DNA from: an uncultured virus (IMG/VR IMGVR_UViG_3300006754_000008)
Taxonomy: Duplodnaviria > Heunggongvirae > Uroviricota > Caudoviricetes
Length of the DNA: 54,881 bases
Virus record (IMG/VR): IMGVR_UViG_3300006754_000008
Direction: 5' to 3' (one strand)
The notes under the pieces were generated by a model. The model ran no database searches, was not told the origin of the DNA, and worked only from the letters and a program-made list of their open reading frames with translations. Below are positions 1-54,881 of this stretch, one piece after another (position 1 is the first letter of the stretch; each line of letters opens with the position of its first letter). Both the position numbers and the translations under genes were made by a program.

Positions 1-102
1 AGGTATATTTACATTACAAGAAAAATTAGAAAAAACGAGACTCGATAGCTTTGGTAGAATTAATTCATTTCTTAAGAAAATTGTTTAAAAGGAGATACGA
101 AA

Positions 103-1101
103 ATGTCAGAACATAATGATTATACACCAGCCCCACATTGGTCCGGTCACACTTCATTTAAAAGCGCAAGAGCAGCATATAATTCTAATGCTAGCAGAAG
201 CTATTCTAAAGCAAAGAGTAGTGGCAAAACTACAAAAGATTTAGTCCTGCCATCAATTAAAACCGAAGCAAAGACTCCTATTGTGATCTTAGTAGATGTT
301 ACTGGATCAATGGGCGCTTGGCCAGCTACTATGTTTAGTAAATTGCCTTATCTAGAACATGAGGCGAAAGAGTATTTTGGTGATGATATTGAGTTTGCTT
401 GGGGTGCTGTTGGCGATTACCAATATGATTCATATTGGTTTCAGGTTCAACCCTTTTCCAAAGAGGCAGAAATTAAGGATACTCTAGGAAAAATTGTTGT
501 AGAAGGTGGTGGTGGTGGAGATGTTCAAGAAAGTTATGCTCATGGTGCTTTATATTGTGCTCGCAATATTGAAATGTCTAATGCAGTTAATCCTATTCTG
601 ATTATGATTGGTGATGAGGGATTTCATGATCGTATTAGCAAAGAAGATGCTAAAACAATGCATGTAGATATTGAAGGAAGATCCATTAGGGCAAAGGAAG
701 TTTTTGAAGAATTACATAGAAAATTTTCTACATATCTCATTCGTAAGCCATATCACGGCAATTCTTTTCCAGACGATCTTAGTGAGATGTCCATTGGTGA
801 AAAGCGCATTGAAGAACAATGGCTAGATGTTTTTAGTGAGGATCGTATTATTAGATTACCAAATGCAGAAAGAGTTGTTGATTCAATCTTTGGCATTTTT
901 GCTAAGGAAACTGGAAGATTTGATTATTTCAAGGAGGAGCTTGAGGATCGTCAAAGGCCAGATCAAGTAGATACTGTTTTCAAATCACTAAAGACTGTCC
1001 ACATGGATGAACTTGGTGATGGTAGCCCAAAACTATTAAAGTCAGGTAATTCTAAAATACATGGCATGACTAAGGGCAAGAAAACTAAGCCCCTGATGTA
1101 A
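103..1101 (+). CDS. vWA (MIDAS) domain protein
   Basis: DVTGSM MIDAS motif, GGGGGD..ESY and IGDE motifs; GGAG RBS upstream. Confidence 0.8.
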   Translation: MSEHNDYTPAPHWSGHTSFKSARAAYNSNASRSYSKAKSSGKTTKDLVLPSIKTEAKTPIVILVDVTGSMGAWPATMFSKLPYLEHEAKEYFGDDIEFAWGAVGDYQYDSYWFQVQPFSKEAEIKDTLGKIVVEGGGGGDVQESYAHGALYCARNIEMSNAVNPILIMIGDEGFHDRISKEDAKTMHVDIEGRSIRAKEVFEELHRKFSTYLIRKPYHGNSFPDDLSEMSIGEKRIEEQWLDVFSEDRIIRLPNAERVVDSIFGIFAKETGRFDYFKEELEDRQRPDQVDTVFKSLKTVHMDELGDGSPKLLKSGNSKIHGMTKGKKTKPLM

Positions 1102-1110
1102 GGATATAAA

Positions 1111-2118
1111 ATGAAAGATCTTAATCTTTTTGTTACTCTTTGGCCGAGTTTTTCACACTTTAATGAATTTTCCAAGGACAATCGCTTAAGTGGTATTAGA
1201 TTAAATTCAGCTATGGTTAAAGGACCAGAGCTAAAGAAAGAATTTGAGATTGCCAAGAAATCAGGAGCATCAGTTCCTCTCTATTTTGATATCAAGGGTA
1301 GACAGCTCCGAGTTGTAGAATCTATCATGGATCCAGATAAAGGAATGCAGTTGATTCTTAATCATTCAATATATGTTAAAACTCCTTGTCCTGTCTTATT
1401 TAAGGCAGGAGAGGATTCTGCTTTGTTGGTTGATATTAAAGATGATGGTCATCGTCTGATATTTGACCCTAGACCGGGCGCTCCGAAGTTTTCTATTAGA
1501 GAGGGTGAATCATTACATATTAGAGAACCAAGTTTGAAAGTCACAGGCCCAACCTTTTTGGGCTTTGAAAAAAGAAAAATAGAAGTTGCCAAACAGTTTG
1601 GTTTTACAAAGTTTTTTATTTCATATGTTCAAACTCAAAAAGATGTTGATGAATTTAGAGAATTAGTTGGGAGAGATTCTGAAATATATCTAAAAATTGA
1701 GGATGATAAGGGTTTACATTATATAGAAACTGAATATAAAAAAGAAGAGAATGTTAAACTCTGTGCCGCTATGGGAGATTTATATGTTGAAGTTCTACAT
1801 CCACATAATATCTTAGAAGCAGTAAGAGTAGTTATTAAACATGATCCAGAAGCTATGGTTGCATCAAGAATGATGCTTACAGCGATGACTCAACCAGTGC
1901 CTGATGCTAATGATTTTATGCAATTAGCATGGCTTTATGATCAAGGCTTTCGCACTATGATGTTATGCGATGGTCTTTGTCTTAAAGGTGAGTTATTAGA
2001 TGCTGCTGTCGAAGCAATGGACGCTTTTAAAGAATCTTACGCAAAAGACGAAAGATTAGCAATAAGGGCTGTTGCTAAAGAAGAAAGTCAAACATGGTTC
2101 CGCAAACTTTTCGGTTAA
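1111..2118 (+). CDS. Pyruvate kinase-like barrel protein (no C-terminal domain)
   Basis: IRLN, DIKGRQLR, KIE, MGDLYVEV, ASRMM and MLCD align with pyruvate kinase barrel motifs. Confidence 0.7.
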   Translation: MKDLNLFVTLWPSFSHFNEFSKDNRLSGIRLNSAMVKGPELKKEFEIAKKSGASVPLYFDIKGRQLRVVESIMDPDKGMQLILNHSIYVKTPCPVLFKAGEDSALLVDIKDDGHRLIFDPRPGAPKFSIREGESLHIREPSLKVTGPTFLGFEKRKIEVAKQFGFTKFFISYVQTQKDVDEFRELVGRDSEIYLKIEDDKGLHYIETEYKKEENVKLCAAMGDLYVEVLHPHNILEAVRVVIKHDPEAMVASRMMLTAMTQPVPDANDFMQLAWLYDQGFRTMMLCDGLCLKGELLDAAVEAMDAFKESYAKDERLAIRAVAKEESQTWFRKLFG

Positions 2119-2122
2119 CAAA

Positions 2123-2296
2123 ATGAAAAAATATGAAAAAGAAGAAAATGACATTGAATGTGTTTCTTGTGGTCTTATGAATGCTGTGAGATTAGAAGAG
2201 GCTACCTGTGGATGTATGGTTTGTCCGGGTTGTATTGAGGCAGAAGAGGATGGTGAGTTTGAGTATCATGTCTGTTCTGAGGACAAAGGGTATTGA
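2123..2296 (+). CDS. Small Cys-rich zinc-finger protein (RING-variant-like spacing)
   Basis: ATG 2123 just after the upstream stop; C-x2-C-x12-CGC-x2-C-x2-C-x11-H-x-C. Confidence 0.55.
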   Translation: MKKYEKEENDIECVSCGLMNAVRLEEATCGCMVCPGCIEAEEDGEFEYHVCSEDKGY

Positions 2297-2320
2297 CAAA
2301 AGTAAAACTATTAATACTAT
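2293..2320 (+). promoter_or_regulatory. Sigma70-like promoter candidate
   Basis: TTGACA-16 nt-TACTAT upstream of the 2329 ORF and tRNA genes. Confidence 0.45.
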
Positions 2321-2328
2321 AGGATATT

Positions 2329-2532
2329 ATGACAGCAAAAAATAACCGATTTCAATATCAACCTTGGTATATAAAATTATGGAGATATAGATATTATATT
2401 AAAATTCCTTTTATTGCTGGATCAATGTTTATAAAATGTAAAACACTTCGGGGACATTGTTATAGTGTTGCCAAGGGACTAATGCAAGCAAAAATGAATT
2501 GGGTTTATGATTGGGATGAAATAAAAAAATAA
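2329..2532 (+). CDS. Hypothetical protein
   Basis: AGGA RBS, co-oriented ORF. Confidence 0.6.
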   Translation: MTAKNNRFQYQPWYIKLWRYRYYIKIPFIAGSMFIKCKTLRGHCYSVAKGLMQAKMNWVYDWDEIKK

Positions 2533-2569
2533 AATAAAACATATGCTCCAGATAATTCTGGGGCATTAT

Positions 2570-2641
2570 GCGGAAGTAACTCAACGGTAGAGTTGGAGTT
2601 TTCCGAACTTCATGCTGCGGGTTCAAGTCCCGTCTTCCGCT
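2570..2641 (+). tRNA. tRNA-Gly(TCC), CCA not encoded
   Basis: GCGGAAG/CTTCCGC acceptor, GGAGT-TTTCCGA-ACTTC anticodon arm, GTTCAA T-loop, U73. Confidence 0.93.
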
Positions 2642-2947
2642 CTAACAATTTTAATAAGTTATATGATTTCTATTAATATTAACAATTGGGTGTTTCAGAC
2701 AATGCTATAAGAAATCATATAAGGAATTTAGAAAATGATAATATTAGAAAAAAACACATAAAAGGCAATTACAATTTATATTAGATAGATTGGAAAACAT
2801 AGATGAGAGGCAATTTGCTATTTTAGAATCTATGTTAAAAAAGACATACGGAAAAGATTCTAAATTAGCAAAAGAAATATCTGATTTATTTAAAATAAAT
2901 GAAGAACTTAATTATCTTATAGGGCAAATAGAGTCCAAGATAATTTA

Positions 2948-3022
2948 GCGGGAATAACTCAGTGGTAGAGTAGGACGTTGCCAACGTTCTTGTCGCGAGT
3001 TCAAATCTCGTTTCCCGCTCCA
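2948..3022 (+). tRNA. tRNA-Gly(GCC), CCA encoded
   Basis: GCGGGAA/TTCCCGC acceptor, TTGCCAA anticodon loop, T-loop, TCCA end. Confidence 0.95.
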
Positions 3023-3112
3023 ATCCTTACTTGTGCTTCTACAAGTAGATTATAATGTACTGTTACAAGTATATTGTGTTCAAAAACCTGAAAATAAAGT
3101 TAAATAAAACAA

Positions 3113-3652
3113 ATGAAAATTATAATCATAACCTATGCGCTTTTGATTTTTTTTCCACATCTTGATGATATCACAGCAAAACGATATGCAAGAAGTATTT
3201 ATGAAGAATCAGAAGTGTATAATGTGAAAGTTTCTACTATTGTTGCTAGAACATATGTAGAAAGTGGCTTTCACAATATAGTTAGTAAAAAGTTTGCCTG
3301 TAGAATTCGTACAGTTAATCGTAAAAAAGTTAAATATTGTAGACAAAGTTTTGGGCTAATGCAGCCAGAAATAACACCTAGAACGAATCCAGAGTATATT
3401 GGTAAAGAACATAAATTTATGATTCCTGAAATAAATTTTCATATAGGAACAAAGACTCTTGCTTACTGGAAGCGATGGCATAAATATAATAGGTGCAAGC
3501 ACAAACCAAAACATCCATATTGGTTACATTATAAATATGGATATGTTATCCCACCTAAAAAAAGAATCCGACCTAAAGGCGGGTGGAAAGTAACAAATTT
3601 TCAACGTAACTGGAATAGAACAATAAGGACTATTACTCATGGTTTGAAATAA
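3113..3652 (+). CDS. Lytic transglycosylase (SLT)-like protein with N-terminal hydrophobic segment
   Basis: ES.F catalytic motif, GLMQ, NFHIG.KTL. Confidence 0.7.
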   Translation: MKIIIITYALLIFFPHLDDITAKRYARSIYEESEVYNVKVSTIVARTYVESGFHNIVSKKFACRIRTVNRKKVKYCRQSFGLMQPEITPRTNPEYIGKEHKFMIPEINFHIGTKTLAYWKRWHKYNRCKHKPKHPYWLHYKYGYVIPPKKRIRPKGGWKVTNFQRNWNRTIRTITHGLK

Positions 3653-3680
3653 AATATTTACAGCGTATCATTACAAATTT

Positions 3681-3911
3681 ATGAAATCATTATCTATGAA
3701 TGATCTAATAAGTGAGCTATATCTAGATACCATATGTTTTTGTGATTTAAGAATTAATGATCTTGCTGTGTATGAAGAAGAAGGTGATAGGTATATAGTT
3801 AGAATTAAAAAAATAATTATAACATCAAATAATGTAGAATTATTTGATGAGGAATATAATAAGTTTATGGAAGGTCATCCGGGAGATACGCTATATAAAT
3901 ATGAGGTATAA
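3681..3911 (+). CDS. Hypothetical protein
   Basis: Co-oriented ORF in a dense array. Confidence 0.55.
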   Translation: MKSLSMNDLISELYLDTICFCDLRINDLAVYEEEGDRYIVRIKKIIITSNNVELFDEEYNKFMEGHPGDTLYKYEV

Positions 3912-3923
3912 TAGGACTAAAGA

Positions 3924-4766
3924 ATGATTAAAACACATGGTGAAAATGTAAGAGGCAATAATAAAAAAATAGCTGAAGAGACCATACAAATATTAAATCA
4001 AGGCTATTATGATATTCATGATGACAGATATAAAATAAAAGAGATAGTAGATTGGGCCATTAAGAATTCACAACATTTGTCACCTGATGAATTAAAAGAA
4101 TTATTCAGACAAGATTACAGATCAGACTATGATACTAATATTGTTGTTTCTAATGTAGATACATTTACAGCAGCTAGAGAATTAGAAAGACCAGTGTGTT
4201 TAAATTTTGCCTCAGGAAAGCATCCCGGTGGCGGCTTTCTAAGAGGTGCTCAGGCACAAGAAGAATGTCTCGCCAGAGCTTCTAGTTTATTTCCTACAAT
4301 TAGTCAAATGTCAGATATGTATTCTGCTCACAGAAAAAAAGGTGCTCCTTTTTATACTAGCCATATGACTTATTCGCCAGGCGTTTTAGTTTTCAGAGAT
4401 GAGCATGACAATCTAACAGATAATCCTTTTAAAGTGGCGATCATTACATCTCCTGCAACAAACATTAGAAATACTAAAAACAATACAGATGAATTTATAA
4501 AGCTAATAGAAGTTAAAATGTTAACACGAGCCGCTTATGTTCTTACTATAGCAGCTTTTTATGGTCATAAAGACTTAGTATTGGGAGCTTGGGGAAGCGG
4601 AGTCTTTGGGTTGCCGCCAGGAATGATACCAAACATTTTTAAGTATTTGTTAGATACTAGTTTTCATGGCACATTTGAAAATATAATTTTTGCTATACTT
4701 GATAGTTCAAAAGATGAAAAATATATTGGACCTTTCAAGAAGGTATTTGGAGAAATCAATTGCTAA
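3924..4766 (+). CDS. Microbial-type PARG / TIGR02452 (DUF2263) ADP-ribose glycohydrolase
   Basis: LNFAS..HPGGGFLRGAQAQEE signature and LVLGAWG.G.FG. Confidence 0.9.
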   Translation: MIKTHGENVRGNNKKIAEETIQILNQGYYDIHDDRYKIKEIVDWAIKNSQHLSPDELKELFRQDYRSDYDTNIVVSNVDTFTAARELERPVCLNFASGKHPGGGFLRGAQAQEECLARASSLFPTISQMSDMYSAHRKKGAPFYTSHMTYSPGVLVFRDEHDNLTDNPFKVAIITSPATNIRNTKNNTDEFIKLIEVKMLTRAAYVLTIAAFYGHKDLVLGAWGSGVFGLPPGMIPNIFKYLLDTSFHGTFENIIFAILDSSKDEKYIGPFKKVFGEINC

Positions 4767-5041
4767 GAAAAGGAATGATTGTCAGACTAAGAAGTAATTT
4801 AATAGAAGAGATGATGCATGTTTTTACTTCAGAAAAACAAAAGGTGTTTATTAAATATCTTTCTGAATATTTAGAAAGAGATCTTGAAATTTTAAGCATA
4901 GATAACGTACTACATTTATTAACTTTTGAAGTAATAGAGACAATGGTAATAGATACTATGAATTTTGAAACACATTATCCCGATTCTAATATGATGAGAA
5001 TAGGAGACGAAGACATTCAAGTCTTTGATATTATAGATTAA
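4760..5041 (+). CDS. Hypothetical protein
   Basis: TTG start with GGAG RBS, overlaps the upstream stop. Confidence 0.55.
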   Translation: MLRKGMIVRLRSNLIEEMMHVFTSEKQKVFIKYLSEYLERDLEILSIDNVLHLLTFEVIETMVIDTMNFETHYPDSNMMRIGDEDIQVFDIID

Positions 5042-5042
5042 A

Positions 5043-5324
5043 ATGAAAATTAATTATACATTTATAGGTAAGCCAATCCCAGATTTTTCGGTAGAAAGAT
5101 TTTTGTATGACAACTTAGATAATAAAGCAATGTTAGAAGTATCTACGGAAAATGTTATTCATCGAGCGAGAGCATTTGTACATGATAAAATCATAGATGA
5201 AATAGAAGTTTATTTTCATGGAGTATTCGTAGGTAGAACTGATTCAAGTGGCAGACTAGAAAGGTGGCCAGATGGATTCTGTGACTTTATGGATGATTCA
5301 TTAATGAGACTTCTGGACAATTAG
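5043..5324 (+). CDS. Hypothetical protein (DUF3696-like C-terminus)
   Basis: C-terminal D..GRLE.WPDGF.D. Confidence 0.6.
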   Translation: MKINYTFIGKPIPDFSVERFLYDNLDNKAMLEVSTENVIHRARAFVHDKIIDEIEVYFHGVFVGRTDSSGRLERWPDGFCDFMDDSLMRLLDN

Positions 5325-5930
5325 ATGAAAACATATCCATCAATACCTAAAGATTTCACGGAGGTCGAAGCATATATTTTTGACAAGATAGATGGATCAA
5401 ATTTAAGATTTGAGTGGACCAAGAAAAGCGGTTGGAATAAATTTGGAACTCGTCGTAGATTATTTGATGAGACAGATGTAGATTTTGGGATAGCAAAAGA
5501 GCTATTTTTAGAACATTATACACCCGACTTAGATAGGGTCATTAAAAAACGACAGTGGCAAAAAGTTACACTATTCATGGAATTTGCTGGAGAAAATTCT
5601 CTTGGCGGCTTACATGAAAATGAGCCTAAGACTTTGACTCTCATTGATGTCAATCCTTTTAAAAAAGGTATATTGCTGCCAAAAGAATTTGTGAAGTTAT
5701 TTAATCATTTAGAATTTTCTGCTCCTTTCTTAGGAATACATAAATGGAATAAAAAATTATTATCAGACGTAAGAAATAATAATTTTAACGGAGTTTCTTT
5801 TGAAGGTGTTGTGGGAAAAGCATTAATCAAAAATAGAATTGTTATGCGAAAAGCTAAAACACAAGAATGGCTTGATACAATTACAGATAGATATGATAAA
5901 GAAACCGCAAAAAAGATAATTAATAGCTGA
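5325..5930 (+). CDS. RNA ligase-like nucleotidyltransferase (Rnl2-type core)
   Basis: Motif I KIDGSN, EFAG, motif IV EGVV.K, motif V K.K. Confidence 0.75.
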   Translation: MKTYPSIPKDFTEVEAYIFDKIDGSNLRFEWTKKSGWNKFGTRRRLFDETDVDFGIAKELFLEHYTPDLDRVIKKRQWQKVTLFMEFAGENSLGGLHENEPKTLTLIDVNPFKKGILLPKEFVKLFNHLEFSAPFLGIHKWNKKLLSDVRNNNFNGVSFEGVVGKALIKNRIVMRKAKTQEWLDTITDRYDKETAKKIINS

Positions 5931-5932
5931 GG

Positions 5933-6310
5933 ATGAGAATGACAAATGAAGAGAAAGTGGTAGCATATTTGGATAAAAGTTCAATTGCTCCAGATGAGTT
6001 TAGCGTGTGGTCAGTAAGTATGAAAAAATATGTAGACGATCAATATGTAAGGGTTTTATTCGGGCATTTTCTTTCTTCATTTCAAGATGTAGTAGAGTAT
6101 GCTTTCGACAAAGATTTTAACGTCGAAACAGATCGAATAAGACAAGTTGTAATTAACGAAATACCCAAAAACTATAACCAGCAGAAGAAGGATCTAGAAA
6201 GCAGCTTGGACAAAACGAGAGCTAGGGAGTCTTTTTTGAAAGAACAATTGTGTGAACTACAGATTATTGCTTTGGATCCAAAAGAAATGAGAAAGACAGA
6301 TGAATTTTAA
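5933..6310 (+). CDS. Hypothetical protein with C-terminal coiled coil
   Basis: Co-oriented ORF, heptad-like C-terminus. Confidence 0.55.
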   Translation: MRMTNEEKVVAYLDKSSIAPDEFSVWSVSMKKYVDDQYVRVLFGHFLSSFQDVVEYAFDKDFNVETDRIRQVVINEIPKNYNQQKKDLESSLDKTRARESFLKEQLCELQIIALDPKEMRKTDEF

Positions 6311-6355
6311 TTTTTCTTTTATCATTAACTATATGATTCAAACAAAGGATTTCTC

Positions 6356-7240
6356 ATGTTATTAAAAAAATTACAATTAAAACAATTAATTAATCCGCCG
6401 CCTTGGCTCATAAAAACTACTCATTATCTATGTCAGATGGGTAGTACAGCATATGGCGTTGCAGGGGATGATTCAGATTCAGATATTTATGGTTTCTGTA
6501 TTCCTCCAAAAGAAATGATTTTTCCACATCTAAAGGGGGAAATTTTTGGCTTTGGAAGGCAAACTAAAAGGTTTGAGCAATGGCAAGAGCATCATATAAA
6601 AGATCTGTCTAATAAAAAAGAATACGATTTTGGCATTTATAATATTGTAAAATTTTTCCAATTATGTATGGATAATAATCCAAACATGGTCGATAGTTTA
6701 TTTGTGCCAGAACATTGTATACTTCATTGTAATACTATTGGCAACATTGTAAGAGAAAACAGAAAATTATTTCTTCATAAAGGATCTTGGCATAGGTTCA
6801 GAGGTTATGCTTATTCTATGTTACATAAAATGTCTATTAAGACTCCAGCACCAGGAAGCAAGCGTGAAAAGTCTATTAAGAAATATGGTTTTGATATTAA
6901 ATTTGCATATCACATTGTTCGTTTAATGTATGAGGTCGAAGAAATCCTTACGACAGGTGATCTTCATCTTGACCAAAATAGTGAAACCTTAAAAGCAATT
7001 CGAAGGGGCGAGTGGTCTCAAGAGCGAGTAGAAAAGTTTTTTGAACAAAAAGAACATGCCTTAAATGAGGCTTATGAAAAAAGCACAATCCCACATAGGC
7101 CAAATGAAGAATTAATAAAACAAGTCTTATTAAAATGTCTTGAACATCATTTCGGAAGTTTAGACAAGTGTGTTATAAATCAAGATAAATATAAAAAAGC
7201 ATTAACTGAAATTGAGCACATATGCTCTAGCATCACATAA
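6356..7240 (+). CDS. DNA polymerase beta superfamily nucleotidyltransferase (RlaP/Nuc-transf-like)
   Basis: GS.AYG....SDSD, NNPNMVD.LF, D.K.AYH..RL, IRRG. Confidence 0.85.
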   Translation: MLLKKLQLKQLINPPPWLIKTTHYLCQMGSTAYGVAGDDSDSDIYGFCIPPKEMIFPHLKGEIFGFGRQTKRFEQWQEHHIKDLSNKKEYDFGIYNIVKFFQLCMDNNPNMVDSLFVPEHCILHCNTIGNIVRENRKLFLHKGSWHRFRGYAYSMLHKMSIKTPAPGSKREKSIKKYGFDIKFAYHIVRLMYEVEEILTTGDLHLDQNSETLKAIRRGEWSQERVEKFFEQKEHALNEAYEKSTIPHRPNEELIKQVLLKCLEHHFGSLDKCVINQDKYKKALTEIEHICSSIT

Positions 7241-7249
7241 GGAGGAAGC

Positions 7250-7903
7250 ATGTTACTAATTTGTTTATTATTGATCTTAGCGTGTGTAGTTGGTTCACTT
7301 CCATTATATATAAATAATAATTCTAAAATCTTACACTTTCTTTTATCCTTAAGTGCTGGAATATTTATTGCTATAGTCTTTATACATTTAATTCCCGAAC
7401 TACCAGAGGGATTTCAGGGGCATTGGTTATTGTTAGGATTTAGTTCTATTTTATTTGTAGAAAAAGTAGTTCGAAAAGAAAACAAAAATCATACAACAAG
7501 TAGTATTACGGCTTTTGTTGGCCTTTCATTACATGCTTTTGTAACAGGTTTAGCAATGGGCGCAAGTCCAGAAATGCTTTGTGCGGTATTATCTTTACCA
7601 ATGATGATACATAAAGCTACAGAATCGATATCATTATCATCATTGCTAAATTTATCATCACTGTCGAGAAAACTATCGCTTTTATTATTAGCCATATTTG
7701 CTTTTATTACTCCACTAGGTATTATTCTTGGCCCTTATTTTTCTTCATTGGTTGGAAAGTCAATAGCATTAGAACTTGCATCAGGAACTTTTCTATATGT
7801 TGTAACAATGGATCTTATACCAGAAATTTTCTGTGACCATAAAGAATTACATGCTTTTATTTTCTTTGTAATAGGGATAACCCTAATGACTTTTATAGGA
7901 TAA
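7250..7903 (+). CDS. ZIP family metal transporter
   Basis: Multiple TM helices, HLIPE, SLH....GLA.G, HK..E, GTFLYV...DLIPE. Confidence 0.9.
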   Translation: MLLICLLLILACVVGSLPLYINNNSKILHFLLSLSAGIFIAIVFIHLIPELPEGFQGHWLLLGFSSILFVEKVVRKENKNHTTSSITAFVGLSLHAFVTGLAMGASPEMLCAVLSLPMMIHKATESISLSSLLNLSSLSRKLSLLLLAIFAFITPLGIILGPYFSSLVGKSIALELASGTFLYVVTMDLIPEIFCDHKELHAFIFFVIGITLMTFIG

Positions 7904-7907
7904 AAAA

Positions 7908-8609
7908 ATGACACAACATTTTTCTAAAGTAGGTAGTGCCGCCCAAAATAATACTTTACTTAAAGTTCACCGAGCGTCTCATAATATTAAAATATTAAAG
8001 CAAGACATAAGAGACTTTTTTAAACAAAAGCGATCTTCGCTCTTAGTAATGAAATCTATAGACTTACAGGTTATTGAAATAGTTAGTAAAGTTTCTGGAT
8101 GTTGGTGTGCTGGTGGAGCACCGTTAGCCATGTACACTGGCACAGTAAATCAAATCAGAGACTGGGATTTATTTTTCATGGGCCACGAATCTATGGAAAA
8201 AGTTCGGACTCTTTTAGAGAGAAGTGATTTTAAGCTTGCTGTTACAACAAAATATGCTTTAACTTTTGAAAAATCTGGAGTCTTTGTTCAGTTGATTCAT
8301 GGACAATTTTTCCCCAGCATAGAGGATGTTTTCTCAGTATTTGACTTTAGTGCGTCTTGTATTGCAATTGACGGCACAGATTTTTTCTATGAGAATCAAA
8401 CTTTAAAAAGCATAAGCAATAAAACTTTAGAGTTTTATGGAACTTCTAACATGCAGCATGTATTAATTAGGCTAGCAAAATATGGAGCAAAAGGATTCAA
8501 GCCTTCACAGAATTTTGGGGAAGCATTTTATGATTTTATTGAAAATAATATTCATGATATTGATTATGAGCATACTCCAATATGTGTAAAGGGAAGTTAT
8601 GTAAGTTGA
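7908..8609 (+). CDS. Nucleotidyltransferase-like protein (CCA/poly(A) polymerase-like motifs)
   Basis: AGGA...DWDLFF, VQLI, FDF....IA, RL.KY..KGF. Confidence 0.65.
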   Translation: MTQHFSKVGSAAQNNTLLKVHRASHNIKILKQDIRDFFKQKRSSLLVMKSIDLQVIEIVSKVSGCWCAGGAPLAMYTGTVNQIRDWDLFFMGHESMEKVRTLLERSDFKLAVTTKYALTFEKSGVFVQLIHGQFFPSIEDVFSVFDFSASCIAIDGTDFFYENQTLKSISNKTLEFYGTSNMQHVLIRLAKYGAKGFKPSQNFGEAFYDFIENNIHDIDYEHTPICVKGSYVS

Positions 8610-8763
8610 AATATATAATAATGATTATTAGTATGTTGTGGAATACTAATCATAATTCTAAGTTTAATGATCTCTGTATTAGATAATAATTTTTGCTCTA
8701 ATAACTTCTTATAAAATCATATATCGCGATATTTGCGGTGCGCTTATCAAAAAGGAATCTCAA

Positions 8764-9969
8764 ATGCATGAAACTAAAGGTTTGACAAATTCGGATGCGT
8801 CATTTAGAAATGGATATCCTCTTAAAAAGAAAAATGTTAAACAGATCATAAATCGAGTAACAAGTATAACTAGAGAAGTCTTAACAATATATTCTTTGGT
8901 AAAAACAAAAAATCCACTGTCTATAGGGTTAGGAGTCATATCTTCTGTTGGACTCATCTATGATAATTTAGGAATGAAAGAGGGTGTTGGGGCTTCTATG
9001 TTAAAAGAACGAGGATATAAGAATTTTCATGATATAGATGCAGATCTTATCTACTACACTATCAAACATATAGGGCTAGAAGAAGAATTCATTATCAAGG
9101 ATGAGGATGATGATTCCCGCAAAATTAGTAGATTTCTTATTAAAGATGTTGAAATTTTATTTTATCATTGTGATGGTGGAATTTACGGTCCTTTTGTGAA
9201 AGACAAGAAGGAATTTTCGCAAGCATTTTCGGGACTTGTGTTTGATAAGCTTGGTGGAATGATAAAAATAGAAGTTAAGATGGGCAATGAAAGAGAAGCG
9301 GTAAAATTTTCTCCACTTGATATTAGTACAAATATATATATCAGCACCATTGACGAATCAGAATTAATACGCAAATTACAAATGTTTAGAGATATGGGTT
9401 TCACAAGATCATTGCTTTTTCATGGTCCTCCGGGTGTAGGAAAGACAACTTTAGTTGGGAGAATGGTCGAGAAAATGGGAGGTAAATTAATCATTTTACA
9501 TCCTGACACTATTGATTGTATTGAAATGTCTCTATTATCACTTCTTAATTTATTAAATCCTGACATTATTTTATTTGATGATATAGATAGAATTCATGAA
9601 TTTAATGATATTCTTGCTTACTTGGAAGAATTAAATAGATTTAATAAGACTAACCGATTAATTATTGGAACCGTAAATGATCTATATGCTATGCCAGCGC
9701 CGATGAGAAGACCTGGCAGATTTGATCAAATTATAAAATTTGGTCCCCCTAATAAAGCTCAGATATTGGAAATTGTAAATGCCTATTCAGAAAAATTTAA
9801 TGTTAGTTTTTCTAAAGATGGAATAGGAGAAATTGTTGATGCCTGTAATCATTTGACTCCAGCATTTATACAAGAAATAGTAAAACGTAAGTTAGTTTAT
9901 TCTGAAGATGAACTCTTAGAACAGATAAAATATATGAAAGAACTCTTAAGACCAGGTGGAGAAGAATGA
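8764..9969 (+). CDS. AAA+ ATPase
   Basis: Walker A GPPGVGKT, Walker B LFDDID, SRH RRPGRFD. Confidence 0.9.
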   Translation: MHETKGLTNSDASFRNGYPLKKKNVKQIINRVTSITREVLTIYSLVKTKNPLSIGLGVISSVGLIYDNLGMKEGVGASMLKERGYKNFHDIDADLIYYTIKHIGLEEEFIIKDEDDDSRKISRFLIKDVEILFYHCDGGIYGPFVKDKKEFSQAFSGLVFDKLGGMIKIEVKMGNEREAVKFSPLDISTNIYISTIDESELIRKLQMFRDMGFTRSLLFHGPPGVGKTTLVGRMVEKMGGKLIILHPDTIDCIEMSLLSLLNLLNPDIILFDDIDRIHEFNDILAYLEELNRFNKTNRLIIGTVNDLYAMPAPMRRPGRFDQIIKFGPPNKAQILEIVNAYSEKFNVSFSKDGIGEIVDACNHLTPAFIQEIVKRKLVYSEDELLEQIKYMKELLRPGGEE

Positions 9970-12251
9970 AAAATAAACTTCCAGTGATAGTATTATATGA
10001 TAGAGATATCGGTGTTTTTCCGAGAATCGTTTATAATATAGAATTTAATAGACCAGATTCTATATCTATTGTTCATAAGATCTTACAACTTGGCGGGAAA
10101 GCAATTATAGTTGCTCAAAAAACAAGTACCTCAGATGTAAGCGACACTAAAAAGTTACATAGATTTGGCACAGAAATTGTTATTAAAAAATCAATAGATG
10201 CACCACATAATTCTTCTGTCATTATAACAGCAATGGGAATTAATAGAGTTGCTATTAGTCGTTATCTTAAAAATAAAGACAACGAAATTAATTTTGCAAC
10301 CTACACTATTGTTAATGATGATTTTAAGAATGTAAATCAAGACACATTCGAAGCAGTTTCTAATATTAAAGATTTATTAGACTATTATGATTTAACTCGA
10401 TTAATGACAGAAGAGGATCTTCCAACTTCAGAAAGAGAATTAATAGAATTTATTGATAAGCTGGCTATAGATTTGCCGCTAACAACTATGGAGAGAATTA
10501 ATGTAATTAAAGAGTCGGATGTAAATATAAGGGCTGGCATTGTTGTTCAAAATGGTTTTGAGTTAATTAGTAGGGTTGAAGAAGAACTGGAAAACTACGA
10601 TGAAATGGCGCAAGATGTTGATGAATATGAAGAAGAATATGAAGATGTTCAGGATCAATTGGCATTAGAGGACATTGCTAGGATAGAAAAAGAATACAAA
10701 GAAAAAGATATGCCTGACGACATTATAGAAGAGTTTCAAAAAGAACTATATCGAATGCGTCAAATGCAATCAGGTTCAACGGAAATTTCAATTAGTCAAA
10801 CATGGCTAGATACTCTATTATCTCTCCCTTGGGTGGAGAAAACAGAAGAAAACCTCAATCTTAAAAAATCTAAAAAAATCCTCAACGAGGATCATTATGG
10901 TTTAGCAGAAGTTAAAGATAGATTATTAGAATACATTGCCGTCAGAAATCATGCAACAGAAGCAGCAAATCCAATTTTATGTTTTGCTGGGTCGCCGGGA
11001 GTAGGAAAAACCATTTTTGGTCAAAGTGTTGCAAGAGCATTGGGGAGAAAATTCATTCGAATATCATTGGGAGGTGTCTCAGACGAATCAGAAATTAGAG
11101 GACATAGAAGAACTTATATTGGAGCAATGCCTGGCAAAATCATACAAAATCTTACAAGAGTTAAAGTTAGAAATCCAGTATTTATATTAGATGAGCTAGA
11201 TAAAATGCTGGAACATTATAGGGGAGATCCTTCCTCTGCACTATTAGAAGTGTTAGATCCAGAACAAAACGAAAATTTTGTGGATCATTATGTTGGGCTT
11301 CCTTTTAGTTTAAAAGATGTTTTATTTATTGCCACCGTAAATGACTTAAGTAAATTGCATCCTGCTCTAAAAGATAGAATGGAAATTATTGAGTTACCAG
11401 ACTATTCTATTTATGACAAACTACACATTGCTAAAAAACATTTAATTCCGAAACAATTAAAATTACATAATTTAAATAAGAAAAATATTAAATTCACCAA
11501 TAACGCAATTAGAACAATCATCGATAAATATACTTCTGAGCCAGGAGTAAGAAACTTAGAAAGAAGATGTGCTGCGATCCTTAGAAAATTTATAGCAAAT
11601 AATTCAAATCAAATTGATTCTGAATTTACTATAGATTCTAATTATATAAAGACATCTTTGGGCGTTCCTAAGATTGTGCCAGAAGAGAAATTAGATAATC
11701 CCGAAATAGGTGTTACTACTGGTTTGGCTTGGAGCAGCTATGGTGGTGGTTCACTTATGTTTATCGAATCATTATTAACAAATGAAGCTAATGGGAAGTT
11801 AACACTTACGGGAAATTTGGGAAAAGTATTACAAGAGTCAGTTAATATAATTCATTCTTGGATCAAATCTAATAAGAGAACATTACAAATAGATAAAGAT
11901 ATTATTAAACAGAATATACACGTTCACTTGCCAGACGGATCTACTCCAAAAGATGGGCCATCGGCTGGAATAGCAATCGCTGTATCAATAATATCTTCTA
12001 TGCGTAAAGTGCCCGTAAGAAATGATATTGCAATGACTGGAGAGGTGACATTAAGAGGAAGAGTTAAAGAAATTGGTAAAGTAAGAGAGAAGATATTAGC
12101 AGCACATAGAGCGGGAATTTTTAATGTAATAATTCCCAAAGAAAATGAAAAGGACTTGGAAGAACTTCCTGAAGAAGTGAAGAAAGAGGTAACAATATTT
12201 CCAGTAACAGAACTCGGAGATGCGCTAAAACTTGTATTTAAGGAGGAATAA
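9966..12251 (+). CDS. lon: ATP-dependent Lon protease (LonA type)
   Basis: N-domain, GSPGVGKT, GHRRTYIGAMPG, DELDK, PKDGPSAG (catalytic Ser), EKILAA (catalytic Lys). Confidence 0.97.
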   Translation: MKNKLPVIVLYDRDIGVFPRIVYNIEFNRPDSISIVHKILQLGGKAIIVAQKTSTSDVSDTKKLHRFGTEIVIKKSIDAPHNSSVIITAMGINRVAISRYLKNKDNEINFATYTIVNDDFKNVNQDTFEAVSNIKDLLDYYDLTRLMTEEDLPTSERELIEFIDKLAIDLPLTTMERINVIKESDVNIRAGIVVQNGFELISRVEEELENYDEMAQDVDEYEEEYEDVQDQLALEDIARIEKEYKEKDMPDDIIEEFQKELYRMRQMQSGSTEISISQTWLDTLLSLPWVEKTEENLNLKKSKKILNEDHYGLAEVKDRLLEYIAVRNHATEAANPILCFAGSPGVGKTIFGQSVARALGRKFIRISLGGVSDESEIRGHRRTYIGAMPGKIIQNLTRVKVRNPVFILDELDKMLEHYRGDPSSALLEVLDPEQNENFVDHYVGLPFSLKDVLFIATVNDLSKLHPALKDRMEIIELPDYSIYDKLHIAKKHLIPKQLKLHNLNKKNIKFTNNAIRTIIDKYTSEPGVRNLERRCAAILRKFIANNSNQIDSEFTIDSNYIKTSLGVPKIVPEEKLDNPEIGVTTGLAWSSYGGGSLMFIESLLTNEANGKLTLTGNLGKVLQESVNIIHSWIKSNKRTLQIDKDIIKQNIHVHLPDGSTPKDGPSAGIAIAVSIISSMRKVPVRNDIAMTGEVTLRGRVKEIGKVREKILAAHRAGIFNVIIPKENEKDLEELPEEVKKEVTIFPVTELGDALKLVFKEE

Positions 12252-12458
12252 ATGTTTGTATGTGATTTTTGTGGATTAACATCAAAATCTGGTGAAACCA
12301 GTTACTCTATTGTAACTAGAAGGAGGAAGGTCTTATATGGACTGTATGATAAGAATCAAAATGAATTAGGCAAGAAATTAGGATGGGAGATTATTAAAGA
12401 GTCAAAGGCATGTACACAATGTAATATTGCTTTTTTACAGAGTAACAAGGGAGAATAA
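12252..12458 (+). CDS. Small zinc-ribbon protein
   Basis: CDFC...CTQC; AGGAGG RBS. Confidence 0.65.
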   Translation: MFVCDFCGLTSKSGETSYSIVTRRRKVLYGLYDKNQNELGKKLGWEIIKESKACTQCNIAFLQSNKGE

Positions 12459-12461
12459 AAA

Positions 12462-12803
12462 ATGAATCGTCAAAATAATGTTGTAAAGTCAGACTATACT
12501 TATCTAGTTTTCGCATATCGTGATAACTCTGAATTTGATCAGGAATATCAACTAATGCGTTGTAAGGTTCTTGAGGCACATCGTGATCATTTAGTTGTTG
12601 AAAGTCTTAAGAGATATAATCAGAAGTATGCTGGTGCGGAAATGGCCATACGAGGTAGGTATGTGGGTATGCCAGTACGAAGAATTAATAAAGATCAGTG
12701 TTATGCAATTGTAGATGAAACTACATCTGTTGAAGTTCCTTGGGAAACTGTAAGGCGTCGTGAGGGCGCTACTACTCCAGGTCGCTCTCGTGGCGGCAGA
12801 TAG
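12462..12803 (+). CDS. Hypothetical beta-rich protein with basic RGG tail, directly upstream of the Ubl genes
   Basis: GGAG RBS; ends GRSRGGR. Confidence 0.75.
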   Translation: MNRQNNVVKSDYTYLVFAYRDNSEFDQEYQLMRCKVLEAHRDHLVVESLKRYNQKYAGAEMAIRGRYVGMPVRRINKDQCYAIVDETTSVEVPWETVRRREGATTPGRSRGGR

Positions 12804-12824
12804 AAACAATAAAGGAGAACTAAA

Positions 12825-12986
12825 ATGAAGTATTTTTTTGGGTCATTAGAAATCGAGAATAGTGAACTTACATCAGCAGAGGTTAAGAAGGTTTGGGCCT
12901 CTGTGCATCCTGAGATTGAAAATGCTGTTGCTGAAGAGCGTGAAGATGGCATTCACTTTGTACAGAGAAGTGGTACTAAGGGTTAG
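12825..12986 (+). CDS. Prokaryotic ubiquitin-like protein, copy 1 (PRTRC protein C / Prok_Ub-like), 53 aa
   Basis: Absent from ORF track. AAGGAG RBS; MKYFFGSLEIENSELTSAEVKKVWASVHPEIENAVAEEREDGIHFVQRSGTKG; xPEL/I and C-terminal GTKG as in PRTRC protein C. Confidence 0.9.
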   Translation: MKYFFGSLEIENSELTSAEVKKVWASVHPEIENAVAEEREDGIHFVQRSGTKG

Positions 12987-13000
12987 TCAAGCCCAAATGA

Positions 13001-13025
13001 GCTTGTCTCTATAGTAGAGACAAGC
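13001..13025 (+). terminator. Stem-loop after Ubl copy 1 (terminator or RNA-stability element)
   Basis: GCTTGTCTCTA-TAG-TAGAGACAAGC, 11-bp perfect stem. Confidence 0.6.
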
Positions 13026-13061
13026 CTATTAATCTTTTACGGCAGTAATAGGAGAACTAGA

Positions 13062-13223
13062 ATGAAGTATTTTTTTGGATCACTAGAAATCGAGAATAGC
13101 GAGCTTACATCAGCAGAGGTTAAGAAGGTTTGGGCTTCTGTTCATCCTGAGATCGAGAATGCTGTTGCTGAAGAGCGTGAAGACGGTATTCACTTTGTGC
13201 AGAGAAGTGGAACCAAGGGCTAA
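13062..13223 (+). CDS. Prokaryotic ubiquitin-like protein, copy 2 (identical protein to copy 1)
   Basis: AGGAG RBS; same 53-aa sequence ending GTKG-TAA. Confidence 0.9.
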   Translation: MKYFFGSLEIENSELTSAEVKKVWASVHPEIENAVAEEREDGIHFVQRSGTKG

Positions 13224-13236
13224 AAATTCCTAAATA

Positions 13237-13269
13237 TATCCTCCCCTCATGTCCACGGAGGGGAGGATA
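13237..13269 (+). terminator. Stem-loop after Ubl copy 2
   Basis: TATCCTCCCCTC-9 nt-GAGGGGAGGATA, 12-bp perfect stem, no U-tract. Confidence 0.55.
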
Positions 13270-13281
13270 AAGGATTATATT

Positions 13282-13530
13282 ATGAATGTAAGAACTATTT
13301 ATAAATCGGTTCCTAGGAAAAAGAAAGAAGAAAATAATTTATTAAAGGAAGTCTTAGATATTGTAAAAATTACAGATCCTAGAAAAATTCCAGAAAGTCT
13401 TACATCAGTAAGTTTGGGAGAGATAGGAGATTATGTGATGAATAATAATATAAATTTTCAGGATTTTCAAAATTTTATGATAAGAGTGTCAAGAGTACCC
13501 TGCCTAATGGGAAATAATGAGTATATATAA
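13282..13530 (+). CDS. Hypothetical protein in the Ubl cluster
   Basis: ATG 13282 with AAGGA RBS preferred over 13249, which lies in the hairpin loop. Confidence 0.6.
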   Translation: MNVRTIYKSVPRKKKEENNLLKEVLDIVKITDPRKIPESLTSVSLGEIGDYVMNNNINFQDFQNFMIRVSRVPCLMGNNEYI

Positions 13531-14099
13531 TGATAAGAAATATTATTTTAAGTCACATTAGATTCTTAGAAATATTCAAATGGTTTAACAATCAAGGAAT
13601 TTTAACTACCAAACATAAAACGCCAATCCAATATTCAACAATAAATAAGGCCAATAATGCTTTTAAGAGAGTTATGAGAAAAGGAATAAAATTATTGTTA
13701 GAAAAATATGGATTGAAGTGTAATTTCCAAGGAAATTATGTAAACATTACAATTTCTACTAGCCAATTTGATCAATGGTTTGAGCAATTTAATAATATAG
13801 ACTTACTAAGAATGACTCTTAGATATCATTTTACAAACAGTGCATATAGTGGGCACAAACCTTATTATAGGAATCTAAATTTTGCCTCAATAAATATCCC
13901 TTCATCTATACACACTTATAAAGGAACATATTTAACAAACTATTTAGATGATATTTTAAAAGATTTAGAGCAAATTGCGAAGATAATAAACCCGGAGAAA
14001 AAACCTTTAAAAAAAGCTGTACGAAAAACAAAGACAGAAGTTAAAACCACAAGTAATGAACAAGAATTATTTGATGCTAGTTTGGCACGAAGGCTATAA
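13530..14099 (+). CDS. Hypothetical protein in the Ubl cluster (C-terminal EQELF motif)
   Basis: TAATG coupling with the upstream ORF. Confidence 0.65.
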   Translation: MIRNIILSHIRFLEIFKWFNNQGILTTKHKTPIQYSTINKANNAFKRVMRKGIKLLLEKYGLKCNFQGNYVNITISTSQFDQWFEQFNNIDLLRMTLRYHFTNSAYSGHKPYYRNLNFASINIPSSIHTYKGTYLTNYLDDILKDLEQIAKIINPEKKPLKKAVRKTKTEVKTTSNEQELFDASLARRL

Positions 14100-14100
14100 T

Positions 14101-14745
14101 ATGAATGGCGACAAATTAAAAATAGAAATAACTGAGGGCGAAGAACTTAGTTATCTGGAAATGACACGAGCTGATGGTAAAAAAGAATATAAGACTATTT
14201 CTTTTTTTGATTTCATAGAGGCTGTCAGAAATGAAGCTCCAGTTACTACTGGACTATTGCCTCCAGGAACTAGAATCTTTGGCGGCAGCGAATCAAACTT
14301 TTCAATTATCATAGAACAACCTCCGATGAAGTATGTGATTGTCACAAATTATCAGGAACTTAAAAAAATAACCGTTCCTTTGCCAGCTACATTATTTGGC
14401 GCAAAGGTAGTCAATTCTAAACTTAGTATTGTCAGAATAGTTAGTTTTATTGGCCCGTTATTAAATGAGAGTAAACCGCTTTATTATTTTCCATATGGCA
14501 ATTGTAATCCAGAAGTCTGTTGGGGTTCTGCCAGAATTTCAAACATAACTGGCCCAAAAGGCATATATTCTCTTATAGCAAAGTTTATGGATTCACATTT
14601 TAATGGTGATCTTTGGTATATAAATGGATATAATTCTTTCTATAATTTTATAAACGATATGTCGCAGAAAGATGAATTTCCAGAAAAACATCTGGCGCAA
14701 TTAAATTGTACTTTCTCGGGTTTTAAAAACAATCTATTTCTTTAA
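14101..14745 (+). CDS. Prokaryotic E2-like protein (PRTRC protein B / Prok-E2_D-like)
   Basis: LPPG, VPLP..LF, LYYFPYGN...VCWG (candidate catalytic Cys), F..S.FN.DL; alternative start 14056. Confidence 0.8.
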   Translation: MNGDKLKIEITEGEELSYLEMTRADGKKEYKTISFFDFIEAVRNEAPVTTGLLPPGTRIFGGSESNFSIIIEQPPMKYVIVTNYQELKKITVPLPATLFGAKVVNSKLSIVRIVSFIGPLLNESKPLYYFPYGNCNPEVCWGSARISNITGPKGIYSLIAKFMDSHFNGDLWYINGYNSFYNFINDMSQKDEFPEKHLAQLNCTFSGFKNNLFL

Positions 14746-14754
14746 GGAGCTAAA

Positions 14755-15747
14755 ATGGAAAACGAAATAAGTGATGCTCAAATCAATTTTGAGAAAATGT
14801 TAACGGATCATTTTATAGGAGAAATTCCAGATCAATTCACTAAGCCAATATCCTATGTAGTACAACGTGATGGGATTTGGGAAGTAAGAAAAACAGAAAT
14901 TGGATTATTTGTAAGACAATTAGTTGAACAGGACATTAGTGGATTGCCCAATCTTATTGATGAAAGTATTGAAGAATCTTTTGTTCCAAAGGTTCCTATT
15001 AATATCTTAGGTGAAGCTGTATCATTTTTTAGGCACATATATAATAAGATGAAGGCTGAATCATTTGTACAAGTAATTTATAATCCTACAATAAAAGAAT
15101 ACTATATTTTTTGTCCTCCACAAAAAGTTTGTGCTACTGGCGTTGATTGGGAAATTCCAGATGGAGAAAAAGAGCCAGAAGGAATCAAAGTATTAGAATT
15201 ACATAGTCATTGTGACATGGATTCATTTTTCTCAGGTATTGATGATGCCGATGAAAAAGCGGATAGATATTATGGGGTTATTGGAAAGCTGGATAATTTT
15301 ATGCCAGAAATTTCATTTAGGTTGGTTCTCGGCGGTGATGAATATGAGGTAGAAGTAGAAGACATTTTTGATTTAGATGGGGACGTTTATCATTCGGAAT
15401 TTCCTCAGGAGTGGGCTGAGAAAGTTACTAAGGCACCCGTAAAAATTATTTCTTCAAACAATAAGAATTTTGGAAAAACCTATGTTGCGAAATCTCCAGC
15501 AAGTCTTCCAGATGATCTTAAAGAATATGATTTTAATGATGATAATTTTGAGGATGAAGAGGCATTGGAATTAACCGATGAGCAAATGGATCTATATGCA
15601 GACTACTTAAAAAATTATCGTGATTATGATCGTCATACGGATGACGAGAATCCTTTAACCGGCTTACCTCGCAAAGATGGTAATTCTTATTTGATGGGTG
15701 ACCACATGAGCATGGGAAGAAGATATGACGACATTACCAAATTTTAG
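14755..15747 (+). CDS. JAB/MPN metallopeptidase (PRTRC protein A-like) with acidic tail
   Basis: Upstream E (KAES), P.Q.V, HSHCDMDSFFSGIDDADE JAMM motif, YGVIGKLD. Confidence 0.9.
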   Translation: MENEISDAQINFEKMLTDHFIGEIPDQFTKPISYVVQRDGIWEVRKTEIGLFVRQLVEQDISGLPNLIDESIEESFVPKVPINILGEAVSFFRHIYNKMKAESFVQVIYNPTIKEYYIFCPPQKVCATGVDWEIPDGEKEPEGIKVLELHSHCDMDSFFSGIDDADEKADRYYGVIGKLDNFMPEISFRLVLGGDEYEVEVEDIFDLDGDVYHSEFPQEWAEKVTKAPVKIISSNNKNFGKTYVAKSPASLPDDLKEYDFNDDNFEDEEALELTDEQMDLYADYLKNYRDYDRHTDDENPLTGLPRKDGNSYLMGDHMSMGRRYDDITKF

Positions 15748-16564
15748 TTTTTTCAAATACAATAAAAGATTAAGCAGAATTATTGTATTGGGATGTGGCG
15801 GAACAGGAAGTCACGCTGTACCCAATGTCATCAGATTACTTTTAGGAATCCCCAAAAGGCTCTTGCCAGAAATTTATTTAATAGATGGTGATACTGTTGA
15901 GCATAAGAATATTCTTAGACAAAATTTCATACATATAGATCTTGGGCAAAATAAAGCAGAAGTATTAGCCAGAAGATATTCTACGGCTTTTGGAATTCCC
16001 GTTTCAGCAGTACCAGAATTCTCCGATAATAAAAATAATATTCTTGGTCAACTCATAAGGGGAAAGAATGATATTTGTATTATTGGTTGTGTAGATTCTC
16101 ATAATGGTAGAAGACACATAAGAAGTACCATTAGACGATTCAAGAAAAAAGATATTATCTGGATTGACTCAGGAAATGAAGAAAAAGCTGGGCAGGTAGT
16201 TATGGGATATAGAGTACAAAATCCTGAAGATGTTATTGATTTATCAGAGATACCTTATAATAAAACTGGATTATTTAGCTTACCCTTTGTTACAGATGTT
16301 TATCCAGAAATTTCAAAGTCAAAGGACAAAGCTAGGAGTGAGCTTAGTTGTGATGTATTAATTAATGTAGAGCCACAAGCAATGATGGTCAATGTTACAG
16401 CAGCCAATTTAATATTAAATTATTATAATGCTTTGCTTTATAAAACACCATTAAATAATTTTGGAGTAACATTTAGTATTACCAATGGATTCTCTAGTAT
16501 GATAAACAATATAGAGAATTTATCAGTAATACCAAATCAAGAATTAAAAGATTATGAAAAATAG
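15725..16564 (+). CDS. ThiF/E1-like adenylyltransferase (PRTRC ThiF-like)
   Basis: GCGGTGS, DGDTVEHKNILRQNF, NKAEVLARRY, GCVD, WIDSGN, SC catalytic-Cys region. Confidence 0.92.
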   Translation: MTTLPNFSFFKYNKRLSRIIVLGCGGTGSHAVPNVIRLLLGIPKRLLPEIYLIDGDTVEHKNILRQNFIHIDLGQNKAEVLARRYSTAFGIPVSAVPEFSDNKNNILGQLIRGKNDICIIGCVDSHNGRRHIRSTIRRFKKKDIIWIDSGNEEKAGQVVMGYRVQNPEDVIDLSEIPYNKTGLFSLPFVTDVYPEISKSKDKARSELSCDVLINVEPQAMMVNVTAANLILNYYNALLYKTPLNNFGVTFSITNGFSSMINNIENLSVIPNQELKDYEK

Positions 16565-17777
16565 GATATCTATAGAAAACCTTTTAAATAGTTTTAGTTT
16601 CATAAATAGTAATGATATAGTATCATATGAATTTTCTATTAGGAAAATACCAAATGATTGGAATTTTACAATCATGATGGGTATTTATGACATAATTAAT
16701 AAAATCATAGATTTTAGGATTGATGACACATTTATAGATGAGTTATATGACAGCATCAGCTATAAATATAATTTTTCTGATAAGTTTTTAAGATTCTTAG
16801 AGGATTTTCAATTTACTGGTGATCTACAATGTATTCCCGAAGGAGAGATTATATTTCCAGGTGAACCCATTATGATATTAACCGGGAAAGTTTCAGAGAT
16901 AGAGATTATTAAAAATATTATTATTGAAGAATTATCAAAAAATATTGGAACAATAACACATTGTGTTAGATGTTTACTAGCATCCAATGAAGTATCACTT
17001 ATTAGTACATCTTATGATCCACTAGCATCTAAACTATCTTATATTGCTGGTTTTAAAGCGATAACTGATTTATCTTCTAGTATAAAATTCAATATTCCGT
17101 TAGCTAATAATATCAATAATGTATCTTATATATTAAATAGTAAAGAGGAAATATGTAATGATACTAGAATTTTAGATTTTAATGATATTTCTAGGACATT
17201 AAAGAATATTGAATTAAATAGAAGTTGTGTTGTAAAGGTTCACAATAAAAATTTAGATATAAACTTACAAAGGATAAAAAAATCTGGCTTAGGTGTTAAG
17301 TCTCTTTTGGTAACTTGTTCTGATGATACAACTAAAATCTATAAGGTTTCTCAGATATCTCATTTATACCCTACAAGTATTCTTATTAATCCACAATTAA
17401 AAAATGTTAATGTTGAATCATATCCTGTATACAATCATACACAAAATAAGTATCTCATGGTTCCTACAAGCGGAATAAGTACTCTTCCCGGAGTAAAGCA
17501 AGTTTATATTGACAAAAGAAAAAAATGGCATCATCTTATATCAATAGACAGTTTGATTCAAGAAGGTCTTGACCCGCTGATTGAAACTTTTGTCAAACGA
17601 GGAAAACCAACACAAAGAGAAATTGATATTGAAGCAAAAAGGGCAGTATGCAATGGAAGTTTAATTTCCATTCCTAGTGAATTTTTAAATTTAAATAGCA
17701 TAATAAGCCAACCACTTAAAATTCATAGAAGCATATTAGACAAATATTATAAAGCATATGGAGATTTACATGAATAA
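16554..17777 (+). CDS. Degenerate nicotinate phosphoribosyltransferase-like protein
   Basis: FQFTGDL.CIPEGEIIFPGEP and LPGVKQVY are NAPRTase-like; active-site motifs not recognisable. Confidence 0.65.
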   Translation: MKNRISIENLLNSFSFINSNDIVSYEFSIRKIPNDWNFTIMMGIYDIINKIIDFRIDDTFIDELYDSISYKYNFSDKFLRFLEDFQFTGDLQCIPEGEIIFPGEPIMILTGKVSEIEIIKNIIIEELSKNIGTITHCVRCLLASNEVSLISTSYDPLASKLSYIAGFKAITDLSSSIKFNIPLANNINNVSYILNSKEEICNDTRILDFNDISRTLKNIELNRSCVVKVHNKNLDINLQRIKKSGLGVKSLLVTCSDDTTKIYKVSQISHLYPTSILINPQLKNVNVESYPVYNHTQNKYLMVPTSGISTLPGVKQVYIDKRKKWHHLISIDSLIQEGLDPLIETFVKRGKPTQREIDIEAKRAVCNGSLISIPSEFLNLNSIISQPLKIHRSILDKYYKAYGDLHE

Positions 17778-18090
17778 AAATCAGCATAATAAGAAGCCAT
17801 ACAATAATAAACAAGCCCCAAGAAAGCCAAGAGAGCCTAAGCTTTGTCCTATAGAAGTTACAGTTCGATATAATGATATTGAGCAAGCTATGAAGGTTCT
17901 AAAAAATAAGATGTCTAAAGAAAATGTTCTTGGAGAAATAAGGCGACGGAAGTATTTTGAAAAGCCTTCTGAAAAGCGTAGAAGAAAGATGAGAGAATCT
18001 TTGAGAAAGGCTCAGCCATTTAAGAAGAAGGTCTGGGTGAAGAGATCTAAGGTCGTAGCATCTATTCCAATTAAAAAGTGGGAAGAATAA
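17770..18090 (+). CDS. rpsU: Ribosomal protein bS21 with terminal extensions
   Basis: IE.AMK.LK.K...E....EIRRRKYFEKPSEKRRRK core; GGAG RBS before ATG 17770. Confidence 0.9.
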   Translation: MNKNQHNKKPYNNKQAPRKPREPKLCPIEVTVRYNDIEQAMKVLKNKMSKENVLGEIRRRKYFEKPSEKRRRKMRESLRKAQPFKKKVWVKRSKVVASIPIKKWEE

Positions 18091-18101
18091 TAGGAAATAT
18101 A

Positions 18102-19226
18102 ATGAAAAAAGATATGTTCGGAGAGCCAAGGATATTAAAACTAGGAGACAAAGAAATATTATTTGTAGAAAATAATAAGATGAAGATTGCAAGATCTCCT
18201 GATTATAATTTTAACTTCAATAAAGAAACAGGATTTTTTATGCGTTGGGGAAAAACAATGGATGATGATCCTGATTTTGCTCCTGCTCCTGAAATACTTG
18301 ATATAGAAATTTCAACAATCTGCAATCCAGGAAAAGGCAAAAATGGTGGAGGAGGAGGATGTAGTTTTTGTTATAAATCAAATACTGCTAATGGTATAAA
18401 TATGTCTTTGGAGACATTTAAAACAATTTTTGATAAGATGCCTCCGGTATTAACTCAGATTGCTTTAGGAATTGGTTCGCTTAATACAAATCCAGATCTA
18501 TATAAGATTATGGATTACTGTAGAACTAATGGTAGAACTCAAGTAATTCCAAACATTACTATTAATGGCGCTCAACTAACTGACGAACATGCTGATAAAC
18601 TTGCATCATTAATTGGTGGAATGGCAATATCACATTACGATGATGATATATGTTATAATGCTGTCAAGAAGATGACCGACTTAACAGATAAAAAAATTAA
18701 TATTCATCAGTTATTATCAGAAGAAACTCTTGATGATTGTTATAGAGTTATGAATGATTATCTTAAAGATCCACGTTTAGAAAAACTTGGAAGCGTTGTT
18801 TTTCTCATTATGAAGCCAAAGGGAAAACGTAATAATTTCCATGTGTTACGATCACTAGATAAATATAAGGCCATGATCGAATTTGCTTTTGAAAATAATA
18901 TTCCTATAGGGTTTGATTCTTGTTCTGCTCCATCATTTTTAAAGGTTATTAAGGGATCAGAACGAGAAGATGCTTTGAGCCAAGTTGTAGAAAGTTGTGA
19001 GTCAGATTGTTTTTCTTCATACATAAATACAGAAGGCCGCTATTACCATTGCTCATTTACAGAAAATGAAGATGGCTGGAAAGGAATTGATGTTGTAAAT
19101 TGTGAAGATTTTATTACTGATGTATGGAATTCTCCAGAAGCAAATGATTTTAGAAAGAAATTATATGCTAATGTTGAAAAAGATGGTTGTAGATCTTGTC
19201 CAATTTTCAATTTAGATATGGACTAA
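18102..19226 (+). CDS. Radical SAM protein with SPASM/twitch-like C-terminus
   Basis: Cx12Cx2C (CNPGKGKNGGGGGCSFC), T.NG, C-terminal CES...G..YHCSF...W...CPI. Confidence 0.85.
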   Translation: MKKDMFGEPRILKLGDKEILFVENNKMKIARSPDYNFNFNKETGFFMRWGKTMDDDPDFAPAPEILDIEISTICNPGKGKNGGGGGCSFCYKSNTANGINMSLETFKTIFDKMPPVLTQIALGIGSLNTNPDLYKIMDYCRTNGRTQVIPNITINGAQLTDEHADKLASLIGGMAISHYDDDICYNAVKKMTDLTDKKINIHQLLSEETLDDCYRVMNDYLKDPRLEKLGSVVFLIMKPKGKRNNFHVLRSLDKYKAMIEFAFENNIPIGFDSCSAPSFLKVIKGSEREDALSQVVESCESDCFSSYINTEGRYYHCSFTENEDGWKGIDVVNCEDFITDVWNSPEANDFRKKLYANVEKDGCRSCPIFNLDMD

Positions 19227-19752
19227 GAGCTGATAGTGGAAGATTGAAAAAATGAAAATAATACATTTAACACTATTTTTATTTATAGTCACCTCATCTT
19301 TTTATATATATAGTCTATATAAAGAAAATAATAAAAATAATCAATTATATACAAAAAATGTAAAGCACTTTGTGCATCTTATAATCACACATCGGGTTGG
19401 CTATATGGATACAAATTAAATATGACGCGAACAGTTCCTGTTTGTCATTGTGTGACAAAGAAAAGTAAAATAGATAAATTAATTTTAAATATGGAGTAGA
19501 AAAGTGCTATTTAAATTCCCAGATTGGATGTATTATTATTTAGAATATCTTCCTTCCTGTATTGAAGGTTATCCAATTGATAGAGACAAGCAAAAAGAAG
19601 CGATAGAAAAATATATGAATGTACATCCTGATGACGAAAATTACGAAGAAGATATAACAAGTATTATTCGTCATACGATTAATTTACTAATAGAACTCCA
19701 TGATGGGGGAGAATTAATACCGCCTGGAACCGAATATGTTTAGGAAAATAAA

Positions 19753-20292
19753 ATGACTAATAAATTATGTAAATATTGTAATCAGTTAATTGGGATTGGA
19801 GTAGTAGGTTGTGGAGATGGCAAGTGGGCACATCCTTATTGTTATGAAAAAAATCAACCTACGCGTAAAGCAGAAAATATCCAAGATATTTTTAGTTCTT
19901 TGATGGATCCTGTTCTTGGAAGAAATATTCTAGTTGAATGTCTTAGTCCCATGATTCAAAATGATTTAGTTTCTATTTTTAATACACGTTATGCGGCACA
20001 GCAAAAAAGACGGCTTGCTCAAATGAAAACAGATCACGAAGCTGATTTTACTAAGAGTGAGGTTGCACCTTCCAACGACTTAGTGCTGATGGCAAATGCC
20101 ATTCAAGTCGCAGCAAGAGCCGGATGTGTCCCGCTTCGTCCAGAGGAGTCTGAAGCAGAACTACGTTCTTTCCCCAGTATCCTTTCTGTAGAAGGGGTAA
20201 TACAGCAATTGAAAAAGATGGGAAAGAAACAGGCGGCAGAAAATATGACAGCCCATATTGCGATGCTAGATGAGATAAAGAATGAAAGATAA
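19753..20292 (+). CDS. Hypothetical protein with N-terminal zinc finger
   Basis: CKYC...H..C. Confidence 0.6.
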   Translation: MTNKLCKYCNQLIGIGVVGCGDGKWAHPYCYEKNQPTRKAENIQDIFSSLMDPVLGRNILVECLSPMIQNDLVSIFNTRYAAQQKRRLAQMKTDHEADFTKSEVAPSNDLVLMANAIQVAARAGCVPLRPEESEAELRSFPSILSVEGVIQQLKKMGKKQAAENMTAHIAMLDEIKNER

Positions 20293-20491
20293 TGTGAAGA
20301 ATCTTAAAATAACCAAAGAGTTATATAAGAAATGTATTATTGCAGCAAAAAAATCAAAATATTTATCTATTGACGAATTTGAAAAAATAGTTCCCAGCCA
20401 TTTACGTTATGATGTTGTTTCATTAATGGTCCATAAAAGTGAATTTATAGTTGGGCCAACATCTTATGGAATAAATAATGTCAATAACTAA
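20282..20491 (+). CDS. Hypothetical protein
   Basis: Overlapping co-oriented ORF. Confidence 0.5.
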   Translation: MKDNVKNLKITKELYKKCIIAAKKSKYLSIDEFEKIVPSHLRYDVVSLMVHKSEFIVGPTSYGINNVNN

Positions 20492-20732
20492 GCCAGAACT
20501 AACATCTGATATTTTACGGGGATTACAAGCATTACGTAATCTTGGAGAACATGAATTAGATAATGTTAGCATTACTAAGACATATAAGGAGCTTATTGAG
20601 GCTGCTACTGAATGGATTGATCTAATGTCTGTTTACAAAGCACATAAAAGAGACATGGCTAAATTACAGCCAGGCCTCGATGCTCTAAAAAAAGCTGAGG
20701 AAATAATTGCCAAGGCAGAATCTGATAGTTAA
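20478..20732 (+). CDS. Hypothetical helical protein
   Basis: Overlapping co-oriented ORF. Confidence 0.55.
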   Translation: MSITKPELTSDILRGLQALRNLGEHELDNVSITKTYKELIEAATEWIDLMSVYKAHKRDMAKLQPGLDALKKAEEIIAKAESDS

Positions 20733-20753
20733 AAATTGTAATAGGAGATAAGA

Positions 20754-21566
20754 ATGAGATCGGGGTTACATGATGCGGATTTTATTGAAGAAAGTGGCGA
20801 AGTTATTGGGGTAAATTTCGGATGGGATTTTTGTTCTGAACATGAGTGGGGAATTAAAGATCTCTGTTGTAATTTTGGTATTGATTCTGAGATAAGAAAA
20901 GATAATTTAGGTTTCTTAAATAGAAAGATTACAGTATTTCCAGCTAAGAATTTACATATTTTAAAAGATAAAAATAAAACAATTCTCGTCTATCAAAAGC
21001 ATTATGGCACAATGCCAGATTTTAAATATTTTAAGCGACAAATTTTAAGAGATAATTGTGGATGGAAAGAAGGTATTGCTTGTGCTTGGAGCGAAAAAGA
21101 CTTCGGTATTTTAGTTACAAGCAAAAAAGATAGGGAACATTTATATATTTTATATAATAGTTTTAAAGAAAAAGATATTACAATATTTTGCGCTAGTAAT
21201 TCAAATCCGTTTAGCAATTCTGGATTAACAATTGTATTATATAGTAAAATACCTAAAGAGGCATGTCGTGCGGCAAAAGAAGCTGACCATGACTACTTAC
21301 AATTGCTTAAGGCTTCAGATAAAACAAAGATAATTAAAAAGTTAGATAAATCGATTTCAAAAGACACAAGTTCTTTCTATAAAAAGAATGGATATTATGC
21401 TTGCTCTCCAAGATGGATTAGTAATGAATTAAGTGAAAAATCAAAACATCCAGTAATGTATTGGCTTAATCCTCAGGATCAACAAGGAAACAATTCGGGT
21501 TGGTATACTGTAGAAGAATTAGAACAATGGATAGAAGGAGAAGGACCGGTCATAAAAAATGGTTAA
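20754..21566 (+). CDS. Hypothetical phage protein
   Basis: AGGAG RBS, 270 aa, EHEWGI and WLNP..Q...N.GW.TVE.L motifs. Confidence 0.75.
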   Translation: MRSGLHDADFIEESGEVIGVNFGWDFCSEHEWGIKDLCCNFGIDSEIRKDNLGFLNRKITVFPAKNLHILKDKNKTILVYQKHYGTMPDFKYFKRQILRDNCGWKEGIACAWSEKDFGILVTSKKDREHLYILYNSFKEKDITIFCASNSNPFSNSGLTIVLYSKIPKEACRAAKEADHDYLQLLKASDKTKIIKKLDKSISKDTSSFYKKNGYYACSPRWISNELSEKSKHPVMYWLNPQDQQGNNSGWYTVEELEQWIEGEGPVIKNG

Positions 21567-21909
21567 AGCAATGAAAATTATACAAGTTACCAAAAGAATT
21601 GGTGAATGGCTTGGACCAATTGACTGGTCTTACAATTTTGAGTCACATGACTGGGATCATGGCGGTTCTATAAATCCAGTATGTGTACAAGAAAGCATTA
21701 ATTTTTTATGGAAGTTAGATAGTACTATAGCCCCCATGTTGGCATCAAATTATAGTGGTTGGCCTAAAATTTGGCACAAAGTAATGAAAGTTGGCATGTA
21801 TGATGGCTGGCCATATTGGCGTCCAGTACCATCCATATCAGTGATAGGAACTCTAGGCATAGAGATATTTAGCATGTTCAGCTTAACAGGGATAAGGAGG
21901 AATAAATAG
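21559..21909 (+). CDS. Hypothetical protein
   Basis: Overlapping co-oriented Trp-rich ORF. Confidence 0.6.
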   Translation: MVKAMKIIQVTKRIGEWLGPIDWSYNFESHDWDHGGSINPVCVQESINFLWKLDSTIAPMLASNYSGWPKIWHKVMKVGMYDGWPYWRPVPSISVIGTLGIEIFSMFSLTGIRRNK

Positions 21910-21927
21910 GATGAAAAAGAGTCAAAA

Positions 21928-22920
21928 ATGAAACCGAAAGTTGTTTATATATTTATGGGAATAGTTATATTGGGTTTAGTAATAACCAATATATTATTTT
22001 ATTTCCAGAATGATGATCTTATTGGCAAAATGATAAGTTTTAAGCAAATAACAGAAACTCTTGTTAGGAGTCAAACAGAGATAGTGTCAAAAAAAGATCT
22101 TGACAAGGCTCTAAAGAAATACTTAACAAATAAAGATATTACTATATTAAAAGAAGATTTGAGAAAAATGAACGCTACTCTTGGATCAGTGGGCATCACT
22201 ATAGGAAAATTAGAGCGTAAAGTTAAGTATAACCAAAGAAGTGATAAACAAGGCAAACCAAAAGAGCCAGTTGTTATTTGTAAAGAAGATGGAAGACCAA
22301 TTGATGTTCATGGCTACACAAAGACTTCGCAAATTAAAAAAATAAGAGATAAAAATAATGCCGACTTGGCAGATATTACTTTCGACGCATCTTCTAAAAC
22401 TCCTTGGAGCTATGAAGTATTTCTCAGAAAGTTTTATTTATCGACTATTGTAGGAAAGAAAAAGGACGGAAGTGATATATATTATCATTCGTTAAAATAT
22501 AAAGTACCTAATAAACATAAAGAAAAGTTATTTAATATTCCAATAACTTCATCATCTTATAAACAAAGAATTAATGATAGGCAAATGTTTTGGTGGAACC
22601 CAACAATTGATCTGTCTGTTTCTTTTGGAGGCATTATTTATTCAACAGTTTTTCCCGAAGATTTATTATCAGTTGGTGTAGATTTAGGATTTTCTACATC
22701 ATCTTATGGAAGAACTAAAGCCGACAGCCTATGGAAGTTTTTTAGATTTGGTATTGGATATGATGCCGTACAAAAGTCAGCATTTTTATCTATTGCTCCA
22801 ATATCTTATAATCTTGGAGATCCATTGCCGTTGTTAACAAATCTCTACCTAACACCAAAAATTCATATAGATTATAAGGGAAATATAGCTTTGGGGTTGG
22901 GAATTGGAGTACAATTTTAA
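21928..22920 (+). CDS. Membrane-anchored protein with C-terminal amphipathic beta strands
   Basis: N-terminal TM helix, coiled coil, ends LGLGIGVQF. Confidence 0.7.
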   Translation: MKPKVVYIFMGIVILGLVITNILFYFQNDDLIGKMISFKQITETLVRSQTEIVSKKDLDKALKKYLTNKDITILKEDLRKMNATLGSVGITIGKLERKVKYNQRSDKQGKPKEPVVICKEDGRPIDVHGYTKTSQIKKIRDKNNADLADITFDASSKTPWSYEVFLRKFYLSTIVGKKKDGSDIYYHSLKYKVPNKHKEKLFNIPITSSSYKQRINDRQMFWWNPTIDLSVSFGGIIYSTVFPEDLLSVGVDLGFSTSSYGRTKADSLWKFFRFGIGYDAVQKSAFLSIAPISYNLGDPLPLLTNLYLTPKIHIDYKGNIALGLGIGVQF

Positions 22921-22975
22921 AATATAATTTGACAATTATATTACATCTTATAATATTAAGAAAAGGAGAAGTAAG

Positions 22976-23518
22976 ATGAATACAGAACAGAATATGTTTG
23001 AAGATGTGCTAAATAAAAAAACTGAACAGGATATATTTGAAAAAGCACAAGGCAAATATTCTTCCTATAGTGAATATGGCGTGGAAGAAAAAGACTATCA
23101 TTCATCAATGGATGATGAGAATATGTGGGATGGTAATGATTGTTGCGACCAATGTGGATATTTAGAGTGTGAATGTTGCCCAGATTGTGAGTGTCTAGAT
23201 TGCGAATGTGGATTGGAGACTTGTGATGATTCAATTTTTACACAAATTAGTTCTAATAATGAGCAAGATCTTTTCAATCAGGCAAGTAATCAAAATGATG
23301 AGCAAGATCTTTTCAATCAGGCGAGAGACGAATCCATAGAGGTTGGGCAAGAAGAGTTTGAAAAAGCAGCAAAAATCTCCAAAGTAATTAATGGAGATCA
23401 GACAGCCGAAGAGTTTGCTCAAGAGCGGTTATTGACAGAACAAAATGTTTTCAATAGTTTGAAGAAGAAAATAGAACAAGCTTTATTTGAAACAGTATTA
23501 GAACATACTGTTGATTAA
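22976..23518 (+). CDS. Acidic protein with Cys-rich cluster and EQxLF repeats
   Basis: AAGGAG RBS; CCDQCGYLECECCPDCECLDCEC; 25-nt direct repeat at 23259 and 23298. Confidence 0.75.
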   Translation: MNTEQNMFEDVLNKKTEQDIFEKAQGKYSSYSEYGVEEKDYHSSMDDENMWDGNDCCDQCGYLECECCPDCECLDCECGLETCDDSIFTQISSNNEQDLFNQASNQNDEQDLFNQARDESIEVGQEEFEKAAKISKVINGDQTAEEFAQERLLTEQNVFNSLKKKIEQALFETVLEHTVD

Positions 23519-23562
23519 AACAAGTTTTATTAGAATAATCAAAAAAGGAGAAAGTTATTTCA

Positions 23563-24051
23563 ATGGTTTCAAAAATGAGCACAAATATAGATTCACCAAA
23601 AGTAGAATTCATCAATGCTGAAGGTAAGTCTGAAGGTGTAATTTCAACAGTAAAAGCAAAGCAAATAGCGAATGCTATTGGACTGGATTTGGTAAAAGTT
23701 GGAGAGAATAGGGGCGTACCAGTTTGCAAGCTAATGGATGTTGGCAAATGGAAGTATCAACAAAAAAAGAAAAATAAGAAAAGTGCCAAGGCCAAAACAA
23801 AAATTATTAAATTTTCGCCAAATACTTCTGAGCATGATTTGAGCTATAGGGCTAAACGAGCAGAAAAATTTATGGACTCGGGTTCTAGTGTAAAAATAAT
23901 TGTTAAATTTAGTGGTCGCGAAAAAGAACATATGTTTGAAACAGGGCAAACCATTTTAGATAAGTTTTTCTCTTTCTTCGATTGTACATATAATATAGAA
24001 GAGAACGCACAAAAGCAAGGTAATACGATATCTATGGCGATATCAAGATGA
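23563..24051 (+). CDS. infC: Translation initiation factor IF-3
   Basis: GLDLVKV....PVCKLMD.GKWKY, HDL.Y..K.AEKF...G..VK....FSGRE. Confidence 0.9.
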   Translation: MVSKMSTNIDSPKVEFINAEGKSEGVISTVKAKQIANAIGLDLVKVGENRGVPVCKLMDVGKWKYQQKKKNKKSAKAKTKIIKFSPNTSEHDLSYRAKRAEKFMDSGSSVKIIVKFSGREKEHMFETGQTILDKFFSFFDCTYNIEENAQKQGNTISMAISR

Positions 24052-24554
24052 TTATAAGAAATATAGAAGACCTAAGACAGCCAATTGAATTAGCAAATTT
24101 AGAAGAGGGTTTGGAGATAATAAACCAACTAGAAAAAGAACTTGCTAATGAACATAATGGTATAGGATTGGCAGCACCCCAAATAGGAATTAGAAAAAAA
24201 GTTGCTATAATCAGATTTAAAGATTATAATATTAACTTGATTAATCCGACAATTATTGAACGAAAACGGCCAGTAATTATAAAATCAGAGGGTTGCCTTA
24301 GTCTTCCTGGTATGCTTATAGATACACAAAGATATAAAGAAGTATTTGTAAAAGATTTACAGAAGCCTGAAGGATTTGTCGGCATTGGTGACATTGCTAT
24401 TGTTTTACAGCATGAAATAGACCACTTGGAAGGAATCTTAATTATTGACAGAGGAATCGGAAAAAACAAGGTTAAAAGGAATTCTCCTTGCCCTTGTGGT
24501 TCTGAAATAAATGGAAAGACAGTTAAGTTTAAAAAATGCCACGGCAAAACTTAA
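24048..24554 (+). CDS. def: Peptide deformylase with C-terminal SEC-C motif
   Basis: GIGLAAPQIG, EGCLS, QHEIDHLEG; RNSPCPCGS...KFKKCHG. Confidence 0.95.
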   Translation: MIIRNIEDLRQPIELANLEEGLEIINQLEKELANEHNGIGLAAPQIGIRKKVAIIRFKDYNINLINPTIIERKRPVIIKSEGCLSLPGMLIDTQRYKEVFVKDLQKPEGFVGIGDIAIVLQHEIDHLEGILIIDRGIGKNKVKRNSPCPCGSEINGKTVKFKKCHGKT

Positions 24555-24569
24555 TATTTAAAATAAGTA

Positions 24570-24848
24570 TTGGAAACTAAAATGAAAAAGCAAATTGACA
24601 CAACCAAATATCATTCTACTAAATCTCCCTGCTATTGTCCATGGCCAACAAAATTTTACTGTCCTGTTTCGCCGGAAATTACATGGCATAAGGGATTGGT
24701 ATATAAAGATTGTCCTCTTGCTGAGGATCAAAGAGATATGGCACATTGTGCTGAATGTCACTTAAGGGGCGAGGGAACATTTCGTCTAATCAAAAAAGCA
24801 GAGCGAAAGAGAAAAAGACCATATAATAAAAAGAAGAAGGGGAAGTAA
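24570..24848 (+). CDS. Cys-rich basic hypothetical protein
   Basis: Co-oriented ORF, several Cys. Confidence 0.55.
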   Translation: METKMKKQIDTTKYHSTKSPCYCPWPTKFYCPVSPEITWHKGLVYKDCPLAEDQRDMAHCAECHLRGEGTFRLIKKAERKRKRPYNKKKKGK

Positions 24849-24849
24849 T

Positions 24850-25113
24850 ATGAAAAAACTATTATACTTTTCAGCTAATTGGTGTGGCCCATGTACTGCA
24901 CTTTCTCCAATATTACAAGAAGTTGCTGCCGACTTAGAAGTGCCATTGGAAAAAATAGATATTGATCAAGACGCTGACGAAGGACTTTTAGCAGCAAAAT
25001 ATAACATTCGTGCAATTCCTACTGTTATATTATTTGAAAACGAAAAACCCGTTGACCAATTTATTGGAGCAAAAAATGAATTGGCAATTAGAAATTTTAT
25101 AAAGAGAATTTAA
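24850..25113 (+). CDS. Thioredoxin
   Basis: WCGPC active site, IPT cis-Pro motif. Confidence 0.93.
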   Translation: MKKLLYFSANWCGPCTALSPILQEVAADLEVPLEKIDIDQDADEGLLAAKYNIRAIPTVILFENEKPVDQFIGAKNELAIRNFIKRI

Positions 25114-25640
25114 TGTCCAAAGTAATTTTAATAACTGGCATGTCGGGTGTTGGCAAAACAACACTTTCTAAAGAACTTGAAAAACATTTGCGAAGTCAAT
25201 ATGATTATGATGCCTTATATCTTTTAGATGGCGATGTTACTAGACAAAATCTGTATCCAGAACTAAGATTTTCAAAAGAGGATAGAGAGGAAAATCTAAA
25301 AAGGGCATCTTGGTTAGCAAATTATTTGGCTACCGGCTCTAATAGAGTTATTGTTTTAATGGCCTATATTGCTCCATATCCTGAGATTAGAAAAAATATA
25401 AAAAATACTATTGACTGTGAATATAAAACTATATACTTAAATGCTCCATTAGAAGTTCTTAAGAAGCGAGATCCGAAAGGCTTGTATAAAAAAGCATTAA
25501 ATGGAGAAATTGAAAAATTTACTGGAGTAACAGATCCATATATTCCTCCTCAATTACCAGACTTATCAATAGATACTAGTAAATATTCTATAGAAGAGTG
25601 TGCTTTGACTATAAGAAATTTTGTATTAAAAAAGGAATGA
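25113..25640 (+). CDS. cysC: Adenylyl-sulfate kinase
   Basis: TGMSGVGKTT, LDGD..R, RDPKGLYKKA..GEI..FTG..DPY..P. Confidence 0.93.
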   Translation: MSKVILITGMSGVGKTTLSKELEKHLRSQYDYDALYLLDGDVTRQNLYPELRFSKEDREENLKRASWLANYLATGSNRVIVLMAYIAPYPEIRKNIKNTIDCEYKTIYLNAPLEVLKKRDPKGLYKKALNGEIEKFTGVTDPYIPPQLPDLSIDTSKYSIEECALTIRNFVLKKE

Positions 25641-25641
25641 A

Positions 25642-25890
25642 ATGCCACAATTTAGAGTCATTATAGAAAAAAAGGATCTTTTGACAGTTATCATAGAAGA
25701 TGACACTGTAAAGGATGCCATTAAAACAGCTACTAAGCTCATAGGTAAAAATTATCCAAGTAAGGAAAGCTCTCGGGTAATAGAAGGAAGGGAAGTAAGA
25801 GAATTGCCATTAAGTATTTCTATTATTGGAGCACCTGAGGTATTAGAAAAGACAAAGAAAAAGTTTGTTATTAAAACATCAGGAAATTAA
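25642..25890 (+). CDS. Hypothetical protein
   Basis: AAGGA RBS, co-oriented. Confidence 0.55.
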   Translation: MPQFRVIIEKKDLLTVIIEDDTVKDAIKTATKLIGKNYPSKESSRVIEGREVRELPLSISIIGAPEVLEKTKKKFVIKTSGN

Positions 25891-25902
25891 ATTATAATTG
25901 AG

Positions 25903-26123
25903 TTAGTCAATCACACCCGCATCTTCTTCCATCTTTTTAAGGCGAGTATAATAATCATCAATTTCTTCTAAATGATCCATAGATATCTCCGTCGCAATAC
26001 CAACATCTTCTGTATGTTCTAGTTCGACATTAACACCCATGGCTAACTCATGTGGGTCAAAGTTTTTGTATGATTTATTATCAGCCTTCCCACCTTTTAA
26101 TTGCTCAACATTAATGTTTTTAC
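25903..26123 (-). CDS. DUF5661-like domain; probable frameshifted C-terminus of the 2013-aa protein
   Basis: Frame without its own start: LKGGKAD...FDPHELAMGVNVELEHTED...ATEISMDHLEEIDDYYTRLKKMEE; joins upstream ORF by -1 shift in an A10 run. Confidence 0.7.
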
Positions 26124-29100
26124 TTTTTTTTTTAATCCAGAATATTTTAGAATTTGATTAAAGCGCACACAAGCATCTCTTCCCTTAAATCGATCATGCG
26201 GCTTTGGCATTGGTTCACCTTCAGGTTTAAATTTAACAGTATCAAAATCTAATTTTTCCCACATATAATCTAATTCCGATTCTCCTAGGGCAGTTTTCAT
26301 ATGTCTACACATATTATCAGGATATTTTACATCAATTTCAAAATCAGAAATATCTCTGCCACAATAAGTACATTTTGATAAGCGACCATCATTATTTGTA
26401 TCACAAGTACACTTCTTAACTAGTTTAGTTTTTCCTTGCCAGCAAAGATAGCGTGGTCTTTTTACGGAGTTGGCTTCGCCAATTCTTGGGCCAAAAGGAC
26501 TCTTGCATGTTTGACAGTTTTTTGGAGGCTTGTCATCATCCCACTTAGTCCATTGAAAACAATTATCACATTTAATCATTGGTATGTTGGGAATAATAGC
26601 ACTTTTGCCAAGTTTTGAATCAAGATCTTCTTCACAGATCTCACATATTTTAGGAGGATTTTTGCTATCCCATTCGATCCATTGTTTGCAACTATTGCAT
26701 CGAACCATTGGAATATTGGGAGAATAAACCGAACCCTTTCTTGAATGAAGATCTGTCTTACATCTTGCACATTCTGTTAGTTTATCATGCCAACGAATCC
26801 ATTGTCTACAGTTATCACATTTAATCATTGGAGTATCAGGGACAGTGCTAGGAGCCTTCTTTAATTGATAATTTTCTTTATATACGGCTCCTGTTAGAGG
26901 TATACCACACTTCTCACATTTCTCTTTAGAGAAGAAGCTTAACCCGTCACAGTCAGGCCTGGGACATTTCTTTTTCTTGGGCCTTATTCCATCATTATTT
27001 ATAATATCACTAAAATCAGCGCCACAACTTGAACATTCTTCCGGATATTTTGTCTCTTTACTACCATTAGTTCTTTCTTTACATTTGGGACAAATAACAT
27101 ATATGTCAGGATTTATATCAGCTTTGTGATATTCATAACAAGTAGCTTTTTCAATAGATCCTGACGGTCCAGTAATAAATGAAGTAACAAATATACCACG
27201 AGTTATGACTGCACTGCCATTAGGGTGTTTCTGCGTCCTAGCTCTATACTTTACTAGTTCGCCCAATCTTCTTGCTTCTTTAATAGCTTCAACATCAAGA
27301 ACGTGTTTACAATATGGATTACCTCTTCCCTTAATTTTCTCTTCACTTTCTTGATATTCTTCACAAGGTTTTCCTTCAATGGCCGTACATTTTTCATACT
27401 GTATTTTCTTTGTAGAAAAAACATTTTTTTCAATTGTTTGTTTTATTTCTTTAGTAATATCTTTTTCACAATGTTGACAAACATCAGAATTTAAATCATT
27501 CATTGTTCCACAATCAGAACATTTTTTATTTTCTGTCAATTCACCGCATTGCTGACACTCTTTTGCTCCAGTTGCATATTCTTCACCACAATTTTCGCAC
27601 TCTATATTAAACTCGGGCTTCTTTGGCATCGGCTCATAGTCTTCTCTTAATTTTGCAGGATAAAGTGTTTCCCCCGCGATATTGGTTCTTTCTCTCTCAT
27701 CTGGATCTTCTTCTGCCCTAACTTGATGAAGGCTAGTTGATTTTATATCCCCAGTGAAAGGGTCTTTGCTTGAACATTCTGGCCCTTTACACATTGTCTC
27801 ATTAGCATCATTTTTAAAATGACAAGAGGGGCATCTTTTTATTATTCTAGGAACCGAACAATCTTTGTTAGTACAAAAACTAGAAGTGCCAGGACTTTCA
27901 GTATTACATCGAGGACAAATTTTAATTGTCCCTCTTGTATATCCTGCGATATCAGATCTGTAATCTTTTCTGTCAATAATAAATTTCCTCTCTCTCTCTT
28001 TCTCTTCTTCTCTCGCTCTTTCCTCTTCTCTCGCCCTATCTCTCTCTCTTTTTTCCCTAGCTTCGTCAGATGTCCCAGAAGGATCCTTCTTGCTTTTCTC
28101 TGTTTCTTTCACAACCTCTTTAACGATTTCTTTAACTTCTGGAGCAACTGTCACAGCAGAATCTTCTTTTTCTCCGCGCAATATAGATTGAAGAGCATCT
28201 GATGGAGAATTTTTTTCTTGAGTAAGTCTCTCTATTTCAGATTCTAAAGTTTCCCACTTATCTCTATTAATTTCAATAATAAGTGTCGTTGCCCTATCAA
28301 GCTGTTGAGCATCCAAGTCTGCTATGGGCTGGCCAAATAAAGCACGAGAATGAGCATCAAGCATCATTTCTTGAATTTTTTGTAATTTTTTTACAGTAAC
28401 AGTACACCACTTTTTATATTTTTTAACTTTCTTTTTCCAGCTTTTTTTCTTGGCTTTATCTGCTTTTTCTCCCACAGACTTTTCTCTCTTTTTTAAATAC
28501 TTCTCTTCTTCCATTTTTTCTGGAGACATTTCCCAAGGACTTTTCTCTCTTTCGGGATTAACAGGAGCACTAAAAAATCCGGGCTCTGGCCTTCTGCCGC
28601 GCAATTTTTTCTCCCTCTTTTCCATTTCTTCTTTATAATGCTGCTCTGCGTCTTCGAAATAGTTAGGATCATCATCTTCTTCAGGCTCAGGTTCATCTCT
28701 TAGAATAGTTTTAACGGCATTCTTAATTAGACCGAATCTATCTTGGCCAAACCACGCCTCTTTATCTTTTTTTCTTTTAAAGCTTATTGGTGCTTGGTTT
28801 TCTCGCATTCTCTTCTCCGTTAATTTAAGGGATTTTTGAAGTTTCGTGATCTCTTTTAAATCTCGCTCCCTATCAGCTTTTAAGAACGCTATGTCTTCTT
28901 TAAGTTGTGATAGATAATTTCTTATAAGACCAAATACAGAGATACCATCTTCATTTTTCATTCTTAATCTAGCATTTCTAACAATCAAATTACCTTCGCT
29001 ATCTGTAATATTAGTTCCGTCACCAAATTGTTTTCTTATAAGTTGACGAATTTTATATTGTTCTTTAGGATTTATCAAGTCAAATGTTTTATTAAATGCT

Positions 29101-32100
29101 TCTAGAGCATATTCATTTTGAAGATCTTTGACTCTTTCTTCGACTTTTATTAAAACGCGACCAATTTGAGGCCAAACACTAATTGGTTCACCCTTTCCCT
29201 TTTTTCTAGGAACTTGAGGAGGAAGATCACCAGCAAAATTCCAAGGTTCATTTGGAAGCATTAATTCCTCTCTGGCTTCATGAATTTGACCTTTTCTGGC
29301 CAATGTAACTACATGTTTGATAAATTGATATATACCACGTTTTTTTGCTTTTTCATCCATTTCTGGAGGCCCCAACCTAGTATTGTTCTCTACTTGGCGA
29401 GCGTCCGAAAGATCTTTTTGGCAAACATCATTTTCACAGATATTAGAGTTTGCCTTACTATAATGGCCACATTTACGACAAATTTTTTCTACAGTAAAAC
29501 ATTTAGTACATCTCTCACTATGAACAGGGTATGGGTCATTTTGGTCATTACATTTTGGACAGTATTTGGCATAAACTTTTTTGTTAGCATATAACATACT
29601 TTTTACAAGAGGAAGCTCTGCTACCCAATCAGGAAAATCTAATTTAAATCTATCTAATAAATGTTGTTTTTGTGCTAGCTCACTGCCATTATAACCAACT
29701 CTTCCCAATAATTGAACATGCTCTCTGAAGTCTTGATCATATTGCCTTTGTTCTTTTTCATCAACATTGCGAGATAATTTTCCGAAATAATCATGTACTT
29801 CATGGGATTTCCATAAAGCCATTGTTAGTCCAACATCAAGAAGCATAATTGGTTTAATACCAGTTTCTATTTTGGCTTCTTTTAAGCTATTTCCACAACT
29901 ACTACAAGTGAGCCTATTTGGATTAATATTTTTAGTTTCACACGCTTCACTAGTTGGATCATCTGGATTATCCTTATACTGACAAATTTTAATGGGGACA
30001 TTGGATAATTCTGCTATAACATCATTGCTTATTTCTTTGAAAAGCTGGTTGGTGCCAGATTTTTCTTCCGCAAATGTCCATCTTTGTTCCGCAAATTCAG
30101 CATCAGACAGATTGCTGGATGAATTAAAGTAAATGCTTGTTAGCTCAACACCGGACAAAGAAGTATTACATTTGTAACATTCTTTGTGATCTGGAGAGTT
30201 TTCAGCATAACAAATAACATTAGGACAAAGTTTTATATTAATTCTTGGAGGGCCGGGAATAACTCCCTCTTGTTCTTTTTGAACTCCTCCTCTTCCTAGG
30301 CGATCTTTAACTGCTCTATAGTTTGTTACCATATTAACTACTTGAAATGTAGTAAGTAATTCTTCTCCTAATTGTATTTGAAGACGATCTTTTTCACTTT
30401 TCAATATTGCAGGAGAATAGGGAAATCCCCCCTTGCCAATTCCGGTAGCACTATGAGCCCTTACCGTATTACGCTTTCCTACTCTAAAATGTTCTTCAGG
30501 TCTTTTTTTCCAAATTTCAATTAACTTGATATCTTCAGACGAGAATCCGCTTGTATCACCAGCGTTAAACTCATCTGCTCTAGACATATAATTATTAAAA
30601 AGAGTTTCTTGTGATACGCTAGCATATTCTTCTAAAGATTCTAAGAATTTCTCAAATTCATATTCTGAAATAACATCAAAGTCTAAACTTAGAGGAAGAT
30701 TTTCAAGCAACTTGCGAGCAATTGTTTCATTATCTAGCCGTTGTCTCTGTCTTACTGATAAATTGCCGAATATTTCGGGAGGCGTTGGTACTCCACCAGA
30801 AAATTTTTCAAAAATATTAGTTAGTAATTGTGTTAACTTATCAAAATCAGCACCCTCATCAATTTCATTAATGACGTATCTTGGCGTCATAAGTTTCCTA
30901 TTAAATTTATCAACGCATCTTTCACAATATTCTTCCTTAATACTCATTCTATTATTACATCCTGGTTGGGGGCATATTTTTACAAGCTCTATAGCTGCAT
31001 AAATAGGTTTCTTATTAAACTTGTTATAAAATTCCCTATCTCCATCTCGGAATTCATTCCACATTGCTGTCTCAGCACTATTTAAACTATTTGTCCAATA
31101 TACTTCCTCGGCAGGAGTAGTACCCAAATTTTGAGATTTTGAGGATTCCATAGAAGGATTTCTTTGAGCAACTTGTGCATCATATTCTTCTTGTTTTTGT
31201 TTTGTTAATAAGTCTAGATCTTCTCTTTGTACAGGCATTCTTCTTTTATCAGATTTACTAACTTCATTATCAATAATTTCTAAAACTTTTTCAAAAGCAG
31301 CATCTTTTTCTTTAGTAATTTCTGCTTGTTCTTTCTTATCCTTAACATTTTTTTTATTTATGACAGTTAATAAAGACTTTAAGTCTTGCTTGCGGTTGCT
31401 GGGAAGAATAGAGATTTCACTTGAGGAATAAAATTTTATTAATTTTATTCTTAAATTATCAAAAACATGTAGGCATAGGCCACATTTTTTTCCGTCTACT
31501 GGCTTAGCTGATTTTTCCTTATATTCTTCTATATGTGCTACTGAAATAACTTCTCCACATACTTCACATACTATTGGCTCGGTAGTTATTTCCTTACGAG
31601 ACATTTTAGTCAAACATTCTGGATTGGGGCAAGTAACGGTAGGCTTCATCTCGGTATCCTCTGGAACCTTACATCTTGGACATTCCCAAAATTTTGGAAC
31701 AGTATTGTCTTTTTGTTCTTGTCGCATAACTTCTTCATCTATGGCATTAGAACTTCTTGCAGCATAAGCCTCTGCTCTTTTATGCCAATTAGATAAATCA
31801 CCCTCAATTGTCCCTATTTCTTTCTCTCTTTTAAGTTCGGCTTCTTCTTCTTCAGTTATTTCCTGGGTAGTGAATTTTGGTTCTGGATAATCTAAGATTT
31901 CTCCTTCTGGCTCCTCTTCCTCCTCTTCCTCCTTTTCGCCCTCTTCTTCCTCTTCTGGCTGTAAGCCGGCTTCTTCTCGCCGCTTTGCCTCTTCAGCTTT
32001 TTCCAGCTCTCTTAACTCTCTCTGTTTGGCTTCCTCTTCTTCTCTTTGTTCAAGATAAGATTCTTCATCCCCCATTCCTGATGGACCTTTCTTTGGCCTA

Positions 32101-32138
32101 ACCGCTTCTTTTAAAATATTCTCAAATCTAGTAGACAT
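26097..32138 (-). CDS. Giant multi-zinc-ribbon protein (double zinc ribbon repeats, charged linkers)
   Basis: 2013-aa ORF, dozens of CxxC pairs, AGGAG RBS. Confidence 0.9.
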   Translation of the reverse strand: MSTRFENILKEAVRPKKGPSGMGDEESYLEQREEEEAKQRELRELEKAEEAKRREEAGLQPEEEEEGEKEEEEEEEPEGEILDYPEPKFTTQEITEEEEAELKREKEIGTIEGDLSNWHKRAEAYAARSSNAIDEEVMRQEQKDNTVPKFWECPRCKVPEDTEMKPTVTCPNPECLTKMSRKEITTEPIVCEVCGEVISVAHIEEYKEKSAKPVDGKKCGLCLHVFDNLRIKLIKFYSSSEISILPSNRKQDLKSLLTVINKKNVKDKKEQAEITKEKDAAFEKVLEIIDNEVSKSDKRRMPVQREDLDLLTKQKQEEYDAQVAQRNPSMESSKSQNLGTTPAEEVYWTNSLNSAETAMWNEFRDGDREFYNKFNKKPIYAAIELVKICPQPGCNNRMSIKEEYCERCVDKFNRKLMTPRYVINEIDEGADFDKLTQLLTNIFEKFSGGVPTPPEIFGNLSVRQRQRLDNETIARKLLENLPLSLDFDVISEYEFEKFLESLEEYASVSQETLFNNYMSRADEFNAGDTSGFSSEDIKLIEIWKKRPEEHFRVGKRNTVRAHSATGIGKGGFPYSPAILKSEKDRLQIQLGEELLTTFQVVNMVTNYRAVKDRLGRGGVQKEQEGVIPGPPRINIKLCPNVICYAENSPDHKECYKCNTSLSGVELTSIYFNSSSNLSDAEFAEQRWTFAEEKSGTNQLFKEISNDVIAELSNVPIKICQYKDNPDDPTSEACETKNINPNRLTCSSCGNSLKEAKIETGIKPIMLLDVGLTMALWKSHEVHDYFGKLSRNVDEKEQRQYDQDFREHVQLLGRVGYNGSELAQKQHLLDRFKLDFPDWVAELPLVKSMLYANKKVYAKYCPKCNDQNDPYPVHSERCTKCFTVEKICRKCGHYSKANSNICENDVCQKDLSDARQVENNTRLGPPEMDEKAKKRGIYQFIKHVVTLARKGQIHEAREELMLPNEPWNFAGDLPPQVPRKKGKGEPISVWPQIGRVLIKVEERVKDLQNEYALEAFNKTFDLINPKEQYKIRQLIRKQFGDGTNITDSEGNLIVRNARLRMKNEDGISVFGLIRNYLSQLKEDIAFLKADRERDLKEITKLQKSLKLTEKRMRENQAPISFKRKKDKEAWFGQDRFGLIKNAVKTILRDEPEPEEDDDPNYFEDAEQHYKEEMEKREKKLRGRRPEPGFFSAPVNPEREKSPWEMSPEKMEEEKYLKKREKSVGEKADKAKKKSWKKKVKKYKKWCTVTVKKLQKIQEMMLDAHSRALFGQPIADLDAQQLDRATTLIIEINRDKWETLESEIERLTQEKNSPSDALQSILRGEKEDSAVTVAPEVKEIVKEVVKETEKSKKDPSGTSDEAREKRERDRAREEERAREEEKERERKFIIDRKDYRSDIAGYTRGTIKICPRCNTESPGTSSFCTNKDCSVPRIIKRCPSCHFKNDANETMCKGPECSSKDPFTGDIKSTSLHQVRAEEDPDERERTNIAGETLYPAKLREDYEPMPKKPEFNIECENCGEEYATGAKECQQCGELTENKKCSDCGTMNDLNSDVCQHCEKDITKEIKQTIEKNVFSTKKIQYEKCTAIEGKPCEEYQESEEKIKGRGNPYCKHVLDVEAIKEARRLGELVKYRARTQKHPNGSAVITRGIFVTSFITGPSGSIEKATCYEYHKADINPDIYVICPKCKERTNGSKETKYPEECSSCGADFSDIINNDGIRPKKKKCPRPDCDGLSFFSKEKCEKCGIPLTGAVYKENYQLKKAPSTVPDTPMIKCDNCRQWIRWHDKLTECARCKTDLHSRKGSVYSPNIPMVRCNSCKQWIEWDSKNPPKICEICEEDLDSKLGKSAIIPNIPMIKCDNCFQWTKWDDDKPPKNCQTCKSPFGPRIGEANSVKRPRYLCWQGKTKLVKKCTCDTNNDGRLSKCTYCGRDISDFEIDVKYPDNMCRHMKTALGESELDYMWEKLDFDTVKFKPEGEPMPKPHDRFKGRDACVRFNQILKYSGLKKKVKTLMLSN

Positions 32139-32195
32139 ACCTGTGTTCTCCTATTTCCTTAATTTCTCTAAAATATTGATTTATTAATAGAATCA

Positions 32196-32747
32196 TTGGA
32201 GGTTTCTATGTTTTTTAATTGGATCGCTATACTAATATCAATTCCTATCTTATGGCTATTACAAAATATAATCCATGAATTATCTCACGGCTTGACAAGA
32301 AAAGTTGGTTGGGATTGGGATTTTAAAATTTGGCCTTTTCCCTCTAACAGACTTGGCAGATTTACTTTTGCACATGTAAAATATTCCAGAAATAGTTATT
32401 CTGAAGAAATAAATAATAAGGGTATGGCCCTAGTATCCATTATGCCAAAATTCTCCAATCTTATTTTCATATTAATCTCTGGAACACTTTTATATTTTCA
32501 CATTGGTCCAGCAATTCTATTAAGTATTCTAGCAGTATTTACTCTTTGTAATTATATTGATGCCATGGTTGGCACTTTAGGAATTTTTATTAATAGTAAA
32601 AAGGATTCAAAATCAGATATTTGGAGATTTCAAAGATATTTAAAATTAGATATTTCTAAAATGAGAATAGTTATAGCCATTATTTTAATATTATTATCTG
32701 GATTTGTTTGGGGAAGTATTATCCCTTATTTTTTCTTTGGAACTTAA
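32196..32747 (+). CDS. Membrane protein with HExxH (M50/zincin-like metallopeptidase)
   Basis: IHELSHG within TM segments, later SD motif; start may be 32208. Confidence 0.65.
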   Translation: MEVSMFFNWIAILISIPILWLLQNIIHELSHGLTRKVGWDWDFKIWPFPSNRLGRFTFAHVKYSRNSYSEEINNKGMALVSIMPKFSNLIFILISGTLLYFHIGPAILLSILAVFTLCNYIDAMVGTLGIFINSKKDSKSDIWRFQRYLKLDISKMRIVIAIILILLSGFVWGSIIPYFFFGT

Positions 32748-32748
32748 A

Positions 32749-33354
32749 ATGTTTATAAATTATAAAGATGAAATAGAAGCTTTACAAAAAAGATGTTATG
32801 AATGTAAATTATGTCCTCTTGGTCAAGAAAAAGTAGATGGGTTCGACCCCCATGTATTTTCAAATGGAAAAGTTCCATCAAGAGTAATTTTTGTGGCTGA
32901 GGCACCTGGGGCTACAGAGACTAGAAAAAAAATCCCACTATGTGGAGCTTGCGGTAATTACTTTAATAATGAAATGTTAAGGGTAATTGGCTTAGAAAGA
33001 AAAAACATCTATGTTTCTAATGCCGTAAAATGTAGACCAGAAAAAAATAGAACACCAACAGATAAAGAAATTACAATATGTAGACCACATATTGATGCGG
33101 AAATTTCTTTAATTAATCCAAAATTAATAGTAAGTTTGGGGAATCCTGCTCTTTGGGCGATGTGTGATATAAAAGCGATTACAAGAAATCGTGGCGAAAT
33201 ACATAAATCACGGAAATGGTCTAATGGAAAAACATATGATGTTTTTGCCCTTTATCATCCCTCCTATATCTTGCGATGTAGAGGAAAAAAAGATGTTCAA
33301 AAAGATGTTCAAACTGACTTAATTAATTTAAAAAAAATAATTGGTGAATTATGA
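32749..33354 (+). CDS. Uracil-DNA glycosylase family 4 (Fe-S)
   Basis: C..C.L, AEAPG..E, NAVKCRP..NRTP...EI..C, YHPSY. Confidence 0.92.
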   Translation: MFINYKDEIEALQKRCYECKLCPLGQEKVDGFDPHVFSNGKVPSRVIFVAEAPGATETRKKIPLCGACGNYFNNEMLRVIGLERKNIYVSNAVKCRPEKNRTPTDKEITICRPHIDAEISLINPKLIVSLGNPALWAMCDIKAITRNRGEIHKSRKWSNGKTYDVFALYHPSYILRCRGKKDVQKDVQTDLINLKKIIGEL

Positions 33355-33767
33355 AAACAAAAATAATATGTAAATTTATAAATCTAAAAGATGAATCTAA
33401 GACGTTAGAATATGAACTACCAAGTGGCTGCTTTCCAATAGACGAAGAGAAAAAAATCCAAAAACAAATGGGTCCAAGCTGGATTCTTTCTGATAGATTA
33501 GATGAATGTATACAGAATTTTAATGAAATAGGCCCAACTCAAAAAGCCAGAAGAGAATTTGGATATGGCTATGGATGCGAAATGTTGGAAATTACAGAGG
33601 AAAATATTAAGGCGCTAAAAAATGGACAATACTTAGCATATTACAACCTGTTTTCTCTCTATCTTTGGCTAAGTCAGCAATTTTTTCAAGTTGTGCTTTA
33701 TCAGTGCCCCAACAAGTTCTGTTTTTATTGTTTTAGGTCGCCTGGGAAAGGCAACAACAAAAGATGA
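33351..33767 (+). CDS. Hypothetical protein (C-terminus possibly rearranged)
   Basis: ATGA overlap at start; overlaps next ORF by 77 nt. Confidence 0.5.
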   Translation: MKTKIICKFINLKDESKTLEYELPSGCFPIDEEKKIQKQMGPSWILSDRLDECIQNFNEIGPTQKARREFGYGYGCEMLEITEENIKALKNGQYLAYYNLFSLYLWLSQQFFQVVLYQCPNKFCFYCFRSPGKGNNKR

Positions 33768-33945
33768 AGAACAACAACTAATAAATGAAATGGCTAAAAT
33801 CGATGCTAAAGCATTTATTGTTCTTACCAAAAAGCAGCCAAAATATTGTTTTAGTTATTCTGACAATGATGGATCATATTCTTCAATATTAGAACATGGA
33901 GACATCTTTGAAAATTTAGTTCATGTTAAAATTAGTCATCACTAG
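33691..33945 (+). CDS. Hypothetical protein ending YSDNDG...LEHGDIF....H..ISHH
   Basis: C-terminus resembles a recurrent phage family (from memory); start uncertain. Confidence 0.5.
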   Translation: MCFISAPTSSVFIVLGRLGKATTKDEEQQLINEMAKIDAKAFIVLTKKQPKYCFSYSDNDGSYSSILEHGDIFENLVHVKISHH

Positions 33946-33954
33946 GAGGATAAA

Positions 33955-34440
33955 ATGAAAAAACTGGGCTATGCTCCAGGCTTTAAAAACCCGACCCCAT
34001 ATATAAGAGATATGTTTGATAAATTAAAATTGTCAAAGAAAATCAACATTTTAGATCTGGCAACAGGAAATGGTAGAAATGCTAGATTCCTTCTTGATAA
34101 GGGTTATGATAATATATATTGTTTTGATAGAATACAAGACCCACCTAATAGTCAAGTAGATTATATTAATTATTGGCAAGCTGGTTCTCCAATTATAGGA
34201 CTACCAAAAATTGATTTATTTCTTATTCAATATCTATTTTGTTTTTTAAATAAGACTGTTAAGAAAAAAGTAGTTGTCCAAATAAATAAAAATGCTAATA
34301 AAAATGCTATAGCAATTATTGAAGTTCAAAATACAAAATCTGCCGGAAAAATAAATATAGATGAAATTATACCTTTATTCGGCAAAAGATGGCAGGTTTT
34401 AAATAAAAGACAAAAGCGTTGTATATTGAAAAAAATGTAG
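33955..34440 (+). CDS. Class I SAM-dependent methyltransferase (TehB-like)
   Basis: ILDLATGNGRNARFL motif I; GGAG RBS. Confidence 0.8.
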   Translation: MKKLGYAPGFKNPTPYIRDMFDKLKLSKKINILDLATGNGRNARFLLDKGYDNIYCFDRIQDPPNSQVDYINYWQAGSPIIGLPKIDLFLIQYLFCFLNKTVKKKVVVQINKNANKNAIAIIEVQNTKSAGKINIDEIIPLFGKRWQVLNKRQKRCILKKM

Positions 34441-34505
34441 ATATTTAAATTAGCATTTGTGAATCTGATATAACGTAAAATGATAAAAAATATCGGAGAA
34501 AAGAA

Positions 34506-35000
34506 ATGAAAAAATATCTAATATTAGAATGTCCTATTTGGATAAGGCTTCTTGAGATAAAAGCCAAAGTTCATTTAAAATTTAATCCAGAAAAAGAATT
34601 ATGTGATATGGGATATAGAGAAATTACTCCTATATTTAATCGTAATGGCCATTATTATGATCGCAAAGATCAATTAGTTTGGATTGAATATGATGGAAAA
34701 GCTTGGATGAAAGAAAATCAAGAATCAGAAATTATCCAATTTAAATTAGATTTAGAATCTTTGGAGTTGGAGGAAGATCAACCCAATAAAGAAGTTTTAA
34801 AAACTATGTCTGGATTAATCGGCAAATCAAAAAAGTCTAGTAGATATCATAAAAATTATAAACAAATGCAAAAAGATATTAGAGAATATGGTTTTCTACA
34901 TTGGGCAAGAATTCACGCATTGGAAAGTAAAAAAAGATTTATTGAATTTAAAAAGAGGAGAAAAAATGGCGAGAATAATAATGGAAGGACTAACTCTTAA
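34506..35000 (+). CDS. Hypothetical protein
   Basis: GGAG RBS, 164 aa. Confidence 0.65.
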   Translation: MKKYLILECPIWIRLLEIKAKVHLKFNPEKELCDMGYREITPIFNRNGHYYDRKDQLVWIEYDGKAWMKENQESEIIQFKLDLESLELEEDQPNKEVLKTMSGLIGKSKKSSRYHKNYKQMQKDIREYGFLHWARIHALESKKRFIEFKKRRKNGENNNGRTNS

Positions 35001-35005
35001 ACAGG

Positions 35006-35350
35006 CTAAAATGTTTGCTGAATGGTATGAGGGTCATGAGAAGGACATATAATAATTATTTTTTTAGTCTTATTAATATATTTTGTTTTGGAATAGTTGT
35101 ATTTTCTCTTATGAATATATCTTGCCTTTTTAATAAACTCTCTTGTTGTTGGCATTTTATGATTACATTTTTTACAACCTTTGCCACACAAATGGTTATT
35201 TGGTATTTGTAAAAATTCGCCATGTTTAGGACAGACAATTATTATTTTTATTTGAGATCCAAGATATTTAACTTTAGAATAATCATATTTTTTGTCATGA
35301 ATATTTATTGCTTTGTCGATGAACTGTTGTTTTGTTAATTTATTAGCCAT
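35006..35350 (-). pseudogene. Truncated homing-endonuclease-associated (DUF723/CapR-like repeat) gene
   Basis: FI.KA..IH..KYDYSKV.Y....KIII.CP.HGEF.Q....HL.G.GC..C; second repeat breaks off, no nuclease domain. Confidence 0.7.
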
Positions 35351-35387
35351 ATAAGTATATAATTTTATTAATAGAAAAGGAGATTTT

Positions 35388-35819
35388 ATGGAATGCGTAC
35401 AATATATAGTTGTTAGAAAAGATCTTGATATGCCAGTTGGTAAATTATGTAGTCAAGTCGCTCATGCTTCTTTGGGAGTAATGTTAGAAAGAAAACAATT
35501 TTATGTTTTTAGTAATCCTAAAGATATTAGTTTAAATAGTCCAGACATGAAAATAAGAAATGTCACCCTTATAGACACTAAAGAATCAAGATCTTGGTTT
35601 GAGGGAAGATTTGTGAAACTAGTCGTGTACGTCAAATCTGAGCAGAAACTATTAAATCTTTCGAAAAAATTGGACGACTTAGGCATTACAAATAAATTAA
35701 TTTATGATGCTGGGAGAACTATTTTCAATGGAGAAACAACTCTTACTTGTATGGGCATTGAGCCCATTTACAGAGATAATGTTCCTAAGTGTTTGAAAGT
35801 ATTGAGGTTGTTAGATTGA
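35388..35819 (+). CDS. Peptidyl-tRNA hydrolase, Pth2 family
   Basis: IVVRKDL.M..GK..SQVAHAS, KLVV, DAGRT, T..GI.P. Confidence 0.92.
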
Positions 35820-36298
35820 AGAGAAAAGATTATATAAATTGGAATGATTACTTTATGGCAATTGCTTTATTATCTGCACAACGATCCAAAGATCCTAATA
35901 CACAAGTTGGAGCATGTATTGTTAATGTTGATAAAAAAATTGTTGGTGTTGGGTATAATGGATTCCCAAATAATTGTTCTGATAATTTATTACCTTGGGA
36001 TAGAACAGGTAATCCATTAGATACAAAATATATTTATGTTTGTCATTCTGAAATGAATGCAATATTGAACGCAACAAAAGATTTAAAAGATTGTACAATA
36101 TATTGTACACTAGCACCATGTAACGAATGTGCAAAAATGATTATACAATCTGGTATTAAAGAAGTGATTTTTAAAGATGATGTTTATCATGATACAGAGA
36201 TGTGTATTGCTGCTAGAAAATTATTTGACTTAGCAAGTATAAAGTATAAGCAATATATCCCAAGCATAAACACACTAACTATACAACTAAAGGAATGA
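35816..36298 (+). CDS. dCMP deaminase
   Basis: RSKDP.TQVGA, GYNGFP, HSEMNA, PCNEC. Confidence 0.95.
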
Positions 36299-36304
36299 AA
36301 ATGA

Positions 36305-36610
36305 ATGAAAGCTTTCTTAGACCTAGGATGTTGGGGATACGAAAATAACGATATAAAATTTTGTTCCGGCATAAAAAATAGTATATTGGATTTGACAAAA
36401 AATAGTCAAATTAATTTAAGTGTTACAGAATTTCTTAATGATAATTATCAACTTGTTAGAAAGCCTTTACTTTCCAATGTTCACACATGCCTTTTCAGAA
36501 TCCAAGATAATTACAATGTTTTTTCTAAAGAGCATTTTCAAGCAATAGAGAATTTTTGTATAATGCATAAAAAATGTGGATTGTATTTAAAAATTGAATG
36601 GAAGGATTAA
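36305..36610 (+). CDS. Hypothetical protein
   Basis: Co-oriented ORF. Confidence 0.55.
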   Translation: MKAFLDLGCWGYENNDIKFCSGIKNSILDLTKNSQINLSVTEFLNDNYQLVRKPLLSNVHTCLFRIQDNYNVFSKEHFQAIENFCIMHKKCGLYLKIEWKD

Positions 36611-36612
36611 TA

Positions 36613-37119
36613 ATGTTACGCCTAATATGTGATTTAGATAATACATTAATAGACACAAGAGCAAGAGTGGATGAAATCGAAGAAGAATATGGAATTGATA
36701 ATTGGCCAATAGAAGCCATTGAAAAATTCTGTGAGCCGGATAAAATTATAAATGATAAACTAATACATAATGGGGTTATTATTATATCTAATATTATTAA
36801 GAAATTTCATGCTTCAATTCATTTTAGTACTGGCAGAAGTGAGATGTCAAGAGTATACACGCTCACATATCTTAATAAAAAACTTAGTAAAATATTCAAC
36901 ATGACATTTGCTAATAAAGATTTACTTATGCGTAGTAATAATGCCCCCGATCTTAGTCCTAGAGAAGTAAAGAAAAAGAACTTATTAAGTTTAAAAATTA
37001 GTCCAACAGATACAATTTTATTTTTTGATGACGATCCAAGTTGTATCACAATGTACGCTAAATATGGTTTATCTTTTAAAGCACCCGAGTGTTGGGATGA
37101 TATAAGTATTACATTATAG
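36613..37119 (+). CDS. HAD-superfamily phosphatase (PNKP 3'-phosphatase-like)
   Basis: DLDNTL, STGR, L.MR, K, FFDDD. Confidence 0.8.
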   Translation: MLRLICDLDNTLIDTRARVDEIEEEYGIDNWPIEAIEKFCEPDKIINDKLIHNGVIIISNIIKKFHASIHFSTGRSEMSRVYTLTYLNKKLSKIFNMTFANKDLLMRSNNAPDLSPREVKKKNLLSLKISPTDTILFFDDDPSCITMYAKYGLSFKAPECWDDISITL

Positions 37120-37128
37120 GAGAACATA

Positions 37129-37752
37129 ATGAAGAAAGAAATGATGAAGAAAAAAGTTGTTGAAGAGACACCCGATGTAGTTGCTGGAACAAACAGCATG
37201 GCTCCTGCTGATGTGAAACTCAGCGTAATTAATAATGAAATTTATTTTTCCAGTGACATTAATGATACTTCTGTATCACGTTTAATTGAAGAATTGAGAA
37301 AAGTGGAACTAAGAAATTTGAAGGTTGCTCTTGAAAATGGAATTGATCCACCATCGATTAAGTTATTTGTACATTCATTTGGGGGTAGTGTTTTTTCTGG
37401 TATAGCAGCGATGGACGCTATTAAATCAACAAAAGTTCCAGTTGTTACAATTGTTAATGGAGGTTGTGCCTCGGCTGGTACTTTTTTATCAGTTGTAGGA
37501 AGTAAAAGATATATTTCCAGAAATAGTTATATGTTAATTCATCAGCTTTCGAGTGTTCATTGGGGAAATTATGAATCATTGAAGGATGATATGAAAAATT
37601 CTAAAGAGCTAATGAAGATGATACGCGGAATTTATTTAGAACATACAAAGATTCCAGAAGAAAAATTGAAGAAGATTTTAAAGAAGGACTTATGGTTTAA
37701 TGCTGAAAAGTGTGTCAAACTCGGGTTGGCTGATGGAATTTACGGAGAGTAA
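37129..37752 (+). CDS. ClpP-like protease subunit
   Basis: S.GGSV..G, CASAG (Ser), MLIHQ (His), DLWF.AE....GLAD.I. Confidence 0.9.
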   Translation: MKKEMMKKKVVEETPDVVAGTNSMAPADVKLSVINNEIYFSSDINDTSVSRLIEELRKVELRNLKVALENGIDPPSIKLFVHSFGGSVFSGIAAMDAIKSTKVPVVTIVNGGCASAGTFLSVVGSKRYISRNSYMLIHQLSSVHWGNYESLKDDMKNSKELMKMIRGIYLEHTKIPEEKLKKILKKDLWFNAEKCVKLGLADGIYGE

Positions 37753-38116
37753 AATTAAAAAGTTTGGATTTATTATATTTCTCATATTGTTTTTTTGTAA
37801 TTGTGGAAGAAGTAATGTTATTCCTGAAGTACATAATCATTATTGTGAAGATAATAAAGAAATAGAAGAAATTAAAAATCAAGGCGTATGTATTAAATCA
37901 ATTATTTGTTACGGAGATAAAACATCCATATTTTCATATGGATGTTTTTGCGATCTTCTATGCTTGTGCTTTTTTGCTGAATCAAATAATTGTACTAGTA
38001 TTAAATCAAAAAAGTGTGAGCACAAATCGTATATGTTTATATTTCCAAAAGAAGCATGTTTTGTCGATAATCTTTTAGAAAATATGATAGAAATGAAAAA
38101 GAAAATTGGGAAATAA
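37700..38116 (+). CDS. Cys-rich putative lipoprotein
   Basis: Hydrophobic signal followed by Cys; true start likely downstream. Confidence 0.5.
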   Translation: MLKSVSNSGWLMEFTESKIKKFGFIIFLILFFCNCGRSNVIPEVHNHYCEDNKEIEEIKNQGVCIKSIICYGDKTSIFSYGCFCDLLCLCFFAESNNCTSIKSKKCEHKSYMFIFPKEACFVDNLLENMIEMKKKIGK

Positions 38117-38333
38117 AATGAAACTTAGATACCTAGAACTTCTATTTCCATGTTTATTAGCTTTTATATTTGGAATATTTACTGGATATGTAATTTATGC
38201 CAATAAGGAAACTCAACATGTGAAAACTAAAAAATGTGCTAAAGCATATGTAAAATGTTACTGCCCGCCATGTCATACATTGGGTGCTTCTATGTTGCCC
38301 AAATGTAAACCTATTTGTATTAAGGAAAAATAA
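38106..38333 (+). CDS. Small membrane-anchored Cys-rich protein
   Basis: TM helix plus Cys-rich tail. Confidence 0.5.
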   Translation: MGNKMKLRYLELLFPCLLAFIFGIFTGYVIYANKETQHVKTKKCAKAYVKCYCPPCHTLGASMLPKCKPICIKEK

Positions 38334-38551
38334 TGGCTAATAAATTACAACATCATTGGTTCGCTATGGAATGTTTTCCAAAAGAAAAAGTAGATGTTAT
38401 GGTAAGAAGAATGGAAACACAATCGACTATGGTTATTTCTGTCGATTGTAAATATGAAACTGGAAGTCATGGCGGCGATTGTACTCACCTAGATAACGAA
38501 TCTGGCTTGTGTAAATTTAATTGCTGGCTACAAGGGAAGAATGAAGAATAA
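38333..38551 (+). CDS. Hypothetical protein
   Basis: TAATG coupling. Confidence 0.5.
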   Translation: MANKLQHHWFAMECFPKEKVDVMVRRMETQSTMVISVDCKYETGSHGGDCTHLDNESGLCKFNCWLQGKNEE

Positions 38552-38593
38552 AAAGTCGATAAGATATTTTAATATAGCTATTCTAGGAGCAGT

Positions 38594-38878
38594 ATGTCAT
38601 TGCCAGATGGTACGGAATATTGGTGGGATATAAAATCTGCCAATTTGAATAAAAATACTAAAAAGAAATATTATGAAGTTTGTGATATTTGTGGAAAGAC
38701 AGATGGAGATTTAGTTTTTCATAAAGCTATCAAGCATGATATGGTTATTTTAGGAACTTTTCCTTTGCGAAAGTGCCCAATTTGTGGAAAATTAAAAAAA
38801 GGGTTAGACTTACACTATAAAGCACTTCATAAGGGAATGGAACCACCTGTTCCAAAATATTATAAAATAGAGGTATAG
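38594..38878 (+). CDS. Zinc-ribbon protein
   Basis: CDIC...CPIC; AGGAG RBS. Confidence 0.6.
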
Positions 38879-38882
38879 AAAA

Positions 38883-40079
38883 ATGGAAACACAAAAGACA
38901 CACGTAAATGTAGGCACAATTGGTCACGTTGATGCTGGAAAAACTACATTAACAGCAACAATAACATTCTTACAGAAGCATATTAATGGTTCTGGTGAGG
39001 CAATGGAGTTTGATGATATTGATAAAGCTCCAGAGGAAAAAGAGCGTGGTATTACAATTAATACTGCTCACGTAGAGTATGAAACAGAAACACGCCATTA
39101 TGCTCATATCGATTGTCCTGGTCATGCTGATTATATTAAAAATATGATTGTTGGCGCTGCACAGATGGATGGAGCAATTATGCTTATTGATGCTTCTCAA
39201 GGACCACAGCAACAAACAAGGGAACATGCTTTGCTTGCTTCTCAAGTTGGTGTAAAAAATATGGTAGCATTCATTAATAAGGTTGATGCTTGTGATGATC
39301 CAGAACTTGTTGAACTTGTAGAAATGGAAGCAGATGAGATGTTTTCTTCTCAGGGCTATGAGAATGTAACAATGGTTAAGGGATCCGCCGTAAAGGCGCT
39401 TGAGGCTGTTCAGGCTGGCGAGTTTGACAATCCAGCATTAGAACCCATCAAAGAACTTTTAAAAGCAATGGATGCTGATATAGAAGTTCCAGAGAGAGAT
39501 CTTGATTCCCCATTTATGATGGCAATTGAAGATGTGTTTTCTATTGCTGGTAGAGGAACTGTTGTAACTGGCAAAGTAAATCGTGGCTCTGTAGAAGTAC
39601 ATGACAAAGTAGAACTTGTTGGCCTATTAGATGAAGGCGACAAAATTCGTGAGATTGTTGTAACAGGAACTCAGGCATTTAGGAAGGACATTCCTTCTGC
39701 TGATGCCGGAATGAATGTTGGTATTTTACTTCGTGGCGTAAAGAGAGATGAGATTTTTAGGGGTCAAATAATCGTTGCTCCTGGTAGCATTAAGCCACAT
39801 GCTTTTGGTACAGCAGAATTTTATACTCTTTCTGAAAAAGAAGGTGGGAGACACACTCCATTTACTGTTGGATATCGTCCACAATTCTTCTTTGGGACAA
39901 CTGATGTAACTGGAACCGTTGAAGAAATTGGTGATGGACTTTCTAGAGTAACACCTGGAGACAGAGTAACAATTAAATTTAAATTGATAAAGCCAGTAGG
40001 AATGGAAGCCGGAATGAGGTTTGCTATTCGCGAAGGTTCTAAGACTGTTGGCGCTGGAAAGGTAACAAGCGTAGCATAA
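38883..40079 (+). CDS. tuf: Elongation factor Tu (divergent)
   Basis: [61 protein letters not shown]. Confidence 0.97.
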
Positions 40080-40333
40080 TGTGGATTAATAAACCAACTA
40101 AGAATGGCTGGTACTGGGCAAGAAACATAAATAATTTGCCCTGTCCAGTTAAACTTATAGATGGAAAAATATATTTTGTCGGAGCTAATTCTTTTCTATT
40201 ATTAGAGGAAGTCGAAGGTGCCTCTTTTCAGAAACTTAAATATCCTAAAGGTTGGGAAAAAGAATAATGGAAGATTTAATTGTTGGTTATGTGGAAAATA
40301 TTATAAAGTTTTAAAAAACATTAAGGAGAATAA

Positions 40334-40534
40334 ATGCATAATTTAGAATTTCAGTCAGGGGAATTGGCAAGAAAGATAGCAAAAGGTTATATCTCTAACA
40401 ACGTTGATGAGTATTTGGACTTTGTAAAGGAATTGGAACATCAAATTGGCGATATGACATTTACAGTTCCTCTTTATAGATATTTGAAAAAAGTTATGAA
40501 AAAAGAAGATCATTTATCTTTGGAAAAAGAATAA
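40334..40534 (+). CDS. Hypothetical protein
   Basis: AAGGAG RBS. Confidence 0.6.
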   Translation: MHNLEFQSGELARKIAKGYISNNVDEYLDFVKELEHQIGDMTFTVPLYRYLKKVMKKEDHLSLEKE

Positions 40535-40917
40535 GTAATAGGGATTTATAATGCGAGGAGAAGATATTAAAGTTGGAGATACATTTTTTGAAGATTGTTC
40601 TCCAGAAGTATATTTGGCGATAAGACGCGCTAATAGTGGTGGTATTATTGCTGTACAGATTGGATGGTTTAACGACAATGATACTGATTTCGATCAAGAA
40701 GAAGAACACGAATTTGTCGGATCAGGTCAATTTCATCAGCCATTATATTTGGCTTAAACTAAGAATATTGAAAATGGAATATTGTAATCAGGGGAGTTGG
40801 AGAAGATGGTTGGGCAGTTAATGATGAAAGTTTACCAGAGTTTAAAGAGGAATTATTTAATGATCCAAAAAAAGCAATAAAAAGATTTTTAGAATTAAAG
40901 GAGGCATTCGACAAACA

Positions 40918-41145
40918 ATGAAATATTTTTTAATTATATTGTTTTTAATTATACTAGGATGTAGCTCTACTAATCATTATAAAAAAATGGATAATTATTG
41001 TCATAATGAATGTTTTAAAATTTATAAAGATGAACTTGAAAGAGCAAGATGGCAGGGAGATGATGAAAGAATGGATATTACTAGATGTGCCTGTTATCTC
41101 AAATATCATGATGGACCAACTATACATTTTGTGAGAAAAAGATGA
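40918..41145 (+). CDS. Putative small lipoprotein
   Basis: MKY-hydrophobic-ILGC lipobox. Confidence 0.65.
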   Translation: MKYFLIILFLIILGCSSTNHYKKMDNYCHNECFKIYKDELERARWQGDDERMDITRCACYLKYHDGPTIHFVRKR

Positions 41146-41254
41146 CAATAAGAAAAATGATGTTAAAGATACAACAGCTAATAAAATGTGGAAATATCGA
41201 AAAAGCAATTTTGCCAACAGTTGCTGATATATATAGCTTTCCGAAAATAAAAAA

Positions 41255-41554
41255 ATGAATTATTGTCTTCTATGTAAGAGAAAAGATAATGCTTTGATTT
41301 TAGGAAGGCACCATTTAAAAACAAAGCGAACAGATAAAAAAGAAATAGAGCTAATATGTAGAGAGTGTCATAAAGCAATTCATGGGCTTTTTAAACAATC
41401 CGACTTAAGAGATCCAAAGTTAAAACTTGATTGTGTTGAAGGATTGCTGGAAAATAAAAGATTACAAAAAGCTATTAAGTTCATTCAAAAAATCCCACCC
41501 GGCACTTTTATGAAAATGAAAGAATCTAAGTATAAGAAAGGAAATGGTAAATGA
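41255..41554 (+). CDS. HNH-like zinc-finger protein
   Basis: CLLC...HHL...LICRECHKAIH. Confidence 0.7.
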   Translation: MNYCLLCKRKDNALILGRHHLKTKRTDKKEIELICRECHKAIHGLFKQSDLRDPKLKLDCVEGLLENKRLQKAIKFIQKIPPGTFMKMKESKYKKGNGK

Positions 41555-41743
41555 GACAGCTCAAGAAAGAAGACTTTATGGGAAAGAAAATAATTGATTG
41601 TGAGGCTGGTACTATCAATTCTTTAATATTAAAATTCGATGATAATACTGAAATAGAAATTGAAGTAGAGTATTATGGACATAATATATATGGAATGACC
41701 ACTAGAAATAAATAAATAATATAGCAAAGTTTTCTTTGCTAAT

Positions 41744-41816
41744 GGGGTTGTAGCTCAATCGGGAGAGCATTTGGTTTGCAACCAAAAGGTAGCCGGATCG
41801 TAACCGGCCAGCTCCA
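41744..41816 (+). tRNA. tRNA-Ala(TGC)
   Basis: GGGGTTG/CAGCTCC with G3:U70, TTTGCAA loop, A73; atypical ATCGTAA T-loop. Confidence 0.9.
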
Positions 41817-41834
41817 AATATATAAGATAAACAG

Positions 41835-41920
41835 GGGCGTGTAGCTCAGGGGACAGAGCACCAGTTTTACACACTGGCGGCCTTCGTTGGATCTCGCAAG
41901 TTCGAATCTTGCCACGCCCA
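41835..41920 (+). tRNA. tRNA-Val(TAC) with 18-nt variable region
   Basis: GGGCGTG/CACGCCC, CCAGT-TTTACAC-ACTGG, GCAAG-TTCGAAT-CTTGC. Confidence 0.88.
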
Positions 41921-41939
41921 CTAACGATAAGGAGAAAGA

Positions 41940-42272
41940 ATGGGATATTGTTTTACGTATTATGGTCCTTGGGGAAGTACAGGATTTGCTGGTCCCTTTG
42001 ACACCTATGAACAAATGATTAATCATATGGTTAATATGCAAGATGAAGAGTGGGAAGATCAAACTTTTGATATTATAGAAGGCCACTTGGATTTTGAAGA
42101 ACTTTGTGTTCAAGTTTATAAAATCGAAGTAGATGGCCCTTTTACTGGCGAAGAACAAGTTATAAAAGGGTGGATTAAAAATGAAGAAGAGTGGCAAAAG
42201 TATCGTAAAAAGCAAGAAGAAGAAAGTGAACATAGGCAATATGAAAGACTAAAAAAGAAATATGAAAAATAA
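41940..42272 (+). CDS. Hypothetical acidic protein
   Basis: AAGGAG RBS. Confidence 0.7.
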   Translation: MGYCFTYYGPWGSTGFAGPFDTYEQMINHMVNMQDEEWEDQTFDIIEGHLDFEELCVQVYKIEVDGPFTGEEQVIKGWIKNEEEWQKYRKKQEEESEHRQYERLKKKYEK

Positions 42273-42573
42273 TCTTATAGTTGTTTACTATTATAGAAAT
42301 GGCAAAATAGATTGGAATTTACATTTGAAATTATATATGAGCAATTGGAAAGCATATCCTACGGGATATGTTTATAAAAAAGAGTTAAAAAATATTACAC
42401 CAAAACAGGCTCTAAGAAATGCTATAATAGAATGGAAACAAACTACTGGGATCGACTTTATTGAAGATGATCATAGCTTTAGTGTTATGATACCAAAAAC
42501 AAAAAATATGTTTGTCGGTCTACGAACTGTTAAAGGAAAAAAAGCAGAGGAATATGTAAATGCAGAAATTTAA
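42262..42573 (+). CDS. Hypothetical protein
   Basis: Overlapping co-oriented ORF. Confidence 0.55.
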   Translation: MKNNLIVVYYYRNGKIDWNLHLKLYMSNWKAYPTGYVYKKELKNITPKQALRNAIIEWKQTTGIDFIEDDHSFSVMIPKTKNMFVGLRTVKGKKAEEYVNAEI

Positions 42574-42814
42574 ACACAAGATAGACTCTATTGAAATCAT
42601 GACCAAGACTTTCACTAATGATCAAATTCGTGCAAAAATAGAGGAAAGAGAAGTTAGTGGCTGGGAGCACTATGATACAATTATAAGTCCGACATATGAT
42701 AAAGATTATATGGTATACTTATTTTTCAAGAAGCAAGCTTCTCCCAGATTAAGAATGGATATTGTAAAAAATTTAAATGATCCAAAAAGGAGCAAGATGA
42801 AAATGTCACATTAA
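42560..42814 (+). CDS. Hypothetical protein (DUF4177-like GWE motif)
   Basis: SGWE...YLFFKK; GAGG RBS. Confidence 0.55.
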   Translation: MQKFKHKIDSIEIMTKTFTNDQIRAKIEEREVSGWEHYDTIISPTYDKDYMVYLFFKKQASPRLRMDIVKNLNDPKRSKMKMSH

Positions 42815-42822
42815 GGAGATAA

Positions 42823-43341
42823 ATGGGCGTAAGATTAAAAAAAAGACCTAAGTCAGTAAGATATATTAGTCAAAGAAATCGATATAGTTGTGGACCTATA
42901 GCTATTTTAAATATAATGAAATGGGCAGGATATGATGTCACTTATAAATATTTAGGCACTTTAAAAAAATATTGTGGCACAACTCGCCAAGGAACAAAAG
43001 AATCTGGTTTAGTAAGTGGATTAAATAAGTTTCAGTTACTTGTTACAAAATATTATAGTAGAGTGACAGCTAAAGTTTTAGAATCTTATATTAATTCTGG
43101 CTATGTAGCGATTCTTTTAATATCAAAATGGAATAATGACAATATTCCAGAAAGACATTATCTTTCAATTGTTGGCAAGCAAGTCAAATATACAAATATT
43201 TTTTATAAAGTAATTAATTATGGTCCCGAAGGAACTGTCGTTTGGGTTAGTCGAAAAAAATTGATTCGGCTATTTAACAGATCTTTAAAAGGACAGCGAC
43301 ATCCAAAAGCTTGGTTTATTCGACGGAGAGATAGACAATGA
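42823..43341 (+). CDS. C39-like cysteine peptidase, paralog 1
   Basis: Q....SCGP, GT, HY, VIN. Confidence 0.8.
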   Translation: MGVRLKKRPKSVRYISQRNRYSCGPIAILNIMKWAGYDVTYKYLGTLKKYCGTTRQGTKESGLVSGLNKFQLLVTKYYSRVTAKVLESYINSGYVAILLISKWNNDNIPERHYLSIVGKQVKYTNIFYKVINYGPEGTVVWVSRKKLIRLFNRSLKGQRHPKAWFIRRRDRQ

Positions 43342-43580
43342 ATCATGAAGTAATATGTAAGTTTTGTAAAAAAGATCAAAGACTTCACGGTCTTAATTGT
43401 TGTAAAAAATTCATGGAAGAAGAGGATAGAATGTTAGAAGAAGAATATCAAAAAAAAGTACAACTAAAAGATATTCTGTTCAAGCATAATATTCTCGCTG
43501 GTACGATAATGGGTGGAATATTGATCCCAGATTATGAAATTAAAAAATTAAGTAATCTATTAAAAAGAATAGGAAAATAA
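43338..43580 (+). CDS. Hypothetical protein
   Basis: ATGA overlap, GGAG RBS. Confidence 0.55.
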   Translation: MNHEVICKFCKKDQRLHGLNCCKKFMEEEDRMLEEEYQKKVQLKDILFKHNILAGTIMGGILIPDYEIKKLSNLLKRIGK

Positions 43581-43823
43581 ATGAATATTTGGAGATATAT
43601 TGTTGTAAGATATAGCCCTGAAAAAAACTATTGTCCAAGTAATATGTTTACTATTATGGGAGTTTTTCAAAATCGTGATGATGCTAACATAGAATGTAAA
43701 AGACTTGAGGCAGAAAGAGATGGTATACATCCTGGTTGTAAACATCCCCATCATATACATTGGTGGCAAAAGAAAGATGAGCGCAAATATTGGATTGACT
43801 CAATAAATGTTAATTGTAATTAA
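43581..43823 (+). CDS. Hypothetical protein
   Basis: Abuts upstream stop. Confidence 0.55.
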   Translation: MNIWRYIVVRYSPEKNYCPSNMFTIMGVFQNRDDANIECKRLEAERDGIHPGCKHPHHIHWWQKKDERKYWIDSINVNCN

Positions 43824-44050
43824 ATATATTTTTAAGAATGTGGATTAGAAAACGAATTCGGCAACAGAATGCCGTCTAAACGAATCAGAAATCATCATTT
43901 AAAGAGTGAAACAATTTTATAATTAATTCTAGATATAATTATAAATGGACATTGGGACTTGTCTGAGATATTGGTATAATCTAATATCCAGCTTGTTGCT
44001 CAACCAAGTTTTCTTTGGTTAGTAAACTAACACACTTTTAAATGTATTTT
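43822..44050 (+). ncRNA. Candidate structured non-coding RNA
   Basis: ORF-free gap with complementary ends and several internal hairpins; strand assumed from neighbours. Confidence 0.45.
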
Positions 44051-44584
44051 AAAGGAGATTTAATGAAAAGGAAACCAAAAGGAATAAAGCTATATAAATA
44101 TAGCCAAATAAAGTCTTGTTTTTTTGGAACAAATGTTATATTTGTAAAAATGAATTTAAAAAAGTTCCGTTACACAAAATCAAATTAAAATGGAAAATAA
44201 GACGAATTGGCGGCATCGAAGAAAATTTTAATAAGAAAAGAATATTATATTTTTATTTCTGTCTTGAATGTTGTAAAACGAGACAAGAGGCGGAAGATTA
44301 TATGGCAAGAAAGATTTTAAGATATTATGATTAAAAGACAGCATTATTGTACAAAAATTAATAAGTGGAGAATATTTAAACAGTTTCCTTTTACCTATGT
44401 AAGCAGATCTGGGTTGGCTTGTGGATTTCACAATGTGGCTTGTTTTGAAAACAAAGATAAGTATGGTCAAAGGGGCAACGAATCTTGCGTCTTTGCTAAT
44501 TTAAAAAATAGAGTAAAAGGCGCTTTACAAATCTTATTCTTCTAATATTTATAGTATATAAACAGGTGATTGATTTCGCCTAAT

Positions 44585-44668
44585 GGCTATATATCTAAGC
44601 GGCCAAAAGGGCTTGGCTCATATCCAAGTACAATTATTGTTTCGTAGGTTCGAATCCTACTATAGCCA
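44585..44668 (+). tRNA. tRNA with CAT anticodon (elongator Met or Ile2), class II-like architecture
   Basis: GGCTATA/TATAGCC, 3-bp D stem, CTTGG-CTCATAT-CCAAG, 15-nt V region, GTAGG-TTCGAAT-CCTAC. Confidence 0.88.
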
Positions 44669-44670
44669 CA

Positions 44671-45207
44671 ATGGGACTCAAGTTAAAAAAAAATCTAAAT
44701 AATATTCGTTATGTAGGACAACGAGATAGTTTTTCTTGTGGTCCACTTTCAATATTAAATATTTTAAAATGGGCAGGATATGATATTACATCTAAATATT
44801 TACCCATATTAAAAAAACATTGCAAGACTGATATGGGCGGAACTAATACTGAAATAATTTCCAAAGTCTTAAGCAAATATTCTCAAATTAAGTTTGAATG
44901 TATTCCCTTTATTAAAATACAAGATTTACACAATCATATAAAGAATGACGGTAGCGCAATTATAGAAGTATCTTGGTTTGATGAGAAAAAACAAACAATA
45001 GAAGGTCATTTTTATAATATTATTGATATATTATCATATAATGATGTCACTCTTTATAAAACTATTAATTGGGGCAAAAGCTGCACTGAAAAATATGTTG
45101 ATAGAAAAAAGATTGTAACAGAATTTCGCAAATGTGCTAGATCTCAGGATAATCCCAAAGCATGGCTCATAAGGAGGAAGATTGGGCAGTTACTGGAGAA
45201 GGGCTAA
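44671..45207 (+). CDS. C39-like cysteine peptidase, paralog 2
   Basis: QRDSFSCGP..ILNILKWAGYD, GH, TIN; clear paralog of 42823. Confidence 0.8.
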   Translation: MGLKLKKNLNNIRYVGQRDSFSCGPLSILNILKWAGYDITSKYLPILKKHCKTDMGGTNTEIISKVLSKYSQIKFECIPFIKIQDLHNHIKNDGSAIIEVSWFDEKKQTIEGHFYNIIDILSYNDVTLYKTINWGKSCTEKYVDRKKIVTEFRKCARSQDNPKAWLIRRKIGQLLEKG

Positions 45208-45501
45208 AAAAAGGTATAATAATTTTATAAATAAAGAAAAGCAACGAAATAATACAAGTATCGAAGAAAGACAGAGAACACATGCTATTAAAAGAGCAAA
45301 GCAAAGATTTGAGTTGGAACTTTCCAATCAAGATTATTTTCAGCTAAGTAATTATATTGCTAGTGGAAAAGCAAAGTTTATAAGAAATCAATCACAACGA
45401 AAAAATTATATGAAATTAAATTGGATGAATTAAATATGGTTGTTGCTTTCGACCATAAAAGAAAGATAATACTTACCTTCCTTTATCCTAATAAAAAATA
45501 A
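45182..45501 (+). CDS. Hypothetical protein, apparently frameshifted at A6 (45400-45405)
   Basis: HA..RA..R motif; -1 frame continues LYEIKLDELNMVVAFD...ILTFLYP to a TAA overlapping the next ATG. Confidence 0.55.
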
Positions 45502-45743
45502 TGATGACACCTAAAATGAAATGGCCATATTGTTCTAAATGCAAATGGAATGACAAAGGCCCTAATATTTATAAAGGGTCTAGATGTCCAAAATGTGGAG
45601 ATTTATTGTTGATATTAGAAGGAAGCGTAGAAGATATCCTTAAAATTTATGACTATATAAAAATATATAATCTATCATTAATTGAATATTTAGAAGAGAA
45701 TATTATTAGAAATATTCTCAATAAAGAAGAATATATAATATAG
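45501..45743 (+). CDS. Zinc-ribbon protein
   Basis: CSKC...CPKC. Confidence 0.55.
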   Translation: MMTPKMKWPYCSKCKWNDKGPNIYKGSRCPKCGDLLLILEGSVEDILKIYDYIKIYNLSLIEYLEENIIRNILNKEEYII

Positions 45744-45755
45744 GAGATTATCATA

Positions 45756-46457
45756 ATGCTCATTCCAATTAGATATGGTGAAAATAATAAGTTAATTTTA
45801 ACAGAACTGTCAAAGATATTTGAAAAGATTTATAAAAGACCACATAAGTGGAGAAAATTTCAACATTATAGTAATGAGTATCCTTGGGCTATTAATGAAC
45901 TAACTAAGTATCTTGGGGATATAAAAGATAAAGAAATGATGGAAGGTGGAGGCGGTCAAGGCGGGACTCTTTATTATTTTGCTAATAGAAATGCTAAAGT
46001 GACTAATCTGAGTCATGGAGGTGCCGCTCCTAATAAAAACTTAGTACACATTCAAGGAGATATGGCTGTTAGAAATTTGGGTAGTAATAAATTTGATTCA
46101 ATATTGTGTTTAAGTTCAATAGAACATAATGAATGGGATAAAATAAAAAAGATTTTTCTTAATCTTGTTGATATGGCAAAGCCAGGGGCACCTTTAGTAT
46201 TTACTGTACCAGTCGGGAAAATAAGAAAATGGTATCCACAAAACTCATTTATTAATGGCAATTTTCCTTCGCTTTATTTATTTAATCCTGAAGCAGTCAA
46301 AGAGCTAGATTCCCTTACAAAAGATGTAGAGTTGGTTACAAAGATTGCGCCAAACTATGATCAGTTGTGGGACACTATGATAAAAGAGGTATTGAAAACT
46401 CCAGGCGCAAGCAAATGGAAATACTTATCAGGCGGATTTACGTTTATTAAAAAATAA
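45756..46457 (+). CDS. Class I SAM-dependent methyltransferase
   Basis: EYPWA, EGGGGQG, QGD, FD.I.CLSSIEH, KPG..L..TVP. Confidence 0.8.
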   Translation: MLIPIRYGENNKLILTELSKIFEKIYKRPHKWRKFQHYSNEYPWAINELTKYLGDIKDKEMMEGGGGQGGTLYYFANRNAKVTNLSHGGAAPNKNLVHIQGDMAVRNLGSNKFDSILCLSSIEHNEWDKIKKIFLNLVDMAKPGAPLVFTVPVGKIRKWYPQNSFINGNFPSLYLFNPEAVKELDSLTKDVELVTKIAPNYDQLWDTMIKEVLKTPGASKWKYLSGGFTFIKK

Positions 46458-46492
46458 GTCAATAATTGACTATTAGAAATACAATTTACAAT
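46457..46492 (+). promoter_or_regulatory. Palindrome overlapping a -35-like box
   Basis: AGTCAAT-A-ATTGACT; TTGACT-15 nt-TACAAT. Confidence 0.4.
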
Positions 46493-46508
46493 TAAATATG
46501 GAGACAAA

Positions 46509-46952
46509 ATGTATCGATTACGATTTAATCAATATATAGGTGAGGGTGATTTTGCGACAATTTACCGCGTATCTAATAGGAGAATTCTTAAAGTATTTGA
46601 TCGGACTAATAATTTTAATAATGAGGAAATAGATCTTCTTATAAATGATGAGATTAGAGGTGGAACTCTCAATTATGGTTTACCAGTTATTAAAGAGATG
46701 GTCGTTCTCTGTCCTATATGTTGTGATGAATGTAGTGATTATAAAGAGGTAAGGGCATTATTAAAACGATTTATTCCTTTTACAGTAACAGAAGAAGAAT
46801 GTTGTGAAATTATAAATAGGTCCGATTTTCCTATTGAACTAAAATGGGACTCCAATAATCCAAGACAGATGAGAAAAGATGAGAAGGGTCGTATTTATGT
46901 TGTTGACACTCAGACAGAAAAGATAATGCATTTAGTAAGAAGAAAGTATTAA
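46509..46952 (+). CDS. Minimal protein-kinase-like protein
   Basis: IGEGDFATIY Gly loop, ILKV Lys, DE helix, late D and VVD motifs. Confidence 0.55.
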   Translation: MYRLRFNQYIGEGDFATIYRVSNRRILKVFDRTNNFNNEEIDLLINDEIRGGTLNYGLPVIKEMVVLCPICCDECSDYKEVRALLKRFIPFTVTEEECCEIINRSDFPIELKWDSNNPRQMRKDEKGRIYVVDTQTEKIMHLVRRKY

Positions 46953-47002
46953 TAGAAATTATGCCATTGGTTTGGCATTGTACAAAATGGGATAAATAAA
47001 AA

Positions 47003-47194
47003 ATGAAGATATTTAAAGTAGTTAAATTTGTAACTAGAAGATATGAAGTTATTTTATCTGAGGAAAGTTATGGAAAGGCTGAAGTGATTGCTGAGGCTTA
47101 TGAGATCGAAGATATGAAAGAAGATTATGATTATTGGGATGAAGATATCATAATAATAGAGGAGAAAGAACATGAAGTTTGTACATGTAAGTAA
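47003..47194 (+). CDS. Hypothetical acidic protein
   Basis: Co-oriented ORF. Confidence 0.5.
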   Translation: MKIFKVVKFVTRRYEVILSEESYGKAEVIAEAYEIEDMKEDYDYWDEDIIIIEEKEHEVCTCK

Positions 47195-47471
47195 AAAAAT
47201 GCCAAAAACGGAAAGATCACACGACTATCATAAGCCCATTTTAGCGTATATAATAGATAATAATGGTAAAGACTTTCGCGTTGTTCATCATGTTATATAT
47301 TATTTGAATGAAAATTTTGAAGTAAGACATAATGAAGATGGTGATATTACTTCTAAAACATACAGATGGGAAGATTGGTATTCTGGTGAAGTCGTAAAAG
47401 GCGTTGTAGGGTGGACCTATTTAGAGAAAGATTTTTTCGATAAAGCGGAAGATGATATAAGAGGTGCTTGA
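47172..47471 (+). CDS. Hypothetical protein (DUF551-like ends)
   Basis: V.KKMP...V.GW..L; GGAG RBS. Confidence 0.6.
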   Translation: MKFVHVSKKMPKTERSHDYHKPILAYIIDNNGKDFRVVHHVIYYLNENFEVRHNEDGDITSKTYRWEDWYSGEVVKGVVGWTYLEKDFFDKAEDDIRGA

Positions 47472-48143
47472 GTGAGTATAATGAGAATTGTTGCAGTCAG
47501 TGATACACATCGTAATTTCAATTTCCCTATTCCAGATGGAGATGTTTTTATTCATGCTGGCGATATAGGGAATTTTGAAAATAAAGATGACCCAACAGCC
47601 TATGATCTTTTTTTAGAAATGTTAGAAAAGTTACCCCATCAACATAAGCTGGTTATTGCCGGCAATCATGATAAATATTTAGAGATTCATGAAGAAGCAT
47701 TTCTCCAGAAAGCTGAGGGAGTTTGTATATATCTTAGAGACGATTTTGAATTTATTGATGAAGTATATTTTTATGGAAGTCCTTGGACAAAATATATAAA
47801 TAGCCGCCATGCATTTGGAGACAAATATAATAAAATTAAAAGAAAGTGGGATTTGATTCATGACGAGGCAAATGTTTTAATTACTCATCAATCTCCATAT
47901 CAAATATTAAGTTCAACAATAGATGGCAATGATATAGGATGTCGAGCCTTACAAAAAAGAGTTTTGGATTTTTCTCCTCTAGTTCACATATTTGGCCATG
48001 TCCATGCCAGTAGTGGAACTAAAAAAATAGGAAATACTCTTTTTTGTAATGTGTCATATGATAAAGTATATAATAATAAATGTTGTGTTATAGATTTAAA
48101 TATTAAAACAAAAGATATCGAAATAATAGAGGAAGTTATTTAA
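47472..48143 (+). CDS. Calcineurin-like metallophosphoesterase
   Basis: SDTH, HAGD, AGNHD, LITH, FGHVH. Confidence 0.92.
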   Translation: MSIMRIVAVSDTHRNFNFPIPDGDVFIHAGDIGNFENKDDPTAYDLFLEMLEKLPHQHKLVIAGNHDKYLEIHEEAFLQKAEGVCIYLRDDFEFIDEVYFYGSPWTKYINSRHAFGDKYNKIKRKWDLIHDEANVLITHQSPYQILSSTIDGNDIGCRALQKRVLDFSPLVHIFGHVHASSGTKKIGNTLFCNVSYDKVYNNKCCVIDLNIKTKDIEIIEEVI

Positions 48144-48611
48144 ATGGCAAATAATTATATCGAATTTTCAGAAATGATTCATAATTTAAATGATGAGGAA
48201 CAAAAATATTGGGAAAAGTTGACAGATGATGAAAGAATAGATCTTAGCTTAGAGGAACATAAGAAGTTACAGATTCAATGGGAAAGTGTTGGCGGGACAT
48301 TTGAAAATGGGGCATGGCCAGGATTTCAATGGAGTTTTGAAAGTCGAAAAGATGGTAATAAAGATCTGTGGATTTACGTCATAGAATCTGGAGACATAGA
48401 TAATTTAGCTATTATAATTCAAGATTTTTTAAAAGTTTGTCGTCCAGATGGATATTTTACATTGACTTGGGCAGAAACTTGTAGCAAGCCAAGACTTCAA
48501 CAATTTGGTGGCGGCTATCTACTTATTACAAAAGATGAAATAAAAGCAGATAATGTTCATAATATGGTATATAAATTAAAAAAGGACTGGGAAAGTGAAA
48601 ATGAGAAATAG
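48144..48611 (+). CDS. Hypothetical phage protein
   Basis: MANNYIEFS...WAETCSKPR...FGGG. Confidence 0.7.
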   Translation: MANNYIEFSEMIHNLNDEEQKYWEKLTDDERIDLSLEEHKKLQIQWESVGGTFENGAWPGFQWSFESRKDGNKDLWIYVIESGDIDNLAIIIQDFLKVCRPDGYFTLTWAETCSKPRLQQFGGGYLLITKDEIKADNVHNMVYKLKKDWESENEK

Positions 48612-48873
48612 TTTTGTTAGTAATAGCTCAAGCACTTCTTTTCTTTGTAAATTAGAATTAGAAGTGGATGATGTCATTGAATATTTAAAAAAGCTTTTAG
48701 ACATTCATAATGATTTTCATGGCGTTGATTTGTCACTGTCAAATATCTTAGATATTTGGGGACAGTATGATGGGATACGAATAATGCCAGAATATGAAAA
48801 TTCCATTCCGACATTTATGAAAAGTTTTATTATGGCAGAATTAAATGGTGAAGAAGTTATAGAGGAGGATTAA
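48595..48873 (+). CDS. Hypothetical protein with N-terminal FVSNSSSTSF motif
   Basis: MKMRNSFVSNSSSTSF. Confidence 0.7.
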   Translation: MKMRNSFVSNSSSTSFLCKLELEVDDVIEYLKKLLDIHNDFHGVDLSLSNILDIWGQYDGIRIMPEYENSIPTFMKSFIMAELNGEEVIEED

Positions 48874-48876
48874 ATC

Positions 48877-49230
48877 ATGTTAGAAAGATTAAAAAATGAT
48901 TATGACTGGGATTATATATTTTACGAATATGGTTATCCAAGTAAAGTAGAAAGTGCCATTTGTGATACAAGTACTATAAAAAAAGAGGATGTAATAGAGA
49001 TTTTTGAGGCAGATGACGGCATGAATGATGGGCCAAGCTGGATGATGGCTGGTAAATTAAAAGACGGAAGATGTTTTTATATTGAAGCAAGTTGTGATTA
49101 TACGGGCTGGGGATGACAAGAAGATGGATCTGCTTGGGTAGCAGATGATATGGATCAACTTATACAATTTGGATTAACAGAAGAAGCGCGAGACCGACTT
49201 AGGCCAGATTTGTGGGGTAAAAATGATTAA
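48877..49230 (+). CDS. Putative selenoprotein (in-frame TGA at 49114-49116), 117 aa
   Basis: Frame continues CDYTGWG*QEDGSAWVADD...ND-TAA and overlaps the next ATG; SECIS-like hairpin downstream of the TGA. Confidence 0.7.
49128..49146 (+). promoter_or_regulatory. Bacterial SECIS-like hairpin
   Basis: ATCTGCT-TGGGT-AGCAGAT, 11 nt after the TGA. Confidence 0.6.
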
Positions 49231-49459
49231 ATGTAAAACGTGTAAAAAAGAATTCTCTGATGACGAAACTTTTGATGGTTTTTGTGAAAAGCATATTCCC
49301 AAACCATTATGTGGAAGATGTGGAGAAGCATATGCTACATATGTTCCTGAGAGAAATATGTGGACTCCACCAGATGTAATATCAACTTGTGATGATTGTG
49401 CCGCTGATCATGCATATTATTTACATTGTGTTTACCAAGATGAACCTCCTCGGCATTAA
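49223..49459 (+). CDS. Zinc-finger protein
   Basis: CKTC, CEKH, CGRC, CDDC. Confidence 0.6.
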   Translation: MIKCKTCKKEFSDDETFDGFCEKHIPKPLCGRCGEAYATYVPERNMWTPPDVISTCDDCAADHAYYLHCVYQDEPPRH

Positions 49460-49601
49460 TGATGATACTAGGATCAATAATTATTGGAGGTTTTTTTGTT
49501 TTTTGTTGTATTGTCTGGTATCAAGATTGGCAAAAACAAAAAACTTTCTGGCACGAAAGAAAAAAATAGAAATATTAAAATAAGTGACTTAGGGGACAAG
49601 T

Positions 49602-49949
49602 ATGAAATTAAAACATGCAAAAACAATTTTGGAAAATCATAAGCATAATATAGATGGAACTGGAATATATGCGGAAGCTTCCAGTCTGCTCTCTGAGGCG
49701 CTTGAAGCAGTAATTAGTTTCTTGAATAATCGGGATAAAGAAATGATGCGACAGTGCGATTGTGGTGGTTATAGAGCAGCAAGGTTATCTGATAATGAGT
49801 GGTGTTGGACGGCTGGGTGTCAGGCATGTGATAGAATAAAAATGCTTACAGACACAAAGATTGTCATTATTAAAGATAGTGAAAAAAAGAATACTCTTGT
49901 AGAACGAGGTATTGCCAGTTATTCAGGCAAAGATGTGGAAAAGTTATGA
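49602..49949 (+). CDS. Hypothetical protein with zinc ribbon
   Basis: CDCG...CQAC. Confidence 0.55.
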   Translation: MKLKHAKTILENHKHNIDGTGIYAEASSLLSEALEAVISFLNNRDKEMMRQCDCGGYRAARLSDNEWCWTAGCQACDRIKMLTDTKIVIIKDSEKKNTLVERGIASYSGKDVEKL

Positions 49950-50103
49950 AACCAATGACAAAACGACAAGAAATGATAATATCTTTGGGACTACCAAAAA
50001 CAGTTCGGGATCTCAAAAAGCAATTTGGCGGCAATTTCAAATAAATAATATAGATTAACATATTTACTAATATTCTCATATAAATTATATATGGAGGGAT
50101 ATT

Positions 50104-50757
50104 ATGACAAATAAATTAATAAATAAATTAATAAATATATTAATGATAGATGATAATAGATATGATTTTGAATTAATAGAGGAATATCTTAGTGAGGCGG
50201 AGGATGATATTATAATTACTCATGCTTCTACATATGATAAAGGAATGGCCCAAATATCTAATAAGAAATTTGATTTGTATTTATTAGATTATAAATTAAA
50301 TATGGACGACGGCTTACTATTTTTAAAAGAGTTAAGGGAGAAAAAAAATACTATTCCTGTTATTATGCTAAGTGGCTGGGGAAATAAAGATACAGATATC
50401 ATGGCAATGAAATTAGGAGCAGATGATTATTTAGATAAAGAAACAATCACTCCTGAATTATTAGAGAGGTCTATTCGATATACATTAGAAAAACATTCTT
50501 CTTTTAGGAAAATTTTACAAATAAATCTACTTCTTAAAACAGCAATTAAAAAACAACAATTTCTTGATACTGTATTTGAGAATATGGCAGCACATCTTAA
50601 TACATATAATATGCTTGAAAAGAAGCTTGAGAAAAAAGATTTTTATGACGATGTTTTTAAAAATATTGCAGATCATATTAAGGCATATAATGCTTTTAAA
50701 AGTTTCTTTGGAAAAAAAAATTCAAGATGCTTTAAAGTGAGCACAATGTTTTGGTAA
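50104..50757 (+). CDS. Response regulator receiver-domain protein
   Basis: IDD, LLDY (phospho-Asp), DG, PVIMLS, GADDYLDK; GGAGG RBS. Confidence 0.9.
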   Translation: MTNKLINKLINILMIDDNRYDFELIEEYLSEAEDDIIITHASTYDKGMAQISNKKFDLYLLDYKLNMDDGLLFLKELREKKNTIPVIMLSGWGNKDTDIMAMKLGADDYLDKETITPELLERSIRYTLEKHSSFRKILQINLLLKTAIKKQQFLDTVFENMAAHLNTYNMLEKKLEKKDFYDDVFKNIADHIKAYNAFKSFFGKKNSRCFKVSTMFW

Positions 50758-50758
50758 T

Positions 50759-50879
50759 GATTTCATACTGTTTAATTCTAATAAGTGCTTCTTGGAGGAA
50801 GGGTAAGTCGTGGTTAGGCCCCAAGCAGCTCCGACCGAGTTCGAATCTCACATTTATTAGAATTAAACAGTATGAAATC
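50759..50879 (+). ncRNA. Long-stem RNA candidate with tRNA-like T-loop
   Basis: 29-bp inverted repeat (one G:U) enclosing a 63-nt GC-rich core with GAG-TTCGAAT-CTC. Confidence 0.65.
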
Positions 50880-50918
50880 GTTGTTTTAGTAGGCCATTTT
50901 TTAACTAAAGGAAGATGA

Positions 50919-51107
50919 ATGTTAGATCCAAAATATATAAGAAAATATCCAAAAAAAGTAAAAGACAATTTAAAAAAACGCGGATTAGATCCGGCACTTG
51001 TGGACCAATTTATTGATATTGATAATCAGTATAGAAAATTATTAAACCAAGTAGCAAAGTTAAAACAAAACAAAAATGAATTGACAAAACTCATAGGTGC
51101 CAAATAA
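50919..51107 (+). CDS. Stand-alone seryl-tRNA synthetase N-terminal fragment
   Basis: MLDPKYIRKYPKKVKDNLKKRG....VD....ID...R.L......L....N...K.IG resembles the SerRS N-terminus. Confidence 0.8.
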   Translation: MLDPKYIRKYPKKVKDNLKKRGLDPALVDQFIDIDNQYRKLLNQVAKLKQNKNELTKLIGAK

Positions 51108-51402
51108 AATGCCTTATAGAGTTCCATCTTATCCCGAATATTATTATGAAGTTATTTCTCTAGGATCCAAAACAAAAGGCTTTTGGCCATTTAAAAAAAA
51201 GGAATATGACCTGTTGACCCTTGGTATTAAAAATCATGGCATTGCTGAAGTAAAGATAATAAAAAAGAGTAAAAATTGGTTGGCAGTTGAGATCAGGCCC
51301 ACTCAGATAGTTGGATTTTCATGTAGCAAAGAGGGACTGCGATGGCTATATAAAAATGTTCATATGATATTACAAGATTTAAAAACAATAGAAGGAAAAT
51401 AA
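51097..51402 (+). CDS. Hypothetical protein
   Basis: Co-oriented ORF. Confidence 0.55.
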   Translation: MPNKMPYRVPSYPEYYYEVISLGSKTKGFWPFKKKEYDLLTLGIKNHGIAEVKIIKKSKNWLAVEIRPTQIVGFSCSKEGLRWLYKNVHMILQDLKTIEGK

Positions 51403-51403
51403 A

Positions 51404-51955
51404 ATGCTAAAAAGAGAATTACAATTAAAATTATTATATTCTATCATAGTGGCTGGAAAAAGTGCAAAATTTGCTGAAGCTGTAATTCATAAGCTATTTT
51501 CTCATTCAAACATGCCCCCTTTTGCTATATTAAAAGATTGGATAAATTATGGAATTTTAGAAGCAAAGCTTAGGGGCTCAAGGACTGGAAACTATACAAA
51601 AATGTCCAAATGTATAGAACAATTGATTAATTCTGATATTAATCTATCAACATGTTCTCCAGAAGACTTAGAAAAAATTCATGGCATTGGTCCCAAAACA
51701 GCACGATTCTTTTTGCTTTGGGCTAGGCCAGGAGCAAATTATGCTGCGCTAGATGTTCACATTTTACGATGGTTAAGATCTTTGGGATATAATGCCCCAA
51801 AACAAACACCTACTGGTAATAAGTATTTAGAATTAGAAAATATTTTTCTTAAAGAGGCCAAGAATAGAAATATGACTCCTAGTGAATTAGATTATATTAT
51901 ATGGAAACAAGGATCTGGCTATAGTGGATGGAATCCAAATAATTATAAAAAATGA
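51404..51955 (+). CDS. HhH-GPD superfamily DNA glycosylase (8-oxoguanine glycosylase-like)
   Basis: L.KIHGIGPKTARFFL, ALDVHILRWL, Y..LE..F, LD..IW. Confidence 0.8.
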   Translation: MLKRELQLKLLYSIIVAGKSAKFAEAVIHKLFSHSNMPPFAILKDWINYGILEAKLRGSRTGNYTKMSKCIEQLINSDINLSTCSPEDLEKIHGIGPKTARFFLLWARPGANYAALDVHILRWLRSLGYNAPKQTPTGNKYLELENIFLKEAKNRNMTPSELDYIIWKQGSGYSGWNPNNYKK

Positions 51956-52503
51956 AATATTTAATTTATACAAAAATTAATCCTGTAAGAGTAGAAGTAA
52001 AAGAATATAATTCTAAAGAAGAGTTGCTTGATAAACTATATTATGAAGTTCGCCCTCAGCGTTTTGGTAGGCCAGATGATAATATTGATATAGAGTATAT
52101 TATTAAAACTAAATATGGTATTTCTTGGAACAATGAAGAGCTAGATTTTAAACCAAGTATAGTTGTTGACAAATTAGGAAGAAAAATTCCACCTTATATA
52201 TTATGTCAATGGCTTGAAAACTACGAACCTTCATCTAATAAGAAAAGACGTTGGCAAACAAGATGGAGAAGTATGTGGAATAACTGGCTTGGTTTTCGCA
52301 ACGGTCCCGTTCCTTATACTGGAAAAGGAAACTGGGGCAAGGGTTCTGGTCCTAAAATAAATAGTGAAATGAGAGCCTCACAGGACACTTTATTCACTAG
52401 GGCCAAAAGAAGCTTTCGCAAATTGTACAGTGAAAGAGAATCCCATAAAAGATATTTTTCTCGGGGCTGGAAAAATAATAAAAAAAGGAAGCAGTGGATG
52501 TAA
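51952..52503 (+). CDS. Hypothetical basic protein
   Basis: FRNGPVP...R.WK....RKQW. Confidence 0.65.
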   Translation: MKYLIYTKINPVRVEVKEYNSKEELLDKLYYEVRPQRFGRPDDNIDIEYIIKTKYGISWNNEELDFKPSIVVDKLGRKIPPYILCQWLENYEPSSNKKRRWQTRWRSMWNNWLGFRNGPVPYTGKGNWGKGSGPKINSEMRASQDTLFTRAKRSFRKLYSERESHKRYFSRGWKNNKKRKQWM

Positions 52504-52856
52504 TGAATGGATATTTTACTCCAGACTTAGGCACAGTAGATTCAGCAATTTGTGATGTATGTAGCTCAAAATGTAATGTCACAAGAAATGTAAAAGGATA
52601 TCGTGGTAAATATGCCGCGATGGCCAATAATAAATCTAAATTTGATATTTTTAGTTGTCCTCATATGAATGAAGAGTGGCATAATAAAGCATTTACATTA
52701 ATATGTGAATATAAAAGAACCAAATTTCCTAGCATAAGAAGTCTTATGAGACAAGATATTAATGATTTTATTTTTGAACACACTGAACTATTGTGGATGG
52801 AAGTAAAAGAACCACTTATATATAAAAAGGTAGAAGAGAATGAAGAAGAAAGCTAG
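52494..52856 (+). CDS. Hypothetical zinc-binding protein
   Basis: CDVC...D.F.CP...WH. Confidence 0.6.
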   Translation: MDVMNGYFTPDLGTVDSAICDVCSSKCNVTRNVKGYRGKYAAMANNKSKFDIFSCPHMNEEWHNKAFTLICEYKRTKFPSIRSLMRQDINDFIFEHTELLWMEVKEPLIYKKVEENEEES

Positions 52857-52959
52857 AGAGTTGAGTGGCACAGATGTGAATAGACTAAAAACGAGAATTG
52901 GTTGGGTAATAGATGCTGGCATTTTACCTTGGATTGATATTTGGAAAGTTGAGGTATAA

Positions 52960-53457
52960 ATGACAGATAAAGACGAAAGTTGGAAAGATAAGATAGTTAC
53001 ACCAAGAGTTGGAGTAGCTGGCGTAGTACTTAGAAAATCTATCACAATAGATAAAGGTACTTCGTATCAACATAAGATGCCAGCATATGTTTTAATGATA
53101 CGACGAGTTTATCCTCCACATGGTATCGCATTTCCTGGGGGATTTCAGGAAATTGGGGAAACAGTTGCTCAAACGGCAGTAAGAGAAGTTAAAGAAGAAA
53201 CGAATATTAGTACTATTCCAATAGGTTTAATGAGGATTAATACAATGCCCCGGACAGATCCACGTTTTCATGTTACAGCACTTTATGTATATATGTCAGC
53301 AAGAGATCATCGTCAAGCAACATGTGGAGATGACGCAGCAGAAGCTTTTTGGATGTCATTGAATGATTATTCTTTAGAACATGAAATGTCAAATACAACT
53401 ATTTCTGTATTAAATTGTTTAAGAGAAAATAATATAAGAACAATACCTTTAGGATAG
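52960..53457 (+). CDS. Nudix hydrolase
   Basis: FPGGFQEIGETVAQTAVREVKEET Nudix box, RTDPR, GDDA. Confidence 0.92.
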   Translation: MTDKDESWKDKIVTPRVGVAGVVLRKSITIDKGTSYQHKMPAYVLMIRRVYPPHGIAFPGGFQEIGETVAQTAVREVKEETNISTIPIGLMRINTMPRTDPRFHVTALYVYMSARDHRQATCGDDAAEAFWMSLNDYSLEHEMSNTTISVLNCLRENNIRTIPLG

Positions 53458-53465
53458 GAGAAATA

Positions 53466-54260
53466 ATGTTACCACCAAAATTGATTCTTATTAGACATGG
53501 AGAGTCGGAAGGGAATTTAATTGTTAATAATACTAGAAAAGATAATGATTCTCTATATAATCCCAAAATGAAAGAAGCTCATACAGTTTCTTGGAGATTG
53601 TCGGATAAGGGAATCGAGCAAGCACAAAAAACCGGAGAATGGTTGCAGAATAATACTTTTTTGAAAAAGACAAATTTTGTAGAATTATATACATCTGATT
53701 ATGTAAGGGCTTTGGAAACGGCTTATGGACTTAATATTCCTAAAGCGATGTGGCAAATATCTTCAGAAGTAAGAGAAAGAATGTATGGAGATATAGATTT
53801 TCTTTACACAAAAGATATATTTGATACAAAGTTTTGTGCAAATCTGGCACAAAGAAAATCTAGCAATTTTCATTGGGTGCCTCAAAATGGAGAATCTATT
53901 TCTAGCGTTTGCGAAAGGGCGTCAAATTTTATCCACAGAGTACTTGATGGCAATATATATAATAGAAAAGTTGTAATAGTTACTCACGGTGAATTTATAT
54001 GGGCCATGAGAATAGTTCTAGGCGAAATACTTCCCAGAGAATATGAATCTTTAAGAAATACAAAACCTGTATATAATTGTCAAATTACAGAATTTTCCAA
54101 TGTTTCTAATGATAGCTATTCGAGAGTAAGACACTACTGTCCACCCACTCCCGATTATCATAATTGGGAATATAAGGGATTAAAACCAAAGATTTATACT
54201 AATGATAATTTAAAAGAAATAATTGATTCTTATCCTAGATTAATTACCAATCCACAGTAG
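53466..54260 (+). CDS. Histidine phosphatase (phosphoglycerate mutase family)
   Basis: RHGES, LS..G.EQA, S...RA.ETA, GES, VTHG. Confidence 0.92.
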   Translation: MLPPKLILIRHGESEGNLIVNNTRKDNDSLYNPKMKEAHTVSWRLSDKGIEQAQKTGEWLQNNTFLKKTNFVELYTSDYVRALETAYGLNIPKAMWQISSEVRERMYGDIDFLYTKDIFDTKFCANLAQRKSSNFHWVPQNGESISSVCERASNFIHRVLDGNIYNRKVVIVTHGEFIWAMRIVLGEILPREYESLRNTKPVYNCQITEFSNVSNDSYSRVRHYCPPTPDYHNWEYKGLKPKIYTNDNLKEIIDSYPRLITNPQ

Positions 54261-54621
54261 TAGTAAGATCTGAAACTTTTATTTGGTAACATTGGAAAAA
54301 ATCACTAACAAACTTAACGGTAACTTCTTTATTAAATTCTTTACAACTATAAATATCTAGGTGAAATTCTTTTTTTAATGGCCAGGTGTGAATTGCACAA
54401 TGTGATGTAGTTAATAATATAACACCTGTTAGCCCACCTTCATCCATGAAACTATCGTTATTTAAACTATCAGAATTAAGTGGAACATCATAAATTACTG
54501 GCTCTCCTAATGGAGTCATTTTAACTTTCAATATAATATCTTTAAGAAAATTTGCTATTGCGTCTTTATCTATCAAAATGGAAGAGTTTCCTTTTCCAAG
54601 AATCTTAATGTGTTTGGTCAT
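54244..54621 (-). CDS. S-adenosylmethionine decarboxylase proenzyme (SpeD/SpeH-like)
   Basis: GLTGVILLTTSHCAIHTWP...LDIYSC; GGAGG RBS. Confidence 0.85.
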   Translation of the reverse strand: MTKHIKILGKGNSSILIDKDAIANFLKDIILKVKMTPLGEPVIYDVPLNSDSLNNDSFMDEGGLTGVILLTTSHCAIHTWPLKKEFHLDIYSCKEFNKEVTVKFVSDFFQCYQIKVSDLTTTVDW

Positions 54622-54693
54622 ACTTTTAAAGACCTCCCGAGAAATAATTATTTATGTATGTGTTGCTTTATTGATATATTTAGGAGAAACAAA

Positions 54694-54881
54694 ATGTCGA
54701 AATTGTGCCCAAAATGTGGATCTACTGGAGATGATTTACTTTTTAATTTTTACTGTTCAAATGAAGATTGTGAGAATTATCATGATGATAAAAAGAACAA
54801 CAATGATGAGCAATCATTATTTAATAATGCTAAGAAAACTATTAAAACAACTGACCAAATTTTATTTGATAACGCTAAGAA
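54694..54881 (+). CDS. Partial zinc-finger protein with EQxLF-type repeats (runs off window)
   Basis: AGGAG RBS; MSKLCPKCG...CSNEDC...EQSLFNNA...DQILFDNAK. Confidence 0.7.
   Translation, partial: MSKLCPKCGSTGDDLLFNFYCSNEDCENYHDDKKNNNDEQSLFNNAKKTIKTTDQILFDNAK

Follow-up and report, generated by a model that had tools for sequence, protein, structure and literature searches.

Why should a virus carry two adjacent genes for one and the same small ubiquitin-like protein (Ubl), and what would it do with the product? We address this question for a 54,881-nt stretch of DNA from an uncultured virus (the window, in what follows), which has a GC content of 32% and genes strongly biased to one strand. 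Alongside many unknown ORFs, it encodes S21, an IF-3-like protein, peptide deformylase, EF-Tu, Lon, a ClpP-like protease, and five tRNAs. Lone translation genes accompanied by Lon and ClpP-like proteases and tRNAs are presumably typical of huge phages, and from this gene content the source is probably a giant marine phage; no capsid or terminase gene was found among the 41 window ORFs scanned. Two other features of the window lie away from the Ubl locus: a 2013-aa ORF at 26097-32138, the sole long minus-strand gene, with no PHROG match and a weak NCBIfam match, and a 172-aa and a 178-aa ORF (42823-43341 and 44671-45207), similar and with alike N-termini, that form an apparent paralog pair.

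One protein encoded by two silent-variant genes

Both Ubl genes, like the sites, tracts, hairpins, and cassette genes located below, lie on the plus strand. Copy 1 (12825..12986) encodes a 53-aa protein that resembles the compact beta-grasp of Prok_Ub and PRTRC protein C and ends in G-T-K-G before a TAG stop; copy 2 (13062..13223), the last copy, encodes the same protein and stops at TAA. The 75-nt spacer between them (12987..13061) is free of stops, in frame, and not conserved as such in relatives; the repeat period of 237 nt is also in frame. The duplicated unit itself runs from the Shine-Dalgarno (SD) site to shortly beyond the stop, 186 nt with 89% identity between copies. A first-pass annotation of this DNA had listed 14 synonymous and no amino-acid differences, and its list is exact codon by codon: the 15 differing nucleotides fall in G6, L8, S13, E14, A25, V27, I31, E32, D41, G42, V46, G50, T51, and G53, all silent, and in the stop (TAG/TAA). 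The pairwise comparison that it proposed as a check gives, over 33.8 synonymous and 122.2 non-synonymous sites, a pS of 0.41, a dS of about 0.6, and a dN of 0, and the neutral chance of all 14 changes being silent is about 5e-10. Judged from these substitution counts, the genes are under purifying selection, as had been claimed. We regard the identity of the two proteins and their silent divergence as established, as we do the cassette content and conserved residues described below.

Each copy has its own SD-like site 7 nt upstream of the ATG, AAGGAG at 12812..12817 for copy 1 and AGGAG at 13050..13054 for copy 2. These had been called strong ribosome-binding sites, but folding predicts partial occlusion, with unpaired probabilities of 0.3-0.5 for copy 1 and 0.04-0.75 for copy 2, which leaves the word "strong" unsupported. 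A promoter scan near the Ubl genes gave nothing better than 9-of-12 matches. The GC3 of copy 2 is 0.37 (19/51), the highest among 91 ORFs (median 0.19), and that of the Ubl in a related metagenome locus, L002, is also raised (24/51 against a median near 0.19); because the GC3 of the window's EF-Tu is not raised, this quantity is unusable as a measure of expression.

The protein is a distant member of its family. Against PF14454 (Prok_Ub) it scores 14.5 bits (E 0.031; cut-off 25) and against TIGR03738 (PRTRC protein C) 15.7 bits (E 0.012; cut-off 45.95), both below threshold, and BLASTP gave no alignment between it and the plasmid PRTRC protein C. A profile search among 1.84 billion representatives returned 38 proteins, of which 8 of the 14 scanned pass the PF14454 cut-off, and a profile built from the Ubl repeats of relatives recovers the plasmid PRTRC protein C with an E of 2.6e-9 among 8 test proteins. 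Gly53 is invariant across 22 aligned sequences. The predicted structure (pLDDT 89) runs from a first hairpin through a helix and another hairpin to a free tail, and its structural matches are nearly all beta-grasp proteins at Z 3.3-4.9, the top match (Z 4.9, rmsd 2.6, 50 aligned) having the low Z of a small protein; Foldseek returned no match at E <= 0.001. As modelled, then, the Ubl is a compact beta-grasp with a free C-terminal glycine. A complex prediction for the Ubl with the cassette's E1 scored 0.18 against a mark of 0.32.

Among the 38 family representatives, 26 have two to seven fused units, 10 a single terminal motif, and 2 no such motif; 6 are free-Gly monomers, counted as proteins alone. 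One database protein (P0018) joins a single Ubl-like domain to a linker rich in proline and a terminal part that contains cysteine, and a 393-aa protein at L004:7299-8480 (P0026) has three Ubl-like repeats without the terminal motif behind a predicted N-terminal membrane segment.

Tandem copies in relatives and in natural populations

Searches of metagenomes found four loci, of which three (L001-L003) are true homologues; L004 was left out of the tandem count, since its Ubl-like repeats lie within the 393-aa protein and lack the terminal motif. All three homologues carry a tandem pair, a count of Ubl copies in related genomes having been proposed as a check in the first-pass annotation. Searches of viral contigs with the Ubl, E2, and E1 and of genome contigs gave no relatives. 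Six loci from a DNA pattern scan were rejected as chance matches at unrelated terminase-like genes, and a second scan gave none.

Locus L001 is nearly the same strain as the window, assembled separately, and its pair is identical. The Ubl of L002 is 91% identical to that of the window and its two copies differ by one silent base; the pair reads as a fresh re-duplication, because its hairpin-free spacer of 36 nt repeats exactly the 36 nt upstream of copy 1. The Ubl of L003 is 77-81% identical to that of the window, with 10 silent and no replacement differences within the pair over 31 available codons. Its second copy begins with ATA (L003:171-173), as does database protein P0004, which could reflect an unusual start codon, silencing of the copy, or a plain error.

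Ubl proteins thus differ by 0 residues within lineages and by 5-12 between them, while silent divergence within pairs reaches a dS of 0.6-0.84. At the between-lineage dN/dS of about 0.036, some 4.9 replacements would be expected over the window and L003 pairs, and none is seen (p about 0.008, a rough figure). Tandem pairs that are protein-identical in diverged relatives point to concerted evolution. Silent sites give a mixed picture: copy 2 of the window has a dS of 0.47 to L002, less than the 0.6 that separates it from copy 1, and at the 15 sites where the window copies disagree, L002 is matched by copy 2 at 12 and by copy 1 at 1 (p 0.003); yet both window copies carry S17 and Q47 in place of the P and K of L002 and L003. 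Such a patchwork suggests short-tract conversion, although the gene is short and codon bias could produce the same pattern.

The copy number in natural populations can be approached through assembly graphs. We used 4 of 24 listed metagenome runs (X1, X2, X3, and X6), among the best of those containing the stretch; the runs so listed are marine or seawater metagenomes. In all four, a single contig leads out of copy 1, across the spacer, and into copy 2, and the depth of the spacer piece relative to the flanks is 1.89, 1.81, 2.43, and 1.96, where a contig depth is one figure per contig rather than a copy number and no read or contig spans the array. A 52-nt piece shared by the copies has 1.06 (X1) and 1.02 (X2) times the depth of the spacer piece; an array of two copies predicts a ratio of 2, whatever the GC bias, and one of three copies with one popped bubble predicts about 1.08. 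The flow sums of X3 balance within about 10% (45 and 51 against 50, 35 against 32, 21 against 23) and correspond to 3.4-3.8 copies; in X6 one piece has 1.65 times the flank depth where 2.04 was predicted.

The places where contigs end suggest that hybrid copies exist. In a 31-mer graph, the window's sequence could be broken only by the 32-nt identical tract at 12867-12898, and contigs break further at 12847-12876 (X1 and X2), 12963-12992 (X3), and around 12921 and 13183 (X6). Mismatches at contig ends (2, 3, and 4 clipped letters, their identity inferred from counts) fit the diagnostic sites of hybrids with a copy-2 front and a copy-1 back. Crossovers would lie in tracts identical in both copies: 16 nt at 12847..12862 in X1 and X2, which may be one population; the 32-nt tract 12867..12898 (copy 2: 13104-13135), which holds S17, in X3; 26 nt at 12921..12946 in X6; and, for a second hybrid in X3, 11 nt at 12963..12973, which holds Q47. 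These make four crossover points in four runs. Among all but one of the listed rows, no loose contig end of the window's strain type falls inside the array, so that the extra depth appears to loop there. The six flank differences of X3 recur in L001, whose assembly has two pure copies.

An array of about 3 to 3.8 copies fits these graphs, and it is likely that the mean in the sampled populations exceeds two copies. For the window's own strain two copies may still be correct, and the two-copy assembly is probably an under-count of the natural array; that assemblies under-count such Ubl arrays is a warning for the reading of metagenomes. Run X6 also holds a second, L002-like relative (of the L002:8001-8360 type) in which a 199-nt repeat piece has a depth of 121.6 between flanks of 52 and 49, and this relative may itself exceed two Ubl copies.

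The cassette and the hairpins

Downstream of the Ubl genes lie five genes of a cassette. The first, an 82-aa ORF without a family match (13282..13530), has its start placed by the SD AAGGA at 13270-13274 and by relatives, the longest ORF running from 13249. It is followed by a 189-aa ORF (13530..14099) that takes the place of a 339-aa gene in a plasmid cassette and has no usable family match; homology of these two middle genes to their plasmid counterparts was not found. Next come an E2-like gene of the Prok-E2_D or PRTRC B type (14101..14745, start inferred, longest ORF from 14056; PF14460 29.9 bits, cut-off 25), a JAB/JAMM peptidase gene of the PRTRC A type (14755..15747; TIGR03735 E 2.9e-9, below cut-off, with alignment), and a ThiF-like E1 gene of the PRTRC ThiF type (15725..16564; PF00899 E 3.7e-15; TIGR03736 121 bits, cut-off 144.75). 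The order Ubl, small, mid, E2, JAB, ThiF is the same in the window, plasmid pAZI09, and L002.

The residues that such enzymes would use are present. Cys140 of the E2 is conserved in 8 of 8 aligned sequences, and Cys209 of the E1, a 279-aa protein with a single ThiF domain, in 5 of 5; the E1 also has a glycine-rich loop at G23 and RQNF at 65. Alignment identifies E102, H150, H152, S160, and D163 in the JAB protein, and the spacing of H150, H152, and D163 equals that of H91, H93, and D104 in Bub, as given in the available text on that system. Downstream of the E2 cysteine, the plasmid pAZI09 protein reads F-S-H and the window protein F-N-G-D; the His is absent from that column in 6 of 7 non-pAZI09 sequences (Bacillus phage KLEB27-3 has it), and the Asp that follows is present in 7 of 7. 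Taken together, gene order, profile matches, and residues make this probably a phage-type version of the PRTRC-type Ubl conjugation cassette. Among the flanking genes, AAA+ ATPase and Lon protease genes lie upstream (8764..12251), in the same order as in L002, and two upstream ORFs of 113 and 68 aa gave no PRTRC family match, nor did a broader protein search find a usable match for the 113-aa ORF. A NAPRTase-like gene (16554-17777) directly 3' of the E1, in L002 too, aligns with the family profiles over their N-terminal part only.

Two hairpins follow the Ubl genes, and their positions are as first annotated. Hairpin 1 (13001..13025) is a perfect 11-bp stem with an imperfect extension to 12996-13030, and hairpin 2 (13237..13269) is a perfect 12-bp stem with the loop hexamer GTCCAC at 13251-13256, abutting the SD of the next gene. 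They are the two most stable of the window's seven perfect hairpins of at least 10 bp, have z scores of -3.8 and -3.7 with no equally stable structure in 200 shuffles, and rank 3rd and 1st among 91 gene ends. The partial termination attributed to them finds no support: neither hairpin has a canonical U-tract, and a terminator scan of the plus strand from 11900 to 14200 returned no site. Rfam gave three weak matches, all far below the gathering score. That each copy has its own hairpin is true in the window but is not a conserved arrangement, as L002 lacks one between its copies.

Hairpin 2 is the conserved element. In L002 and L003 its loop hexamer and its place beside the following SD are kept while the stem varies, and 6 of 12 pairs have changed on both sides, a count equalled by 8 of 500 shuffles; this covariation comes from three sequences, in which a one-column slide still pairs 81%. 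A strong hairpin stands 3' of the last Ubl gene in all nine phage-type cassettes (the window, L002, L003, and six cultured phages). By eye, a U-tract follows it in the Bacillus phages Edson and WH1, Vibrio phage D69, Acinetobacter phage ME3, and Salmonella phage Arash, and a few U bases follow hairpin 1 of L003. The hairpin of KLEB27-3 was missed in a 45-nt scan (-5.0) and seen in a 110-nt fold (-28.2). Of the plasmids, pAZI09 has no strong hairpin after its Ubl gene and the Bacillus plasmid pAD3 has a weaker, more distant one. As a separate observation, the hairpin 2 loop (13251-13256) could pair over five bases with the Ser49-Gly50 codons just upstream (13207-13211), as is possible for the last copies of the window, L002, and L003 and impossible for window copy 1; this is a post hoc and weak pattern, GGA making up 41% of Gly codons.

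Tag supply, rival readings, and known systems

The explanation that we favor, and hold to be reasonably probable as a whole, is that the Ubl genes form the tag-supply end of a phage-type PRTRC cassette under selection for an excess of tag over enzymes. Going by its sequence, each small gene would yield a ready Ubl with a free C-terminal Gly53 that needs no maturation cut. Conserved residues and known Ubl cascades suggest that the ThiF-like E1 would adenylate the Ubl and carry it on Cys209, that the E2 would accept it on Cys140 and transfer it to a target, and that the JAB peptidase would take it off again. Because such a tag would be consumed stoichiometrically, selection would favor more tag than enzyme. 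Most relatives would supply it from one fused poly-Ubl gene, and the window lineage from a tandem array of separate genes. Unequal recombination within the short identical tracts would produce hybrid copies and about 3-4 copies on average, and every hybrid would encode the same protein because all differences between copies are silent. Re-duplication or conversion would then pass new residues to all copies, in concerted evolution, while purifying selection keeps the protein and lets silent sites drift. Abundant Ubl RNA most likely gives way to scarcer enzyme RNA at the hairpin behind the last copy, a drop that in the window may come about through a block to 3' decay and crowding of the next ribosome site, and in five cultured phages through a terminator-like hairpin with a U-tract. 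Translation of the genes, the E1-E2 relay, an array of more than two copies, conversion, RNA stabilization, and selection on dose are the parts of this account that we infer.

The dosage idea had already been raised for this locus, and it gains from the tandem relatives, the deeper arrays, a family that is mostly multi-copy by fusion, and the hairpin in nine of nine cassettes; since Arash, ME3, and plasmid pAZI09 have one Ubl unit, multiple copies are not essential. From the two gene layouts and the shared hairpin alike, the tag seems to be used in bulk; its target should then be an abundant one, a prediction open to test in cultured phages. A bolder version can be put forward tentatively, in which wild populations expand and homogenize the silent-variant array as a gene-dosage accordion, a second route to the polyubiquitin solution beside the fused poly-Ubl genes. 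In that version the hairpin with the conserved loop would act as a dedicated RNA switch for the tag-to-enzyme ratio, and the bulk target could be the phage's own virion proteins, host proteins destined for the Lon and AAA+ pair, or Ubl-like defense enzymes of the host. Leads to a target include the label "virion structural protein" on the WH1 poly-Ubl, which is annotation only, and the AAA+ and Lon genes upstream in the window and L002; the annotated regions examined around the cassettes of cultured phages show no such genes.

We consider it unlikely that copy number is unselected, with an array drifting by unequal crossing-over, extra copies harmless, and selection removing only poisoned tags. 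Short tandem genes with identical tracts of 26-32 nt do recombine readily, and single-unit relatives exist (6 of the 38 representatives as free-Gly monomers, plus Arash and ME3). However, recombination should also collapse arrays to one copy, yet at least two are present at three of three loci and in four of four runs; copies have persisted to a dS of 0.6-0.84, and most of the family is multi-unit.

A different function for the Ubl, as a sulfur carrier forming a ThiS/MoaD-like thiocarboxylate or as a free bulk protein (a virion component or a decoy for ubiquitin-like host defenses), also seems rather improbable. A ThiF-like E1, a JAB protein, and a Ubl occur together in sulfur-transfer operons too, according to the accessible portion of the 2006 survey (PMC1779556), the fold matches include MoaD and ThiS-like chains, and the poly-Ubl of WH1 is annotated as a virion structural protein. 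Against these functions, no sulfur-donor gene is seen in the cassette, a catalytic carrier would not need to be in excess, every aligned cassette has an E2-family gene with the conserved Cys, and conjugation to virion proteins would likewise place the Ubl in the virion.

It is very unlikely that the TAG of copy 1 is read through into a Ubl-linker-Ubl polyprotein with hairpin 1 as the signal. The in-frame 237-nt spacing and stop-free spacer would permit this, the 132-aa database entry P0006 was predicted with TAG as Gln, and 6 of 10 genes ending in TAG share their frame with the gene that follows, against 9 of 36 others (p 0.057). Code 11, however, gives 92% coding density, with TAG ending 17 of 92 ORFs; copy 1 ends with TAA in both L002 and L003, whose spacers respectively contain stops and are out of frame (73 nt); copy 2 has its own SD; and none of the five tRNAs in the window (a part of the genome) is a suppressor. 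Codes 15 and 4 were rejected for the window, where code 11 is in use. Since the window uses that code and both relatives end copy 1 with TAA, the P0006 fusion is most likely a gene-calling artefact; plus-strand TAG-ended genes of the window that run stop-free in frame into the next gene may explain the TAG-to-Gln call. Finally, although short repeats in metagenomes misassemble easily and no listed piece covers the whole stretch, the joining of two strain haplotypes of one gene, which the first-pass annotation had named as a danger, is ruled out to within a very small residual chance by the single contigs in four of four runs, by the identical pair in the separate assembly L001, and by the own pairs with different spacers in two diverged relatives; any assembly error would tend toward collapse instead.

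The tag-supply reading places the locus among several known systems. PRTRC systems comprise a protein E and ParB-related genes and reside on plasmids or integrative and conjugative elements (ICEs). The window cassette shares with the PRTRC cassette (NCBIfam TIGR03735-03738; Pfam Prok_Ub, Prok-E2_D, Prok-JAB, ThiF) the gene order of plasmid pAZI09, a Ubl ending in G-T-K-G, an E2 with its Cys, and separate JAB and E1 genes. It differs in its probable huge-phage setting, in having the Ubl as tandem separate genes followed by a conserved hairpin, in NCBIfam scores that are all below cut-off, and in that no protein E (which pAZI09 has) or ParB-like gene is seen beside it in the window. PRTRC-type cassettes were themselves predicted in 2006 as operon type 6d (Iyer et al., PMC1779556), an equation made by matching descriptions; relative to type 6d as described there, the downstream His of the window's E2 is replaced. 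The cassette type is thus already known by prediction, and the new elements are the array of separate Ubl genes, the variation and hybrids that it appears to show, and the recognition of the hairpin as a trait of the family. A literature search, largely of open-access papers, turned up no work on PRTRC-type Ubl genes in phages or on how many copies they carry, nothing on phages WH1 or KLEB27-3, and no experimental PRTRC study; the type 6d row of Table 1 in PMC1779556 and the bioRxiv operon tables may name phage members.

Protein conjugation is proven in bacteria for Bil and Bub (10.1101/2023.09.26.559546; PMC11601596), and the window cassette is neither. Bil, in the available text, has the same order of Ubl, E2, JAB, and E1, but its E1 is multidomain (IAD-AAD-CYS) and the system, which resides in defense islands, defends the host, whereas the window's single-domain E1 of 279 aa, in a probable phage, excludes that identity. 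Bub is described in the portions available as having gene fusions, DUF6527, and oxyester chemistry without Cys; the window has unfused genes with Cys209 and Cys140, and no DUF6527 match was found in its cassette ORFs, which excludes Bub as well. PADLOC gave short N-terminal E1-E2 matches only and none for the other five proteins. The multi-domain Ubls of these systems, including the filament-forming ones, which are three-domain proteins (PMC11601603), are not described in the sections available as arrays of identical units.

Closer counterparts are the fused poly-Ubl cassettes of Edson and WH1 (five units each), KLEB27-3 (four), D69 (three), and pAD3 (four units), with a single unit in Arash, ME3, and pAZI09; the Ubls of D69, Arash, and ME3 are weak profile matches. 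The fused cassettes share with the window the Ubl family, the cassette, and near-identical units with silent divergence, and the four phages among them share the hairpin after the Ubl gene. They differ in that one ORF with a C-terminal cap requires cleavage by JAB, whereas each unit of the window has its own SD, stop, and free Gly, and in that the repeats of Edson and WH1 are silent-saturated (pS 0.56-0.92) whereas the window array, at a pS of 0.41, is apparently still recombining. In Edson (L005:818-1717) and WH1 (L008:6995-7894), repeats 2-5 are near-identical in protein and share fewer codons than within-gene shuffles, 122 of 311 against 137.5 in WH1 (p 0.0075) and 130 of 311 in Edson (p 0.086), as if silent sites had been pushed apart against recombination. 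Among the single-unit phages, Arash has a 66-aa Ubl-like ORF ending in G-T-K-G (L015:107-307) that is read in a different frame from the annotated gp251c, apparently a wrong gene call, and ME3 has a Ubl-like ORF without a terminal Gly (L007:840-1031) and a JAB gene split in two, the parts separated by about 2 kb that contains other ORFs (L007:2742-5852).

The parallel with eukaryotic multi-copy ubiquitin genes, drawn in the first-pass annotation, holds as an analogy and is not one of membership. Polyubiquitin repeats are protein-identical paralogs with silent divergence, whose number varies by unequal crossing-over and which evolve in concert, according to the accessible text of a recent account (PMC10457151) and the work that it cites (Nei 2000; Sharp and Li 1987). 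The window copies are likewise protein-identical within a genome and silently divergent, and their repeat number appears to vary. Unlike polyubiquitin, they encode a 53-aa compact beta-grasp of another Ubl family with a single terminal Gly, no proteasome is known, and the units are not fused head to tail into a precursor, each having a stop and its own SD. Within these bounds, the locus may be a small natural case of polyubiquitin-style concerted evolution, a matter of debate for eukaryotes, with apparent hybrids present in populations.
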